This document shows positions 1-56,369 of a stretch of DNA of 56,369 nt, piece after piece. The stretch covers positions 1-56,369 of IMG/VR virus record IMGVR_UViG_3300031919_000004. One strand, written 5' to 3'. The notes under the pieces were generated by a model. The model ran no database searches and was not told the origin of the DNA. It saw nothing but the letters and a program-made list of their open reading frames with translations. Position 1 is the stretch's first letter, and every line of letters begins with the position of its first letter. This DNA comes from a virus (taxonomy: Duplodnaviria; Caudoviricetes). The translations under genes and the position numbers were made by a program.

Positions 1-2
1 TT

Positions 3-1211
3 TCCAACCGCGCCCGTACGGATGACGAGATAGCGCAGGCATATGCAAGTGGGCAACCTTTACCAGTAGATAGATATACAACTTATAAATTAAATTTTGA
101 TGAAAATTTAAAAGTAGCTGGTTTTGGAGGTAATTATGTATCTCCAATAATTGATTTATCTTCTGTAGGAATAGCAGAAACTTCTAAAATTAAATGGGAA
201 GCAATGGCAGGAGATTTTATAAAACATGAATTTACCGACATTGGCAAGTTTGAAGATACGGGAAACGGAACAAGTCCTACTTTTAGTTATTTAACGGAGG
301 ATGGCATTAACTTTTTAAGGGTGGCTGGCGGTGAAGCGTGGTATTACTATGACGAACTTATAAAATTTGACCCGACTAAACTTTATATTATTCGGGCAAA
401 GGTACGGCAGGTATCAGACCCAACAGCAGGAGGTAAGTCTATTTATATAGGCGTTGAAGGGGTAGCTGTAGACCGTCAAACAATGATTAATATAAACGGC
501 GATACTCTCCATGATAACCAACACTATGTAGCTGCCTCCGGTGTAACATTGACAGTGGGAACAGGGTGGCAGGAGTTTATAGGGTATATTAAAGGACACG
601 GTATTCCGGCAGGAGGGCAACACAATGACCCAAATGACCCAGCAAAAATGTATCCCGGTGTTGAATTTATACGGCCTTTGTTTATCCTCAACTATAATGA
701 CGGTAACGGAACAGCAGACATTGATCTTGAAATATTAGAGTTTCCCGGTGAAGTTGAAATCCAGACTAACCTTTCACTTGATGACGGTTTCTCATGGCAA
801 GGCTGGACAGTAGCCACAAACGGTGGTATAATTAATGGTATAAATAAGGGAACAGATTTAAGTAATGCTTTATTACAAGTTAAGGCATTACTGGCTATGG
901 ATGTTGGGGTAAGTCCTGTATTGGAGAGTTTGACGGTTGAGGTGGAAAAGGAGCAAAGTGGTATTCCGGCAATAGGCTCCCAGTTAAGGGTATGGAGTTT
1001 AGATAATAAATGGCCTTACCCGGAGTATTGCACAAGTGAGGATAACGTAACTTTCACTAATTGGACACCTATTGAACCGGGCGAAGTGGTTGAAATTCCT
1101 TATCCGGGCTATTATAAGGTTCGGTCACAAGGTAAGATTGAATTTAGAAATTATAAAAAGGCATTTGATGAGACTGATGCCGTTGTGGGGAGTGTGGTTG
1201 TTGATGTTTGA
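3..1211 (+). CDS. C-terminal part of tail-tip/receptor-binding protein (5'-truncated by window edge)
   Basis: Frame 3 is open from base 3 (SNRARTDDEIAQAYASGQPLPVD, typical end of a LamG fold) into ORF 204..1211; probable continuation of the open ORF at 53554-56369. Confidence 0.8.
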   Translation, partial: SNRARTDDEIAQAYASGQPLPVDRYTTYKLNFDENLKVAGFGGNYVSPIIDLSSVGIAETSKIKWEAMAGDFIKHEFTDIGKFEDTGNGTSPTFSYLTEDGINFLRVAGGEAWYYYDELIKFDPTKLYIIRAKVRQVSDPTAGGKSIYIGVEGVAVDRQTMININGDTLHDNQHYVAASGVTLTVGTGWQEFIGYIKGHGIPAGGQHNDPNDPAKMYPGVEFIRPLFILNYNDGNGTADIDLEILEFPGEVEIQTNLSLDDGFSWQGWTVATNGGIINGINKGTDLSNALLQVKALLAMDVGVSPVLESLTVEVEKEQSGIPAIGSQLRVWSLDNKWPYPEYCTSEDNVTFTNWTPIEPGEVVEIPYPGYYKVRSQGKIEFRNYKKAFDETDAVVGSVVVDV

Positions 1212-1617
1212 ACGTCTCAAGATTAAAGGCACGTGGTACTTTTACTATGATGATGGGACAGTAATTAAAGCGGAGAATGACATTTCTCCTGATGGCCTCA
1301 ATGCTATTGCCGAGGGCATTGAGGTTTTCTCCTCCCCTTTTCTTGCATTGGGGAACGATACGGCTACAGGATTTACCATGAACGAAGTATTTAGAAAAGC
1401 GGTATCGAGTGTAAGCAGGACAGCTAATGAGGTAAGGTTTAGAACACAATTACTTGCTATTGAAGCGGTGGGAGATTTTGAAAAAGCGGCTATTTATATT
1501 AACGCTTCAAGCTCGGCAGGGAGCGGAATAATGTTTAATTTGTTACGGAAAACATTTTCTAAAGCAAGTGGGACAGTTTTAACTATAGAGTGTAGAATAA
1601 CTGTTCAAGATGGATAA
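1204..1617 (+). CDS. tail-associated structural protein
   Basis: ATG at 1204 overlaps the previous gene; LALGNDT...EVFRKAV...KASGTVLTIECRITV resembles tail-fibre attachment domains. Confidence 0.6.
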   Translation: MFERLKIKGTWYFYYDDGTVIKAENDISPDGLNAIAEGIEVFSSPFLALGNDTATGFTMNEVFRKAVSSVSRTANEVRFRTQLLAIEAVGDFEKAAIYINASSSAGSGIMFNLLRKTFSKASGTVLTIECRITVQDG

Positions 1618-1631
1618 AGGAGAGTGATTAA

Positions 1632-2363
1632 ATGGTTTTAAACGCGTTTAAAGGCAATGTCTCTATAGTAGACGAGGCAACGATGAATTCGTTTTTATCA
1701 TTACAAGATTTTGTTTTAATTTATACAGGAAATGTAAAAGATAGTTTTACAGGTTCGGGAGTGTATGAGTTTAGTTGTGATGGATATAATCATGCAATAT
1801 ACTTTACAGCTTTAAATACCACAGTAATTGCACGGGCAGAATTTGAGCTTGTTAAGCATGGGAATGGGGCAGACGTAATCATTGAGATTAGGGAAGGTTT
1901 AAATATTGACGGCAGTACAGATGGAACATTGTTAAAAACAATGTGTATACCGAAAGAATTTTTACCTACAAGTTATGGATATGTAAGTGTTCCATTTGAT
2001 TTAACAGGATTGACAAGCGGAGCTAAATACTGGTTTGTGGTAAAGAAAAATGGAGACGCTACTAATCATTTCCACTTAATAGGGGAAGCCTCACAAGACG
2101 CAAATTATCCATGTTACAGAAGGTTAGAAGATACAGGACAATGGGCTCAAACATATTCTATTCATTTTAAAATGATTACAGACGATACAGGGGATTTAAA
2201 ACATGCAGTATATGGGCAAGCATATACTGATATTATCTGGAGTGGAGAATTGCCGGGAGAAATAAGGAGGTTCGTACCGCCTATTGATGGTTGGGACGGC
2301 GGTATAAGGGATAAAATGATAATTTCTTTTAACGGGGAATATCTTAAAAGAGGTGATGTTTAA
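1632..2363 (+). CDS. putative tail protein
   Basis: 243 aa, SD AAGGAG, beta-rich, in tail module. Confidence 0.6.
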   Translation: MVLNAFKGNVSIVDEATMNSFLSLQDFVLIYTGNVKDSFTGSGVYEFSCDGYNHAIYFTALNTTVIARAEFELVKHGNGADVIIEIREGLNIDGSTDGTLLKTMCIPKEFLPTSYGYVSVPFDLTGLTSGAKYWFVVKKNGDATNHFHLIGEASQDANYPCYRRLEDTGQWAQTYSIHFKMITDDTGDLKHAVYGQAYTDIIWSGELPGEIRRFVPPIDGWDGGIRDKMIISFNGEYLKRGDV

Positions 2364-3022
2364 TGATTGGAATAGGTGAATTATTGTTAAGTTATCTCCG
2401 TAGACAAATAGGGTTACGGACGGATGCAAGCAGTTCCAGCGGTTCTGTTCATGCTAAGTTGGGGTATTTAAAAGATTATATATTATCGACCGGCGATTCT
2501 TTGTCAAGTGAACATTCAACTATTCAAAGTTTAGTAGAGCGTGCCCCTTGGGTAAGTGGTAAAAACGTGAATGTACTTTTTGGGTTTGATAATACGAGCA
2601 GGGATACTGGAGGTGCTTGGGGAAATGTGTTCTCTTTATCAGGGCCGATACAAGTATTTGATGGATATATTCAGATTGATACTACCAACGGTAGTTGTTA
2701 TTTTGAATTTACTATAGATAATCATGTTAAGGCTTTTAATGCTGGTGATTTAGACCTCGCTAAATATGGTGTTGAATATTGGTTTAAAGATGCCAATTAT
2801 TCAGGAGGACAAACTTCTTTTAGTTGGATAATTCCACGGTTATATAGTAATTTTTATAATTCAACAACAACATACGCAACTCCTCCATCTTTTACAAACG
2901 GTGTGATAATTTCAATACCTTTTATATATGTAAACACTTTATTGAGATTGAGATTTGGAACAAATGCAAATACTTCAGTAAATCCTTTTACTTGGTGGAG
3001 CATTTGGTACAATAATGTATAA
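2363..3022 (+). CDS. putative tail fibre/receptor-binding protein
   Basis: N-term RRQIGLRTDASSSSGSVHAKL followed by an AT-rich, aromatic/Ser/Thr-rich C-terminal domain. Confidence 0.55.
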   Translation: MIGIGELLLSYLRRQIGLRTDASSSSGSVHAKLGYLKDYILSTGDSLSSEHSTIQSLVERAPWVSGKNVNVLFGFDNTSRDTGGAWGNVFSLSGPIQVFDGYIQIDTTNGSCYFEFTIDNHVKAFNAGDLDLAKYGVEYWFKDANYSGGQTSFSWIIPRLYSNFYNSTTTYATPPSFTNGVIISIPFIYVNTLLRLRFGTNANTSVNPFTWWSIWYNNV

Positions 3023-3039
3023 AAGGGGGATAATAAATA

Positions 3040-3426
3040 ATGGAAATTAAAATTGAAAAGGAAAATTATATTATTCGTGAGAAATGCTATGAAGGTGATA
3101 AATTACTTTATGAAAAGGTTATAGGTAGTGATAGAAACCTTATCATTGAAGCGGAGCAGAGAGAAGTCCAAGTAAATACTTCATTACCTATAACAGTTAC
3201 TTGGGGGTCATTTGAAGGTGAAATTTTAACAGAGGAAGAAGCTCCAATAAAAATAACTGTAGAGGCAGAAGGAGCTAATATTGCAGAATTAGAATTGACC
3301 CCTATTAGTGGAGTAGCAGGGTTTGATTTTGTAAGTGAGGTTATTGGAATTCATACCATTAAAGCTGAAGGACTGAGTGGTACATTCACGGGAGATATTA
3401 TAAAGGTGGTGGTCACTAATGCCTAA
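3040..3426 (+). CDS. hypothetical protein (Ig-like, tail accessory)
   Basis: 128 aa with SD, acidic and beta-rich. Confidence 0.5.
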   Translation: MEIKIEKENYIIREKCYEGDKLLYEKVIGSDRNLIIEAEQREVQVNTSLPITVTWGSFEGEILTEEEAPIKITVEAEGANIAELELTPISGVAGFDFVSEVIGIHTIKAEGLSGTFTGDIIKVVVTNA

Positions 3427-3604
3427 ACCGAAAATAGTTGTTAAAAAATCTATTAAACAAATAGAGAAGGAGCAAGCAGAAGAAAAACGGAAACAAATAA
3501 TAAATTCTATAAAACAGAAAAAGAAAAAAGGAGAAAAATTAACACTTGAGGATATAAACGATAAACTTGATATGATACTTGAATTATTGGAGGAGGGTAA
3601 ATAA
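3419..3604 (+). CDS. hypothetical protein
   Basis: 61 aa, overlapping start, basic N-term. Confidence 0.55.
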   Translation: MPKPKIVVKKSIKQIEKEQAEEKRKQIINSIKQKKKKGEKLTLEDINDKLDMILELLEEGK

Positions 3605-3607
3605 AAA

Positions 3608-3808
3608 ATGAATAATATGAGAATTTTCGAGGTCAAGCTTGGCATTGACGGGGAGGTTGAAATAAGTTATCCGGAAGAAATAGCGGAAGCTATAACTCAA
3701 GAAGATTTAAAAAGAATGACTCCTCATGTAATGAAAGCTGTTAAAACCTTTTTAGATGCGTTGCAACGAAAAGCAATACAAGAACGTAAAACTATAGCAA
3801 TAAAGTAA
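3608..3808 (+). CDS. hypothetical protein
   Basis: 66 aa, SD GGAGGG. Confidence 0.55.
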   Translation: MNNMRIFEVKLGIDGEVEISYPEEIAEAITQEDLKRMTPHVMKAVKTFLDALQRKAIQERKTIAIK

Positions 3809-3843
3809 AGGAGTAGTGCCTTTCTGTAAGGGGGGGATATTTA

Positions 3844-4035
3844 ATGGATGTGGAATTAGTAAAAGAATTAGGTTGTCTGAAAACGGAAGTAGATAACGTA
3901 AAAGAAAGACAAGACAGGTCAGACCATGTTATTGAACGGGTTGAGGTTAAAATCGACAAACTTCAATTTTGGTTTATGGTGTTTTTCGCCGGTATGGTTG
4001 TTCAAATGGGGATCATGCTTTATAACGCAAAGTAA
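3844..4035 (+). CDS. XhlA/hemolysin-like membrane protein (lysis accessory)
   Basis: Coiled-coil N-term plus C-terminal TM helix (FWFMVFFAGMVVQMGIML) at the head of the lysis cassette. Confidence 0.6.
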   Translation: MDVELVKELGCLKTEVDNVKERQDRSDHVIERVEVKIDKLQFWFMVFFAGMVVQMGIMLYNAK

Positions 4036-4085
4036 TTCTTAGTTGCTCGGTGATTAGGGCAATTTTTTGTTAAGGGGGTTTAAAA

Positions 4086-5126
4086 ATGAAGCCATTTATT
4101 TTTTCAGCAAGCGACTACAAAGAATTTATTAAGGACAAGGATTGGCCTTGTTTCCCAAGTCCCTTCGACCCGAAAGACTATCCTTTTAGGTGGTTTTACA
4201 GGGGAGCGGAATTACCGGAAGCGGTGAACTATGAACCTTATATGCGGTTACGGTGGCAGGGTAAGTTCGGCACTTGCGTAGCTTTTGCCTCTATTCATGT
4301 TCGGAACTTGCATGAAACAAAGCAAGGAGATTTACCACAAGGCGGTTTAAGTCCTCTGTATTTGTATGTAAGGTGTAAGGATAAGGACGGTATTCCAGAC
4401 AAGGAAGGGACGTTTCCACGGGTTGCTATGGCGGTTATGCAGGGAGAGGGCACTTGTCCTGAAACGCTCATGCCTTATGATATGTTGAAGGACATTAATG
4501 TACTGCCTGAAGTCAATCCTAATTTTGTGAAAGAAGCAAACAAGTTTAAGATTAAGACTTATGCACGGGTGGAAAGTATTGAGGAGATTAAACAGGCACT
4601 TGTTGAGCAAGGCCCGGTACTGATTGGTATTTTAGTAACTGAAAGTTTTATGAAGGTTGGTGCTGATGGCATTGTCCCGGCTCCCAAAGGCTATTGGTTG
4701 GGAGGTCACGCTTTAGTTATCTGTGGATATGATGAGCGGAGAAAAGCCTTCCGAATTGCTAACAGTTGGGACGATTGGGGGCAGAATGGCTTTGCTTGGA
4801 TGCCTTACGAAGTGTTTGAATGGGAAACCACTGACACTAAAATACCGTTTGTTATGGAAGCGTGGACGCTGGTTGACATTGAATGGCAACCTGACAAGGA
4901 TGACTACATTAAGGACATTTTGAGCAAAGAAGTTGTTTTCCAGATTGGCAATAAAACTTATTGGGTAAACGGTAATCCTATTCAGATGGATGTTGCTCCA
5001 GAAATAAAAGACGGGCGTACCATGTTGCCTCTGCGGTTCTGTGCGGAAGGAATAGGCAAACTTCTGGATAAGCCTATTATTATTGATTGGAAAGCGGAAG
5101 AAAAGAAAGTTATTCTTAAAGTTTAA
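4086..5126 (+). CDS. papain-family (C1A) cysteine protease with C-terminal copper-amine-oxidase N-terminal-like domain
   Basis: QGKFGTCVAF (oxyanion Gln, catalytic Cys), GGHAL (His), ANSW (Asn); C-term MDVAPEIKDGRTMLPLRF. Confidence 0.9.
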   Translation: MKPFIFSASDYKEFIKDKDWPCFPSPFDPKDYPFRWFYRGAELPEAVNYEPYMRLRWQGKFGTCVAFASIHVRNLHETKQGDLPQGGLSPLYLYVRCKDKDGIPDKEGTFPRVAMAVMQGEGTCPETLMPYDMLKDINVLPEVNPNFVKEANKFKIKTYARVESIEEIKQALVEQGPVLIGILVTESFMKVGADGIVPAPKGYWLGGHALVICGYDERRKAFRIANSWDDWGQNGFAWMPYEVFEWETTDTKIPFVMEAWTLVDIEWQPDKDDYIKDILSKEVVFQIGNKTYWVNGNPIQMDVAPEIKDGRTMLPLRFCAEGIGKLLDKPIIIDWKAEEKKVILKV

Positions 5127-5142
5127 AAAGGAGGGATAGCTA

Positions 5143-5436
5143 ATGGGTATGGAAATGGATAAAATCATGGAAATGCTGACCTATGCTGGCATTAGTATTC
5201 CGGCTGTAATTTTGGGTTTGGTGGCAATGGCTAACAGGCTCGGTGTGCCTAAAAAGTTTTCTCCGGTGCTTTCTCTGGCTCTTGGTATTGTTTCCGGGTT
5301 TGTGTATTTAGTTCCGACTGACCCGAAAGCGGCTGTACTATTTGGCATTGTGGCGGGTCTAATCCCTGTCGGCCTGTTTAGCGGTATTAAGAACGTGGCT
5401 GAACTGATAAAAGACGATAGAAAGAAGGTAATCTAA
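5143..5436 (+). CDS. holin
   Basis: 97 aa, three hydrophobic segments, basic C-term, directly upstream of endolysin. Confidence 0.8.
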   Translation: MGMEMDKIMEMLTYAGISIPAVILGLVAMANRLGVPKKFSPVLSLALGIVSGFVYLVPTDPKAAVLFGIVAGLIPVGLFSGIKNVAELIKDDRKKVI

Positions 5437-5437
5437 T

Positions 5438-6025
5438 ATGCCTGACAAGTCCCATATTGTTATTCACCATTCGGGAACAGATGACGGGGACGTAAACTCT
5501 TTCCGCAAATATCACGTTGAAAAATTAGGCTGGCGGGACATTGGCTATAATTGGGTGATAACAAAGGAAGGAGAAAAGCAAAAAGGCCGGGACGAGAGCG
5601 ACACGGGGGCTCATTGTAAGGGTATAATGAACTATGTGGGAATAGGCGTTTGTTTAGTGGGTAATTTTGAAAAGTACCCGCCTAATGAAAAGCAAATGCA
5701 AGCACTGAAGGAATTGATTGGAGAAATACGGGGCAGGTGGCTTATACCGTTATCAAATGTAGGAATACACAACCAATACAGACAAACGGTATGCCCCGGC
5801 AGGTATTTCCCTTATGACGAGTTGATGACCGAGCTAAAAAGAGCGGAGCAAGGTTTTAAAGACATTGAAGGACATTGGGCAGAGGATGAGATTAGGCAAG
5901 CATTTGAATTGGGCATTGTGTCCGGCGTTACAGATAGCCTATTTAAGCCTGACAGGGAAGCGACAAGGGCAGAAGTCACGGCTATTGTAATGAGGGCCAT
6001 AAACAAAATTCTAAAAGGTGAGTAA
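5438..6025 (+). CDS. endolysin, N-acetylmuramoyl-L-alanine amidase (Amidase_2) with C-terminal SLH domain
   Basis: IVIHHS, GWRDIGYN, GAHC, TVCPG; FKDIEGHWAE...FKPDREATRAEV SLH motif. Confidence 0.92.
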   Translation: MPDKSHIVIHHSGTDDGDVNSFRKYHVEKLGWRDIGYNWVITKEGEKQKGRDESDTGAHCKGIMNYVGIGVCLVGNFEKYPPNEKQMQALKELIGEIRGRWLIPLSNVGIHNQYRQTVCPGRYFPYDELMTELKRAEQGFKDIEGHWAEDEIRQAFELGIVSGVTDSLFKPDREATRAEVTAIVMRAINKILKGE

Positions 6026-6060
6026 AGGCGGGTTGATTTGTTCGACCCGCCTTTGTTTTC
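6026..6060 (+). terminator. Rho-independent terminator
   Basis: AGGCGGGTTGA-loop-TCGACCCGCCT followed by a T-rich run. Confidence 0.75.
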
Positions 6061-6103
6061 TTTGTTTAATATTTTTTAGAGAGTATATATCTAATATTCT
6101 TTA

Positions 6104-6143
6104 AGGGACAATCTTGTCCTCTGTATAGGACAGATTTGTCCTC
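6104..6143. repeat. two GGACA-N4-TGTCC palindromes, 22 bp apart (candidate initiator-binding iterons)
   Basis: GGACAATCTTGTCC 6106-6119 and GGACAGATTTGTCC 6128-6141 next to an AT-rich tract. Confidence 0.55.
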
Positions 6144-6173
6144 CGTATTTAGGGTAATACAATCTCCCGAAGG

Positions 6174-6237
6174 GCTGGCAGGTTCAAGAAAAAATTTTCA
6201 AAAAACTTGCCATTTCTTGTTGACCATGTTTTTATTA
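6174..6237 (+). repeat. 64-bp direct repeat, copy 1
   Basis: 62/64 identical to 7154-7217. Confidence 0.95.
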
Positions 6238-6255
6238 CATGGTAATATATAATCA
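6220..6255 (+). promoter_or_regulatory. class I (early, host sigma-A type) promoter
   Basis: TTGACC-N17-TAATAT with extended TG; shared motif TGGTAATATATAATCAA. Confidence 0.8.
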
Positions 6256-6283
6256 ACAAGAACGAAACGGGAGGCGGTACATA

Positions 6284-7099
6284 ATGACAAACAGAACTTT
6301 CGGAGTTGAAATAGAATTTTTCGGAGTAACGAAGGAACAGGTTGCAGAAGCTCTCAACAGAGCTGGCATAGATGTAAGAGTTGAAAATTACAACCACACC
6401 ACCCGGTCGCATTGGAAGCTCGTATATGATGCAAGCGTAAACAGTGCCGGAACAGGTTGCACAAGGGGCGGTAACGAGATAGTAAGCCCGGTACTGCAAG
6501 GTGAAGAAGGACTCGAAGAACTCAAGCTGGTAGTGAAGGTTATAGAGGAAGTCGGGGGAAAAGTAGATAGGACTTGTGGAGTACACGTTCACCATGGTGC
6601 AAGCGACCTCGACCTCAACGGAATAAAGAACATAGCAAAGCTCTATACAAAATACGAACTCATCTTCGATAGCCTCGTACCGGAGAGCCGCAGGAAGAAC
6701 AACAACCGTTACTGCTGTAGCCTCACAGCAAACGAACTGCACAGCATTGAAACAGCTCAAGACCTGTGGGACATTCACGGAGAATGCATAATAAGCAGAT
6801 ACCGCAAGCTCAACGTACAAAGCTTTTTTAAATATCAGACAATCGAATTTAGACAACATGGCGGAAGCCTCAACGGTAACAAAATAGCAAACTGGATACG
6901 GCTCACCCAACAGGTAGTAGAAAAGGCGAAGGTAGCAAGGAAAGTAAATCCGATTAAAGGCGAAACAACTCTAAAGTCACAGCACAGAATGTACCAGAGA
7001 ATGAAAAAGGAACTCGGAATTGATGAAGAACTGAACAAAGAACTGCTTAAAAGAATGAAGGAACTGAATAACAGGCAAGAAGCTCGGCGGTTAGCATAG
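6284..7099 (+). CDS. amidoligase (Amidoligase_2, COOH-NH2 ligase family)
   Basis: RTFGVEIEF, WKLVYDASV, EIVSPVL, CGVHVH, TIEFRQH. Confidence 0.9.
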   Translation: MTNRTFGVEIEFFGVTKEQVAEALNRAGIDVRVENYNHTTRSHWKLVYDASVNSAGTGCTRGGNEIVSPVLQGEEGLEELKLVVKVIEEVGGKVDRTCGVHVHHGASDLDLNGIKNIAKLYTKYELIFDSLVPESRRKNNNRYCCSLTANELHSIETAQDLWDIHGECIISRYRKLNVQSFFKYQTIEFRQHGGSLNGNKIANWIRLTQQVVEKAKVARKVNPIKGETTLKSQHRMYQRMKKELGIDEELNKELLKRMKELNNRQEARRLA

Positions 7100-7120
7100 A
7101 CCGCCGGGGGTTTTTTTTGT
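7084..7120 (+). terminator. Rho-independent terminator
   Basis: CTCGGCGGT-loop-ACCGCCGGG followed by a T run. Confidence 0.75.
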
Positions 7121-7153
7121 TTAGCCCCAACTTGTTTCTATTTGTCGAAAGTT

Positions 7154-7217
7154 GCTGGCAGGTTCAAGAAAAAATTCTCAAAAAACTTGCCATTTCTTGT
7201 TGACTATGTTTTTATTA
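7154..7217 (+). repeat. 64-bp direct repeat, copy 2 (retains -35; adjacent -10 degenerate)
   Basis: 62/64 identical to 6174-6237, offset 980 bp. Confidence 0.95.
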
Positions 7218-7308
7218 TAGGGAATTATAGGCAAATCACACCGTGCATTTGCTTGCCCATGTGGGTTCTGACGAGGGTTAAAGAGAGATAAAAAGAGAGA
7301 ACTAAAAT

Positions 7309-7340
7309 ACTTAACTTTTCCCTTTTTGTTGGCATATATT
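7309..7340 (+). promoter_or_regulatory. class II (putative phage-sigma) promoter
   Basis: ACTTAA-N18-CATATATT. Confidence 0.7.
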
Positions 7341-7368
7341 ATTACGAAATATGTCAGCAAGGAGGGAA
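7318..7368 (+). promoter_or_regulatory. 20-bp RNA hairpin occluding the helicase RBS
   Basis: 7318-7337 pairs fully with 7349-7368 (16 Watson-Crick + 4 G-U); 3' arm contains AAGGAGG. Confidence 0.75.
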
Positions 7369-7374
7369 TTTTTT

Positions 7375-9030
7375 ATGCTTCAAGTGAGCAAGGGACAGGC
7401 GGTGAAACTGGACGGTGAACAATCCCTGTTTGTCAGTTTCAAATATAATCCAATGTATGTGGCAAAGATTAAGTCAATGCCTACCCGTTGGTATCACCCG
7501 GCTGACCGGACTTGGGAAATACCTGTTGAGGATTTAAACCTCTTAATTTTGAAATTCGGAGAACAGAACATACAACTGGAAGGGATTGAGGCAGAGGACA
7601 TAAGGGAAAGGTTAAGAGACATAAAACCGATTATTGATTTTAGGTTTAGAACAAAGCCTTACCCGCACCAAATAGAGGCTTTTAATTATGGCCTCCAAAA
7701 CAGGGTCTTGTTGATTGGGGATGAACAGGGACTTGGTAAGACAAAGGAAGCTATTGACGTAATGGTTGCTCGAAAGGGGCGGGACGGGATAACGGGAGTG
7801 TTGGTAATATGCGGAGTGAACAACCTTAAATATAACTGGCTGGAGGAGATTAAAACACATTCCAAGGAAAAGGCCAGAGTAATTGAGGGAAGCGCCAAAG
7901 AACGGGCGGCTATGTTAAAGAAGGACTTGGGAAAATACTTTTTTCATATTATCAATCTGGAAGCAATACGCAAAAATGAAATTGTTAGAGCGATAGTAAA
8001 ACTGATTGATGACGGGAAAATTCAAGCGGTAATTGTGGATGAAATACACAAAGCTAAAAACGGAATGTCACAGCAGGGAGAGAATTTAAGAAAGATTAAC
8101 CCGCCTATCAAGATGGCACTCACGGGAACTCCGTTAATGAATAAGCCTCACGATTTATGGAACATTTTAGTTTGGTTGGAGGTTGAAAAATCAAACTTCT
8201 ACCAATTCAGACACCGTTACTGTGTAATGGGAGGGTACAAAAATAAACAGGTTGTTGGTTATAAGAACCTTGATGAACTTTCCCATAAGTTGAACAAGGT
8301 AATGCTCCGGCGCAAAAAGGACGAGGTTCTGGATTTACCTGAAAAAATTCATTCTACCGAGTATATTGAGTTGACAGAGAGACAGAAAATAATATATAAT
8401 AATATTCGAGAGGGGATATTACAGCAGATAAACGAAATACTAACATTACCAAACCCCTTGTCGGCGTTAATACGGTTGAGACAATGCACAATAAGCCTTG
8501 ACCTGTTGGACGCTGGCAAAGACGAACCGAAACTTGACCGAGTGGTTGAGTTGGTCGAGGAAATAACGGAGGCAGGGCATAAGGTAGTAATTTTTAGTCA
8601 ATGGACGAAAGTGGTAAATAAACTAAGGAAGAAGTTAAAGAAATTCAATCCGGCGTATATTACAGGGGAAGTGAAGGTTGAGGACAGGAAAAAGATGAAA
8701 GACAAATTTCAAAAAGATAAACGCTGTAAGGTTATGATGGGAACGATAGGAGCAATGGGGACAGGGTTGACATTAACAGCGGGAAGTTATGTTATATTTA
8801 CTGATAAAGATTGGAACCAAGTGAATAATGAACAGGCAGAGGACAGACTTCACAGGATAGGACAGGACTACCCGGTAAATATAATAACCATGATAGCAAA
8901 AGGAACAATTGATGAGCGGGTTGAGGAAATATTAAAGGAGAAAGCAGAATTATTTAGGCAGGTTGTAGAAGGTGAAGCTCGAAGGGTTGACCGGAGAGTA
9001 ATTGAACGGCTATTAATGGAATTAGGATGA
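7375..9030 (+). CDS. SNF2-family helicase/annealing ATPase
   Basis: GDEQGLGKT, VDEIH, LTGTP, GTGLTL, QAEDRLHRIGQ; HARP-like N-term. Confidence 0.92.
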   Translation: MLQVSKGQAVKLDGEQSLFVSFKYNPMYVAKIKSMPTRWYHPADRTWEIPVEDLNLLILKFGEQNIQLEGIEAEDIRERLRDIKPIIDFRFRTKPYPHQIEAFNYGLQNRVLLIGDEQGLGKTKEAIDVMVARKGRDGITGVLVICGVNNLKYNWLEEIKTHSKEKARVIEGSAKERAAMLKKDLGKYFFHIINLEAIRKNEIVRAIVKLIDDGKIQAVIVDEIHKAKNGMSQQGENLRKINPPIKMALTGTPLMNKPHDLWNILVWLEVEKSNFYQFRHRYCVMGGYKNKQVVGYKNLDELSHKLNKVMLRRKKDEVLDLPEKIHSTEYIELTERQKIIYNNIREGILQQINEILTLPNPLSALIRLRQCTISLDLLDAGKDEPKLDRVVELVEEITEAGHKVVIFSQWTKVVNKLRKKLKKFNPAYITGEVKVEDRKKMKDKFQKDKRCKVMMGTIGAMGTGLTLTAGSYVIFTDKDWNQVNNEQAEDRLHRIGQDYPVNIITMIAKGTIDERVEEILKEKAELFRQVVEGEARRVDRRVIERLLMELG

Positions 9031-9044
9031 AAGGGGGATTGAGT

Positions 9045-9374
9045 ATGCCACGGACAGTAAACGGGCAACTTTATTACAGTATCGGAGAGGTAGCGGAGAT
9101 AGTAGGTAAGTCAATTCAAACCATACGGCTTTGGGACGTTTGGAGTGATGAAAGAGAGGAAGAAGGGCAGGAGAGATTTATACCGAAGCCTCTGCGGTTG
9201 ACGAATAGAGATGTTAGGTATTGGAATGATGAGGACATTGCTCAAATACAGGAGTTTTCAGACTCTATTAGATACGGAAGTTTGAGCAAGTATAACCGGA
9301 GGCGTTGGGGCGAAAGAGGGAAAAATATTAAAGTTGACAAGTCACTTGAACACAGGTATGCTGAAATGGTTTAA
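9045..9374 (+). CDS. MerR-type HTH DNA-binding protein
   Basis: YYSIGEVAEIVGKSIQTIRLWD...RYW. Confidence 0.8.
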   Translation: MPRTVNGQLYYSIGEVAEIVGKSIQTIRLWDVWSDEREEEGQERFIPKPLRLTNRDVRYWNDEDIAQIQEFSDSIRYGSLSKYNRRRWGERGKNIKVDKSLEHRYAEMV

Positions 9375-9381
9375 ATTGGAG

Positions 9382-9407
9382 TACCCCCAAAGAGGGGTAT
9401 TTTTTTT
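9382..9407 (+). terminator. Rho-independent terminator
   Basis: TACCCC-loop-GGGGTA followed by T8. Confidence 0.7.
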
Positions 9408-9415
9408 GTCTAATA

Positions 9416-9447
9416 ACTTTAAAAACGGGGGGCAGTTATCGTATATA
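9416..9447 (+). promoter_or_regulatory. class II promoter
   Basis: ACTTTA-N18-CGTATATA. Confidence 0.6.
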
Positions 9448-9469
9448 TATACTGAAAGGAGGTTAAAGC

Positions 9470-9622
9470 ATGACAGAGAGTTTTATCTCCGGTTTTGGAA
9501 TGGCGTTGGGAATACTGGTGGCAATAGTTGTTCCAATAACAATACTGTTCCTGTTGGGAATGGTGAGTGCTTACTTCAGGCGTAGAAGGTGGGTGAAGCG
9601 GAAAAATGCAAGAAAAGATTAG
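9470..9622 (+). CDS. small single-pass membrane protein (50 aa, not in ORF track)
   Basis: SD AAGGAGG; MTESFISGFGMALGILVAIVVPITILFLLGMVSAYFRRRRWVKRKNARKD. Confidence 0.7.
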   Translation: MTESFISGFGMALGILVAIVVPITILFLLGMVSAYFRRRRWVKRKNARKD

Positions 9623-9986
9623 AGAGTATTATGAGCTTAACAAACAAAAGCTCAATGCGGAGGACGTACTTAAAAAACTGAATAAGGAATTGAAAAAAGA
9701 ACTCAAGGGGAAGGGGGAAATGCTTACCGAGGATGAAATTGTTGCTGTAGTCAATCAGCAGGTAAGACGGAGTATGAACGAGGAGAAACTTGCTAACCTG
9801 TTGATTGAGAAGGGGTTTGAGGAGGCTATTGAGTGGAAACCTGTACCTAAAAAGGAGAAGGTTGAGGAGCTTGCCTATGAAGGCAAGATTGGCCCGGAGG
9901 ACTTGGAAAGTTGTATTATTGAGAAGCCTGTTGAGGTCTTGCTAATTGGCAAGCGGGATAAAACAGGGAAAATTAAACCACGATAA
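9606..9986 (+). CDS. hypothetical phage protein
   Basis: 126 aa, coiled-coil N-term. Confidence 0.65.
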   Translation: MQEKIREYYELNKQKLNAEDVLKKLNKELKKELKGKGEMLTEDEIVAVVNQQVRRSMNEEKLANLLIEKGFEEAIEWKPVPKKEKVEELAYEGKIGPEDLESCIIEKPVEVLLIGKRDKTGKIKPR

Positions 9987-10012
9987 AATAAAAATTAGGA
10001 GGCATATGTTAA

Positions 10013-10801
10013 ATGGCTATTATGACCAAGGGCGGATATACGCTGGAGCGGGATTTTGTTGCGGGTGACGTCGTAAAAATGGTTTCTACTGACCCGGTGT
10101 TTAAGTTTGGGGCGGTGAAAACCGGGGACATTGGAATTATTCAAATGGTTCTGCCTGATAGGTTGATTGTGAATTTCTCGACTCAATCCGGTTGGATGGG
10201 CAAGCGTGAGGAATTTGTCCTTGTTAAACCTGTCGGCGGGTTCAAAGAGGGGGACATTGTTGAGGTAATTACTAATGAACCTGTCTACGGAGCTGGCTCG
10301 GTAGGTAATGGAATGGTGGGCAGGGTTGAGCTTGTTAACGGGGAGGAATTGGTTCTCAATGTTTATGGTGTCCACCCTTGTTGGAGTTGTAAGGAGGGTG
10401 AGGTTGCTTTGGCGAAGCGGGAACTCAAGACGCCTTCTTCAAAATTTGATGTTGGGGATATTGTAATTGGCAATGACAAGAACCACTATGCAATTACCCG
10501 GAAAAATGCTTACTGTGTGGTGGTTGAGGTTCACGGTAACGGGCTTATTAGCGTAATGACGGTAGACGGTCGGAATGATACGGTTTACATGGTAAAAGAT
10601 GATATGTTTGACTACGTTACTACTATGGATGACCTTGATAGGGAAGTTGACAAGATTGAGGAAGCTATCAAGCTTGAGCGGGAAGTGCTGGAACAAGTAG
10701 CTGATCATGTTAAGCAACTGGAAGCCTTGAAACAGACGGCTCAAGGTGGCGGGGCAAGTAAGAAAATCCAGAAACACCGCATTGAAAAGGGGCTACATTG
10801 A
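10013..10801 (+). CDS. hypothetical protein with three SH3-like repeats; 3' end probably frameshifted
   Basis: FVAGDVV/FKEGDIV/FDVGDIV repeats; coding sense continues in other frames to ~10966. Confidence 0.6.
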   Translation: MAIMTKGGYTLERDFVAGDVVKMVSTDPVFKFGAVKTGDIGIIQMVLPDRLIVNFSTQSGWMGKREEFVLVKPVGGFKEGDIVEVITNEPVYGAGSVGNGMVGRVELVNGEELVLNVYGVHPCWSCKEGEVALAKRELKTPSSKFDVGDIVIGNDKNHYAITRKNAYCVVVEVHGNGLISVMTVDGRNDTVYMVKDDMFDYVTTMDDLDREVDKIEEAIKLEREVLEQVADHVKQLEALKQTAQGGGASKKIQKHRIEKGLH

Positions 10802-10982
10802 GGAAATGAAAGCTCAAGAGGATGGCGGCAATGAGGTATCCTTTATAGCACGGGCAAACGTAACGGTCTGTTTAGTGCAGAACGGCACAGTCACGGGCAT
10901 TCGATTTGTTCACCGGAGGATGAATTTGACGAGTTGACCGGGCGGCAGACAAAGACCACGAAGTAAAGGAGTTGTGTATATA

Positions 10983-11180
10983 ATGCCACGGGTGAAGGAA
11001 ATTAAGGTTGGTTTAGGGGTATCACTTGACACGGGAGAGGCATGGGTAAAGCCTCATGCCGAACTCGTCCTTGAACTGGACGTTGATGATACTCCGCAAA
11101 ACAGAAAAAAATATTGGGAAAAAGCATGGGCAGAGATACAAGAACAGGTAAGCAAACAACTGAACGAGCTGACGAATTAA
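10983..11180 (+). CDS. hypothetical protein
   Basis: SD AAGGAG, followed by a terminator-like hairpin. Confidence 0.6.
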   Translation: MPRVKEIKVGLGVSLDTGEAWVKPHAELVLELDVDDTPQNRKKYWEKAWAEIQEQVSKQLNELTN

Positions 11181-11192
11181 GTCCCGCAAGGG

Positions 11193-11224
11193 GCTTAATT
11201 TTTTATGTCGCTTTGTTATACATA
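11193..11224 (+). promoter_or_regulatory. class II promoter
   Basis: GCTTAA-N18(..TTGT)-TATACATA. Confidence 0.6.
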
Positions 11225-11245
11225 ATTCTAAAGGAGGGATGAGGT

Positions 11246-11428
11246 TTGACCAATGAAGAAAAGAGCAGGGATCTAATGAGGAACATGGGTGAAGTTGTGG
11301 GATTGGTGGGAGGCGTAACATTTATGCTGGCCTCTGGCACTCCGACAAAGACCAAGATTGTCAAAAAATTAAGGGAGGCAGTTAAATTACTACAACAAGT
11401 AGTAAAGGATATTGAAGGAGGTAGGTAG
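11246..11428 (+). CDS. hypothetical protein
   Basis: SD AAGGAGG, TTG start, 60 aa. Confidence 0.55.
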   Translation: MTNEEKSRDLMRNMGEVVGLVGGVTFMLASGTPTKTKIVKKLREAVKLLQQVVKDIEGGR

Positions 11429-11429
11429 C

Positions 11430-12218
11430 TTGGAGAGCGGATTTACAGTATTACCGACAGTGGTTCTGGAATGTCCTTCATTAAGTCCACAGGCTAAAAT
11501 TGTGTATGCTAAAATAATAGATTTTGCCTTTAATGGATTGTATAGTTATCCCTCACAGGAGACTATTGCTGAACGGTTGAAAGTGCATGAAAGAACGGTT
11601 AGAAGGGCAGTCCAAGAGCTGTTAGAGTTTGGCCTTATTAAAGTCTATAGGAGCAAGGCTTTTGGGAATAATGTGTATGTTCTCGTTCCTCTGGAAAAGG
11701 TCGAAAACCTGCAAGGAGAGTTTAAGCCTGTTGACAAGGGAGAGCAGTATTTATCTCAAAAGGAATTTGATGTTATAGTAAGGAAAGCAGATAGGTTCTT
11801 TAATAGGTACGGGGGCAGGGAGGCGATTGTCTCAGATACATGGGAACAGGCACAGAACAAGATTGAGGCCGAGAATTGGGATGAAATGACTCCGGCTGAT
11901 TTTTGTGTTTACTTTGCACTCAAATTTAAGGGGCAATTCAATGACAACTACGGTATTAGCTGGCGGTATGATACAGCGACCATTAAAAATTTCCTGTTTG
12001 ATGCAGATATAAAAGGGGATGATGCTAAATTCCTCATAGATTGGTTTATTGAGAATTACAATAAGCATTTTGCTAATGACAAGTACAGAACGCCCAGAAT
12101 AGGCCATTTTAAGGTTAACTGGATACGGGAAAAGATTTATAGGTTAATCATGCAGGAGCAGGAAGCCGAGGAATTACAGGAGCAGAATGAGGGAGGTGAG
12201 TATGTTGACCAGTTTTAA
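11430..12218 (+). CDS. replication initiator (HTH_36-type winged helix)
   Basis: GFTVLP...LSPQAKIVY...SYPSQETIAERL; immediately upstream of DnaC-like loader. Confidence 0.8.
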   Translation: MESGFTVLPTVVLECPSLSPQAKIVYAKIIDFAFNGLYSYPSQETIAERLKVHERTVRRAVQELLEFGLIKVYRSKAFGNNVYVLVPLEKVENLQGEFKPVDKGEQYLSQKEFDVIVRKADRFFNRYGGREAIVSDTWEQAQNKIEAENWDEMTPADFCVYFALKFKGQFNDNYGISWRYDTATIKNFLFDADIKGDDAKFLIDWFIENYNKHFANDKYRTPRIGHFKVNWIREKIYRLIMQEQEAEELQEQNEGGEYVDQF

Positions 12219-12891
12219 GTGTTGGGCGGATGACACTTGCAAGAAGCCTCACGAATGTACTGAATTTTGTCCGGGGCATGTATTGCTCAAGGCGTTGTAT
12301 TTACAAAGTAACATGCCTCCTATTTATCAGCATGACTTCAAAATTAATGTAGACAAACGGGACATTGAAGCCTTCAAAATACTTAAAGACTATAGGGATG
12401 ATGTAATAAATAATGTTGAGAGGGGCAGGGGGCTTTATATCTACGGTAAAAACACGGGGACGGGTAAAACTTCGGCGACTTGCAAGATAATGAATGCCTA
12501 TTTTAAGAAAATGGCATTTAGAAGTAACTTAAATTGTCTTGGCGTATTTATTAACGTCCCAATGTTTTTAGAGGATATTAGAAAGAGCTTTGACGGTGAC
12601 AAGGAGGAAATTGAGTCTTTGATTGACCGGCTTATGGACGCTCCGCTGGCTATATTTGATGATATAGGGGCAGAGAAGCCTTCTGATTGGGTACGGGAAA
12701 GGCTTTATACCCTGATTAATGAGAGGGTGGTTAAAGGGTTTGCTAATATTTTTACAAGTAACATGAGCCTCAAGGAATTGGAGGAGGTTCTTGGTCATAG
12801 GATTTCCAGTAGGATATACGGTACTACAAGGCAGATACATTTAAAAGGTGCTGACTATCGAAAGAGTAAAGAAGGTGCTGTCACATGGTGA
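12202..12891 (+). CDS. dnaC: DnaC/IstB-like helicase loader ATPase
   Basis: GKNTGTGKT Walker A, IFDDIGAE, IFTSN, RISSRI, GADYR. Confidence 0.88.
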   Translation: MLTSFKCWADDTCKKPHECTEFCPGHVLLKALYLQSNMPPIYQHDFKINVDKRDIEAFKILKDYRDDVINNVERGRGLYIYGKNTGTGKTSATCKIMNAYFKKMAFRSNLNCLGVFINVPMFLEDIRKSFDGDKEEIESLIDRLMDAPLAIFDDIGAEKPSDWVRERLYTLINERVVKGFANIFTSNMSLKELEEVLGHRISSRIYGTTRQIHLKGADYRKSKEGAVTW

Positions 12892-13169
12892 AAAAACTTG
12901 TTGTAAATGGTGGGTTTGTATGGGTTGATAATATAGATTTTGAATATTTGAGCCAAATTGACGGCAATAAGAAGAATAATACAAGAGCTAATTTAAGGGT
13001 ATGCACTCAATCAGAGAACCTTAAAAATAGTAAGCTCCGTGGTAAGGGTTACTTTTTTGATAAAGGAAAAGGTAAATGGAGAGTCATGTTTAAGGGCAAG
13101 CATGTTGCCTATTGCACCACGGAGGAGGAAGCTATTAAGTTGGTGAGGGGGACGAGAAAAGGATGGTAG
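12885..13169 (+). pseudogene. internally deleted HNH/AP2-type homing endonuclease remnant (frame still open)
   Basis: IDGNKKNNTRANLR is present but the preceding DH catalytic His and N-terminal part are missing; AP2-like KWRV...TEEEA tail. Confidence 0.65.
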
Positions 13170-14413
13170 AACTTCAGTTGATAAACAAAATTCTTGAGGA
13201 GAAGTCACTTAATGTACTGAAGCGGAACAATTTGGACGAGAACCACTTTAATATTGAGCAGAATAAAATTGAATATATCATTGACCATTTTAAGCGGTGG
13301 GGAACGATTCCTGATTTTGCTACCTTCATGGAAAAGTTTCCTGATTTTGAACGGTTGGAGGTAAGTGAGTCCGAGGAATACCTTGCCTACAAGTTGAAAG
13401 AGGCTAAACTTTATGAACAGTTAGTCCCGGTGATAAAACAGGCCGGGGAGAAGTTGAGGGAGGACAGCCTTGAGGCATTACTGTTCCTGAAGGATAACCT
13501 CAATTCAATGGCGCGGAGCCTTGAAATTGGCGAAGGTTCCGACATTGTAAAAGGGGCAGATGCGAGGCTTGCGGAGTACGAGAAGCGGAGGGAAGTTGAA
13601 GGAATTTTAGGTATTTCCACGGGTATCCAACAGTTAGACAGGTTAACTCATGGGTGGATGAAGGAGGATTTAATTACCATATTCGCCCGGACGAATGAGG
13701 GCAAGTCTTGGATATTATTGTTTTTCCTTATGATGGCATGGAGGCAGGGCAAGCGGGTACTCATGTACTCCGGCGAAATGTCAAAGGACATTACCGGGTT
13801 TAGGTTCGACACGTTGAACGCAAACTTCTCAAATATGGGGTTGATGTTGGGAGCAGATAACCTCGGCAGGGGAGAGGAAGAAGTAACCGCAGAGGACTAC
13901 GCTCAATATATACAGGAACTCAAGGAAAGGGAGAGTTTTATTGTTATCACACCGAAGGACTTGGGAGGAAGGAGGCCAACGGTGGATGATATAAGGCGAT
14001 TTGCTGAAAGGTATGAGGCCGATATTATAGGCATTGACCAAATAACCTTGATGGATGACAGGAGAAGGGGCGAAAATAAGCGGATAAGATACACTAACAT
14101 TACCGAGGACTTGTTTGCTTTATCGGAGGACTTGGAGATACCAGTAATGGCGGTAACACAGGCGAACAGGGAAGCGGTAAGAAGTGAACGCTCACCGGAA
14201 TTACACCAAGTTGGAGAGAGTGACGGAATTGCTCAAAACAGTACAAGGGTATTTAGTATGAAGGTAGTTGATAACGTCCTACGGTTAAGTATTAAAAAGA
14301 ACAGATATGGCCTAAATAACCAAGATGTTGTAATGCTTTGGGACATTAACCACGGCATAATTAAACCGTTAGTCAATAATGAGACAGTACATGAGGAGGA
14401 CTACGGTTTCTAA
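13163..14413 (+). CDS. dnaB: replicative DnaB-family helicase
   Basis: ARTNEGKS, YSGEM, IGIDQ, VTQANR, KKNRYG. Confidence 0.9.
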   Translation: MVELQLINKILEEKSLNVLKRNNLDENHFNIEQNKIEYIIDHFKRWGTIPDFATFMEKFPDFERLEVSESEEYLAYKLKEAKLYEQLVPVIKQAGEKLREDSLEALLFLKDNLNSMARSLEIGEGSDIVKGADARLAEYEKRREVEGILGISTGIQQLDRLTHGWMKEDLITIFARTNEGKSWILLFFLMMAWRQGKRVLMYSGEMSKDITGFRFDTLNANFSNMGLMLGADNLGRGEEEVTAEDYAQYIQELKERESFIVITPKDLGGRRPTVDDIRRFAERYEADIIGIDQITLMDDRRRGENKRIRYTNITEDLFALSEDLEIPVMAVTQANREAVRSERSPELHQVGESDGIAQNSTRVFSMKVVDNVLRLSIKKNRYGLNNQDVVMLWDINHGIIKPLVNNETVHEEDYGF

Positions 14414-14435
14414 AAGGCCGAGAGGGGCAGGGGTA

Positions 14436-14555
14436 ATGAAGAACTATTATGAAGTACATGGGGAGAAAATATTTATTAGGTTGGATAGGAAAGACGGTTC
14501 TCATGACCTTGAAAGGTGGTTACAGGATTTAAAAACTTGGAAGGAGGCAGATTAA
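14436..14555 (+). CDS. 39-aa ORF, possible HNH endonuclease N-terminal remnant
   Basis: MKNYYEVHGEKIFIRLDRKDG resembles N-termini of Firmicutes phage HNH proteins; stop overlaps the next ATG. Confidence 0.35.
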   Translation: MKNYYEVHGEKIFIRLDRKDGSHDLERWLQDLKTWKEAD

Positions 14556-15166
14556 TGTTTATTAAAAATACTCAAGTTTACGGGCTGAAGGAAAGCATTA
14601 TTAGGAGTGGATATCCAATGTCACTTGATGCCGACACGGTGGAAACGGAAGGAGTAGAAATAACTGAACAGGATATAAACAGGGCTAAAAGGTTGGCACA
14701 AGTAAAAACTGGGACGGGGCATGATTGTTTCCTAAAGGGGATTATTGTTCAAGCGGATATAACGGCTCCTCAATATTGGTGGTTACAATTTGAACGGTAT
14801 CACTTTTGGGACACTATAAGTAGTATGTCTACAATGCACAGGATTGACCACATGGATATATCGAAGCAATGTAACCAATGGGTAGATGAGCGGGTAATTG
14901 AGGTTCTGAAGGAAAAGGTTGAGGCGTACAATGAAGCGGTCAAAGCATGTTTACCGAAAGAGGTTAGGCAGTTAGCCTTTCAAGAAGTAATTTCAAATGT
15001 TCCAGAGGGGCTAATGCTGACCAAGGGCATATATACGAATTACCTACAGCTCAAGACCATTTATTTTCAGCGGAAGGGACACAAGCTCAAGGAGTGGGAA
15101 ATTTTTAATGATTGGGTAATTTGTTTACCCATGTTCGCTGACCTAATTTTCAAGTACGAAGAATAA
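14555..15166 (+). CDS. ThyX-like (flavin-dependent thymidylate synthase fold) phage protein
   Basis: GHDCFLKGIIVQADITAPQYWWLQFERYHF...SSMSTMH, NYLQLKTIYFQRKGHKLKEW; canonical RHRxxS motif diverged. Confidence 0.65.
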   Translation: MFIKNTQVYGLKESIIRSGYPMSLDADTVETEGVEITEQDINRAKRLAQVKTGTGHDCFLKGIIVQADITAPQYWWLQFERYHFWDTISSMSTMHRIDHMDISKQCNQWVDERVIEVLKEKVEAYNEAVKACLPKEVRQLAFQEVISNVPEGLMLTKGIYTNYLQLKTIYFQRKGHKLKEWEIFNDWVICLPMFADLIFKYEE

Positions 15167-15185
15167 TTTTTTTTTTTCCTGAACT

Positions 15186-15233
15186 ACTGCATCTTGAGAT
15201 AAATACTATCATATATTATCTTAAGATGCTTTT
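15186..15233 (+). promoter_or_regulatory. class II promoter embedded in a 14-bp terminator-like hairpin
   Basis: ACTGCA-N18-CATATATT; GCATCTTGAGATAA/TTATCTTAAGATGC stem followed by TTTT. Confidence 0.6.
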
Positions 15234-15252
15234 CTTATGAGGAGGTGAAACC

Positions 15253-16254
15253 TTGATTTTCGTATGGGGTAAATTAATAATGGCAACGATGGACGAGATT
15301 TTTGAGCATTTACGGGATGAGGTTGACGCAAGAGGGCTACCTTATTTTGAAACGGTGAAATATTCCGGCAGGAATATAATGACTAATTGCATTGTTCATA
15401 AAGGAGGCATGGAACAACACCCCTCAATGGGCATTTCACGGGAAGAAGTTGAACGGAACGGCAAGAAGTATCCGGCAGGAATGGTAAACTGTTTTAAGTG
15501 CGGTTATTCGGTTGACCTACCTACATTTATAGCTGACACGTTGAATTTAGGGAACCCGACAGAAGGCTACAAATGGCTAATTTCTAACTTTGTGTATGGT
15601 GTAGATAGCAAGAGGTCTGAATTGAATATAGACCTAACACGGGAAAAATCAGTATCCAAGACCTTTGATAGAACTGATGTTTCATATTATTATAGTAAGA
15701 GAAAGCAGTATCCACGGGCAACCGAATATCTTACGAAGGAACGGGGTCTAAAGGAGGAGGTACTGAATAGGTTTGAAATAGGGTACAATCCGGCTCATAA
15801 CAGTGTCGTATTTCCGGTGATGGATAGGAAAGGAAATGTTTTATTTTTTAAGGAAAAACCATTGAACAAAGCAGACCAAAGGTATTATAATGAAAGGGGT
15901 GTTGAGAAGTCCAAGACGTTGTACGGAATACATGAGATAAAGCCGGGAGATGTGGTCTATTTAGTGGAGGGGGAAATTGACGCTTTAACTATTTGGGGGT
16001 GGGGATACCCGGCCTGTGCTATTATGGGTTCGGTTATGTTCGAGGAGCAGGTAAAAGAACTCATAAGAGCAGGAATTGACCGGGTAATATTGGCCTTTGA
16101 CAATGATGAGGCTGGACGGAAGGTAACACAGCAAGCAAAGGATCTACTCATTAAAAAAGGAGTCCGAGTTTACTACTTCTATTGGGGCAGCAGGGCAGAA
16201 AAGGACGTTAACGAATTGGATGAAATTGTATTTAAGAATTGTCGAATTTTATGA
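15253..16254 (+). CDS. dnaG: DNA primase (Zn finger + TOPRIM)
   Basis: CIVH...CFKC, LVEGEIDAL, LAFDNDEAG, KDVNE; SD GGAGGTGA with TTG start. Confidence 0.92.
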   Translation: MIFVWGKLIMATMDEIFEHLRDEVDARGLPYFETVKYSGRNIMTNCIVHKGGMEQHPSMGISREEVERNGKKYPAGMVNCFKCGYSVDLPTFIADTLNLGNPTEGYKWLISNFVYGVDSKRSELNIDLTREKSVSKTFDRTDVSYYYSKRKQYPRATEYLTKERGLKEEVLNRFEIGYNPAHNSVVFPVMDRKGNVLFFKEKPLNKADQRYYNERGVEKSKTLYGIHEIKPGDVVYLVEGEIDALTIWGWGYPACAIMGSVMFEEQVKELIRAGIDRVILAFDNDEAGRKVTQQAKDLLIKKGVRVYYFYWGSRAEKDVNELDEIVFKNCRIL

Positions 16255-16268
16255 CATTAAATGGGGCT

Positions 16269-16313
16269 TGTGGATAACTTTACATTGAAATTTCTCAAAC
16301 GGGGCGTTATAAT
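16269..16313 (+). promoter_or_regulatory. sigma-A promoter of the phage sigma gene with adjacent consensus DnaA box
   Basis: TTGAAA-N17-TATAAT (16285-16313); TGTGGATAA at 16269-16277. Confidence 0.7.
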
Positions 16314-16431
16314 GGATTAGGTTACATATTTAGGAATTATTTATAGGTAGATGCGGAAACCCCGCAGGTGTCTAATTAACTTTTTAATCCTTTTTAAGAA
16401 AAATAAAAATTTTGGGGAGGTATCACTTCTA

Positions 16432-16989
16432 ATGTCAAAAAGTTTGGAAATGTTGGCACGGGAGTATAAAGCGGGTTCTGTTGAGGCTTTTGAGGAACTG
16501 GTAGGTAATGATAAGGTTCAAGCAATGCTTAATCATATTTGTTATACCGAGCAGGTCTGCGGGCATGAACCTGATGATTTGAAACAAGAAATTTTACTAA
16601 AGTTTACTTCGGCATTACAGAATTATGACCCGGAAAAAGCAGGAGTAACTACCTACCTTGGTATTATAGCAAGAACGCAAGTCCACGTTTTACGCCGGAC
16701 GGCTAATTACAACAAACGGAAAGCAAACAACTTCAATATTAGCATAGAGGGAGGACAGAAAGAATACGGCTTTGATATTATTGACAGTAGGGCAGAGGAT
16801 GACTACAGGGAGATTGAGGGTCTTGATTATGTGAACAGGGTTGAACTGACTGAAATGGAAAAACGGATTTGTGACTTATTTATACAGGGTTATCCCAAGT
16901 CAGAGGTTGCTAAACGGTGCGGAATTACTGCAAGTGCTGTGAGGTATTACGTCAAACGATTGCAGAAAAAATTTAAAACTGCCGTCTAA
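16432..16989 (+). CDS. phage sigma-70 family factor (SigH/ECF size, regions 2 and 4)
   Basis: AGSVEAFEEL, DDLKQE...YDPEK...TYL, LTEMEK...GYPKSEVAKRCGIT HTH. Confidence 0.85.
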   Translation: MSKSLEMLAREYKAGSVEAFEELVGNDKVQAMLNHICYTEQVCGHEPDDLKQEILLKFTSALQNYDPEKAGVTTYLGIIARTQVHVLRRTANYNKRKANNFNISIEGGQKEYGFDIIDSRAEDDYREIEGLDYVNRVELTEMEKRICDLFIQGYPKSEVAKRCGITASAVRYYVKRLQKKFKTAV

Positions 16990-16990
16990 C

Positions 16991-17022
16991 ACTTAACTAT
17001 TTAGGCGATAATGTCATATATA
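16991..17022 (+). promoter_or_regulatory. class II promoter
   Basis: ACTTAA-N18(..TGT)-CATATATA. Confidence 0.75.
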
Positions 17023-17057
17023 ACCTATGAAAATATTAAGAAGGGAGAAATAAATAA

Positions 17058-17660
17058 ATGGCTAAAGTTAAAGGTATTCAGAACATTAAAAAGAAAATGG
17101 AACAGTTTAAAGGCAAAGGTAGAACGGGGTTCTTCAAGTTGGAGGATGATGGAGACAGCTGCCTTGTAAGGTTTCTACACGCTGACGAGGATGACTTCGA
17201 AATTTACATTGTCCATAAGGTAAAAATTCAAGGAAAAGACCGTTGGGTTGAGTGTACCGAAGATGAAACTTGCCCACTCTGTCAGTCCGGCAATAAACCT
17301 CAATTAAGAATGTTCCTATATATGATTGACCGCAGGGATGGAGAGGTAAAACTATGGGAACGTGGGCAGACCTTTATCCCGCTAATTCTGGACAATATTG
17401 CTGAATACGGCAAACTGAATGAACGTGACTTCAAGATTGTCCGGCACGGCAAGAAAGGTGATACCCAAACTACCTATACACTGTTCCCGAAAGACAAGAA
17501 GGTTGAGGATGACCTGCCTGAACGTCCTCAAGTGTGCGGGGAGAATGGTTTTATCTTGAGTAAGTCCCATGAGGACATGGTTAAAATTGCAAAAGGCACT
17601 TACACTCCTTCGAATAATGGAGGTGACGAGGACAGGGAAACAGGCACGGACATTTTTTAG
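17058..17660 (+). CDS. single-stranded DNA-binding protein (gp32-like, Zn-binding)
   Basis: FFKLEDDGDSCLVRFL, H...C...CPLC, acidic C-term ending DIF. Confidence 0.8.
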   Translation: MAKVKGIQNIKKKMEQFKGKGRTGFFKLEDDGDSCLVRFLHADEDDFEIYIVHKVKIQGKDRWVECTEDETCPLCQSGNKPQLRMFLYMIDRRDGEVKLWERGQTFIPLILDNIAEYGKLNERDFKIVRHGKKGDTQTTYTLFPKDKKVEDDLPERPQVCGENGFILSKSHEDMVKIAKGTYTPSNNGGDEDRETGTDIF

Positions 17661-17689
17661 GAGGTAGTGACAAACAGGAGGCCGGGAGT

Positions 17690-17721
17690 GTTTAATTTCC
17701 CGGCTATTCTTGTTGTATATA
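17690..17721 (+). promoter_or_regulatory. class II promoter (overlaps hairpin 17681-17705)
   Basis: GTTTAA-N18(..TTGT)-TGTATATA. Confidence 0.55.
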
Positions 17722-17740
17722 GAAGTAAGGGAGGAATTAC

Positions 17741-19867
17741 ATGAGACGGGGGATTACTTTGGATTTGGCAAGGCGTAAGACGGATACCAGCGACATATTG
17801 AAGCGGTTGAACACCAAAAAGGAATGTAATATTACCGTAAAGCGAACTAAAAACAAGATTTTACAGGCTATTGAGGCATGTAATGAGTTGTTAAGGTCTG
17901 GAAGATTGGTAGATGACGGGACTACTGAAGTGGTCACAGACCTTGACAGGCTAAAAGCATATTGCAAGACAATCGAGGAGAACGGTATTTATGCCTTTGA
18001 CGTTGAGACTACGGGACTTAATCCTTGGGCTGATATTTTTGTAGGGTTCTCATTTTACACACCGGGAGAGAAAGCAATATATGTACCATTGAACCATACG
18101 GATGTAAATAATGAGCGGGTATCCGGGCAGTTGGAATTAAAAGAGGTAGTACCAATTATTAAGCTCATTTTAGAGAGCGGGGAGCTCAAGGGCATAATGC
18201 ACAATGCAAAGTTTGAATTTAAGGTAATGCGGTTGCAAGCAGGGGTAAAAACCAAGTGGGTATATTGGGATACTCAAATAGCCGCCTGTTTGTTGAACGA
18301 GAATGAAAATCACGAATTGAAAAAGCTATATGCGAAGTACATTGAAAAGGGTTCAAAAGGCGAAGGTTTCAAGGAGTTGTTTGGTACTTCGGTTCCTTTC
18401 AACTATACGCCTCTTAATGTGGCGGGAATATACGGGGCGGGGGACTCCTACAAGACATTTAAACTGTATGAGTTCCAAAAAGGGTTTATTCACAGCGAGC
18501 GGGAGGATATGAAAGCTATTGTTCACGTTATGCACGATATTGAAATGCCGTTGCTCCCGGCAGTGGTTGAAATGGAACTCCGTGGGGTACAGATTGACAA
18601 AGACTTTGCTAAGCAGTTGGAGGAACAATATTCCGACATGTTGGCAGAGGTCAAGAGCAGACTTGATGTCTTTGTTAGTAAGTACGAGGATAGAATAAAG
18701 GCTCACCCGGTATTGAAGCGGTTGGCGGTAAACAAAGAAGGTAAAGCGGAGATTAATTATAACTCGCCAAAGCAATTACAGCCTTTCATTTATGATGTTT
18801 TAGAGTGTCCAGCAGTTGAATTTAAGTGGGTACAGGGGCAGAAAACAGAGGACAAAGGAACGGGGGAAGAAATACTCAAGAAATTACAAACGAAATTTCC
18901 TAAAATTACATTCTTCAGCGATTTGTTAGAATATAGGGGCATTAATAAGTTGTTGACAACGTATATCTGCAAAATACCTGAAACGGTGAACCCGGACACA
19001 AATGCCGTACATTGCCAGTTTAAGCAATGCGGAGCAAGGACGGGGCGGTTTTCTTCGGCAAACCCGAACCTGCAAAACATTCCTTCAAAGAATAAGGACA
19101 TAAGGAAAATATTTGTAGCAAGGGAAGGGTATTTATTAGTAAGTGTTGACTATTCACAGATTGAGCCGAGGATTTTGGCAAGTCTGTCTGGCGACTCAAT
19201 TATGAGGGAAGCCTATAACGCTGGCAGGGATTTATATGCTGAACTGGCCTCTGTTATCTTTGAAAAACCTGCGGAGGAGTGCGGGGATGGTACAGAGGAG
19301 AGGAGCATTACCAAGGGTATCCTGTTAGGCTTAATGTACGATATGCAAGCAGAGAGCATTGCCGAGAAATTCCGCAAGCCTAAACGGTGGGGGCAGATGA
19401 TTTACAATACATTCTTTCATAAGTTCCCGCTGGTGAAAAGGTTTGTTGATTTGGCGGTTGCAATGGCTGAAGAAACCGGCTATATCACTACGATCGATGG
19501 CAGGAAACGGAGGTTGCCGGATATTAAGAAAGACCCACGGACTCCGGCATATAAACAGGCTCACAGGCAAGTTGTGAACTCAATCATTCAAGGTTCTTCG
19601 GCAGACATTACCAAAAAAGCAATGATTAAGATTGGCACTAATGAAGAACTCAAGCAAATGGGCGTAACGATGTTAATTACAGTCCATGACGAAATTATAA
19701 GCGAAGTGCCGAAAGAGTATATCAAGCAAGCAGTACCGATTATTTTAGTTTGCATGAGAGAGGCCGCAGAGGAAACCATTGACATTCCGGTTAAGATGGA
19801 CGTTGAAATTACTGACCGTTGGTATGGGGAACTATTCAATGACGAATACTTAAAGGAGGTTTGCTAA
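17741..19867 (+). CDS. polA: family A DNA polymerase with 3'-5' exonuclease domain
   Basis: FDVETTGL, TGRFSSANPNLQNIP, DYSQIEPR, NSIIQGSSAD, TVHDE. Confidence 0.95.
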   Translation: MRRGITLDLARRKTDTSDILKRLNTKKECNITVKRTKNKILQAIEACNELLRSGRLVDDGTTEVVTDLDRLKAYCKTIEENGIYAFDVETTGLNPWADIFVGFSFYTPGEKAIYVPLNHTDVNNERVSGQLELKEVVPIIKLILESGELKGIMHNAKFEFKVMRLQAGVKTKWVYWDTQIAACLLNENENHELKKLYAKYIEKGSKGEGFKELFGTSVPFNYTPLNVAGIYGAGDSYKTFKLYEFQKGFIHSEREDMKAIVHVMHDIEMPLLPAVVEMELRGVQIDKDFAKQLEEQYSDMLAEVKSRLDVFVSKYEDRIKAHPVLKRLAVNKEGKAEINYNSPKQLQPFIYDVLECPAVEFKWVQGQKTEDKGTGEEILKKLQTKFPKITFFSDLLEYRGINKLLTTYICKIPETVNPDTNAVHCQFKQCGARTGRFSSANPNLQNIPSKNKDIRKIFVAREGYLLVSVDYSQIEPRILASLSGDSIMREAYNAGRDLYAELASVIFEKPAEECGDGTEERSITKGILLGLMYDMQAESIAEKFRKPKRWGQMIYNTFFHKFPLVKRFVDLAVAMAEETGYITTIDGRKRRLPDIKKDPRTPAYKQAHRQVVNSIIQGSSADITKKAMIKIGTNEELKQMGVTMLITVHDEIISEVPKEYIKQAVPIILVCMREAAEETIDIPVKMDVEITDRWYGELFNDEYLKEVC

Positions 19868-20664
19868 TGGGCGGTTATAGTGGATTAATACGGGCGATTA
19901 AAAAGGCGAAGGAAGAAAAGAAAACGGAAATTAAGATTGAGGACAGGTTCCTACATGAGTTTAACGAAACACTCAAGGTTATCGAAATGGAAAGGGCTCA
20001 ACCGATACCAACGGAGTATTTAAGGCCTTCCATGATGTATGGCTGTGTCCGTATGTTGTGGGCGGCTCGGAAGGGGATTAAGCCTGACGAGGGGACACTT
20101 GACCCGATATTGATAGGCATACAGGAGAGCGGAACTGACAGGCATGAGCGGATACAAAAAGTTATTAGCAAAATGCCTAATGTTGAAATGGTGGACGTTG
20201 AGGCTCAAGTTAAGCAAGCGAATCTAATGGGCATAAATACGAAGTTTGTTAATTGGGACAGTTCTGGCTATGAGGCACGGTGTTTAAACAAGGATTTGGG
20301 CATTTTCTTCAAGCCTGACGGGGTAATAAGGTATTTTGACTACAAATGTATTCTGGAGATTAAAACAGAGAGCATTTACAAGTTTTCAAAGCGGTTCTTT
20401 ATTGAGCCTAAACACAAAATACAGGCAACCTGCTACGCTATGGGGTTGGGGTTGGATCATGTTCTCTTTTTGTATGAGGACAGGAACTTCACTCAAAAGA
20501 AAATTTACCTGTGGAAAGTAGAGGACGAGATAAAAGAGGAGATATTCCACAAGGTTGAAACGGTCAATAATTACTTGTCAATTGATGAAGTGCCTCCGAA
20601 AGATGAATCTAAAGAAGCCTGTCAATACTGTGCATTTAAAACATTTTGCAAGGAGGAGGGTTAA
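19867..20664 (+). CDS. Cas4-like PD-(D/E)XK exonuclease with 4-Cys cluster
   Basis: RPS...C.R, KPDG...LEIKT, QATCY, CQYCAFKTFC. Confidence 0.85.
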   Translation: MGGYSGLIRAIKKAKEEKKTEIKIEDRFLHEFNETLKVIEMERAQPIPTEYLRPSMMYGCVRMLWAARKGIKPDEGTLDPILIGIQESGTDRHERIQKVISKMPNVEMVDVEAQVKQANLMGINTKFVNWDSSGYEARCLNKDLGIFFKPDGVIRYFDYKCILEIKTESIYKFSKRFFIEPKHKIQATCYAMGLGLDHVLFLYEDRNFTQKKIYLWKVEDEIKEEIFHKVETVNNYLSIDEVPPKDESKEACQYCAFKTFCKEEG

Positions 20665-20665
20665 A

Positions 20666-20794
20666 ATGCCGTTTAGGGGGTTTGGGATTTGTATAGGGTG
20701 CAGATATTATGATATTACTCGTTACCGTTGTCGTTATTGGGACATGTCTACGGAACGGCGGGGGTCTTGCGGTCATTACAAAAAACGGGAATAG
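20666..20794 (+). CDS. small Cys-rich protein (42 aa)
   Basis: SD GGAGGAGG; CIGC...C...C. Confidence 0.55.
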   Translation: MPFRGFGICIGCRYYDITRYRCRYWDMSTERRGSCGHYKKRE

Positions 20795-20809
20795 TGCCTC
20801 ACCGGAGGC

Positions 20810-20841
20810 ACTTCATTTTTTCCTATGTTTTGTCATATATA
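20810..20841 (+). promoter_or_regulatory. class II promoter
   Basis: ACTTCA-N18(..TTGT)-CATATATA. Confidence 0.75.
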
Positions 20842-20935
20842 CTTATGAAGGGGGGTATAGTATGACCTTAAATGGGGGAAAGAAAACTTGGAAAAACCAT
20901 ATACCGATATACAATTTTTAAAGGAGGTATAATTA

Positions 20936-22093
20936 ATGGTTCCTGAAGAAAAAATGACAACATCGTATACAGTAAATGATTTGTTTTGTGGCTGTGGCGG
21001 CATAGGACTGGGCTTCAAACAGGCAGGTTATATCACAACGGGGGCCTGGGACATAGATAAATATGCCGTAATGAGTTATAAAGAAAACGTAGATGATATA
21101 GCAACACAGGCAGATATAACTAAAATGACTTACAAAGACCTACCAAAAGCTGATGTATGGACTTTCGGCTTTCCTTGTCAAGACCTTAGCGTAGCAGGAA
21201 CACAAGAGGGGCTATTCAGAGGTAAGCGCAGCGGTTTATTTTTTGAAGTAATGCGTTTATTAGATGAAACCAGAGGATACGCACCCGAAAACCTCCCAGC
21301 TGTAATTATGGCTGAAAATGTGAAGGGGCTTAAAAAATACCTTTCAGTATTAGAAGAAGAATATATAAAGCGGGGTTATAAGTATTATTGTACACTTTAT
21401 AATTCTAAGTATTGGTACGTACCGCAAAATCGCGAAAGATATTTTATAATAGGCGTAAGAGATGACATAAAAAAGGAATTTGTATTCCCTACCGAACAGC
21501 ACGACTTTGTACCGGCACTTAGTACAATGCTGGAAAAAGAAGTAGACGAAAAATACTATATTGCAGATGACAAAGCACAGGCTGTTATAGAACAAGTTTA
21601 TAAAAACTATAGTCCCACATTACGTAGTAGGCAAGGGCAGAAAGTAATACAAGCTATAGACCATAGTATAGACGTAATAGGAAGGCTGAATATGAAAAGT
21701 AATGACTGTAATAGACGTGTTTATAATCCAACAGGAATAAGCCCGACATTAACAACTTCACAGGGCGGGAATACGCAACCTAAAATTATAGACTATACCA
21801 AATATAGGGTAAGAAAACTTACGCCAACAGAATACGGAAGGTTACAGGGCTTCCCTATGGACACATGGAAACAAGTAGTAAGTGATAATCAAGCGTATAA
21901 ACAATTCGGTAACGCTGTAACAGTAACCATAGCTAAAGCTTTAGCAGCGGCCATAAAGGGCACGATTTCCCACAAAGTAAGACGGGGCCACGCCTCAAAA
22001 GAAAAAAACGTCGAGTGGACGGCAGTTGCACGCGCCGATTCACAAAAAGGGAGGAGGAATATGATGCGCTATATCCTATATATCCTGCGCTGA
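20936..22093 (+). CDS. DNA (cytosine-5)-methyltransferase
   Basis: LFCGCGG (motif I), GFPCQ (IV), ENV (VI), PQNRER (VIII), RLQGF, YKQFGNAV (X); atypical read-through C-terminus. Confidence 0.93.
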   Translation: MVPEEKMTTSYTVNDLFCGCGGIGLGFKQAGYITTGAWDIDKYAVMSYKENVDDIATQADITKMTYKDLPKADVWTFGFPCQDLSVAGTQEGLFRGKRSGLFFEVMRLLDETRGYAPENLPAVIMAENVKGLKKYLSVLEEEYIKRGYKYYCTLYNSKYWYVPQNRERYFIIGVRDDIKKEFVFPTEQHDFVPALSTMLEKEVDEKYYIADDKAQAVIEQVYKNYSPTLRSRQGQKVIQAIDHSIDVIGRLNMKSNDCNRRVYNPTGISPTLTTSQGGNTQPKIIDYTKYRVRKLTPTEYGRLQGFPMDTWKQVVSDNQAYKQFGNAVTVTIAKALAAAIKGTISHKVRRGHASKEKNVEWTAVARADSQKGRRNMMRYILYILR

Positions 22094-22237
22094 ATGGCCC
22101 TGGCCGTTCCTGGAGTGTGGTTCCTGATGCAGATACAAGGCGTAATTGAAAATACATACCTGGCGATGATTACAAGTCAGGGGGTATTAGGTGCCTTGGT
22201 GTATTTTATAGATAAACAGATATTTAGAAAGCCTTAG
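22061..22237 (+). pseudogene. small membrane protein interrupted by in-frame TGA
   Basis: SD GGAGGAGG; MMRYILYILR*MALAVPGVWFL...VLGALVYFIDKQIFRKP; TGA 22091-22093 probably arose from TGG. Confidence 0.6.
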
Positions 22238-22338
22238 AAGCAAAAAAGGGCTGAATCGAAGTTGAGCAAGGTTAAACTTAGGATGGAGAGGGGCAGAGTT
22301 GATTAAACCAGTTAGTAATAATAAAGGAGGTGGTTAGC

Positions 22339-22825
22339 TTGCCTACTAATCCCGGCAAGCTGTTTTGAACAGGATTTTGAGAAGTCGATTCCAGAGGATA
22401 TGTACCACAAACGGGAGAAGGATGACACCGCAGGGTTTAGAGGGGTTCATAATACCCATGACTATACTTTATATAGGTTCCCTAACCTTTGCCTAATGGA
22501 ATTAAAGAGCGTAAAAGGCAAATCCATCCCTTTTAGTAATATAACTAATAATCAACTGGAGGGATTATATAATGAAGGTTTTAAATGTGGTATTATTGCT
22601 GGTTTTTTGTTCAATTTTCGAGCTGTGGGACAGACCTACTTTATTGAAGTGGGGAAAGTATGGGACTATATAAAAACTGCGGAAAGAAGGTCTATCCCGT
22701 TTGATTGGTGCAAGGAGAATGGAATTTTATTGAAAGGGAGGAAAAGGCGTACCCGTTGGCGGTATGATGTTGATGGCCTAATAAGAAAACTAAGGGGGGA
22801 GGGTCTGGATGGCAAAAGACATTAA
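22339..22825 (+). CDS. recU: RecU-family Holliday junction resolvase, split by a +1 frameshift at 22363-22368
   Basis: SD GGAGGTG + TTG gives MPTNPGKLF then TGA; +1 frame continues EQDFEKS...DY...MELKS...SIPFSNI..NQ. Confidence 0.75.
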
Positions 22826-23351
22826 AGAGGTAAGGGAGTACATTGAGCGGAACAGTGAGACAGTTGAGAAGATTATTGCCGAGATTGTTGGCAAGTACAG
22901 CGAGGAGCTTGACAATTTTATTAGGGTTATAAAGACGGTACTCGATAGGGTAAAGGCGGGGGAAATGGATGATTATCCTGACCATGCACTTGAAATGCAG
23001 ACAATTAAATTGCCTATTCTCATGTATTATGCAGGTACAGGACTTGAAAATTTAGGGGCAGAGGGTGACGTTGCTAAGGCTCACCGTGCAGAGGAGTATA
23101 ATAAAATGTTGATGAAAGTGACAGGGACAATTCCAGACAAACAGGCGAAGGCTGAACAGGCAACCATCACCGAGGCAATAATGGAGCAGGTTTATTTAAG
23201 GGCATATAAGATGCTCAAAATAAAATTTGAAACGGCAGACAAACTTTTCTCCGCACTCAAAAAGGTGTTATCCAAGCGGATACAGGAAATTGACATTGGA
23301 CGGAGAGAAGCAGGACTACCAAATAGTGGAGGTGTAAACTATGATGACTAA
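22809..23351 (+). CDS. helical protein upstream of RecA (possible recombination mediator)
   Basis: 180 aa, all-helical, coupled to recA. Confidence 0.6.
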   Translation: MAKDIKEVREYIERNSETVEKIIAEIVGKYSEELDNFIRVIKTVLDRVKAGEMDDYPDHALEMQTIKLPILMYYAGTGLENLGAEGDVAKAHRAEEYNKMLMKVTGTIPDKQAKAEQATITEAIMEQVYLRAYKMLKIKFETADKLFSALKKVLSKRIQEIDIGRREAGLPNSGGVNYDD

Positions 23352-24381
23352 AGATGAATTAAAGGGCATTATTGAGACATTCAACAAGAAGCACGGCAGG
23401 GAGATTATCTTTTTAGGTTCACAAATGAAAAAGATTAGCTTTATCCCATTCAGTAGTCCGAAAGCAAACTGGTTGACAAGGGGAGGCATTGCAAGGAATA
23501 GGCTGTCCGAGTTTGTTGGGGCAGAGGAGAGCGGAAAGACCACTTCAAGCCTCGATATAGTGAAGAATTTCCAACAGATTGATGACCGGGCGGTACTATT
23601 CGTTGATGCGGAGAACAGTATTGACTTTGAATGGGCTACCTTACTTGGGGTGGACATTGACCGGGTAATATGGATTAAGCCTGATGATGAGTATGCAGAG
23701 CAGGTTCTACAAATGGTAATTGACATGATTAAGTCCGGCAAGATTGGTCTTGTGGTCATTGACAGTATTCCTTATTTAGTGCCAAAGACGGTATATGAAG
23801 GGGATATGGAAGCACAAAGCTACTGCGGTAACGCAGGGGTACTGACGAAGTTTGCTCAAAAAATCACGGGCATACTCACTAAATATGAATGTACTATGAT
23901 AATGATTAATCAACTCCGTGACAAGATAGGAACGCCTTACACGGCGTATAATACGCCGGGGGGCAGAGCTTTGAAACACGCTTATTCACAAAGGTTGTTT
24001 TTTAGCAAAGGGAAATTTATTGACGAGAATTGCAATGAACTGGTAAACCGTACAGACCTTGCCTACGGGAATATTGTTGACATCAGGATAATGAAAAACA
24101 AGGTAACAAAGCCTGACCGGAGGCTTGGTAGTTATACGTTAACGTATTCTAATGGTATCCATGTTATTAATGACACGATACAGGCAGGATTACTCACCGG
24201 GATAATTTTACAGTCGGGAGCATGGTTTTCCATTGTTGACAAGAGTACCGGGGAAATACTGTCAGAGGCAGGAGGGGTACTGAAATTTCAAGGCAAGGCT
24301 AAACTCATTAAGAAGTTGGAGGAGGATGACGAACTGTTCAATACTGTCTATGAAATGATAAACGAAGAAGTCATTAAATAA
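23341..24381 (+). CDS. recA: RecA/UvsX-family recombinase
   Basis: GAEESGKTT, FVDAE, VVIDS, INQLRDKIG, TPGGRALKH, KNK. Confidence 0.95.
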   Translation: MMTKDELKGIIETFNKKHGREIIFLGSQMKKISFIPFSSPKANWLTRGGIARNRLSEFVGAEESGKTTSSLDIVKNFQQIDDRAVLFVDAENSIDFEWATLLGVDIDRVIWIKPDDEYAEQVLQMVIDMIKSGKIGLVVIDSIPYLVPKTVYEGDMEAQSYCGNAGVLTKFAQKITGILTKYECTMIMINQLRDKIGTPYTAYNTPGGRALKHAYSQRLFFSKGKFIDENCNELVNRTDLAYGNIVDIRIMKNKVTKPDRRLGSYTLTYSNGIHVINDTIQAGLLTGIILQSGAWFSIVDKSTGEILSEAGGVLKFQGKAKLIKKLEEDDELFNTVYEMINEEVIK

Positions 24382-24409
24382 TTGGGGCGATTTTGCCTCA
24401 ATTTTTTTG
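24381..24409 (+). terminator. Rho-independent terminator
   Basis: ATTGGGGC-loop-GCCTCAAT followed by a T run. Confidence 0.65.
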
Positions 24410-24428
24410 TCTTTTTTACTAATTTTTG

Positions 24429-24462
24429 TTGACTGGCATTTTATTATATGGTAATATATAAA
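24429..24462 (+). promoter_or_regulatory. class I promoter
   Basis: TTGACT-N17-TAATAT, TGGTAATATATAA. Confidence 0.8.
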
Positions 24463-24496
24463 CGTGAGGAGGAAAAAAATTAAGGAGGCAGATAAA

Positions 24497-24799
24497 ATGA
24501 CTAAAGAACAAATGCAGGTAGCACTTCAACAATGGATGGCAATTAATCCGAAAGCACCGAGGGGGCATAAGCAAGCGAACTTAGCAGACAACGGCAGGTT
24601 AATTATCAAGTATTATAAAACGGATAAAAAGACTTTTGACGTAATGGGGACTCAATTCATTATCGAATTAGACGAAGGACAAGACCTTTACAATGTGACA
24701 GTAGAAAAATATAGAAATTGTGATATAATAGCCAGAAAGAAGGTAAGCGGGTTATTCTTCGATATGTTAGACACAAAAACATTAACTTACAACCTATAA
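24497..24799 (+). CDS. hypothetical early protein
   Basis: SD AAGGAGG, 100 aa. Confidence 0.65.
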   Translation: MTKEQMQVALQQWMAINPKAPRGHKQANLADNGRLIIKYYKTDKKTFDVMGTQFIIELDEGQDLYNVTVEKYRNCDIIARKKVSGLFFDMLDTKTLTYNL

Positions 24800-24852
24800 G
24801 TAAAAAGCCGGGGGCTCCGGCTCCCGGTCAAATAAAAAAGGAGGCGGTAAGA

Positions 24853-25278
24853 GTGTTATACTTTGCATTTGGAAGTAATTTGAGCATAGAGCAAATGCTA
24901 ACAAGGTGTCCGAACAGCGTACCGTTGACAAAGGCGAAACTTCGAAACTATGAATTGACATATAGAGCGAACCCAGGAGGTAAAGGGGTCGCTACAATAG
25001 TAAGGAAGAAAGGGGCGGTAGTCCACGGGGCGTTGTATCAATGTCCAGAGCAGGACATAAAGACGCTGGATAGATACGAAGGGGTAAAGGTTGGGGTTTA
25101 TTATAAGGCAACCGTAACAGTTGAAACCGAGTGGGGCAAGCTGGAGGCATTGACCTACATAATGTGCAAGGAACACGACCAGCCTAAAAACCCATCAGCG
25201 GAATATATTAGCAGGATACAGCAAGGCTATTGGAATTGGAAACTACCACTAAAAAAGTTGCCTATCAAGGCGAAATAA
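24853..25278 (+). CDS. gamma-glutamylcyclotransferase (GGCT/AIG2-like)
   Basis: YFAFGSNL, VHGALY, LDRYEG, PSAEY. Confidence 0.9.
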   Translation: MLYFAFGSNLSIEQMLTRCPNSVPLTKAKLRNYELTYRANPGGKGVATIVRKKGAVVHGALYQCPEQDIKTLDRYEGVKVGVYYKATVTVETEWGKLEALTYIMCKEHDQPKNPSAEYISRIQQGYWNWKLPLKKLPIKAK

Positions 25279-25292
25279 GGGAGGCGTTACGA

Positions 25293-25679
25293 ATGGAAAA
25301 ACAATTACCAATTTTTGTTTACGGGACATTAAAGGAAGGGGAGCATAATTTTAGGCTCCTCGAAGGAAGGTTGGACGGGGTGGAAACAGCGGAGCTACGG
25401 GGGTTTGAAATGTATTCAGTACATGGAATGTTCCCGGCGATTATGGAAGGTAAGGGGGCGGTGAAAGGTCAGTTGATATATATTCACCCTGAATTGTATC
25501 ACAAGGTAATGAGGAAAGTTGACAGGTTAGAGGGATATTCCGAGAACAATCCAGGAGCGTCCATGTACGTTAGAAAGCAGGTCTTTGTTATCAATAGCGA
25601 AGGAAACACCGAACCTGCATGGGTGTACATTTGGAACAGGAAAGCACCGGGCAAAAAGATACCGTCTGGCGAATGGTGA
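25293..25679 (+). CDS. gamma-glutamylcyclotransferase (GGACT/YtfP-like)
   Basis: IFVYGTLKEG, FPA, VDRLEG, YVR, AWVY, IPSGEW. Confidence 0.9.
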   Translation: MEKQLPIFVYGTLKEGEHNFRLLEGRLDGVETAELRGFEMYSVHGMFPAIMEGKGAVKGQLIYIHPELYHKVMRKVDRLEGYSENNPGASMYVRKQVFVINSEGNTEPAWVYIWNRKAPGKKIPSGEW

Positions 25680-25709
25680 GGGGGTTGAAAAACTCCTCAT
25701 TTTTTTTTA
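25677..25709 (+). terminator. Rho-independent terminator
   Basis: TGAGGGGTT-GAAA-AACTCCTCA followed by T9. Confidence 0.8.
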
Positions 25710-25718
25710 TTTACGGGG

Positions 25719-25755
25719 TTGACCATATTAATATTGTTTGGTAATATATAATCAA
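25719..25755 (+). promoter_or_regulatory. class I promoter
   Basis: TTGACC-N17-TAATAT, TGGTAATATATAATCAA. Confidence 0.8.
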
Positions 25756-25777
25756 ACAACGGAACGGGGGCGGTAAG

Positions 25778-25939
25778 ATGGAAAGACGGAAACCTTGGGA
25801 AATAGAGTGGATAGACAGACAGGGAAGGCCGAACTTGGATAGGTTCATGTTGACAGAGACCGAGCTGGAGGATAAAACGGAGAACATTCAGCAGGACGGG
25901 GGCGAAGTCCTGAACGTGGAGGAGGTTGATAGAGTATGA
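25778..25939 (+). CDS. hypothetical early protein (53 aa, not in ORF track)
   Basis: MERRKPWEIEWIDRQGRP...VEEVDRV; first ORF after the promoter; stop overlaps the next start. Confidence 0.6.
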   Translation: MERRKPWEIEWIDRQGRPNLDRFMLTETELEDKTENIQQDGGEVLNVEEVDRV

Positions 25940-26544
25940 TGTCAGTTATAATCAGCGGCGGGACGTACCACGCAAGGGAACGACTGAAGGAGAAGGGGTT
26001 TAAATGGAAGCCGAACAAAAAGCACTGGATACGGGAATTTACTAATACAGAGAAATTCAAGGCATTTGATACGGATGAACTGGAGCTTGAGGATTGTTTA
26101 GTGGTCAAGAAAAGGTTTCATCGGGTTGTATGGTGGAGAGAGTACAAAGGGGATAAGCCGGAAGGAGAACAGGAAGGAAATAGGAAACAGCGGAGAGCGG
26201 TGAGAATAACGATTCCGGCATGGTTGGCAAGACAGCACGGAGTAACAAGGGAATTGGAAGGGTATATTTTAAGGTACAGCCGGAGAGGAATATATTTTGA
26301 AGGACATGCCACCACGGGCGATTTTGTACGGTGTGCAAGGTGCGGAAGGGCATTAACAAATGATGTTTCAAGGCTTATCGGTATCGGCCCGGAATGTTGT
26401 GCAAAGTTGGGGATTGGCCGGAGCGAATATGAGCAACTGGCACGGACGGAAGAAGGACAAGAGCAATTAAGGCAACAGATACGGCAGATTAGATTAGAAA
26501 CATGGTTGCCGAGGAACCGAGTGGAGATTGAATACATGGATTAA
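25936..26544 (+). CDS. DUF6011 Zn-finger domain protein
   Basis: CARCGRALTNDVSRLIGIGPEC; N-term GTYHARERLKEKGFKW. Confidence 0.75.
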   Translation: MMSVIISGGTYHARERLKEKGFKWKPNKKHWIREFTNTEKFKAFDTDELELEDCLVVKKRFHRVVWWREYKGDKPEGEQEGNRKQRRAVRITIPAWLARQHGVTRELEGYILRYSRRGIYFEGHATTGDFVRCARCGRALTNDVSRLIGIGPECCAKLGIGRSEYEQLARTEEGQEQLRQQIRQIRLETWLPRNRVEIEYMD

Positions 26545-26568
26545 GGGCTAAAAAGTCCTCTTTTTTTA

Positions 26569-26597
26569 TTGTGAGGACGGGCATATTTTGGTATAAT
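26569..26597 (+). promoter_or_regulatory. sigma-A promoter
   Basis: TTGTGA-N17-TATAAT with extended TG. Confidence 0.65.
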
Positions 26598-26629
26598 TAA
26601 GATACAAAATAAAGCGAAGGGGGAATATT

Positions 26630-27013
26630 ATGAGGACAGTAGAGAGAAAGAAAAAATTTGGCTCAAAGCATGTTTTAATTATCCTTGCAGTATTTTTCAT
26701 AATGGCAATAGCAGGGGTAGGAGCGGGAACGGATGACGGGACGAAGCAGGACACAAACAGGGCATATCCATCTGAAGCGGCGATAGCGGCAGAGGAGTTT
26801 GTTAAAGACATACTTAAAGCACCCGGAACGGCAGAGTTTAACTCTTATGACCCGGACAAAGTAACAGAGATTGAGAAGAATAGGTTTAAAGTAACGGGAT
26901 GGGTTGATGCCGAAAATAGTTTTGGAGCAAAGATAAGGAGTAGGTATTTAGCTGTTGTGAGGTATGAGCCGACTGACGGTAAATGGTGTTTAGAAGAAAT
27001 TAGCATAAACTAA
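26630..27013 (+). CDS. membrane-anchored/exported protein
   Basis: Basic N-term plus TM/signal segment; LKAPGTAEF...WVDAENSFGAKIR. Confidence 0.75.
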   Translation: MRTVERKKKFGSKHVLIILAVFFIMAIAGVGAGTDDGTKQDTNRAYPSEAAIAAEEFVKDILKAPGTAEFNSYDPDKVTEIEKNRFKVTGWVDAENSFGAKIRSRYLAVVRYEPTDGKWCLEEISIN

Positions 27014-27044
27014 AAAAGCGGACTGAAAAGTCCGTTATTTTTTT
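27013..27044. terminator. bidirectional terminator
   Basis: A6-G-CGGACT-GAAA-AGTCCG-TTA-T7; U-tract on both strands. Confidence 0.75.
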
Positions 27045-27230
27045 GTCCCTTGTCAAGAGCATTTAATACTCATCCCTCCAGAAATAATAATTGACAGGGG
27101 ACTTGATATTTAATTTTAATATGTAGTTAGCCGGGGTGGGAGGCGTTTCTACCCCGGCTTTTATATTGTGGAGGCGTAAGAGGTGGAGGGAGGTGCTTGG
27201 AGGATACCACCGGTAAGTGGAACCCACCCT
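27013..27230 (-). ncRNA. candidate sRNA carrying five CCUCC anti-SD motifs
   Basis: Class I promoter on - strand at 27265-27237; no convincing ORF; hairpins at 27130-27159 and 27045-27102; ends at the bidirectional terminator. Confidence 0.5.
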
Positions 27231-27236
27231 GTAATT

Positions 27237-27265
27237 ATATTACCATAAGTCCTAAAGAAATGCAA
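27237..27265 (-). promoter_or_regulatory. class I promoter (minus strand)
   Basis: Reverse complement reads TTGCAT-N17(..TATGG)-TAATAT. Confidence 0.7.
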
Positions 27266-27274
27266 CCCATTTAA

Positions 27275-27303
27275 TTGAAAAAGCCTAAAAAATTTGTTAT
27301 AAT
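27275..27303 (+). promoter_or_regulatory. sigma-A promoter divergent from the candidate sRNA
   Basis: TTGAAA-N17-TATAAT with extended TG. Confidence 0.75.
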
Positions 27304-27404
27304 ATAAATACCCCGGTAAGGTCAAGGGCAACTATATAACCCCTATGTTGTCCTTGTTTCTATTTAGTCTAATATAATTTATTATAGGTATTTATATAGT
27401 ATAT

Positions 27405-27429
27405 ATTTAAGGGACAGATTTGTCCTCTG
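27405..27429. repeat. GGACA-N4-TGTCC palindrome, third copy
   Basis: TTTAAGGGACAGATTTGTCCTCTG matches 6100-6143; preceded by ~50 bp of AT-rich sequence. Confidence 0.6.
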
Positions 27430-27456
27430 GAGAAACAATTCTGACAATTTAACCAA

Positions 27457-27488
27457 ACTTCATATTCCAAGTCCTTTTGTAGTATATA
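27457..27488 (+). promoter_or_regulatory. class II promoter
   Basis: ACTTCA-N18(..TTGT)-AGTATATA. Confidence 0.7.
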
Positions 27489-27518
27489 TTTTAAAGGATT
27501 ATTTAGGGAGGGTACTGC

Positions 27519-27941
27519 ATGAGAAAACATTCAAACAAGCAGGAAAAGAGGGTAAGTAAATTTGTAGGAGGGAGGAAGAAAGCGAACAGCGGGGCGACTC
27601 CGTTTGACCCCGGTGACGTTGGGCTTGATGATGCCTTGATTGAGTGCAAAACCAAGGCGAAGCCGAGCAAGAGCATAACGCTAAAGGAGGAGTTTTTTAG
27701 AAAGATAAGGGAGGAGGCAACCTTAAAGGGTAAGCCTTTTGCCTTTGTTACATTTAGCTTTGACAATATAACGGACTATTACAGCATGGACGCTCACCAA
27801 TGGAAGGCATTATACCAAGCCTACCGGACGTTGGGGCGGATTATTGCCGAGGCGTTGGACGGGGAAATAAATGATATGGTGGAGGATGACGAGTTGACAT
27901 TACTCCTGAAGCGAATTATTAGAGAGGAGGGGGGCCATTGA
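27519..27941 (+). CDS. Hjc-like PD-(D/E)XK Holliday junction resolvase/endonuclease
   Basis: QEKRV...NSGAT...GDV...LIECKT. Confidence 0.75.
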   Translation: MRKHSNKQEKRVSKFVGGRKKANSGATPFDPGDVGLDDALIECKTKAKPSKSITLKEEFFRKIREEATLKGKPFAFVTFSFDNITDYYSMDAHQWKALYQAYRTLGRIIAEALDGEINDMVEDDELTLLLKRIIREEGGH

Positions 27942-28417
27942 GGTTTAGACTTGGAGGCATTAATGATTTTTCAACTATTGACGGTGACGGGATTGCTTTT
28001 GTGGTCTTTTTTCAAGGTTGCCGGAAGCGGTGTAAAGGGTGTCATAACCCAGAGCTACAGCCTTTTGATGGTGGCAGGGAAGTAGATACCGAGGAAATTA
28101 TCCACCTGATACGGGACTACGGAGAGGACTATGACTCCGTGGTGTTTCAAGGTGGGGAACCTTTGGAACAGGTTGAGCCTTTAAGGGAAATGATGCAAGC
28201 CGTAAGGCAAATGGGTTTGAGGGTTTGGCTATATACGGGATACGAATTACAAGAGGTTCCAGAGGAAGTTCTGCGGCTATGTGATGTGGTTGTTGCAGGG
28301 GAGTATAAGGAGGGGCTGGCTACGGGCAGGTTCCCGGCAAGTAGTAACCAAGCGGTAGTTCATGTGTATGTTGATAGAATAGGAGGGATTTATTTTGCTA
28401 ATTGGTCTGACGTTTGA
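27938..28417 (+). CDS. nrdG: anaerobic ribonucleotide reductase activase (radical SAM)
   Basis: FFQGCRKRCKGCHNPE, GGEPL, YTGY, SSNQ; adjacent to nrdD. Confidence 0.92.
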   Translation: MRFRLGGINDFSTIDGDGIAFVVFFQGCRKRCKGCHNPELQPFDGGREVDTEEIIHLIRDYGEDYDSVVFQGGEPLEQVEPLREMMQAVRQMGLRVWLYTGYELQEVPEEVLRLCDVVVAGEYKEGLATGRFPASSNQAVVHVYVDRIGGIYFANWSDV

Positions 28418-30308
28418 AAGCGATTTTGAAAAACTGTATTATAACTATGCAAAAGACCCGGACAGGGTGAAATTATTGGATTTGGACGGAATAAGTCCGA
28501 GGAAGGTTGACGTTGGGCAAATGTCACATAATTACTTCACAAAGAAGTTGTCTGATACTTCGGTTGATATGAACGCTAACGCAAATGAGGAATTAAGTGC
28601 CAATAATTACCAAGCGGAAGTAACCAAGGGTATTTTGAAGCTGGAGGGGTATTATCTACTGTGGAGGTATGCTAAAAAGCGGTTCGGATTACAGCGGGCA
28701 AATGAGTTTATCTCCGCTATTTTAGATGGGAAGGTATATTTCCATGATGCTTCCGGGCATGGGGTGCAGGTTCCTTATTGTTTTGCTTATTCTACAAGTC
28801 ATTTAATGACGGAGGGCAGGCCATACGGACAATTGCAAAGCGTACCGCCTAAACGGGCAGATAGTTTTATTGCTCAGGTTATTGAAACTACAATGGATAT
28901 GTCTCAAGAATTTGTCGGGGCGGTAGCACCGGGGGATTTGATTGTAAACTTGTGTTATTACCTTAAAAAAGAAGGAATTGACCCGGATACGGAAGAAGGG
29001 GCTAAATATGTCCGCAACCAGTGGCAGAAATTTGTTCACGTTATGAATAATAAATTTAGGGTGAGCGGTCAAAGTCCTTTCACGAATGTCTCTATTTTTG
29101 ATAGGGAAAACCTGCGAAAATTGTTTAAGGAGTATAGGTATCCAGACGGTTCCGAGGTTGATATTGAGTATATAATGAAAGTCCAAAAGATTTGTGCAGG
29201 ATTTTTTAGTAAGGGCGACCCGTCAAGCGGTTTACCGTATAGGTTCCCGGTAATAACGGCTAATGTTAGCGTTGATGAGAATAGAAGGCCGCTGGATGAG
29301 GATTTTGTTGATTTCATAGCACAGACTAACTGTGAAAATGGAGTCTACAATATTTACGCAAATGAAGGTTCTAAAATTGCTATGTGTTGCAGGTTTATTA
29401 ATGACACGGAGAGGATGGAATACCGGGCTGATACCTTTGGTAACGGTGGCTTAAATATAGGTTCCCATAGGGTTGTGACAATTAATCTGCCCCGGATAGC
29501 ACTTGAAGCACGGGGCGACAAGGAGAAATTTTTCAATATTTTAGAGGAACGGCTACAAATAGCAAAAGAGTTGTTGTTGGTTCATAGGGAGGAAATTCTC
29601 CGGCGTAGAATTGAACGGGGGTTCCTGAAATTCTTTAATCCCTTGAAGTGGTTTAACCTTAATATGTTTTTTAGCACCATTGGTATCAACGGAGTATATG
29701 AGGCTTGCTATTTCATGGGATTGCCTATGGAGAAGGAGGAAGGACAAGAGTTTGCAGAAAGCGTTCTAATGGCAATGGAAAAAAGAGCTTTGGAATTCAG
29801 CAAGGAGACAGGAAACTCATTTAATACAGAGGAGATTCCGGCAGAGTCCACGGCTATTACGTTGGCACGGAAAGACAAACTGCTGTTTGGCGATAGGCAG
29901 GTCTTTGAATTATACAGCAACCAATACTTGCCTCTTATAGCTGATGTTACTATGATGGAACGAATTAAGCTGTCTGGCAAGTTTATGAAAATATTGAGCG
30001 GTGGCGGGATAATGCACTTGAATGTCCAAGAGAAAGTAAAAAATCCCGAAACAATGAAAAAGCTCATCATGGTTGTTTTAAAATACGGGGTTGAACACTT
30101 CGCAGTAAACTACGGTTTTGGCGAATGTGAGAACGGGCATACTTCGGTAGTAGGTACAGAGAAAACCTGTCCTATCTGTGCTGGCAAGATAACGGATTAC
30201 TATACAAGGGTTATCGGATATTTTACACGGGTAAGCTCATGGGGCGAAGTGCGGAGAGAATTTGAATACCCACGGAGGAAGTTTAAAAATGTTCGAGTGG
30301 GGGGCTAA
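28395..30308 (+). CDS. nrdD: class III anaerobic ribonucleoside-triphosphate reductase
   Basis: YFHD...PYC, QSPFTNVS, MCCR, TINLPR, PAES, CPIC, TRVIGY glycyl-radical motif. Confidence 0.95.
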   Translation: MLIGLTFESDFEKLYYNYAKDPDRVKLLDLDGISPRKVDVGQMSHNYFTKKLSDTSVDMNANANEELSANNYQAEVTKGILKLEGYYLLWRYAKKRFGLQRANEFISAILDGKVYFHDASGHGVQVPYCFAYSTSHLMTEGRPYGQLQSVPPKRADSFIAQVIETTMDMSQEFVGAVAPGDLIVNLCYYLKKEGIDPDTEEGAKYVRNQWQKFVHVMNNKFRVSGQSPFTNVSIFDRENLRKLFKEYRYPDGSEVDIEYIMKVQKICAGFFSKGDPSSGLPYRFPVITANVSVDENRRPLDEDFVDFIAQTNCENGVYNIYANEGSKIAMCCRFINDTERMEYRADTFGNGGLNIGSHRVVTINLPRIALEARGDKEKFFNILEERLQIAKELLLVHREEILRRRIERGFLKFFNPLKWFNLNMFFSTIGINGVYEACYFMGLPMEKEEGQEFAESVLMAMEKRALEFSKETGNSFNTEEIPAESTAITLARKDKLLFGDRQVFELYSNQYLPLIADVTMMERIKLSGKFMKILSGGGIMHLNVQEKVKNPETMKKLIMVVLKYGVEHFAVNYGFGECENGHTSVVGTEKTCPICAGKITDYYTRVIGYFTRVSSWGEVRREFEYPRRKFKNVRVGG

Positions 30309-30322
30309 ATTTTTAGCTCCTT

Positions 30323-30354
30323 ACTTAACTTTTAAGAGTGGTTTGTAATAAATA
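30323..30354 (+). promoter_or_regulatory. class II promoter
   Basis: ACTTAA-N18(..TTGT)-AATAAATA. Confidence 0.7.
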
Positions 30355-30385
30355 CTAACAAGAACATTAAAGAGGAGGTAAGAGA

Positions 30386-30712
30386 ATGGACGAAAAAGGG
30401 TACAGTTTACTTGTTTATCTGGCAAAGGATTGCAGAGGAAAAGGAAGGGCGGTGAGAGGAAAGCACTTGGCAACCATTTTTAATTTGAACGGTACGGCTG
30501 AAGTGCGGAAGCTGGTGAATAGTTTAAGGGCGCAGGGTTACCCGGTTGGGAGTTGTAACACAGGTTATTACTTCATGTCCAGCTCTCAAGAAGTGGAGGA
30601 GACACTTGCGGGTTTATGGGGTAGAATTGATGCTATGATGTTGGCGGTGAATGGTTTGGAGCAAGCAAGAGCAAAGATGCTCAATAATTTAAAAATTAAG
30701 GAGGTTGTTTAA
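30386..30712 (+). CDS. winged-helix DNA-binding protein
   Basis: AEVRKLVNSLRAQGYPVGSCNTGYY. Confidence 0.7.
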   Translation: MDEKGYSLLVYLAKDCRGKGRAVRGKHLATIFNLNGTAEVRKLVNSLRAQGYPVGSCNTGYYFMSSSQEVEETLAGLWGRIDAMMLAVNGLEQARAKMLNNLKIKEVV

Positions 30713-30717
30713 AAGTG

Positions 30718-30957
30718 ATGGGAGATAAGCTGACTAAAAATGGGAAGGCGGTTCAAAGCGTGGAGTCTGTACTTTCAATCTTCACGGACATTGTAAACAA
30801 GTTGAAACAGTAGAGGGCGGTTCTGTCGGAGACTTACGTCGAGAACGTGGCTATCATTGATAAGGCTACGGATATGAATAATTACATTGCAGAGGAGGTT
30901 AAAAAGATTGATGCTGTTACTGAAAAGATTGAAAACCTTGTCGGGTCTCAAGGATAA
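30718..30957 (+). pseudogene. coiled-coil ORF interrupted by in-frame TAG (30811-30813)
   Basis: SD AAGGAGG; MGDKLTKNG...VNKLKQ*RAVLSETY...KIENLVGSQG reads as one protein across the stop. Confidence 0.55.
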
Positions 30958-31390
30958 AGTAAAGGTAAAATACTTCGACCCGGCACTTCCCGGAATCCAA
31001 ATAACCGAGAAAGGTGATTGGATTGACCTGCGGAGCCGGATTGATGTTGAGTACAAAGCCGGGGACTATGTGAAAATTCCATTGGGAATTGCAATGAAGT
31101 TGCCGGAGGGAAAAGAGGCTTGGGTTGTTTCAAGGGGTTCAACCTTTAAGAAGTTCGGTATCATTCAAGCTAATTCTCCCGGCATTGTGGACAACAGTTT
31201 CTGCGGTGACGGGGACGAATGGCACTTCTTTGGGATCGCATTAAGGGACGGGCGAATTGCTAAAACGGACAGAATTTGTCAGTTCCGCATAATTGATAAA
31301 ATGGACGTAAATCCACCTTCGGTATTTGAAACGGTGCAATATTTGGGGAACCCGGATAGAGGTATGCAGGGTTCCACGGGATATAAATAA
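30911..31390 (+). CDS. dut: trimeric dUTPase (start uncertain)
   Basis: GDWIDL, SRGST, GIVDNSFCG, DRICQF, DRGMQGSTG. Confidence 0.9.
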   Translation: MLLLKRLKTLSGLKDKVKVKYFDPALPGIQITEKGDWIDLRSRIDVEYKAGDYVKIPLGIAMKLPEGKEAWVVSRGSTFKKFGIIQANSPGIVDNSFCGDGDEWHFFGIALRDGRIAKTDRICQFRIIDKMDVNPPSVFETVQYLGNPDRGMQGSTGYK

Positions 31391-31405
31391 GGGGAGGCAA
31401 TGTAA

Positions 31406-32026
31406 ATGAAATTTAAGCCAGGTGATAAGGTTGAGGCGGTAAAGGATATTTGTGACGGAATGTTCTCTACCTACGGTAAGCGGGGGGAAGTTAAGGCAGT
31501 TGAGAACCGTTGGTATGCAGTTGAATTTTTTGAGTATGTTGATGGGCATGAGTGTAACGGACGTACCAAAAGTGGTCACGGGGTATGGTGTATAGATAGT
31601 GATCTAAAAAGATTGGAGTATCCTCGCCTTGAATTCTTTATTAGGGATAGGGTACTGACATACCTCAAGAAGAACGCAGACTACGGGGATTCTTTCAACA
31701 AGTCTCTTGAAAAGTTCGGAGAAGTGGCCCATAAGGTGAGAGCATTTGACAAGGTGAACAGGATTCTGAATTTGGCAGATGGTAAAAAGGCGAATGTTGA
31801 GGATGAGGATATGAGGCAGACCTTACTTGATCTGTTCAACTATACCGTAATGACAAAGATGTTCTTTGAGGATAGGAATACAATTCTTGATTTCATTGAG
31901 ATTGCGAACTTCTTTGCAGAGAACCCGGACAATTTCATACAGTACCTTGAAACGGTCGGCGTACTTGACGAGACACCGGAAATATTTTATACTATAGTTA
32001 AGGAGAATATTCCAGGTAAACAATAA
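31406..32026 (+). CDS. SH3-like N-terminus fused to DUF1599 (nucleotide-modification-associated) domain
   Basis: KKNADYGDSF...RAFDKVNRI...TLLDLFNY. Confidence 0.8.
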   Translation: MKFKPGDKVEAVKDICDGMFSTYGKRGEVKAVENRWYAVEFFEYVDGHECNGRTKSGHGVWCIDSDLKRLEYPRLEFFIRDRVLTYLKKNADYGDSFNKSLEKFGEVAHKVRAFDKVNRILNLADGKKANVEDEDMRQTLLDLFNYTVMTKMFFEDRNTILDFIEIANFFAENPDNFIQYLETVGVLDETPEIFYTIVKENIPGKQ

Positions 32027-32048
32027 GACACGAAAGGAGGGGACGACC

Positions 32049-32465
32049 CTGGGAAAGTCCCGTGATGTAACCCATGACAGTTTAATGAACGCTGTGGACT
32101 ACTCAAGTGTCCGTTCCCTCAAACGGGCAATATCAAGTTTGCCCTTTTTCGAGGAGCTGGCGGGTAAGGGAAACCTGTCAGCTATGGTTATTCTTATCGA
32201 CTTGAAAAAGGCGTTGGGATTGTACGAAGGGGGACGGGGAGCAGTAACAGATAAACAACGGCAAGCCATTTTTAGTGTCTATGTATGCGGAAAGACACAG
32301 GAACAAGCTGCTCAAGAAATGGGCTTGACCCGGCAGGGGGTTGGCTTTTTGATTATTTCCGGCCTGAAATTGATACAGAAGTATTTACTTGAGGGGAAGG
32401 TTGGAAACGTATATTTAGACGAGAACGAAAAGAAATTCTTTGTTGATTACTACCATAGATTGTAG
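32049..32465 (+). CDS. sigma-70 region-4-like HTH regulator (putative late activator); probable CTG start
   Basis: VTDKQRQAI...TQEQAAQEMGLTRQGV; the only strong SD (AAGGAGG 32034-32040) is 8 nt before an in-frame CTG. Confidence 0.75.
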   Translation: MGKSRDVTHDSLMNAVDYSSVRSLKRAISSLPFFEELAGKGNLSAMVILIDLKKALGLYEGGRGAVTDKQRQAIFSVYVCGKTQEQAAQEMGLTRQGVGFLIISGLKLIQKYLLEGKVGNVYLDENEKKFFVDYYHRL

Positions 32466-32477
32466 GGGGTGAGATGG

Positions 32478-32684
32478 TTGGAGGACATTGTAACTCAATG
32501 GTTAAGGGATAATGATCCCTATTATACAAGCCGGGACTCTGATAAACGAGCAAAAGAGGAGTATCCATATTTGACAGAGCGGAGGCAGCGGAGGGTAAAA
32601 GAAAAAGAGATTCCAATGAGCCAAATACACCCAACGCACTTGGAAAGCAGTATTTCAGAAGAAGATTTGAGCCTGTTTGAATAA
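32478..32684 (+). CDS. conserved phage protein (EYPYLTER motif)
   Basis: SD GGGGGTG + TTG; motif recalled from neighbours of such region-4 regulators. Confidence 0.55.
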   Translation: MEDIVTQWLRDNDPYYTSRDSDKRAKEEYPYLTERRQRRVKEKEIPMSQIHPTHLESSISEEDLSLFE

Positions 32685-32716
32685 TTACCCTTTAAGTTCA
32701 ATGAGGGTAATTTTTT
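32683..32716 (+). terminator. Rho-independent terminator
   Basis: AATTACCCT-loop-AGGGTAATT followed by Ts. Confidence 0.7.
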
Positions 32717-32724
32717 ATTGCATT

Positions 32725-32763
32725 TTACTTGCATTTTGGTTTCTAACGTGGGTTATCTATTGA
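32725..32763 (+). promoter_or_regulatory. class III (putative late) promoter
   Basis: TTACTTGC-N16-TGG-NN-TATCTATTGA. Confidence 0.7.
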
Positions 32764-32793
32764 AGGGAACTATAACCATAAGGCGGTGAGGTC

Positions 32794-33417
32794 ATGGAAC
32801 TGAAAAAAGTACGGACGGAGGAACTGCGCCCTAATGAATATAATCCAAACAAAATGAGCGGGGCAAAATATGAGGTTATGAAAAGCAATATAGCCGAGGA
32901 AGGTATGCTACAACCTTTACTTGTCAATGAGGATATGACTATCATTGATGGCTACCATAGGTGGAAGGCTTGTAAGGAGTTAGGCATTGAGGAGGTCTGG
33001 GCGGTTATTATCTCAGACGGTGAGGAGAGGGCAAAGTTAAAGACTTTGGCAATGAATAAGATAAGGGGTAAAAATAATCCGGTATTATTTGCAGACCTCT
33101 TGAAAAGCCTGTTGGAGCAGGACGAATTTGACGAGGAGTTTATCTCCGTTAACACGGGTATTGATGTATCTGACATAAATGACATTATCAAGTTAAGCGA
33201 ACTGGATGACAATTTTGATTTTGACGACTTCTTTAATGATGACGAGGAGGAGTCTGTAAGGATTTCTGAAATTTTAGGCAAGAGCAAGCTACCTGCCCGG
33301 ATAGGGAGAGTGATTGCTGACGGGATTGAGGTACTGGATGCTATGGGGTACGAGTTGGAGGCTTGGCAGATAATGTACTTGTACCTTAAACTTTACTTGG
33401 AGGAGTTGGAAGCATGA
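32794..33417 (+). CDS. ParB/Srx N-terminal domain protein 1
   Basis: LRPNEYNPN, GMLQPLLV, IIDGYHRW, MNKIRG. Confidence 0.9.
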   Translation: MELKKVRTEELRPNEYNPNKMSGAKYEVMKSNIAEEGMLQPLLVNEDMTIIDGYHRWKACKELGIEEVWAVIISDGEERAKLKTLAMNKIRGKNNPVLFADLLKSLLEQDEFDEEFISVNTGIDVSDINDIIKLSELDDNFDFDDFFNDDEEESVRISEILGKSKLPARIGRVIADGIEVLDAMGYELEAWQIMYLYLKLYLEELEA

Positions 33418-34130
33418 TTGTAAAGAAATTACCTGTAACGGAAATAAAACCGAATAATTATAATCCTAACAGGATGGAACAGGAGCAATATGAGAGCCTA
33501 AAGCATGCCATACAAAAATATGGCATGTTACAGCCTATTTTAGTCCGGCAGGATATGACCATAATTGACGGGTACCATAGGTGGAAAGCAAGTAAGGAAG
33601 TAGGGCTATCTGAAATTTGGGCGGTAGTGGTGGAGAGTGGCCACGAAGAAGCGAAGCTCAAAACGATAGCCTTTAATAATTTGCGGGGCAGTAATGATGA
33701 TGAACTCCTTGGTTCTATTATGGATGAATTGACCAATTACTTCAGTATTGATGAGATTATCATTGAAACGGGCTTCACTTATGATGAGATAAAGGACATC
33801 TTTGCTTTCAATGACTTGGATATGGCCATTTTTGAGGAAATGGAACAGGCGACACGGCTCACGGATGAGGATGACGGGGAAGATGGGCCGGAGGATAATG
33901 ACGAGGATAAGGAAGAAAAAGAGAAGGAAGTCCAATTCTCTGTCTCCGGTTTATTTGGTAGCAAGTTAATACCGAAGAAAATAGCGAATAAGTTGTTGTT
34001 GATGTTCGAGGAGATTGCCGCCTATGATGATGCCTCAAATGATGTTATCTTGGCTCATGCAGTAGAGAAGTGCCGGGATAAGATAAGGCAGGTGGATATT
34101 AACAATTATTTAGAGGAGTTGAAACCATGA
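33414..34130 (+). CDS. ParB/Srx N-terminal domain protein 2
   Basis: IKPNNYNPN, GMLQPILV, IIDGYHRW, FNNLRG; tandem paralogue with acidic linker. Confidence 0.9.
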   Translation: MIVKKLPVTEIKPNNYNPNRMEQEQYESLKHAIQKYGMLQPILVRQDMTIIDGYHRWKASKEVGLSEIWAVVVESGHEEAKLKTIAFNNLRGSNDDELLGSIMDELTNYFSIDEIIIETGFTYDEIKDIFAFNDLDMAIFEEMEQATRLTDEDDGEDGPEDNDEDKEEKEKEVQFSVSGLFGSKLIPKKIANKLLLMFEEIAAYDDASNDVILAHAVEKCRDKIRQVDINNYLEELKP

Positions 34131-34510
34131 CTAAAGAAAGGATAGGCTTCAAGCCTGAAGAAGAACGGGGAATACAACGGATTGAAGAAGAACCGAAGGT
34201 AAGCTCTTTACCGAAAAAGTTGATTATAGGCAGTAATGTCTATGAGGTTGAGGAGTCTAACGGGGTAATTATTCTGGAGGGACAGCAATGCTCCGGCCTG
34301 ATTGATATTGGTTTTGGGAAAATTGTGGTTGATAGGCAGTTGAGCGAAGGGGCAAAGAGGAATACACTCATGCACGAAGTAACTCACGGCATTGATGAAT
34401 TTTTAGAGATTGGTCTAAACGAGGCAAAGACTGATAAGGTGGCAAAGGGTATGCTAATGGTATTGAGGCAGAACCCGGCCTTGGTTGACTACTTGTTAAG
34501 GGAGGAATAA
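34127..34510 (+). CDS. small zincin-like metalloprotein
   Basis: TLMHEVTH (HExxH)...E, VLRQNP. Confidence 0.7.
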   Translation: MTKERIGFKPEEERGIQRIEEEPKVSSLPKKLIIGSNVYEVEESNGVIILEGQQCSGLIDIGFGKIVVDRQLSEGAKRNTLMHEVTHGIDEFLEIGLNEAKTDKVAKGMLMVLRQNPALVDYLLREE

Positions 34511-34512
34511 GC

Positions 34513-35892
34513 ATGGTTGTATTGACCTATCCTATGTTCTCAGTCAAGAACTGTTTGAACAAGGATAGTAACTATATATTTTTAAGGAACACGATACAAG
34601 AAATGCTCCGGCAGAGGGATGACATATATTTCTTATTTGTATTTCCTTCAAATAAGGGATGGAAATATGAGCCTGACCCGGAGTTTTGGAACCATTCGAG
34701 AATTATTCCCGTGCCTATCAAGTTGCCAACGGGGAAGCGGGAAAATGTTGTTCACTTTGATTATTACACATGGAAGCGTATTTTTGACAAATACACGCCG
34801 GATATTATCTGGAACCAAGTGACTGAGATAGGGCACCTATTGAAATACTTTATTAGTACGTTTAATCCGAAGTGTCGGCCTGTGGTCATTAATCAGCACC
34901 ATTATGTTATTCATAAGACCTTGCCTTACTCCGGCATGGAGCATATAAGGGATATGCAACTAATTGGTACGAAGTTGGTTGATTTTAACGTATTCAATAC
35001 CGAATACACTCGGAAAATGTTTGAGGAGACAGCTCATGACCAATTCGATGACGGGTACAGTTACACGGGGGATGTTATTAAATTCGGTCTGTTAAAGCGG
35101 GAATTGTTTGAGCGGTTTGACGTTGGTGACAAGTTTGACACGTTTACCATTATTTACAATCACAGGTTACAGGCGTACAAGAACTACAAAGACACCTTTG
35201 ACCTGTTATATGAGCTTTATAGGGAAGGGTTGAAATTTAAGGCAGTTGTGACGGGGGAAGGTAGCAGGTCACAGCTTTCCGGTTATCCATTCATTGAATT
35301 TAAAGAGGACTTATATGCCTATGAGGATTATATTACTTATATTTCCCAAGGGCATTTAAACGTAACCAACAGTCAATATGAAACATTCTGTATTACAGGT
35401 ATTGAAAGCATGGCACTCGGTCAAGTATTGGTTGCACCAAACGGGGTGACATTCCCTGAATTGGTCAAGCCGGGGTATGAATACCTGTTTAAGAGCAAGA
35501 TTGAACAAAAGGAGAAAATACGGGATCTAATTAATCTGTGGTATGAGGACAGGAAGAAGTTTATTGAGTTGGTGGCTAATATCAAGGAGTACACGCTGGA
35601 CAATTTTACTATTGAGGCGTTTGTTGCTCGTTATTTAGAGCTGTTTGACAGGATGACGTTCTTTGATATGAAGAACAGTCTCAAGCCTCAAAACAAACGG
35701 CACGTTGTAGAGTACCTAAAAAAGAACAAGGTTGCCGTTGATAAATTGCACAATATCTGGCGGGGTTTAATTGATGGGCATTTTGGTGCTCAAGCATTCC
35801 CGCCGTTGAAAATTAAGCGGATACTGAATGAAATGGGGTACAAGGATACTTTCTTCAATAAAGAACAGTATCTAATGCTAAAAAAGGACTGA
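34513..35892 (+). CDS. GT-B fold glycosyltransferase (GT4-like)
   Basis: IIYNHRLQAYKN, SQYETFCITGIESMALG (E-X7-E), TFPELV. Confidence 0.85.
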   Translation: MVVLTYPMFSVKNCLNKDSNYIFLRNTIQEMLRQRDDIYFLFVFPSNKGWKYEPDPEFWNHSRIIPVPIKLPTGKRENVVHFDYYTWKRIFDKYTPDIIWNQVTEIGHLLKYFISTFNPKCRPVVINQHHYVIHKTLPYSGMEHIRDMQLIGTKLVDFNVFNTEYTRKMFEETAHDQFDDGYSYTGDVIKFGLLKRELFERFDVGDKFDTFTIIYNHRLQAYKNYKDTFDLLYELYREGLKFKAVVTGEGSRSQLSGYPFIEFKEDLYAYEDYITYISQGHLNVTNSQYETFCITGIESMALGQVLVAPNGVTFPELVKPGYEYLFKSKIEQKEKIRDLINLWYEDRKKFIELVANIKEYTLDNFTIEAFVARYLELFDRMTFFDMKNSLKPQNKRHVVEYLKKNKVAVDKLHNIWRGLIDGHFGAQAFPPLKIKRILNEMGYKDTFFNKEQYLMLKKD

Positions 35893-35897
35893 ACAGG

Positions 35898-35929
35898 ACT
35901 TAAAAAATAGGGGCAGTTTGTTTTATATA
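35898..35929 (+). promoter_or_regulatory. class II promoter
   Basis: ACTTAA-N18(..TTGT)-TTTATATA. Confidence 0.7.
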
Positions 35930-35960
35930 CAGGTAAGACATAACAAAGGGGAAACCAAAG

Positions 35961-36437
35961 ATGGAAAATGAACCTGTATTAAGTATGCTGATGGGACTCC
36001 CGGCAAGCGGTAAGGATACCTTCATTGAAGCAAGTAACCTAATTAAGCCGGGGGAAAAGGTGATTGAGGTTTGCCCGGACAAAATAAGGCGGGAACATTT
36101 CAACGTCCAATTTGACCCATGCGTTGAGGAGGAAGTCTGGAAAACAGCGTATGAAATGACTGACGAATACCTTGGATTAGGGTGGGAGGTCATTATTAAC
36201 GCTACCAATGTAACACGGGCAAGACGGAAACCGTTTTTGGACATTGCAAAGAAGCATGATGCTTATGTATGCGGAGTGTACTTTGATGTCCCCGAAGAAG
36301 TTTGTCTGGAGCGGAACGCAAAGAGGCCGGACGGGGAAAGGGTTCCAGAGTTTGTGATAAAGCGAATGGCTCAAATGTTGGAACTACCCCAAAAGTCAGA
36401 AGGATTTAATTTTCTAACGGTGATGGGAGGAATATGA
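35961..36437 (+). CDS. P-loop kinase (AAA_33/polynucleotide-kinase-like)
   Basis: GLPASGKDT, CPDKIR, NATN, CLERNAKR...VP. Confidence 0.85.
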   Translation: MENEPVLSMLMGLPASGKDTFIEASNLIKPGEKVIEVCPDKIRREHFNVQFDPCVEEEVWKTAYEMTDEYLGLGWEVIINATNVTRARRKPFLDIAKKHDAYVCGVYFDVPEEVCLERNAKRPDGERVPEFVIKRMAQMLELPQKSEGFNFLTVMGGI

Positions 36438-37318
36438 TGGTTGAAGCGGTTGTATTGGCAGGAGGTAAAGGAGAAAGGTTAAGAGAATTAACGGGCGATA
36501 GGATACCAAAGCCTATGGTTGAGATTAAAGGAGTGCCTTTTCTCCATGCGGTACTAAACAAACTGCGGAGAGAAGGAATACATAGGGTTGTCTTGAGTGT
36601 GGGACACTTGAAAGAAGTCATAATTGACCACTTCGGACACGATTTTTGCGGGATGAAAATTGAATATTGTGTTGAGGATGAACCCCTTGGAACGGGGGGA
36701 GCATTGAAGCAAGCGGGGCAAATGATCAAAAGCAGTAATTTTTTAGTCATTTATGGGGACACGTTACACCGAGCAAATACTGACTCCTTGGTATATATGC
36801 ACGAAACCTATGACCCGTTAATAACAATGCTAACGCCCGTGAGGGAAGGGGGAGACTTCGGAAGGGCAATATATGAGAGTTGGGAAAGTCCTTATATTAC
36901 CCAATTTATTGAAAAGAGTGAGGACGGTTCTCTATTCATTAACGGGGCGACTATGATTGTCAACAAAAAAGTTTTGGAAAGAATACCGGAAGGAAAAAGC
37001 GATTTTAGCTATGATGTATTGCCCATATTAGCGGAGGAACGGCAGATTGTAGGATACCGATATAATGGGTTCTTTGTTGATATAGGGACACCGGAGGCGG
37101 TTGAGGCACTGAAAAAAGAGTTGGGGGAGAGGGGAAGCGTAATGTATAAAGGTTGTGATGAATGTACTGACGGATATAACCATTTTGTTGAAAAAGAGTG
37201 CGGTAAATGCAAACACGCAAAGGTAGCAACCTATAATCCCCCTTATAGGGAGTGCGAAGGATTTGACCTATTTGAACTAAAAGAGGAGGAGGAAAAAAAT
37301 GTGCCAATCTTGCGGTGA
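36434..37318 (+). CDS. sugar-1-phosphate nucleotidyltransferase (HddC/mannose-1-P guanylyltransferase-like) with fused Cys-rich tail
   Basis: LAGGKGERL, PKPM, EDEPLGTGGAL, YGD, FIEK, FVDIGTPE; tail from internal ATG ~37142 has CxxC pairs. Confidence 0.9.
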   Translation: MMVEAVVLAGGKGERLRELTGDRIPKPMVEIKGVPFLHAVLNKLRREGIHRVVLSVGHLKEVIIDHFGHDFCGMKIEYCVEDEPLGTGGALKQAGQMIKSSNFLVIYGDTLHRANTDSLVYMHETYDPLITMLTPVREGGDFGRAIYESWESPYITQFIEKSEDGSLFINGATMIVNKKVLERIPEGKSDFSYDVLPILAEERQIVGYRYNGFFVDIGTPEAVEALKKELGERGSVMYKGCDECTDGYNHFVEKECGKCKHAKVATYNPPYRECEGFDLFELKEEEEKNVPILR

Positions 37319-37644
37319 AGAAAGAAAGTTCAAGTGTGACCTGTCCTGTGATAGTTGTAAATATGAGGATCTGCACGTCTGCGGTCATAAGGACAGGGAC
37401 AAAGAGGATGAGCCTTGTAAATACTGCATGGACTTTGATGAGTGGCAATCTCGATGAGCGACAACCTCAACCGGATATTCACCAAAGTTCGATCTTTGAT
37501 GGACTACGGGAGCAGGTACTTCAAATGAAAGACCGGGCAGACTATGAATTTAATGACGAGGATACCAGACTCGCCGCAAAGGCAGCCTACGGGAATGTAC
37601 TGATGGCTATTGATGATATTATCCTCGGAAAAAGCAGGGGGTGA
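37299..37644 (+). CDS. Cys-rich hypothetical protein, apparently frameshifted near 37449
   Basis: SD GGAGG; MCQSCGEERKFKCDLSCDSC... stops at 37457; adjacent frame continues LDERQPQPDI...GKSRG. Confidence 0.5.
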
Positions 37645-37650
37645 AAATAA

Positions 37651-37818
37651 ATGCCTTTACCTACACCGAAGCGAGGAGAGAAAAGACAGGATTTTATAAA
37701 AAGATGTATGGATAACAGCGTAATGAAAAGGGAATTTAAGGACAAAGACCAGCGATTGGCGGTATGTCATAGTGTTTGGAGTGACAAGAAAGGAGACAGG
37801 AGCCGAAAGGGGCGTTGA
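37651..37818 (+). CDS. conserved small phage protein (55 aa, not in ORF track)
   Basis: MPLPTPKRGEKRQDFIKRCM...DQRLAVCHSVW; SD GGGGGTG. Confidence 0.7.
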   Translation: MPLPTPKRGEKRQDFIKRCMDNSVMKREFKDKDQRLAVCHSVWSDKKGDRSRKGR

Positions 37819-37864
37819 TGAGGGACAATGAGGAGGAAGGCCTATAAAAGAGGGGAGGTAAGAA

Positions 37865-37951
37865 ATGTTCACAGAATTACAACAGGTATTACTACTAATA
37901 GCATTATACTGTCTTGTATTGGTGGCAATATTAGAGGCCGGGGGGAAATAA
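37865..37951 (+). CDS. 28-aa hydrophobic peptide
   Basis: SD GGGAGGT; MFTELQQVLLLIALYCLVLVAILEAGGK; terminator-like hairpin at its 3' end. Confidence 0.55.
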   Translation: MFTELQQVLLLIALYCLVLVAILEAGGK

Positions 37952-37982
37952 TCCTCCGGCTATTTTAATGGGAGAGGTGGCC

Positions 37983-38156
37983 ATGAACAAAATAAAGGAC
38001 ACCATTGAGAGATTGGTGTTTAGTCCTACCTTTCAGACATGGATGAGAATAGAATCAGCAAAAAGGCGGGGACTAATAGAGAAGATAAATAAAAAGGTTG
38101 ATAATTGGATGAAGGAAGAAACCCTAAAGGTAGAGTATTACACACCTTCAGAATAA
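37983..38156 (+). CDS. hypothetical protein
   Basis: SD GAGGTG, 57 aa. Confidence 0.5.
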   Translation: MNKIKDTIERLVFSPTFQTWMRIESAKRRGLIEKINKKVDNWMKEETLKVEYYTPSE

Positions 38157-38220
38157 TTTTCCAATTATTACCGTACTATAAAGGTTCAATTACATTTCCA
38201 TAGAAAGGGGGTTGAGTTCA

Positions 38221-38757
38221 ATGGGGCGACCAAAAGAAGGTGAAACACTTCGTCACAAGGAAGCATTTGAGTATTATTATACTCTTGGCCCAGATAGAAA
38301 CTTAAAGAAGGTAGCAGAACACTTCGGAGTATCCCTCCGTTCCGTAGGTAACTGGAGCAAGAAATATAACTGGATGGAACGGGTAAAACAAAGGGACATT
38401 GAACTCGCTCAAGAAATGCAAGAGCGGAACAATGAAGAAATACTTTCTGAAAAGGCCAAGATAAGAACAATCCTCAAAGCCTTATACAATCAATTGGTAA
38501 AAGACCTGAAAGAAGGCAAGGTCAAGATTAAGAGCGTGAGCGACTTGGAGAAGGTTATTAAATTAGACCTTATGCTTATGGGAGAACCGACAGAGGTTGT
38601 TGATAATAGGGTTGGCCTGACGGTAGAGGATAGAGAAGCCATTGATAAGATGCGGGAAGCGATATGGGCAGATGTTACTGGAGGCAGAACGGAGGACGAA
38701 ATACTTGAAGAAGAAAGCGAAAAGGGGGAGCCGGATGACGGAGAGGGAACTGACTGA
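38221..38757 (+). CDS. terS: terminase small subunit (putative)
   Basis: AFEYY...LKKVAEHFGVSLRSVGNWSKKYNWMER HTH; LMLMGEPTE; upstream of TerL. Confidence 0.75.
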   Translation: MGRPKEGETLRHKEAFEYYYTLGPDRNLKKVAEHFGVSLRSVGNWSKKYNWMERVKQRDIELAQEMQERNNEEILSEKAKIRTILKALYNQLVKDLKEGKVKIKSVSDLEKVIKLDLMLMGEPTEVVDNRVGLTVEDREAIDKMREAIWADVTGGRTEDEILEEESEKGEPDDGEGTD

Positions 38758-38944
38758 AATAGAGGTTGTCTATTTTGGTGAGGGAACAGGCAGATTATGT
38801 GGGGATAAAGAAAGGCGTACTCGTTATGTAGAATTTCCTAACGGGAAGCTATTGCGATTTGATGAGGCCAAGAGTTTAATTTGGAAGTATAAAATAGGAC
38901 GAGTGGTGCTGGACGGGGATTACAAACCGAAAATATTTTGTTAA
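38735..38944 (+). CDS. hypothetical protein
   Basis: SD GGGGGAG, 69 aa. Confidence 0.5.
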   Translation: MTERELTEIEVVYFGEGTGRLCGDKERRTRYVEFPNGKLLRFDEAKSLIWKYKIGRVVLDGDYKPKIFC

Positions 38945-38949
38945 AATGG

Positions 38950-38981
38950 GCTTAAATACGGGAGGCGTTTTGTCATATAAG
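38950..38981 (+). promoter_or_regulatory. class II promoter
   Basis: GCTTAA-N18(..TTGT)-CATATAAG. Confidence 0.7.
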
Positions 38982-39014
38982 ACAATAGGAATAAAAACAA
39001 CAGGAGGGAGAAAG

Positions 39015-39380
39015 ATGGGAGCTAAAATGGTAGGTTGTGACACTTGCAGGTACATTGGGAACAATTCAGCTTGTGAATTCTGCGGGGACGAGAAAAGCGA
39101 ATACAAGCCAAGAGAGGTATCAATGAAACTCAAGTTTTTAGGGAATATGTTTCTGGATGGATTTATTGAAAAGTTGCTGGAGTTAAAGCTCAAGGTTGGA
39201 GGGCACTGGCACGTTGAAACATTCAAAGACAGTGAGGGCAGAATATACGCTGATTTAATGTTAGACGGACTACAACTGAAGGAAATCTTTGAAAAGATTT
39301 TCATTGATGAAGGGGAGCCGGAGGAGGCAGAGGAACAGGACGAAGGTGAGCCGGAAGAATACACCGAAGTGGTAAAGTAA
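39015..39380 (+). CDS. hypothetical protein with N-terminal Cys cluster
   Basis: SD GGAGGG; CDTC...CEFC; acidic tail. Confidence 0.6.
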   Translation: MGAKMVGCDTCRYIGNNSACEFCGDEKSEYKPREVSMKLKFLGNMFLDGFIEKLLELKLKVGGHWHVETFKDSEGRIYADLMLDGLQLKEIFEKIFIDEGEPEEAEEQDEGEPEEYTEVVK

Positions 39381-39412
39381 GGGAATAATAAAAGAGAAAA
39401 CAAGGAAGCACT

Positions 39413-39444
39413 CCTTAATTTTGAGGGGGCTTTTTTCATATATA
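39413..39444 (+). promoter_or_regulatory. class II promoter
   Basis: CCTTAA-N18-CATATATA. Confidence 0.65.
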
Positions 39445-39455
39445 AGGCAGGTGAT

Positions 39456-40883
39456 ATGATGGGCGTATATGCAAAAGACGGATTATACCAAACAGATAGA
39501 AATATATACACGGTGGTAATGTACGGAGATTTCCTTACTGCATGGTGGACGGTGAGCAAGTTTATAACCAAGCGGGAGTTAGAGAAAATACACAAGAACA
39601 TTATGCTCAATATTGTCCTTAATCCCTATACTTTAGATTTAGCTCCCCGTGGTTTTGGTAAGTCAACAATAGGGGATGTTGATTATTGCATTACCAAAAT
39701 ACTCCGTAATCCGGACACAAGGATATTGATAGGCAGTAAAACACAGACACAGGCAGAGGCGTTTGTAAAAGAGGTTAGGACTCATTTAGAACAAAACGAG
39801 GATTTAATTAGGATATTTGGGGGCATGGTTGGCTACCCTTGGAAGGATAAAGAATTTACCGTAAAGAAGCGGAAGCATATTAAGAAGGAAGCGACACTCA
39901 CAGCCTTGGGAGCCAGCGGAGCGGTTATCTCAAAACACTTTGACATTATCATTGCTGATGACTTGGTTGGTTTTGAGAACGCAAGGACGGAGACACAGAG
40001 GGAGAAGCTAAAGGAATGGTTTTATAGTTCATTATTGCCGACATTGGAGCCTGAAGGGGAACTCCATATATTAGGGACACGGTATAACCCGCTTGATTTG
40101 TATGAGGATTTAATCAAGTCTGGCAATTACCGGGCACAGATACAAAGGGCAATACAGCCGGACGGGACGAGTCTTTGGGAGGATAAATTCTCAATCAAAA
40201 AGCTGCGGCAGATTGAAGCGGAGTCTGGTAAGATTATTTTCTCCATGCAGTACCAGAACGAAACGGAACTGGCGAAAGGTTCAATTTTCAAATATAAATA
40301 CTTCAAGTATTATGATGACTACGAGATTGACAGGAGCGGGAATGTATATGTTTCTTACCAAGACAATAACGGCAAGAAATTCAAGAAACCTGTTACTGTC
40401 TATTTTGGGGTTGACTTGGCGATTGAGCAAAAAGAGACTGATGACTTTTATGTTCTTATGGTCATTGGAATTGACGAGGAGAAGAACGTCTTTGTCCTTG
40501 ATTATGTCAGGGATAGGCTAACATTCAATCAGCAATTAAATACGGTTCTACGGTATGCAGATAAGTTTCCAGCGGTGGAGAGGATAGGCATAGAGGCAAA
40601 CGCTTACCAAGCCGCAATGGTGCAGGAATTAAAGAGGCAGACATTATTACCAGTAGTGGGATTAAAGACGGTCAAGGACAAAGTAACGAGGGCAATGAGA
40701 AGGTCAGCAATATTTGAGAACGGCAAGGTCTATTTTAGAACTAATATGGGAGACTTCGAGGAGGAGTTGTTACTATTCCCAGGGGTTGACCATGATGACC
40801 GTTTTGACGCTTTCGACTTTGCCTGTCAAACAAGCGAGAAATCCAGAATACGGGTTTTGGACAGGAGCAAGTTTTCTGTATAA
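39456..40883 (+). CDS. terL: terminase large subunit
   Basis: APRGFGKST, IIADDL, LGTRY, GVDLA, IEAN, HDDRFDA. Confidence 0.93.
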   Translation: MMGVYAKDGLYQTDRNIYTVVMYGDFLTAWWTVSKFITKRELEKIHKNIMLNIVLNPYTLDLAPRGFGKSTIGDVDYCITKILRNPDTRILIGSKTQTQAEAFVKEVRTHLEQNEDLIRIFGGMVGYPWKDKEFTVKKRKHIKKEATLTALGASGAVISKHFDIIIADDLVGFENARTETQREKLKEWFYSSLLPTLEPEGELHILGTRYNPLDLYEDLIKSGNYRAQIQRAIQPDGTSLWEDKFSIKKLRQIEAESGKIIFSMQYQNETELAKGSIFKYKYFKYYDDYEIDRSGNVYVSYQDNNGKKFKKPVTVYFGVDLAIEQKETDDFYVLMVIGIDEEKNVFVLDYVRDRLTFNQQLNTVLRYADKFPAVERIGIEANAYQAAMVQELKRQTLLPVVGLKTVKDKVTRAMRRSAIFENGKVYFRTNMGDFEEELLLFPGVDHDDRFDAFDFACQTSEKSRIRVLDRSKFSV

Positions 40884-41017
40884 AATTAAAATTAAAGAGG
40901 AATTTGGCAGTATTGATGAGGAGGACATTGAGGGATTAAAGCAAATATTTAGCATGTAAGGGAAGGAGAGGTTAAAACCTCTCCTAAAATTTTTCCTAAA
41001 AACTTTTGTAAGATGGG

Positions 41018-41055
41018 TTGACGGGATAATATATTATTTGGTAATATATAATCAA
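41018..41055 (+). promoter_or_regulatory. class I promoter
   Basis: TTGACG-N18-TAATAT, TGGTAATATATAATCAA. Confidence 0.8.
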
Positions 41056-41080
41056 TAAAACAAACGGGAGGCGTTAAAAC

Positions 41081-41557
41081 ATGAGAAACCCACTTTACAA
41101 AGACTACAAGCATAAGCCGGAGGCGATTAAAAGAGTACGGGCGGTTATTAAGGATGGGTATTACAGGAAGAACGAGCGGGGACAACTGAATATGCTGACT
41201 CAACTGCTCAATGAGATATGCGACATTTACGGAGCGACACCGCCGAGCGTAAACTACGGGACACAGCACTTCGGAGCATTTGGAAGCTACAATCCCGGTA
41301 CTCAAACAATCAACCTTTCAAATACAAGCATAGTTACAGCACTCCATGAACTCCGTCATCATTTTCAGCATGCCGAAGGGTTTGGACGAAACGGATACCA
41401 CAGCGAACAGGACGCTCACGGTTGGAGCATAGGACTTTTTGCCAAGGCAGTACCGAAAATGTTCGAGAAAGCGGTAAAAGAGGGCAAGATTGCCGCCTTG
41501 GTATGGGACGAAGAACGGGGAGCGGTAAACAACCCGCACTACCCGCAAATACAATAA
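41081..41557 (+). CDS. zincin-like metallopeptidase domain protein (early cassette)
   Basis: GSYNP...INL, TALHELRHHFQ, SEQDA. Confidence 0.75.
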   Translation: MRNPLYKDYKHKPEAIKRVRAVIKDGYYRKNERGQLNMLTQLLNEICDIYGATPPSVNYGTQHFGAFGSYNPGTQTINLSNTSIVTALHELRHHFQHAEGFGRNGYHSEQDAHGWSIGLFAKAVPKMFEKAVKEGKIAALVWDEERGAVNNPHYPQIQ

Positions 41558-41566
41558 GAAAACAAG

Positions 41567-41591
41567 GCCGGGGGCAAACGCCTCCGGCTTT
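41567..41591 (+). terminator. probable terminator
   Basis: GCCGGGGGC-AAAC-GCCTCCGGC-TTT. Confidence 0.6.
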
Positions 41592-41699
41592 CACATAGGA
41601 GGTGAATTTTGCAGACAACTAAAAATGTAGCAAGGTATAAACATAGACCCGGAGAGCAGGCCTATTTTTATGCACATTTTGAGAATAGGGGGTTTACAA

Positions 41700-42461
41700 A
41701 TGGTTTACCTACAAAACATCACTTACGAGGGATTAGCGGAATATTACCGAAGCGGGATTCCTGAAAGTTTTGTACCTAATGTAAAGTTTAGAACAGAGGA
41801 AGGACACATATTAAAGGGGCAAGACGGGGAACTCATTGAGATTCACCCTTATAACTTATGGGGAATAAGCACAAAACACAATCCAGAGCAGAGCACGGCT
41901 CTTGCTGATATATTGGATGACAGCATTAATCTTATTGCATTGACGGGACACGCAGGGACAGGGAAAACATTTATAGCATTGTTAGGGGCGTTATGGACAG
42001 GGTACAGCAATATTATATTTACAAGGGAAGTCCAGCAGGTGGGAAAAGAAATGGGTTTTTTGAAGGGGGGCATTAATGAAAAGTTTATGCCTTATTTAAG
42101 GCCATTCTTTGATAATATAGAGGTCATTGAGCAATACGCAGGGAAACCGCTGAAGGAGAGAATAACACTTGAGCCTTTACAGTTTATGAGAGGCTCAAGT
42201 TTATTAGATACAGTTTTGATTGTTGACGAAGCTCAAAACTGTTCGGCCGAGACTCTAAAAATGGCAATAAGCCGAGCGGGGAAAGGGAGCAAGGTAATTC
42301 TTTCCGGTTCATTGAACCAAATAGACGGAAACTTTACAAGGGACAATAATGGGCTGGCAACTGTCATAAGGGCATTTACAGGGCAGAGGCTATTTAGCCA
42401 CGTTCATTTAATACATGATGAAAGGAGTGAACTGGCACGATTAGCTGACGAATTACTATAA
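41700..42461 (+). CDS. phoH: PhoH-family ATPase
   Basis: GHAGTGKT, MGFLKG, FMRGSS, IVDEAQN, SRAG, QID, RSELA. Confidence 0.92.
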   Translation: MVYLQNITYEGLAEYYRSGIPESFVPNVKFRTEEGHILKGQDGELIEIHPYNLWGISTKHNPEQSTALADILDDSINLIALTGHAGTGKTFIALLGALWTGYSNIIFTREVQQVGKEMGFLKGGINEKFMPYLRPFFDNIEVIEQYAGKPLKERITLEPLQFMRGSSLLDTVLIVDEAQNCSAETLKMAISRAGKGSKVILSGSLNQIDGNFTRDNNGLATVIRAFTGQRLFSHVHLIHDERSELARLADELL

Positions 42462-42484
42462 ACATGGTTACAATTTAGGTTAAA

Positions 42485-42524
42485 TTACTTGCGTTTTTAC
42501 TTCAAAACTGGTCAATACTATTGA
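42485..42524 (+). promoter_or_regulatory. class III promoter
   Basis: TTACTTGC-N16-TGG-TCAATACTATTGA. Confidence 0.65.
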
Positions 42525-42540
42525 AAGGAGTGAAGTATGT

Positions 42541-43974
42541 ATGGTGATGGAAATAAGCACCGACTACGACACGGGGCAAGACTTGGAAATTGAAAAGTTT
42601 GACCCGTACCTGATAAGTGATGCGGTTAAGGACTTTTCTTCCTCGATTATACAGGACTTCATTGAGGAGCATGAGAGCAAGGTTGCTAAATTCGCAAAAC
42701 TTGAGGATTTATATATTGGCAACCATGATATTATTTACAGGCAGGGGGAACCGAACAAGCCTAATAATAGGTTGGTCAATGACTACTACGGGCAGATTAT
42801 TGATACCGTGGTTGGTTATTTTATAGGCAGGCCCATTAACTTTAATGTGAATGATGAAGAATATGATGAGGCATTAAAGCAGGTGTTCTTTGATAACCAT
42901 ATTGAGGACTTGAATATGGAATTGGTGAAGGAGTTTAGTATTAAGGGGATGGTGGCTGTCCTTGTGTACCAAGATGAGAACGGGAGTACAAGGTTAGCAC
43001 AATTGCCACCTGATGAGGTCATATTTATTTATGACTCCAGCAAGACAGATAAGCTCCGTTATGTGCTGAGATATTATACGGTAAGGGACGTTATCTCGGA
43101 CGAGGAAACTAAACACGTTGAAATTTACTCGGATAAGGACGTTACTTATTGGATTCAAACAGCGTCCAACGGCGAATACGTCCTTGATCATGGCAAGGAA
43201 GGGGGAGCAGTTCAGCCTCATATTTTTGGAGAGGTTCCGGTTGTTCCATTTTATAATAACAGGTATGAAATGGGCGACTTTGAGAAAATTGTGACCTTGG
43301 TTGAGAACTTCAATAAAGTCTTGTCGGACGCTTCAAACGAACACGAAGCATATAGACGGGCGTATTTAGTATTGAAGAATATGTCTGTAGGTTCGGACAC
43401 TTTGGAGCGATTAAAGCAAGAGGGTATTATTGAAGTTGATGAGGACGGGGACGCTAAATTCTTGACAAAAGACCTCCCCACTAATGCGGTAACGGCTCAT
43501 TTGGAGAGGTTAGATAAGCAAATATATAAATTTGCAAGAGTGCCTAACCTCGATGATGAGGAGTTCGCCGGGAATTTGTCAGGGGTGGCAATTAAGTTTA
43601 AGTTGTTCGGCCTTGAAACAAAGTGTATTGAGAAAGAGCGGAAAATGACCAAAGGGTTGAGACAGTTGCTCCGGCTCATCACTGTACCACTTAATATAAA
43701 GTACAGTAAGGCATGGGACGCTAATGACGTTGAAATTGTATTCAAGCGGAATATCCCGCCTAACATTGTGGAACAGGCAACCATTGTAAGTCAGCTTCAA
43801 GGTATTTTAGATACTCAAACCTTGTTAAGCCTGTTACCGTTCATTGATGACCCGGCTACGGTCATGAAGCGAATGGAGGAAGAAGGTCTACTGCCTACGC
43901 CTGACCGAGAGATTGAGGTTGAGGATAACTCCATGCCGGAAGTACCGGAGGATGATGAGGGAGAGGAGGAATAA
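42541..43974 (+). CDS. portal protein (SPP1 gp6-like)
   Basis: KPNNRL...IIDTVVGYFIG.P, PHIFGEVP, FAGNLSGVAIKFKL. Confidence 0.95.
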   Translation: MVMEISTDYDTGQDLEIEKFDPYLISDAVKDFSSSIIQDFIEEHESKVAKFAKLEDLYIGNHDIIYRQGEPNKPNNRLVNDYYGQIIDTVVGYFIGRPINFNVNDEEYDEALKQVFFDNHIEDLNMELVKEFSIKGMVAVLVYQDENGSTRLAQLPPDEVIFIYDSSKTDKLRYVLRYYTVRDVISDEETKHVEIYSDKDVTYWIQTASNGEYVLDHGKEGGAVQPHIFGEVPVVPFYNNRYEMGDFEKIVTLVENFNKVLSDASNEHEAYRRAYLVLKNMSVGSDTLERLKQEGIIEVDEDGDAKFLTKDLPTNAVTAHLERLDKQIYKFARVPNLDDEEFAGNLSGVAIKFKLFGLETKCIEKERKMTKGLRQLLRLITVPLNIKYSKAWDANDVEIVFKRNIPPNIVEQATIVSQLQGILDTQTLLSLLPFIDDPATVMKRMEEEGLLPTPDREIEVEDNSMPEVPEDDEGEEE

Positions 43975-43990
43975 GAAAGGGGACAATTAA

Positions 43991-44905
43991 ATGAACTTGG
44001 AAAATAGACTACGGCTCATGGTTGACACTGATGATGACCGTTGGAGGCGGGACACGGAGAGGCTGGAGGGGGAAATTGCCAGAAAGTATAACCGTTCAAT
44101 GAATAAGATTGTAAGGGAGGTAAATAAACTTTACGACAGGTATGCTGATGATGAAGGTGTACTCAATTATGGTGAAATTCGGAGGCGTAAAGCATGGGAT
44201 AAACTTTACAAGTTAATCAAAAAAGAGGGGGACAGGTTAGCGGAGGCAGAGCAAAGGTTATTCCGGCGGGGATTGGAAACAGAACTAAAAAAGGCGTATT
44301 ACTTGCGGGTGTATCAGTTGGCAAAGTTGGCAGTTATTCCTAATCCTAAATGGAAAAAGGTAACGGAGCGGATAATTGATGTTGTTTTAGCTTTCCCTTG
44401 GAGCGGGGCTCAATTTTCAGACCGTATTTGGGACAACAGGGATAAATTAGTAAAGACTATCCGCAGGGAACTCACTCAAAGTTTTATCAATGGGGAACAT
44501 TCTGACAAGGTTGCTAAAGTCCTTAAAAAGCGTTTCCAGACCTCAACTTTCAATGCTCGAAGGTTGGCAAGGACGGAAATGGCAAGGGTGAATTATGAAG
44601 CTCACAGGCGGGTATATAGGGAAAACAAGGTTAAGGAAGTAATGTGGATTGCTACCCATGATGAGCGTACCTGTAAAATATGTGGGCCGAGGGATGGCAG
44701 ACGGTATGAATTTGGAAATGAACCTCCACTCCCGGCTCATCCTCAATGTAGGTGTGATGTAGCTCCTGTACCGCCTGATACTGATTTTAATTTAAGGCGA
44801 CATAACCAAAAAGATGAAACAGGAATTAAGCCTACAAAGCGGGGAGAGGTAAGAGCATATAACAGTTATGAGGAATGGATTGAAGCTAATGGGATACGAA
44901 TTTAA
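43991..44905 (+). CDS. minor head protein (SPP1 gp7/Mu F-like)
   Basis: WSGAQFSDRIW, RLARTE, DERTCKIC, PPLPAHPQCRC. Confidence 0.92.
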   Translation: MNLENRLRLMVDTDDDRWRRDTERLEGEIARKYNRSMNKIVREVNKLYDRYADDEGVLNYGEIRRRKAWDKLYKLIKKEGDRLAEAEQRLFRRGLETELKKAYYLRVYQLAKLAVIPNPKWKKVTERIIDVVLAFPWSGAQFSDRIWDNRDKLVKTIRRELTQSFINGEHSDKVAKVLKKRFQTSTFNARRLARTEMARVNYEAHRRVYRENKVKEVMWIATHDERTCKICGPRDGRRYEFGNEPPLPAHPQCRCDVAPVPPDTDFNLRRHNQKDETGIKPTKRGEVRAYNSYEEWIEANGIRI

Positions 44906-44930
44906 CTTTTTTAGAAATTTTTAATGAAAT

Positions 44931-44968
44931 TTACTTGCATTTCATGGCCTAAATTGGCCTATCTATTA
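44931..44968 (+). promoter_or_regulatory. class III promoter
   Basis: TTACTTGC-N16-TGG-CC-TATCTATTA. Confidence 0.7.
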
Positions 44969-45035
44969 GAGGGGGTAATGCCGTTGAACCTTACCGGGGG
45001 CAATGACGTTACAACCGAGAAAAGGAGGAATTTAA

Positions 45036-45824
45036 ATGGATAAGCTCTTTAATGATTCGTTTGGTGTTAAGAGTTCGGATGATGAGCCGATGGTGGGGAG
45101 CGGTGCTGGCTCTGGAGCTGGTGACGGCGGCGACTCCGGCAACGATGGCGGGGACGCTAACAAGGGTGACAAAGACAAGGGCCAAGAACCCGGAGCAACT
45201 CCTAATGATAAGGATAAAGGAGGGGCAGACGGTGATAAGGGCCAAGATGGGGACAAGGACGGTAAGGACGGTAAGGATGGTAAGGATGAAGGCATTTTTA
45301 CCAAGGATGAGGTTCTTGACCTCGTACAACGTGAAGCTGACAGGCGGGTTACTGACGCTCTGAAAAAAGCACGTAAGAAGTGGGAAGAAGAACTCAAGGA
45401 GAAGGAACGCCTTGAGAAAATGACCCAAGAGGAACGGGAAAAAGAACTCCTTGAAAAGACGAGAAAGGAAATCGAAGCTCGTGAAAATGAGCTTCAATTG
45501 AAGCAACTGCGGCTTGATACCATTGATTTAGCCAAGGAAATGGATATGCCACTTGAGTTTATTGACTTCGTGATGGCAGAGGATTTATCTTCGACCAAGG
45601 AAAGGGCAAAGAAGCTCAAGGAGGTATTCAAGCAAGCGGTTGAAAAAGCCGTTAAGGATGAGAAAGAAAGAATCCTGAAGGGCTCTACCCCTGAACATCT
45701 GGATGATAAGGGTGGTAAACAGAAGCAACACCCGAAACCCGAATACGAGAAGGAAAAGGAAAAAGCCGAGAAAACGGGTAATGTACTTGGCCTGTTGAGG
45801 CACAAGTTTGTTTCAAGCGATTAA
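45036..45824 (+). CDS. capsid scaffold protein (DUF4355-like)
   Basis: G/D/K low-complexity N-term, FTKDEV...EADRRVTDAL, LKGSTP; upstream of capsid gene. Confidence 0.88.
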   Translation: MDKLFNDSFGVKSSDDEPMVGSGAGSGAGDGGDSGNDGGDANKGDKDKGQEPGATPNDKDKGGADGDKGQDGDKDGKDGKDGKDEGIFTKDEVLDLVQREADRRVTDALKKARKKWEEELKEKERLEKMTQEEREKELLEKTRKEIEARENELQLKQLRLDTIDLAKEMDMPLEFIDFVMAEDLSSTKERAKKLKEVFKQAVEKAVKDEKERILKGSTPEHLDDKGGKQKQHPKPEYEKEKEKAEKTGNVLGLLRHKFVSSD

Positions 45825-45871
45825 TATTAAAAATTAACCATATTTAGTTTATGGAAAGGAGAGGATTTTAA

Positions 45872-46777
45872 ATGACTATAAAGAAGTCTACTGATTTCCT
45901 GACTGGGGAAGTTATTGACCTTTCGACCGAAATTGCTCTGGTAGCACCGACTGATACTCCGCTATATACTATGGTGGCCGGTCGTGGTCAGATTGTGCAA
46001 GCGAAAGACGTTACTGTTACTTGGAGGGAAAAGGAACTGGATAGCAACCGTGGTACTCTGAAGCTGGAAGGTGCGGAGGCAGGTTCTCCGATTAAGTCCA
46101 GCCGTACCATGTTCGACAATTACTGTCAGATTCTCGAAAAGGTGGTTTCCGTTTCCGGTACTGCCCGTGTTATTAAAGCCAAGGGTGTAGGTGACGAGTT
46201 CCTGAACGAGATTAATGACAGGTTGGTTGAGTTGAAGCGGGACGTTGAATGGTACTTCCTGCAAGGTACGAAAACTGCGGAGGTCACTGGCACTTCCACT
46301 CCTCGTCAGATGGACGGTATCATTAACCTTGTAAATGCGAATAACGTGGTTAATGCGGCTGCTACCGCTTTGACCGAGAATATGATTCTGGATATGCTCC
46401 AAAAGATTTGGGAAGCCGGGGCGTTGGGTTCCTACACCTGCTTTATGAACGCCTCCGAAAAGCGGGCTTTTAATAACATCTTCAAGAGCGCCAACAACGT
46501 GCGTCTGTTGATTGACCAGACTACCAACGAATTCGGCGTAAGCGTTCAGCGTTACGACTCTGACTTTGGTCGGATTGAAGTTGTGCTAAACCGCTGGATG
46601 CCTGCTGGCACTGTGCTGGCGGTTGACCTTGGTTTTGTAGAAATTGCCGAGCTTCGTCCTGCGTTTTATGAGGACTTGGCTAAAACTGGCGACTACTTCC
46701 AAGGTCATGTGGTGGTTGAGAACACTATTAAACTGCTGAACAGTAAAGCGGCTGGTAAGATTATCAACCTTGCCTAA
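45872..46777 (+). CDS. major capsid protein (DUF5309/SU10-like)
   Basis: IDLSTEI...PTDTP, NYCQI, VSGT, ELKRDVE, PRQMDG, YDSDFG, LAKTGD. Confidence 0.9.
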   Translation: MTIKKSTDFLTGEVIDLSTEIALVAPTDTPLYTMVAGRGQIVQAKDVTVTWREKELDSNRGTLKLEGAEAGSPIKSSRTMFDNYCQILEKVVSVSGTARVIKAKGVGDEFLNEINDRLVELKRDVEWYFLQGTKTAEVTGTSTPRQMDGIINLVNANNVVNAAATALTENMILDMLQKIWEAGALGSYTCFMNASEKRAFNNIFKSANNVRLLIDQTTNEFGVSVQRYDSDFGRIEVVLNRWMPAGTVLAVDLGFVEIAELRPAFYEDLAKTGDYFQGHVVVENTIKLLNSKAAGKIINLA

Positions 46778-46806
46778 TTTTTAGGTCACGGTTGAACGAG
46801 TAAACA

Positions 46807-46839
46807 AGGGGGAGAGGTTACAAAGCCTCTTCCTCTTTT
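46807..46839 (+). terminator. Rho-independent terminator
   Basis: AGGGGGAGAGGT-loop-GCCTCTTCCTCT followed by Ts. Confidence 0.65.
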
Positions 46840-46876
46840 CGTGAAATTCTACAGAATTTAATAGGAGGTAGAGACA

Positions 46877-47125
46877 ATGGCTAAATTTAAGTTTGTCAGT
46901 AAACACCGTAATCCTTATGTATATTATGGCGAATGTGGGGCTCAATTTATGAAGGGTGAGTTCCAGACTGATGACGAGCGGGTTGCTAAATACCTGCGTA
47001 TACGTGAGGATATTGAGGAAGTAAAAGTTCTGCCGAGTGAGCGGGAAGCTGAATTTAACGCTATGAAGGAAAAGACAGAGAAGGCCGAAGCGAAGGCGAA
47101 GGAAACAAAGGACGCTAAAAAGTAA
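46877..47125 (+). CDS. small head-associated protein
   Basis: F..GEFQTDD motif, directly after capsid gene. Confidence 0.6.
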   Translation: MAKFKFVSKHRNPYVYYGECGAQFMKGEFQTDDERVAKYLRIREDIEEVKVLPSEREAEFNAMKEKTEKAEAKAKETKDAKK

Positions 47126-47139
47126 AGGGGGCGATATAA

Positions 47140-47496
47140 ATGGCTGTCCCCATTCCTGATGCAGACAAACAGCAGATAATTACCAACGTAAAAACCTTGT
47201 TAGGTATTACGGACATAAGCAAGGACGTTTTACTTGACCTGTTGCTGAATAAGACCTACAGCGATTGGCTTGACTATACGTTGTGGGATGAGAAAGATAA
47301 GGACACGGGTGAGTATATAATCCCTAACGGTATTTATTCCTCTTGGGAGGATTATATGATTTATAGATACCGGAAAATGGGGTTGGAAGGTTATAACTCC
47401 TTTGGTGAAGGTTCCTTGAGTATTACTCCTGCGGGGGAAATACCGAAGGACATTAAACAGGTCTGGAATAAATATAAAAGGATGAGGTTCCATTGA
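47140..47496 (+). CDS. head-tail adaptor (gp15/gp6-like)
   Basis: VKTLLGITD..KDVLL, YRKMGLEG.NS.GEG; synteny. Confidence 0.8.
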   Translation: MAVPIPDADKQQIITNVKTLLGITDISKDVLLDLLLNKTYSDWLDYTLWDEKDKDTGEYIIPNGIYSSWEDYMIYRYRKMGLEGYNSFGEGSLSITPAGEIPKDIKQVWNKYKRMRFH

Positions 47497-47789
47497 TTAG
47501 AGATAAGCAAGCAAGCCTTTTAACTTCGACAAAGACAAGGACGAGTGAGGCAATGACAAAACTCACTTGGACAGAGGAGACTACCTTCCTTTGCAGGATT
47601 GAGCCTATGGGTGGACAGATAGCTCGGAGAATGTACGGGATTAGTGAGGAAACTACCCATAGGTTGTTCTGTGACCCGGAGGTTCCTATCACCAAAGGCA
47701 AACGGGTTGAGATTGACGGGGAGACTTATGAAGTTGTGTATATAGCTTCATTTAGATTTGAAAAGGAAGTCTCCTTGATAAAGGTTTAA
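47493..47789 (+). CDS. head closure/stopper protein
   Basis: MYGI...THRLFC...IDGETYEV; synteny. Confidence 0.75.
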   Translation: MIRDKQASLLTSTKTRTSEAMTKLTWTEETTFLCRIEPMGGQIARRMYGISEETTHRLFCDPEVPITKGKRVEIDGETYEVVYIASFRFEKEVSLIKV

Positions 47790-47803
47790 GGTGGTGATGC
47801 CTT

Positions 47804-48244
47804 TTGATTAATTCACGAATAAGTACCAATTCCAATGATTTAATGCGGGAATTTAACGGGATGGAGGAAGAACTACTCACACAGCTTGAGGAGGAATTGA
47901 ACGAGGCGGGGCAAATGGTAGCGACACAAGCTAAACTGTTGGCTCCGGTGGACACGGGACGCTTGCGGAGGTCAATTACTTGGCGTAACGAGCGTACCAA
48001 TGATGGCCCGGTTGTTCATGTAGGCACTACGGTTAAATATGCTAAATTTGTTGAATTTGGAACAGGCGTATTTACTCCCGGTGGTAGACAAACGCCTTGG
48101 ACGTTTAGAAACCTTGACGGGGAGTACATTACCACAAGAGGGCAAAAGCCTCAACCGTTTTTGGAGCCTGCCTTCGAGGAGAAAAAGCGGGAGATTGAGC
48201 GTAGAATTGGGCGTATGTTGGAAAGGGTGTTGAACCGTGGTTAA
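47804..48244 (+). CDS. HK97 gp10-like tail completion protein
   Basis: APVDTGRLRRSI, YAKFVEFGTG, GQKPQPFLEPA. Confidence 0.9.
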   Translation: MINSRISTNSNDLMREFNGMEEELLTQLEEELNEAGQMVATQAKLLAPVDTGRLRRSITWRNERTNDGPVVHVGTTVKYAKFVEFGTGVFTPGGRQTPWTFRNLDGEYITTRGQKPQPFLEPAFEEKKREIERRIGRMLERVLNRG

Positions 48245-48611
48245 TATTAAGGATTATTTAGTAAGTACCTTGACGGGCAATGCTGAATTAATGGCATTGA
48301 TTAACGGAGAGGGTAATCTACATTATGGCATACCGCCTGTTGATGCGACATTTCCTTGCTTGTCGTACTATGAAATTTCAAACGTACCGAGACTGTTAGG
48401 GGACGATAAGGAACTGGCTTCTGAAATTGTTGTGCAGGTCGATGTTTGGAATGAGGAGGGCTCAACTTCGGATATTGCTTTAAAGGTAAATGAAGTCCTG
48501 CAAAATGCAGGATTTAGGCGAACACAAGCACAGGATTTAGACCAAGAAGGCCAAAGTCCTGTTATTAGGCGAAAAGCCATGAGATTTAAAATATCGAAAG
48601 GGGTTGAATAA
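48237..48611 (+). CDS. tail terminator protein
   Basis: FPCLSYYE, VQVDVW, GFRR; synteny. Confidence 0.8.
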   Translation: MVNIKDYLVSTLTGNAELMALINGEGNLHYGIPPVDATFPCLSYYEISNVPRLLGDDKELASEIVVQVDVWNEEGSTSDIALKVNEVLQNAGFRRTQAQDLDQEGQSPVIRRKAMRFKISKGVE

Positions 48612-48613
48612 CT

Positions 48614-49156
48614 ATGGCACTTGGGCCGACTAAAGTGTTTGGTATAGATGATGCGAAAATTGCTCCGTTGACTGCGGATGACGGTGCTTTGCTGTCTTAC
48701 GGGACTCTAATTGATACTCCCGGTATTCAAACCATTAGCCTGTCTCCTTCGTATGTTGAAAAGGAACTGCGTGGGGATGAAAAGCTGATGGATGTTTATA
48801 CCAAGTTGGAGTTTATTGAGTGGAATTTTACCAATGCAAAGTTAAGTTTGGAGGTACTGGAAGCTCTGTTAGGTGGTAGCCTTGAAAGCACGGGGATTAC
48901 TCCTAATGTGGTAGATACCTTCACGCTGGCAGGTTCGGACATTCCGGGTTATTTCAAGCTGGAGGGTCAAGTCAAGTACACTGACGCTGGTGACCTGCAC
49001 GTTGTTCTATATAAGTGTAAAGCTAACAGCGTGGAATTTGAACTACAAGGCGAAGAATATGCTGTTGTAACTGCAAGCGGTAAGGCTCTGGCTACCGATA
49101 CTGATGACAAGGTTCTGGATATTGTCATTAACGAAACTGCAACGGGTATCAGCTAA
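48614..49156 (+). CDS. major tail (tube) protein
   Basis: FGIDDAKI, ELRGD, PGYFKLEG, VVLYKCK; synteny. Confidence 0.8.
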   Translation: MALGPTKVFGIDDAKIAPLTADDGALLSYGTLIDTPGIQTISLSPSYVEKELRGDEKLMDVYTKLEFIEWNFTNAKLSLEVLEALLGGSLESTGITPNVVDTFTLAGSDIPGYFKLEGQVKYTDAGDLHVVLYKCKANSVEFELQGEEYAVVTASGKALATDTDDKVLDIVINETATGIS

Positions 49157-49183
49157 TGCAGATTAATTTAAGGGGGTTTTAAG

Positions 49184-49513
49184 ATGGCTCAATTAAGCGT
49201 TCAAGGTATCAGCAGGGACGGACTTTCCCCCTCTTTCCAAGCGGCTGGCTCTGGTGGGGATAGTTTTGCCAATGATGGTAAAGTTTTTCTCCACGTTAAA
49301 AACGGAGACACGGTTAACCATGTGGTGACGGTGAACGCCGCTAAACCGTGTAATTATGGTACTTACCACAATTTAGTAGTAACCGTTCCGGCGGGGGAAG
49401 AACGGATAATTGGCCTGTTTCCTACTTACAGGTTCAATGACGATAACGAAAACGTACAGGTCAGCTATGACGGTGTTACTTCGGTAACGGTTGCCGTATT
49501 CAGCGTTGATTAA
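49184..49513 (+). CDS. putative virion decoration protein
   Basis: GDSFANDG.VFLHVKNG...VTVPAGEERIIG; structural operon. Confidence 0.6.
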   Translation: MAQLSVQGISRDGLSPSFQAAGSGGDSFANDGKVFLHVKNGDTVNHVVTVNAAKPCNYGTYHNLVVTVPAGEERIIGLFPTYRFNDDNENVQVSYDGVTSVTVAVFSVD

Positions 49514-49536
49514 ATTTAATTAAGGGGGTATTATGA

Positions 49537-49746
49537 ATGGCCTTTGATGCGAATAAAGAAAGTGCTGTAAATAATATGTGTCCTGTGGCGAACAAGGAAG
49601 GTCTTGGGACAGAGATTAAAGCCTTGGCTGATAGGGTAGCTGCTGCTCAAGCGGACAGCACGGCTATTGATGTGGCGGGGCTTGTTGCAGACTTCAATGC
49701 TCTGCTTCGAAAACTGCGGGATGCTGGACTGATGGCAAGCTCGTAA
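49537..49746 (+). CDS. head-fibre-like small protein
   Basis: QADSTAIDVAGLVADFNALLRKLRDAGLMA. Confidence 0.7.
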   Translation: MAFDANKESAVNNMCPVANKEGLGTEIKALADRVAAAQADSTAIDVAGLVADFNALLRKLRDAGLMASS

Positions 49747-49772
49747 TTAAATATAGGAGCGATTTTTAAAGA

Positions 49773-49816
49773 TTGGGAAGGGATAAACGCTCAAATATCC
49801 CTTCCCATTATTTTTA
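49773..49816 (+). terminator. terminator-like hairpin
   Basis: TGGGAAGGGATA/TATCCCTTCCCA stem followed by a T-rich run. Confidence 0.65.
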
Positions 49817-49871
49817 TTTTATGCTATAATGAGAATACAACAGGAAACTAATTATAAGGAGGATGAATTTA

Positions 49872-50180
49872 ATGAGTGTACCAGTAATTCAATTTATGGA
49901 CGGGAGAGAATTTAAGGCGGTAAGACCTTCTACGGGTCTGTGGAGAAAGATGCTGAAGTTCATGGGGGATAATGTGGACATTACAACCGAGGAAGGTTTT
50001 GACGAGGCTCAAGACTTGATTATTAAGGCATTTGGTAAACAGTTTACAGCGGAGGAGCTTGAAGATGATGACGGACTTCCTTTGGAGGATTGGATACCTA
50101 CCCTGAACGAAGTGGCTCAATACATTAATGAGGTCGTGAGTAAGAAGTCAAAGGAGAAGAAGCCGGGAAAAAACAAGTAA
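49872..50180 (+). CDS. tail assembly chaperone (gpG-like)
   Basis: AFGKQFTAEEL; two ORFs upstream of tape measure. Confidence 0.8.
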   Translation: MSVPVIQFMDGREFKAVRPSTGLWRKMLKFMGDNVDITTEEGFDEAQDLIIKAFGKQFTAEELEDDDGLPLEDWIPTLNEVAQYINEVVSKKSKEKKPGKNK

Positions 50181-50446
50181 CGCCCAAAGGCGAGGAAGGG
50201 GAGGATGATTTACCTCTCCATTTGTTTTTAGTGAAGCAATATTACTATTTATCTCGTACCTTTGGGTGGACTCCGGGAGAAATTGATGACATAGAGCTTG
50301 AAATGTTTTTTGACTATATGACGGTGGCTGGAGTAGTTGCCGAGGAAGAAAAGGACAAAGACGGTAAGCCTTCAAAGAGGGCAGAGAGCGGGACAGCACA
50401 GGACTTATTTATGATGGTTCGAGGCCAGAAAGGGGTGAGTAAGTAA
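50165..50446 (+). CDS. -1 frameshift extension (gpT-like) of tail assembly chaperone
   Basis: Slippery G GGA AAA / A AAA AAC at 50165-50174; -1 frame open to 50446 (FGWTPGEID). Confidence 0.8.
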   Translation, partial: GKKQVTPKGEEGEDDLPLHLFLVKQYYYLSRTFGWTPGEIDDIELEMFFDYMTVAGVVAEEEKDKDGKPSKRAESGTAQDLFMMVRGQKGVSK

Positions 50447-50449
50447 CCA

Positions 50450-53400
50450 ATGGCTGAAAATAAAGAGTTTAAAATTACTATACGGGCGGTAACTGACCAA
50501 TTTGAGTCTGCTATGAGGCGTACAAAGGATTCCTTTAGGGAAGCTAACCAATCTTTTAGACAGGGTATGCAGGAAAGTAATGGTTTCCTCAATGACATGG
50601 CTAATAATCTTGGTAAAAGTATGGGGGTATTGCTTAACCCGGTCACTCTTGCCACGGCAGGGATAGCGGCTTTAGGTGCTGGAGCGGTGGCGGCTGGTGT
50701 TAAAGGTATGCAGATGGCTATGGAATTTGAGGACGCTGGAAATAAACTGCAAGCCTCTTTAGGATTGGCGACAGAGGAAACGGAAGAATTTAAGGCAAGG
50801 ATGGAGGAGTCTTTTGCTGATGCACGGGGAACTGTGCAGGAGATACAAGAGGCTTACAGGATGGTCGCCTCTACAATGCAGACCGGGGCAGAGGAAACGG
50901 GCAGACTTGCTGATAAAGCGTTAGTATTGCAAGAAGCGTTTGGCCTTGATGTGACGAGTTCCATTAAAGCTGTAGATACAATGACGAAAAATTTAGGCAT
51001 TGACGGAGATAAGGCTTTTGATATTATTGCAACCACAGCACAAAAAGCGGGAGATAAAGCGGATGATTTATTAGACACTTTTTGGGAGTATTCAAACCAG
51101 TTTGCTGAAATGGGGTTAGACGCTGAACAGTTTGCAGGGATATTAACAACCGCCTCTGAGGAAGGCGTTTATAATTTTGATAAAGTTGCTGACGCTGTTA
51201 AAGAATTTAATATTAGGATAAAAGACGGTAGTAAAACTACTGTTGAATCCATGCAAATGCTCCTCGGTGACGGTGCAACGGAAGTCTTTAACAAGATGAA
51301 AAGCGGAGCAATGACCGGGGCAGAGGCTATGCAATTAGTCTTGACGGAACTCCAAAAGATTGATGACCCTTTAAAGCGGGAACAAATAGCTGTCGGTCTT
51401 TTTGGCACTCAGTGGGAGGATGTTGGCGACAAGGCTATGTTGGCAATGACTAAAGGCATGGAAGGTCTTGAAGGTTTTGAAGGGGCAATGGATAAAGCGA
51501 CTGACGCTGTGGATGACTCTTTTAGTAAGCAGATAGAGAGAATAGGTAATCAATTCTCTTTACTGGCTAAAGATGTTGCAGAGCAGTTGTTACCATACCT
51601 CAAGCAATTCGCTGATTTCATTGAGGACAATATGCCGAAAATACAACGTACCGTTGAAACGGCTATTGATGTGGTTAAGTTTGTATTCACTGACTTGGCA
51701 GTGGTGTTGAAAAATGCGTGGGAAATATTTAAGTTAGGCTACACGATAGTCAAGGAAACGGTTGGCCTAATTGTAGATGTATTAACTGGCGACTTTGAGG
51801 GAGCAAAGCAGAGAGTAATTAATATTTTTGAAGCAATTAAAACAGCAATTAGCGATATCTTTGATAATATCCTTGGAGCGGTAAAGACTAAATTTAATAT
51901 CATTAAGGAGCATATAACCGATAAGGGTAAGGATATTGTAAATGGTTTGTGGGAAGGTTTACAGGAGAAAACAGAATGGCTCAAGGGAAAGGTGACTGAA
52001 TGGATTAAAGCAGTATTACCCGGCCCGATTGAAAAAGCTCTTGGTATTGCTTCTCCTTCAAAGGTAATGAAGGTAATAGGTCAACAATCTGCGGAGGGTC
52101 TTGCTCTTGGCGTAGTAGATGGGAAAAGTAAGGTACAGCAAGCAGTTACTCAGTTAGCGGTTGTTATGGGCGAATCTGTAAAAACTATGACCGATAAATA
52201 TAATAAGACATTATACCAAATGGAATTGCAATTTTCCAAGGAACGAATGAAGCTTAGAGTTGAAGAAATGCAGAAGGAAATTGAGCGAACCCAAACGGAA
52301 GTCCAAGAGTCTGAAAAACGAATTGAACAACTCAAGAAGGAATTGAAAGAGTATAAAAAGGGCAGTGAGGACTACGAAAAGATAAGCGAGGATATAAGGA
52401 GAGAGACTGAAAATCTTGCAAAAGTACAGGAACGAGCGGCTAAAGCAAGGGCTAACGCTGAACAACAGGCAAAGTCTTTGGTTATCTCCGCATTACAACA
52501 ACAGCGGAACATTTTAGAGGACGTTCAAGACGTTTGGGAGCGGCACCATCAGGCTTTAGCAGAGGCAAAAGAGGAGTACCAACGCAGGGTAAGAGAGGTA
52601 AATAGGCAATTAGCCGAGGATGAACGGAGGCTCACGGAGGACTTAAAACGGCAGATTGAGCAAAGGGCTCAAGATTTAATGAACTGGACGGGACTTTTTG
52701 ATGTAGTAAGTTTCTCTGGTGAGGGGATCACAGGCGGGGAGTTATTAGGCAACCTGCGTGACCAAGTTAATGCCTTTGATGAGTGGCAAGAGCAAATAGG
52801 TTTATTAGCTCAAAAGGGCGTTGATGAGGGGCTTATTAAGGAATTACAGAAAATGGGGCCGAAGGCTCTGCCTCAAATAAAAGCCTTAAATAAATTGTCT
52901 GATGAGGAATTAACAGAATACGTTAACCTATATAGGATGAAAGCACAGCAAGCAAGAGAAGAAGCAATGAGGCAATTGGAACAGCAAAGACGAGAAACTC
53001 AAATGAAGCTCATGGAAATTAGGGCAAACGCTTATAGACAGCTTGAAATGTACCGTCAAAAGTGGGCAGAAAAGCAAAAAGAGATTAGGAAAAATACAAT
53101 GGAAGAACTGGACGCTATCGAAAGGCGGTATAAGCAAATGGCTGAAAATTCCACTCATTATGGGGTTTCTTTAATGGAAAACTTTATTGGCGGGGTTCGG
53201 AGTAGGTTTGGTGTCTTGAGAAGTACGCTTGAGCAAATGATGGAAATGGTTGATATGTATATGCCTCATAGCCCCGCAAAAGTTGGGCCTTTGAAGAAGT
53301 TGGATGAATACGGCCCGGCAATGGTTCAAGAAATTGCAAGAGGTATTCAAGGAAGTCTGCCGACATTGGAAAGGGCAGTTAATCAGATGGCTCAAGTGCC

Positions 53401-53554
53401 GAGCATGGCGGTTGTCGGCGGTGGCGGCGGAGGTTCGACAACGAATAATTCTCATACTACCAACTACTTTAATATTAGCATTGAGAGCGGTAACGCTGAA
53501 GAAGTTTGGGAGAAACTTCAAGACGAACTTCACAGGAGGGGGTTTGACTTATAA
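50450..53554 (+). CDS. tape measure protein
   Basis: 1034 aa, helical; DLLDTFWEYS, DKVADAVKEFNIR, LFGTQWED, LGIASPSKV. Confidence 0.95.
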   Translation: MAENKEFKITIRAVTDQFESAMRRTKDSFREANQSFRQGMQESNGFLNDMANNLGKSMGVLLNPVTLATAGIAALGAGAVAAGVKGMQMAMEFEDAGNKLQASLGLATEETEEFKARMEESFADARGTVQEIQEAYRMVASTMQTGAEETGRLADKALVLQEAFGLDVTSSIKAVDTMTKNLGIDGDKAFDIIATTAQKAGDKADDLLDTFWEYSNQFAEMGLDAEQFAGILTTASEEGVYNFDKVADAVKEFNIRIKDGSKTTVESMQMLLGDGATEVFNKMKSGAMTGAEAMQLVLTELQKIDDPLKREQIAVGLFGTQWEDVGDKAMLAMTKGMEGLEGFEGAMDKATDAVDDSFSKQIERIGNQFSLLAKDVAEQLLPYLKQFADFIEDNMPKIQRTVETAIDVVKFVFTDLAVVLKNAWEIFKLGYTIVKETVGLIVDVLTGDFEGAKQRVINIFEAIKTAISDIFDNILGAVKTKFNIIKEHITDKGKDIVNGLWEGLQEKTEWLKGKVTEWIKAVLPGPIEKALGIASPSKVMKVIGQQSAEGLALGVVDGKSKVQQAVTQLAVVMGESVKTMTDKYNKTLYQMELQFSKERMKLRVEEMQKEIERTQTEVQESEKRIEQLKKELKEYKKGSEDYEKISEDIRRETENLAKVQERAAKARANAEQQAKSLVISALQQQRNILEDVQDVWERHHQALAEAKEEYQRRVREVNRQLAEDERRLTEDLKRQIEQRAQDLMNWTGLFDVVSFSGEGITGGELLGNLRDQVNAFDEWQEQIGLLAQKGVDEGLIKELQKMGPKALPQIKALNKLSDEELTEYVNLYRMKAQQAREEAMRQLEQQRRETQMKLMEIRANAYRQLEMYRQKWAEKQKEIRKNTMEELDAIERRYKQMAENSTHYGVSLMENFIGGVRSRFGVLRSTLEQMMEMVDMYMPHSPAKVGPLKKLDEYGPAMVQEIARGIQGSLPTLERAVNQMAQVPSMAVVGGGGGGSTTNNSHTTNYFNISIESGNAEEVWEKLQDELHRRGFDL

Positions 53555-56369
53555 TGGCTCGTAGTTTGAAAATTGCAGGAGTTGAACGGTGGAAAGACTA
53601 TATAGGGAATTCCCTTGACATTAAACTGGGGCTTACGAGTGAGATTAATACCGCCTCATTTAAGGTCAGAGGGGTTCAGCCTTCCGAAGGTGAGGAGGTT
53701 ATAATCGAGGACTCCGGCGTTGGAAGAATGTTTGCTGGTATTATCAATAAGGTGACAATGGAAGAAAAGATGCCGGGGGCAAATGTAGCGGTCTGGAAGT
53801 GTGATTGTGACGACTATACATTTATGTTGAATAAACGTCTTGCGGTGGAGGTATATGAGGGATACTCCGCTGACCAGATTATTATTGACCTCATTAATAA
53901 ATACGGTAATGGAGAATTTACCACCAATGGCGTTAGGACAGGGGCTCCAACAGTTGAAAAATTAGTCTTTGACTATGTTCCCATTGCGGAAGCGTTTAAG
54001 AAGGTTGCTGAATATGTAAATTGGGAATGGGACGTTAATTTTTACAGGGATATACAATTTTTTAACCCAATGGAAAAGCAGGAAGAAGCACCAATGACAT
54101 TAACCCCGGGCGGGTATTTTAGGAAGTTTACCCATTCGGTCAATACAAGAGGATTAAGGAACCGGGTATATGTGCGGGGCGGTAAGACACTATCTAACCC
54201 GTGGACTTATGAGATTGCGGCTGATGGTAAAGCACGGGCTTGGGTATTGCCTCACAAGCCTCATAATTTAAGCATAACTGTTTCCGGTTCACCTGTAACG
54301 GTGGGCATTGAGAACGTACACGACCCGGCTAATTATGACGTACTAATGAATTACCATGAAAAAAGGGTTGTGGCTACGGATAACCTGACTACGCCTGTTG
54401 ATGGGGCAACCTTGGCTTTCACTTATCAATATGGTATTGATGTTATCACTATGGTTGAGGATACTGCCTCACAGGAGGAGCTTAAAAAGGTTCAAGGCGG
54501 GGACGGGGTCTATGAACACGTTATTATTAATGAACAGTTAGACTCCATTGAGGCCGCAGAGGTAGCCGCAAAGAATGACATTATCGAACACGGGAACCCG
54601 GTTGTTCAAGGAACATTTGAAACTGAAGTACCGGGATGGAAGCCGGGGCAGTTGGTAACAGTCAACCTGCCGGAGAGGGGCGTTAATAATACTTTTTTAG
54701 TACGGAAGGTATCAATAAAACCTGTTACTAATGATAAATGGACTTATAAGGTTCAATACGGCGGCAAGTTGTTAGGCATTGCCGATTATCTCAAGGCAAT
54801 TTACAGTAAAACGCAAGAAAAAGACCTTGCAGAGACTACTACTTTACACAAATTTATTTATTGGGACGAGACGGCGTTAATCAATGACGAATTATATCTA
54901 ACAGTAAAAGAATTGCCTTGGAAAGTTGAAGAAAGCATAGAATTTAAACAAAAACAGGATGAAATAAAATTAATTGATAAAATTTATCATATTGGGTTAC
55001 AGTTTAATGGAGTTGACGGTAAAGTACAAATACCTAATGATTCAAGCATTAATGATGGCGGGCCTTGGGCAAAAAAGACAATTTTAATTAAATTTGAAAC
55101 GGCAGATGATATAAGCACAATGCAATTTTTATATGAAGAAGGTGAAGCAACCAGAGGACTTAATATATTTATTAATAGCGGTTATTTATATGTTACAGGA
55201 TGGAATAACTATGATGATGATGGAGGAGCTACAACGCCGTGGGGTGTTTTATATGTAAAAACGCCTATTGAAGCAAATAAAGTTTATTATGCAGGATTGA
55301 TTTATTCTCATTCAGGAAATCTAAGTGATGGAAAAACTGGATATATAATGGGTTTTTTAAACGGTAAAATTTTTGGACGTGTTGGAGGGGCAGGGTTACT
55401 TTATAATCATACGGGTGATGTTACTTTTGGAGGAGATGCTGATAGTCTTTTACCTGACGGGTTAACTGCAAGCGGTTGTTGGTTTAAAGGTAAAATTTTT
55501 GAAGGTAGTTACTGGAATGGGGTGGCATTAACAGCAGAAGAAATTAATGAATATAAACATTTAACAGGTAATGAACCTGGACTTACTTTTTGGTGGCCTA
55601 TGAGGGATGGGACAGGGTCAATAGTAACTGAAAAGATTAATGGTCTTGATGGAACAATTTTAGGGGGAGTCGCTTGGGTTACAACTAATATAATAGGTGT
55701 AGATAATAGAGGTTTACAATTACAATACACCTCTAAAGATGAGCCTATATTTACACGTTCTTCTACGGCTTATAAACAAGATGGGTCTGAAGTAGCGGCA
55801 GATGTTCCACGTTTTGAGCTTGGCAAATTTAGCCAGGCGATAATGGTGGAGGAGGGGACAACAAATCTACTGCCTGCTGCAAGCAATTGGACAGATAAAA
55901 CTAGCGGGCATGGAACCATTTTATCTGATTACGAAGTTTCTATTACTCCTGGTAGTAATTACTTTTATCAGTGTTATACTCCCATAACTGCTGGATTAAA
56001 TTATAGTCTTTCAGGGGAAAAATTTACAGGCACAGGTAGGATTTATTTGTATTTTTGTGATAGCAATAAAGTCAGAATAAGTAGTGACATGATAGCTCCT
56101 TGTTCGGGCATCGCTCCTGAAAATGCTGTATATGCCGAGGTTATACTGCATAATTTAAATGACGCAAACACGGTTGTTTTGGGGAAATGGCAACTCGAAC
56201 AAAAACCCTACGTCACCTCCTTCATCGACGGCACCCGCTCCCCCGAGACCCTGACCATCCCCACGGCGGGGGTTCTGAACCCGCAGGAGGGGACGGTGGA
56301 ATTTTGGATAAAGGCACAAGATTTGTATAGTCGAAGAAGAGACATGTTCACTATCAATACATCATCTAG
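53554..56369 (+). CDS. large tail-tip/hub protein with LamG-like domains (3'-truncated; missing from ORF track)
   Basis: ATG overlaps TMP stop; frame open to the last base: MARSLKIAG...RNRVYVRGG...GDGVYE...LQFNGVDG(LamG)...FTRSSTAY...EEGTTNL...QLEQKPYVTSF...EGTVEFWI. Confidence 0.88.
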   Translation, partial: MARSLKIAGVERWKDYIGNSLDIKLGLTSEINTASFKVRGVQPSEGEEVIIEDSGVGRMFAGIINKVTMEEKMPGANVAVWKCDCDDYTFMLNKRLAVEVYEGYSADQIIIDLINKYGNGEFTTNGVRTGAPTVEKLVFDYVPIAEAFKKVAEYVNWEWDVNFYRDIQFFNPMEKQEEAPMTLTPGGYFRKFTHSVNTRGLRNRVYVRGGKTLSNPWTYEIAADGKARAWVLPHKPHNLSITVSGSPVTVGIENVHDPANYDVLMNYHEKRVVATDNLTTPVDGATLAFTYQYGIDVITMVEDTASQEELKKVQGGDGVYEHVIINEQLDSIEAAEVAAKNDIIEHGNPVVQGTFETEVPGWKPGQLVTVNLPERGVNNTFLVRKVSIKPVTNDKWTYKVQYGGKLLGIADYLKAIYSKTQEKDLAETTTLHKFIYWDETALINDELYLTVKELPWKVEESIEFKQKQDEIKLIDKIYHIGLQFNGVDGKVQIPNDSSINDGGPWAKKTILIKFETADDISTMQFLYEEGEATRGLNIFINSGYLYVTGWNNYDDDGGATTPWGVLYVKTPIEANKVYYAGLIYSHSGNLSDGKTGYIMGFLNGKIFGRVGGAGLLYNHTGDVTFGGDADSLLPDGLTASGCWFKGKIFEGSYWNGVALTAEEINEYKHLTGNEPGLTFWWPMRDGTGSIVTEKINGLDGTILGGVAWVTTNIIGVDNRGLQLQYTSKDEPIFTRSSTAYKQDGSEVAADVPRFELGKFSQAIMVEEGTTNLLPAASNWTDKTSGHGTILSDYEVSITPGSNYFYQCYTPITAGLNYSLSGEKFTGTGRIYLYFCDSNKVRISSDMIAPCSGIAPENAVYAEVILHNLNDANTVVLGKWQLEQKPYVTSFIDGTRSPETLTIPTAGVLNPQEGTVEFWIKAQDLYSRRRDMFTINTSS

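Follow-up and report, generated by a model that had tools for sequence, protein, structure and literature searches.

RNAIII of Staphylococcus aureus, a 514-nt chromosomal regulator which also encodes a peptide, has several C-rich hairpin loops that bind the Shine-Dalgarno (SD) regions of many mRNAs. Known small RNAs (sRNAs) of phages are mostly cis-antisense RNAs or come from enterobacterial prophages. The c4 RNA of phage P1, for which Rfam holds a model, has its target sites within its own operon and controls the immunity of a temperate phage. According to passages of a 2025 review, the loops of the c4 antisense RNA of P1 and P7 are thought to pair around the ribosome binding site, blocking translation (PMC12197685). 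The terms “C-rich” and “Gram-positive” do not occur in this review, and a literature search for phage sRNAs of the anti-SD or C-rich kind yielded only reviews and work on other subjects. The Firmicute sRNA RoxS is described in excerpts of one report as having four C-rich regions which pair with G-rich sequences of its targets (PMC5419742), and CCUCC is given in an abstract as the core of the anti-SD sequence of 16S rRNA (PMC10783764). According to excerpts of two further reports, STAB-SD and polypurine 5' elements stabilise mRNAs in Bacillus, including an mRNA of phage SP82 (PMC7509114, PMC2358910).

The window analysed here is an entire virus record of IMG/VR, 56,369 bp in length, with a completeness estimate of 85%. 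Every ORF of at least 90 aa that fits a gene map of the window is located on the plus strand, and G exceeds C over its whole length; the plus strand contains 196 copies of GGAGG as compared to 16 of CCTCC. Because the ORFs are all on the plus strand and G is in excess throughout, a C-rich transcript would be an exception that needs a promoter of its own. Judged by its DNA polymerase, the phage has its nearest cultured relatives among Clostridium phages, for example phiCTP1 (42% identity), which makes a Firmicute host likely. Neither a repressor nor an integrase was found among the 28 proteins subjected to family searches, out of the 91 plus-strand ORFs kept, and a scan of the window for tRNA and tmRNA genes gave no hits.

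A gap of 505 nt, which holds the candidate RNA, separates a block of accessory genes from a block of DNA-metabolism genes. The upstream block comprises two gamma-glutamyl cyclotransferase-like genes and the genes of a DUF6011 protein and of a 127-aa protein of unknown function; the downstream block codes for a protein of the PHROG annotation “Holliday junction resolvase”, NrdG, NrdD, and dUTPase. Along the plus strand, the stop codon of the upstream gene (26630-27013) at position 27013 is followed by the hairpin T1 (27017-27036), an inverted repeat (27045-27102), the hairpin T2 (27129-27159) with TTTTATATT behind it, four GGAGG motifs at 27170-27203, and the strong promoter of the resolvase-NrdG-NrdD unit (27275-27303; TTGAAA, 17 nt, TG-TATAAT; 11/12), whose sigma-70-type score is the best in the stretch from 25.5 to 29 kb. 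The original prediction was that a promoter in this gap drives a minus-strand RNA which, by means of its CCUCC motifs, represses the early genes of the phage at their ribosome binding sites. Five GGAGG on the plus strand, i.e. five CCUCC on the minus strand, start at 27139, 27170, 27185, 27189, and 27199 (27139-27203 in total); these positions, as well as the stem GCCGGGGT/ACCCCGGC of T2 with GGGAGGCGTT inside, are exactly as it had described. Its statement that the region has no convincing ORF was borne out, since no credible ORF was detected where the RNA is predicted. The largest minus-strand frame (54 aa, 27063-27227, GTG start) is preceded by no SD that could be seen in the sequence, lacks homologues among 29-95-aa proteins, and was rejected as a gene.

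When intrinsic terminators are defined by a GC-rich hairpin followed by a T-run, T1 qualifies on both strands and T2 on the plus strand only. T1, the terminator of the upstream gene, is followed by seven T on the plus and six T on the minus strand and has predicted energies of -11.9 and -8.0 kcal/mol, respectively, in agreement with the earlier proposal of a bidirectional terminator. T2 is a GC-rich hairpin whose 9-bp stem has the same sequence on either strand. On the plus strand, three G-U pairs extend it to 14 pairs, and the hairpin (-24.0 kcal/mol) is followed by the T-run in TTTTATATT; on the minus strand, where no T-run follows, it has a 13-nt loop with CGCCUCCC and an energy of -18.3 kcal/mol, so that T2 is more stable on the plus strand by 5.7 kcal/mol. 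It is one of four hairpins of the same type (17680, 24806, 27129, and 37936), all of which are more stable on the plus strand. Genome-wide, the plus strand folds better by 1.2 kcal/mol per 37 nt, and part of the preference of these hairpins is therefore due to base composition. T2 may be a backup terminator to T1. The inverted repeat at 27045-27102 has 12-nt arms (92% complementary) with 34 nt between them, and folds at -18.2 kcal/mol on the plus and -19.6 kcal/mol on the minus strand; its loop contains the only CCCTCC on the plus strand of the gap. The plus-strand sequence CCCTCCAGAAATAAT (27074-27088) is complementary at 13 of 15 positions to the ribosome binding site of the resolvase gene, a match which by a rough, uncomputed estimate is not clearly above chance.

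The predicted non-coding RNA of about 215 nt corresponds to 27013-27230 on the minus strand, with its 5' end placed 7 nt past the -10 box of the promoter and its 3' end at the U-run of T1. It folds at -60.2 kcal/mol (z = -2.86), and none of 200 shuffled sequences was as stable; the plus strand of the region also folds well (z = -2.77). A hairpin (27228-27199) starts 2 nt from the 5' end and is followed by a G-poor stretch, T2, the inverted repeat, and T1. In the G-poor stretch, the CCUCC motifs at 27193, 27189, and 27174 (minus-strand numbering from the 5' side) are predicted to be unpaired with probabilities of 0.73-0.83, and that in the loop of T2 with a probability of 0.70. In the order of the plus-strand starts from 27139 to 27199, the values for the five motifs are 0.70, 0.83, 0.73, 0.79, and 0.34; four of the five are thus predicted to be mostly unpaired (0.70-0.83), compared with 0.51 over the whole RNA. 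C-rich-motif sRNAs that bind SD sequences are characterised by at least two C-rich motifs in loops or unpaired regions, and the predicted fold has this property. On the plus-strand RNA, the same motifs are mostly paired (unpaired probabilities of 0.31-0.54). The 5' hairpin (27199-27228) forms 11 pairs, two of them G-U pairs that exist in the minus-strand RNA only. Its predicted energy is -14.0 kcal/mol on the minus strand (P = 0.024, 500 shuffles), as compared to -7.7 kcal/mol on the plus strand (P = 0.39), and only 0.2% of 1523 37-nt windows favour the minus strand by at least 6 kcal/mol at an energy of -12 kcal/mol or below. A search of the whole window against Rfam, which had been proposed along with the candidate, gave no match at the gathering score. 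With the threshold relaxed to E ≤ 10, the region 26900-27600 gave nine matches to unrelated families, far below their cut-offs, none of which was RsaE.

The early promoters referred to as class I consist of GTTGAC, a spacer of 15-16 nt, and TGGTAATATATAA. Four of them are located on the plus strand, at 6219, 24428, 25718, and 41017, and all match the pattern at 19 of 19 positions. The 10-mer TGGTAATATA occurs exactly five times in the window (0.14 copies expected): the class I promoters account for four copies, while a fifth lies on the minus strand at 27245-27236, within a class-I-like promoter copy (27233-27266) that starts with GTTGCAT. In this copy, TTGCAT (27265-27260) is separated by 17 nt from TGG+TAATAT (27245-27237). 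The block score is 14/19 (4/6 and 10/13) at the right spacing; the copy is one of eight hits with at least 14/19, and shuffled genomes yield 5.7 such hits. However, a stretch of 60 nt (27295-27236) aligns to the promoter at 24428 together with its upstream A/T tract with a score of 27, which was reached in none of 200 shuffles. From these similarities, we consider the minus-strand box a genuine paralogue of an early promoter; that it is active is a prediction. As far as class I promoters are concerned, it is the only one on the minus strand, as had been claimed. For promoters in general the claim does not hold, as a generic sigma-70 scan gives 15 minus-strand rows with at least 10/12 matches; the copy itself is missing from that scan because its -35 box agrees with TTGACA at only three of six positions. 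A degenerate class-I-like promoter is located on the plus strand of the gap (27090-27126; TTGACA ... TAATAT). Its spacer is 3 nt too long, it lacks the TG, it attains 14/19 only if a gap of 18 is allowed, and its alignment to the promoter at 41017 has a P of 0.055. Another decayed class I copy is found at 7199.

The arrangement of the promoters also fits a local minus-strand element in which the CCUCC motifs are incidental. Transcription of the minus strand could block read-through from the early genes and compete with the overlapping promoter at 27275 (interference or occlusion), or else the inverted TGGTAATATA box, rather than being a promoter, could bind the class I factor and, from some 70 bp upstream of the 27275 promoter's start, switch that promoter. 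The -35 boxes of the minus-strand copy (27265-27260) and of the plus-strand promoter (27275-27280) are divergent and lie back to back, 10 bp apart, and any plus-strand transcript reading past T1 would find its full complement in a minus-strand RNA. Moreover, a 13-mer is invariant among the class I promoters in addition to GTTGAC, with all four identical at 19/19 positions, and because this conservation exceeds the needs of a -10 box, it hints at a specific factor. On the other hand, the local element is without a candidate regulator, the minus-specific 5' hairpin would be unexplained if no RNA were made, and the single-stranded C-rich stretch is likewise unaccounted for. We consider an element of this kind unlikely.

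The significance of the GGAGG cluster itself depends on how the motifs are counted. All five fall within 65 nt, in what is the sole 70-nt window with five or even four of them; the first (27139) is inside T2 and the other four are at 27170-27203. Random placement of the 196 sites gave P(max ≥ 5) = 0.02, whereas P(max ≥ 4) was 0.28 when the overlapping pair GGAGGGAGG was counted once. The cluster is thus only moderately unlikely by chance. GGAGG motifs on the plus strand could belong to a very small gene, and there are indeed two short plus-strand frames, one of 21 codons from GTG (27183-27248) and one of 25 codons from TTG (27197-27274), each preceded by a GGAGG, at a distance of 8 nt (GTG) or 7 nt (TTG). 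The frames overlap each other, however, no plus-strand promoter was found for them, and one contig of a related phage skips 27196-27227. A start codon 5-10 nt after GGAGG is present for two of the five motifs here, compared with 39% of the 191 other GGAGG. As this spacing is as common elsewhere and two terminators lie upstream, both frames were rejected, and a gene of this size appears highly improbable.

The cluster could also act in a plus-strand RNA, by holding a 30S subunit at the processed 5' end of a read-through transcript and so protecting the downstream message in the manner of a STAB-SD. The principle is established in excerpts of the two Bacillus reports (PMC7509114, PMC2358910), the motifs are perfect SD cores on the plus strand, they lie just 3' of a strong hairpin that is a possible processing site, and the class I transcript from 24428 has an extra GAGGAGG before its real ribosome site. 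Against this, two terminator-like hairpins precede the cluster, the promoter of the next genes lies downstream of it, and the scan gave no plus-strand promoter in 27160-27274. With terminators behind it and a promoter ahead, few plus-strand transcripts should therefore contain the cluster, which would leave a plus-strand RNA role without a transcript. Besides, the motifs are mostly paired on the plus strand, and one SD would be enough for the purpose. A function as plus-strand stabiliser is accordingly rated very unlikely.

The complementarity of the predicted RNA to ribosome binding sites of early genes, the central argument of the original prediction, is present in the sequence: GGGAGGCGTT also occurs at 25279 and 41066, GGGAGGCG at 6269, and GGAGGCGGTAAGAG at 24840. 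It does not exceed chance once the five cores are granted. Targets were the 83 start regions of the phage, and duplexes were calculated with RNAduplex, which ignores target accessibility. With 18-nt windows, the genes of the class I units ranked 4, 9, 10, 11, 23, 27, 51, and 62 of 83 (Mann-Whitney P = 0.016), but contrary to the expectation that they should top the ranking, the three best-pairing start regions belong to other genes (11430, coding for an HTH_36 protein, 22809, and 32478). In duplexes with the whole RNA, the class I unit genes ranked 5, 13, 14, 31, 39, 63, 67, and 68. In control sequences, the five GGAGG were kept fixed and the other bases of 27129-27210 were shuffled. An exact match of at least 10 nt to some start region was present in 53% of 1000 of these core-preserving controls, and for the duplex energies (194 controls) P was 0.31 for the best duplex and 0.43 for the mean of the top five. 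Since the controls match as well, the complementarity follows from the cores; in a genome with 196 GGAGG, 10 nt of complementarity to ribosome sites comes free. Complementarity argues neither for evolved targets nor for an origin of the cluster in particular gene starts, and the ranking of the class I genes was discarded as evidence.

Contigs of four metagenome runs contain relatives which are mostly 80-99% identical across 24-31 kb. A contig of run X4 (26981-27452) covers the gap and differs by 23 letters and 4 gaps in 472 nt (4.9%); a contig of run X8 (27058-28377) has 82 other letters in 1320 nt (6.2%). In run X3, 71 of 330 letters differ (26788-27117), so that conservation of the gap is uneven. 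The pair partners A27022G and T27031C of T1 change together in runs X3 and X6, and T27050C and T27051C, in the repeat at 27045-27102, are also seen in relatives. One contig of run X6 joins 27195 to 27228, dropping the minus-strand hairpin and breaking both small plus-strand frames, which is weak evidence from a single contig with a 29-nt side. Contigs of run X6 have loose ends at 27044, 27080, and 27282. A blastn search of phage records with 26600-27950 gave no match. Searches of IMG/VR with the resolvase-like protein, the 29-nt hairpin, and the DNA polymerase were blank for the region, in collections which may omit records very near to the window's own. The 127-aa protein gave six distant loci and NrdD four, none of them similar in the gap; the two NrdD loci for which ORFs are listed have a compact gene order upstream. 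The class I promoter pattern gave 112 stretches of IMG/VR, none related to the window. Metagenome contigs searched with the resolvase-like protein and a 20-nt hairpin string, and genome contigs searched with two proteins, were blank for the region as well.

The main rival of the minus-strand RNA is that there is no dedicated RNA at all. The gap would then be the boundary of an early and a middle block, with tandem plus-strand terminators (T1 and T2), cassette debris on both strands, and a chance run of GGAGG. The debris would comprise the degenerate plus-strand promoter at 27090, RBS-like GGAGGCG pieces, and an inverted promoter fragment. Such an origin agrees with the P of 0.28 obtained for the cluster with GGAGGGAGG counted once, and with the plus-strand order TTGACA ... 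TAATAT ... 15 nt ... GGGAGGCGTT, which copies the layout of a class I unit. Outside the gap, GGAGGCG occurs at a ribosome site only in class I units (four of their eight genes, as compared to 0/75 of the other genes; Fisher P = 3.8e-5), and two of the five cluster motifs contain it (P = 0.035). The occurrence of decayed class I material at 7199 as well, the greater stability of T2 and its three sister hairpins on the plus strand, and the contigs of relatives that break or diverge inside the gap point in the same direction. However, the 10-mer box, the 60-nt promoter homology, and the minus-specific hairpin would have to be three coincidences within 100 nt. Moreover, divergence of the gap in runs X4 and X8 does not exceed that of the surrounding genes (4.6-12.2% in coding pieces), and the core-preserving shuffles weaken the flanks of the GGAGG as relics of particular gene starts just as they weaken them as target-binding sites. 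We regard the absence of a dedicated RNA as possible but doubtful.

On balance, a generic anti-SD sRNA transcribed from a diverged early promoter is the best reading of the locus and is put first, albeit tentatively and as something short of probable. The RNA would start near 27230 from the diverged class I promoter copy, would be the sole minus-strand transcript of the phage, and would end at the two-way terminator at 27017-27036. Its 5' hairpin would protect it, and it would expose three CCUCC in the single-stranded stretch and a fourth in the 13-nt loop of T2. CCUCC being the anti-SD core, these motifs would bind ribosome sites that contain GGAGG, in competition with 30S subunits. Pairing would be generic: any strong GGAGG site, whether in the phage or in the host, would be a target, with no preference for the early regulon. 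What the analysis establishes is the sequence features and their statistics, from which we infer activity of the promoter, termination at T1, and binding of the RNA to ribosome sites. A minus-strand RNA of about 215 nt with four accessible CCUCC is a coherent prediction, and this reading alone connects the promoter copy with the strand-specific hairpin behind it, the run of accessible CCUCC, and the terminator, although each of these links is modest. Several observations speak against it: binding to every GGAGG would also strike the phage's own genes, T2 resembles a plus-strand element, and the target specificity does not go beyond the cores. Besides, the promoter copy has a weak -35 box and a score of 14/19 near the shuffled expectation, and the P of the cluster is 0.02 or 0.28. 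Of the original prediction, the anatomy of a minus-strand transcription unit is retained (extended -10, minus-specific hairpin, open CCUCC motifs, terminator at the end), while its aim at the class I regulon is not supported, as the controls match equally well. Roles in immunity, as a timer, or in a carrier state would be pure conjecture.

A bolder version of the anti-SD reading, which we deem unlikely, is that a lytic phage of the Clostridium type makes an RNA with five mimics of the 16S rRNA 3' end, and that this RNA acts as a multivalent “Shine-Dalgarno sponge”. The RNA would accumulate from its early-type promoter and compete with 30S subunits for the strong GGAGG of host and early phage messages, so that translation would be re-allocated globally and not gene by gene. 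If true, an rRNA-mimicking RNA that throttles translation initiation would represent a new device for host takeover and timing in a virulent Firmicute phage. If the gap instead holds remains of promoters and RBSs where two modules meet, the case is a useful caution about complementarity to ribosome sites.

Among the known systems, Firmicute sRNAs of the RoxS type with several C-rich regions are the nearest functional analogues. Like the candidate RNA, RoxS and RsaE are stand-alone sRNAs with several accessible C-rich motifs, they occur in a fitting host group, and they need no Hfq-type features. They differ in their shorter C-runs; the candidate is phage-borne, has five full CCUCC cores, matches neither the RsaE/RoxS model nor any other in Rfam, and lacks specific predicted targets. 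S. aureus RNAIII shares the C-rich loops, but it is chromosomal, codes for a peptide, and shows no homology to the candidate. The STAB-SD elements resemble the cluster in that both consist of SD-like sequence with no productive ORF and belong to a Firmicute context. In contrast to the cluster, for which no plus-strand 5' end is predicted and which has five motifs at once, they function at transcript 5' ends, in the sense orientation. The c4 RNA of P1 is, like the candidate, a phage RNA whose loops would pair at the ribosome site, but its sites are in the same operon, whereas the sites complementary to the candidate are dispersed over 6-41 kb; neither a match to the Rfam c4 model nor same-operon sites were found for the latter. 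What would be new, if the RNA is real, is a phage-borne RNA with five full anti-SD cores.

The four plus-strand class I promoters (6219–6252, 24428–24461, 25718–25751 and 41017–41051) share an invariant architecture of GTTGAC, a spacer of 15–16 nt, and TGGTAATATATAA. The accessory genes behind them code for an amidoligase, two cyclotransferase-like proteins, a DUF6011 protein and a product with a metallopeptidase-like match, which is weak (DUF6782, below the cut-off). As a ribosome site, GGAGGCG is confined to these class I units, where 4/8 genes carry it, compared to 0/75 of the others. Together, the class I promoters and GGAGGCG sites look like a family of promoter–RBS cassettes, or like the target of a shared regulator. 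A decayed copy of a class I promoter is located on the plus strand 3' of the amidoligase terminator (7199–7232); it is a near-match to the promoter at 6219, but has lost the TGGTAATAT box.

The 16-nt palindromic motif GGACAGATTTGTCCTC is present on the plus strand in two identical copies, each close to a promoter, and in a variant form at 6107–6123. One copy (6128–6143) precedes the 6219 promoter by about 80 nt, and the other (27412–27427) is inside the resolvase-like gene's long leader. The motif may serve as an operator or form a hairpin in the leader.

In metagenome run X6, the resolvase-like gene's promoter and leader (27276–27509) had a summed contig depth of 521, as compared to about 80 on each side, and several alternative insertions were observed near 27360–27382 in the X6 contigs. 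This region is either repeated or common to several co-occurring phages. In runs X4 and X8, higher-depth contigs share with the virus only the 40-nt terminator stretch 27004–27044, with unrelated flanks beyond it, indicating that the terminator sequence also occurs in another genome there.

Four intergenic hairpins (17680–17705, 24806–24828, 27129–27159 and 37936–37961) have a common stem type, (A/G)GCCGGG...CCCGGCT. The plus-strand RNA form is favoured by 3.7–6.9 kcal/mol in all four, and a good T-run is missing from most of them; their function may lie in RNA stability or processing instead of termination.

Within the gene-free gap preceding the resolvase-like gene, CCCTCC occurs once on the plus strand, inside the loop of the inverted repeat. 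The segment that holds it (27074–27088) is complementary at 13 of 15 positions to a ribosome site 410 nt downstream (27498–27512, plus strand), which belongs to the resolvase-like gene. The transcript predicted to start at the 24428 promoter would carry an extra GAGGAGG at its 5' end (24464–24500, plus strand), about 17 nt before the real ribosome site of its first gene; this putative element resembles a 5' SD-type stabiliser.
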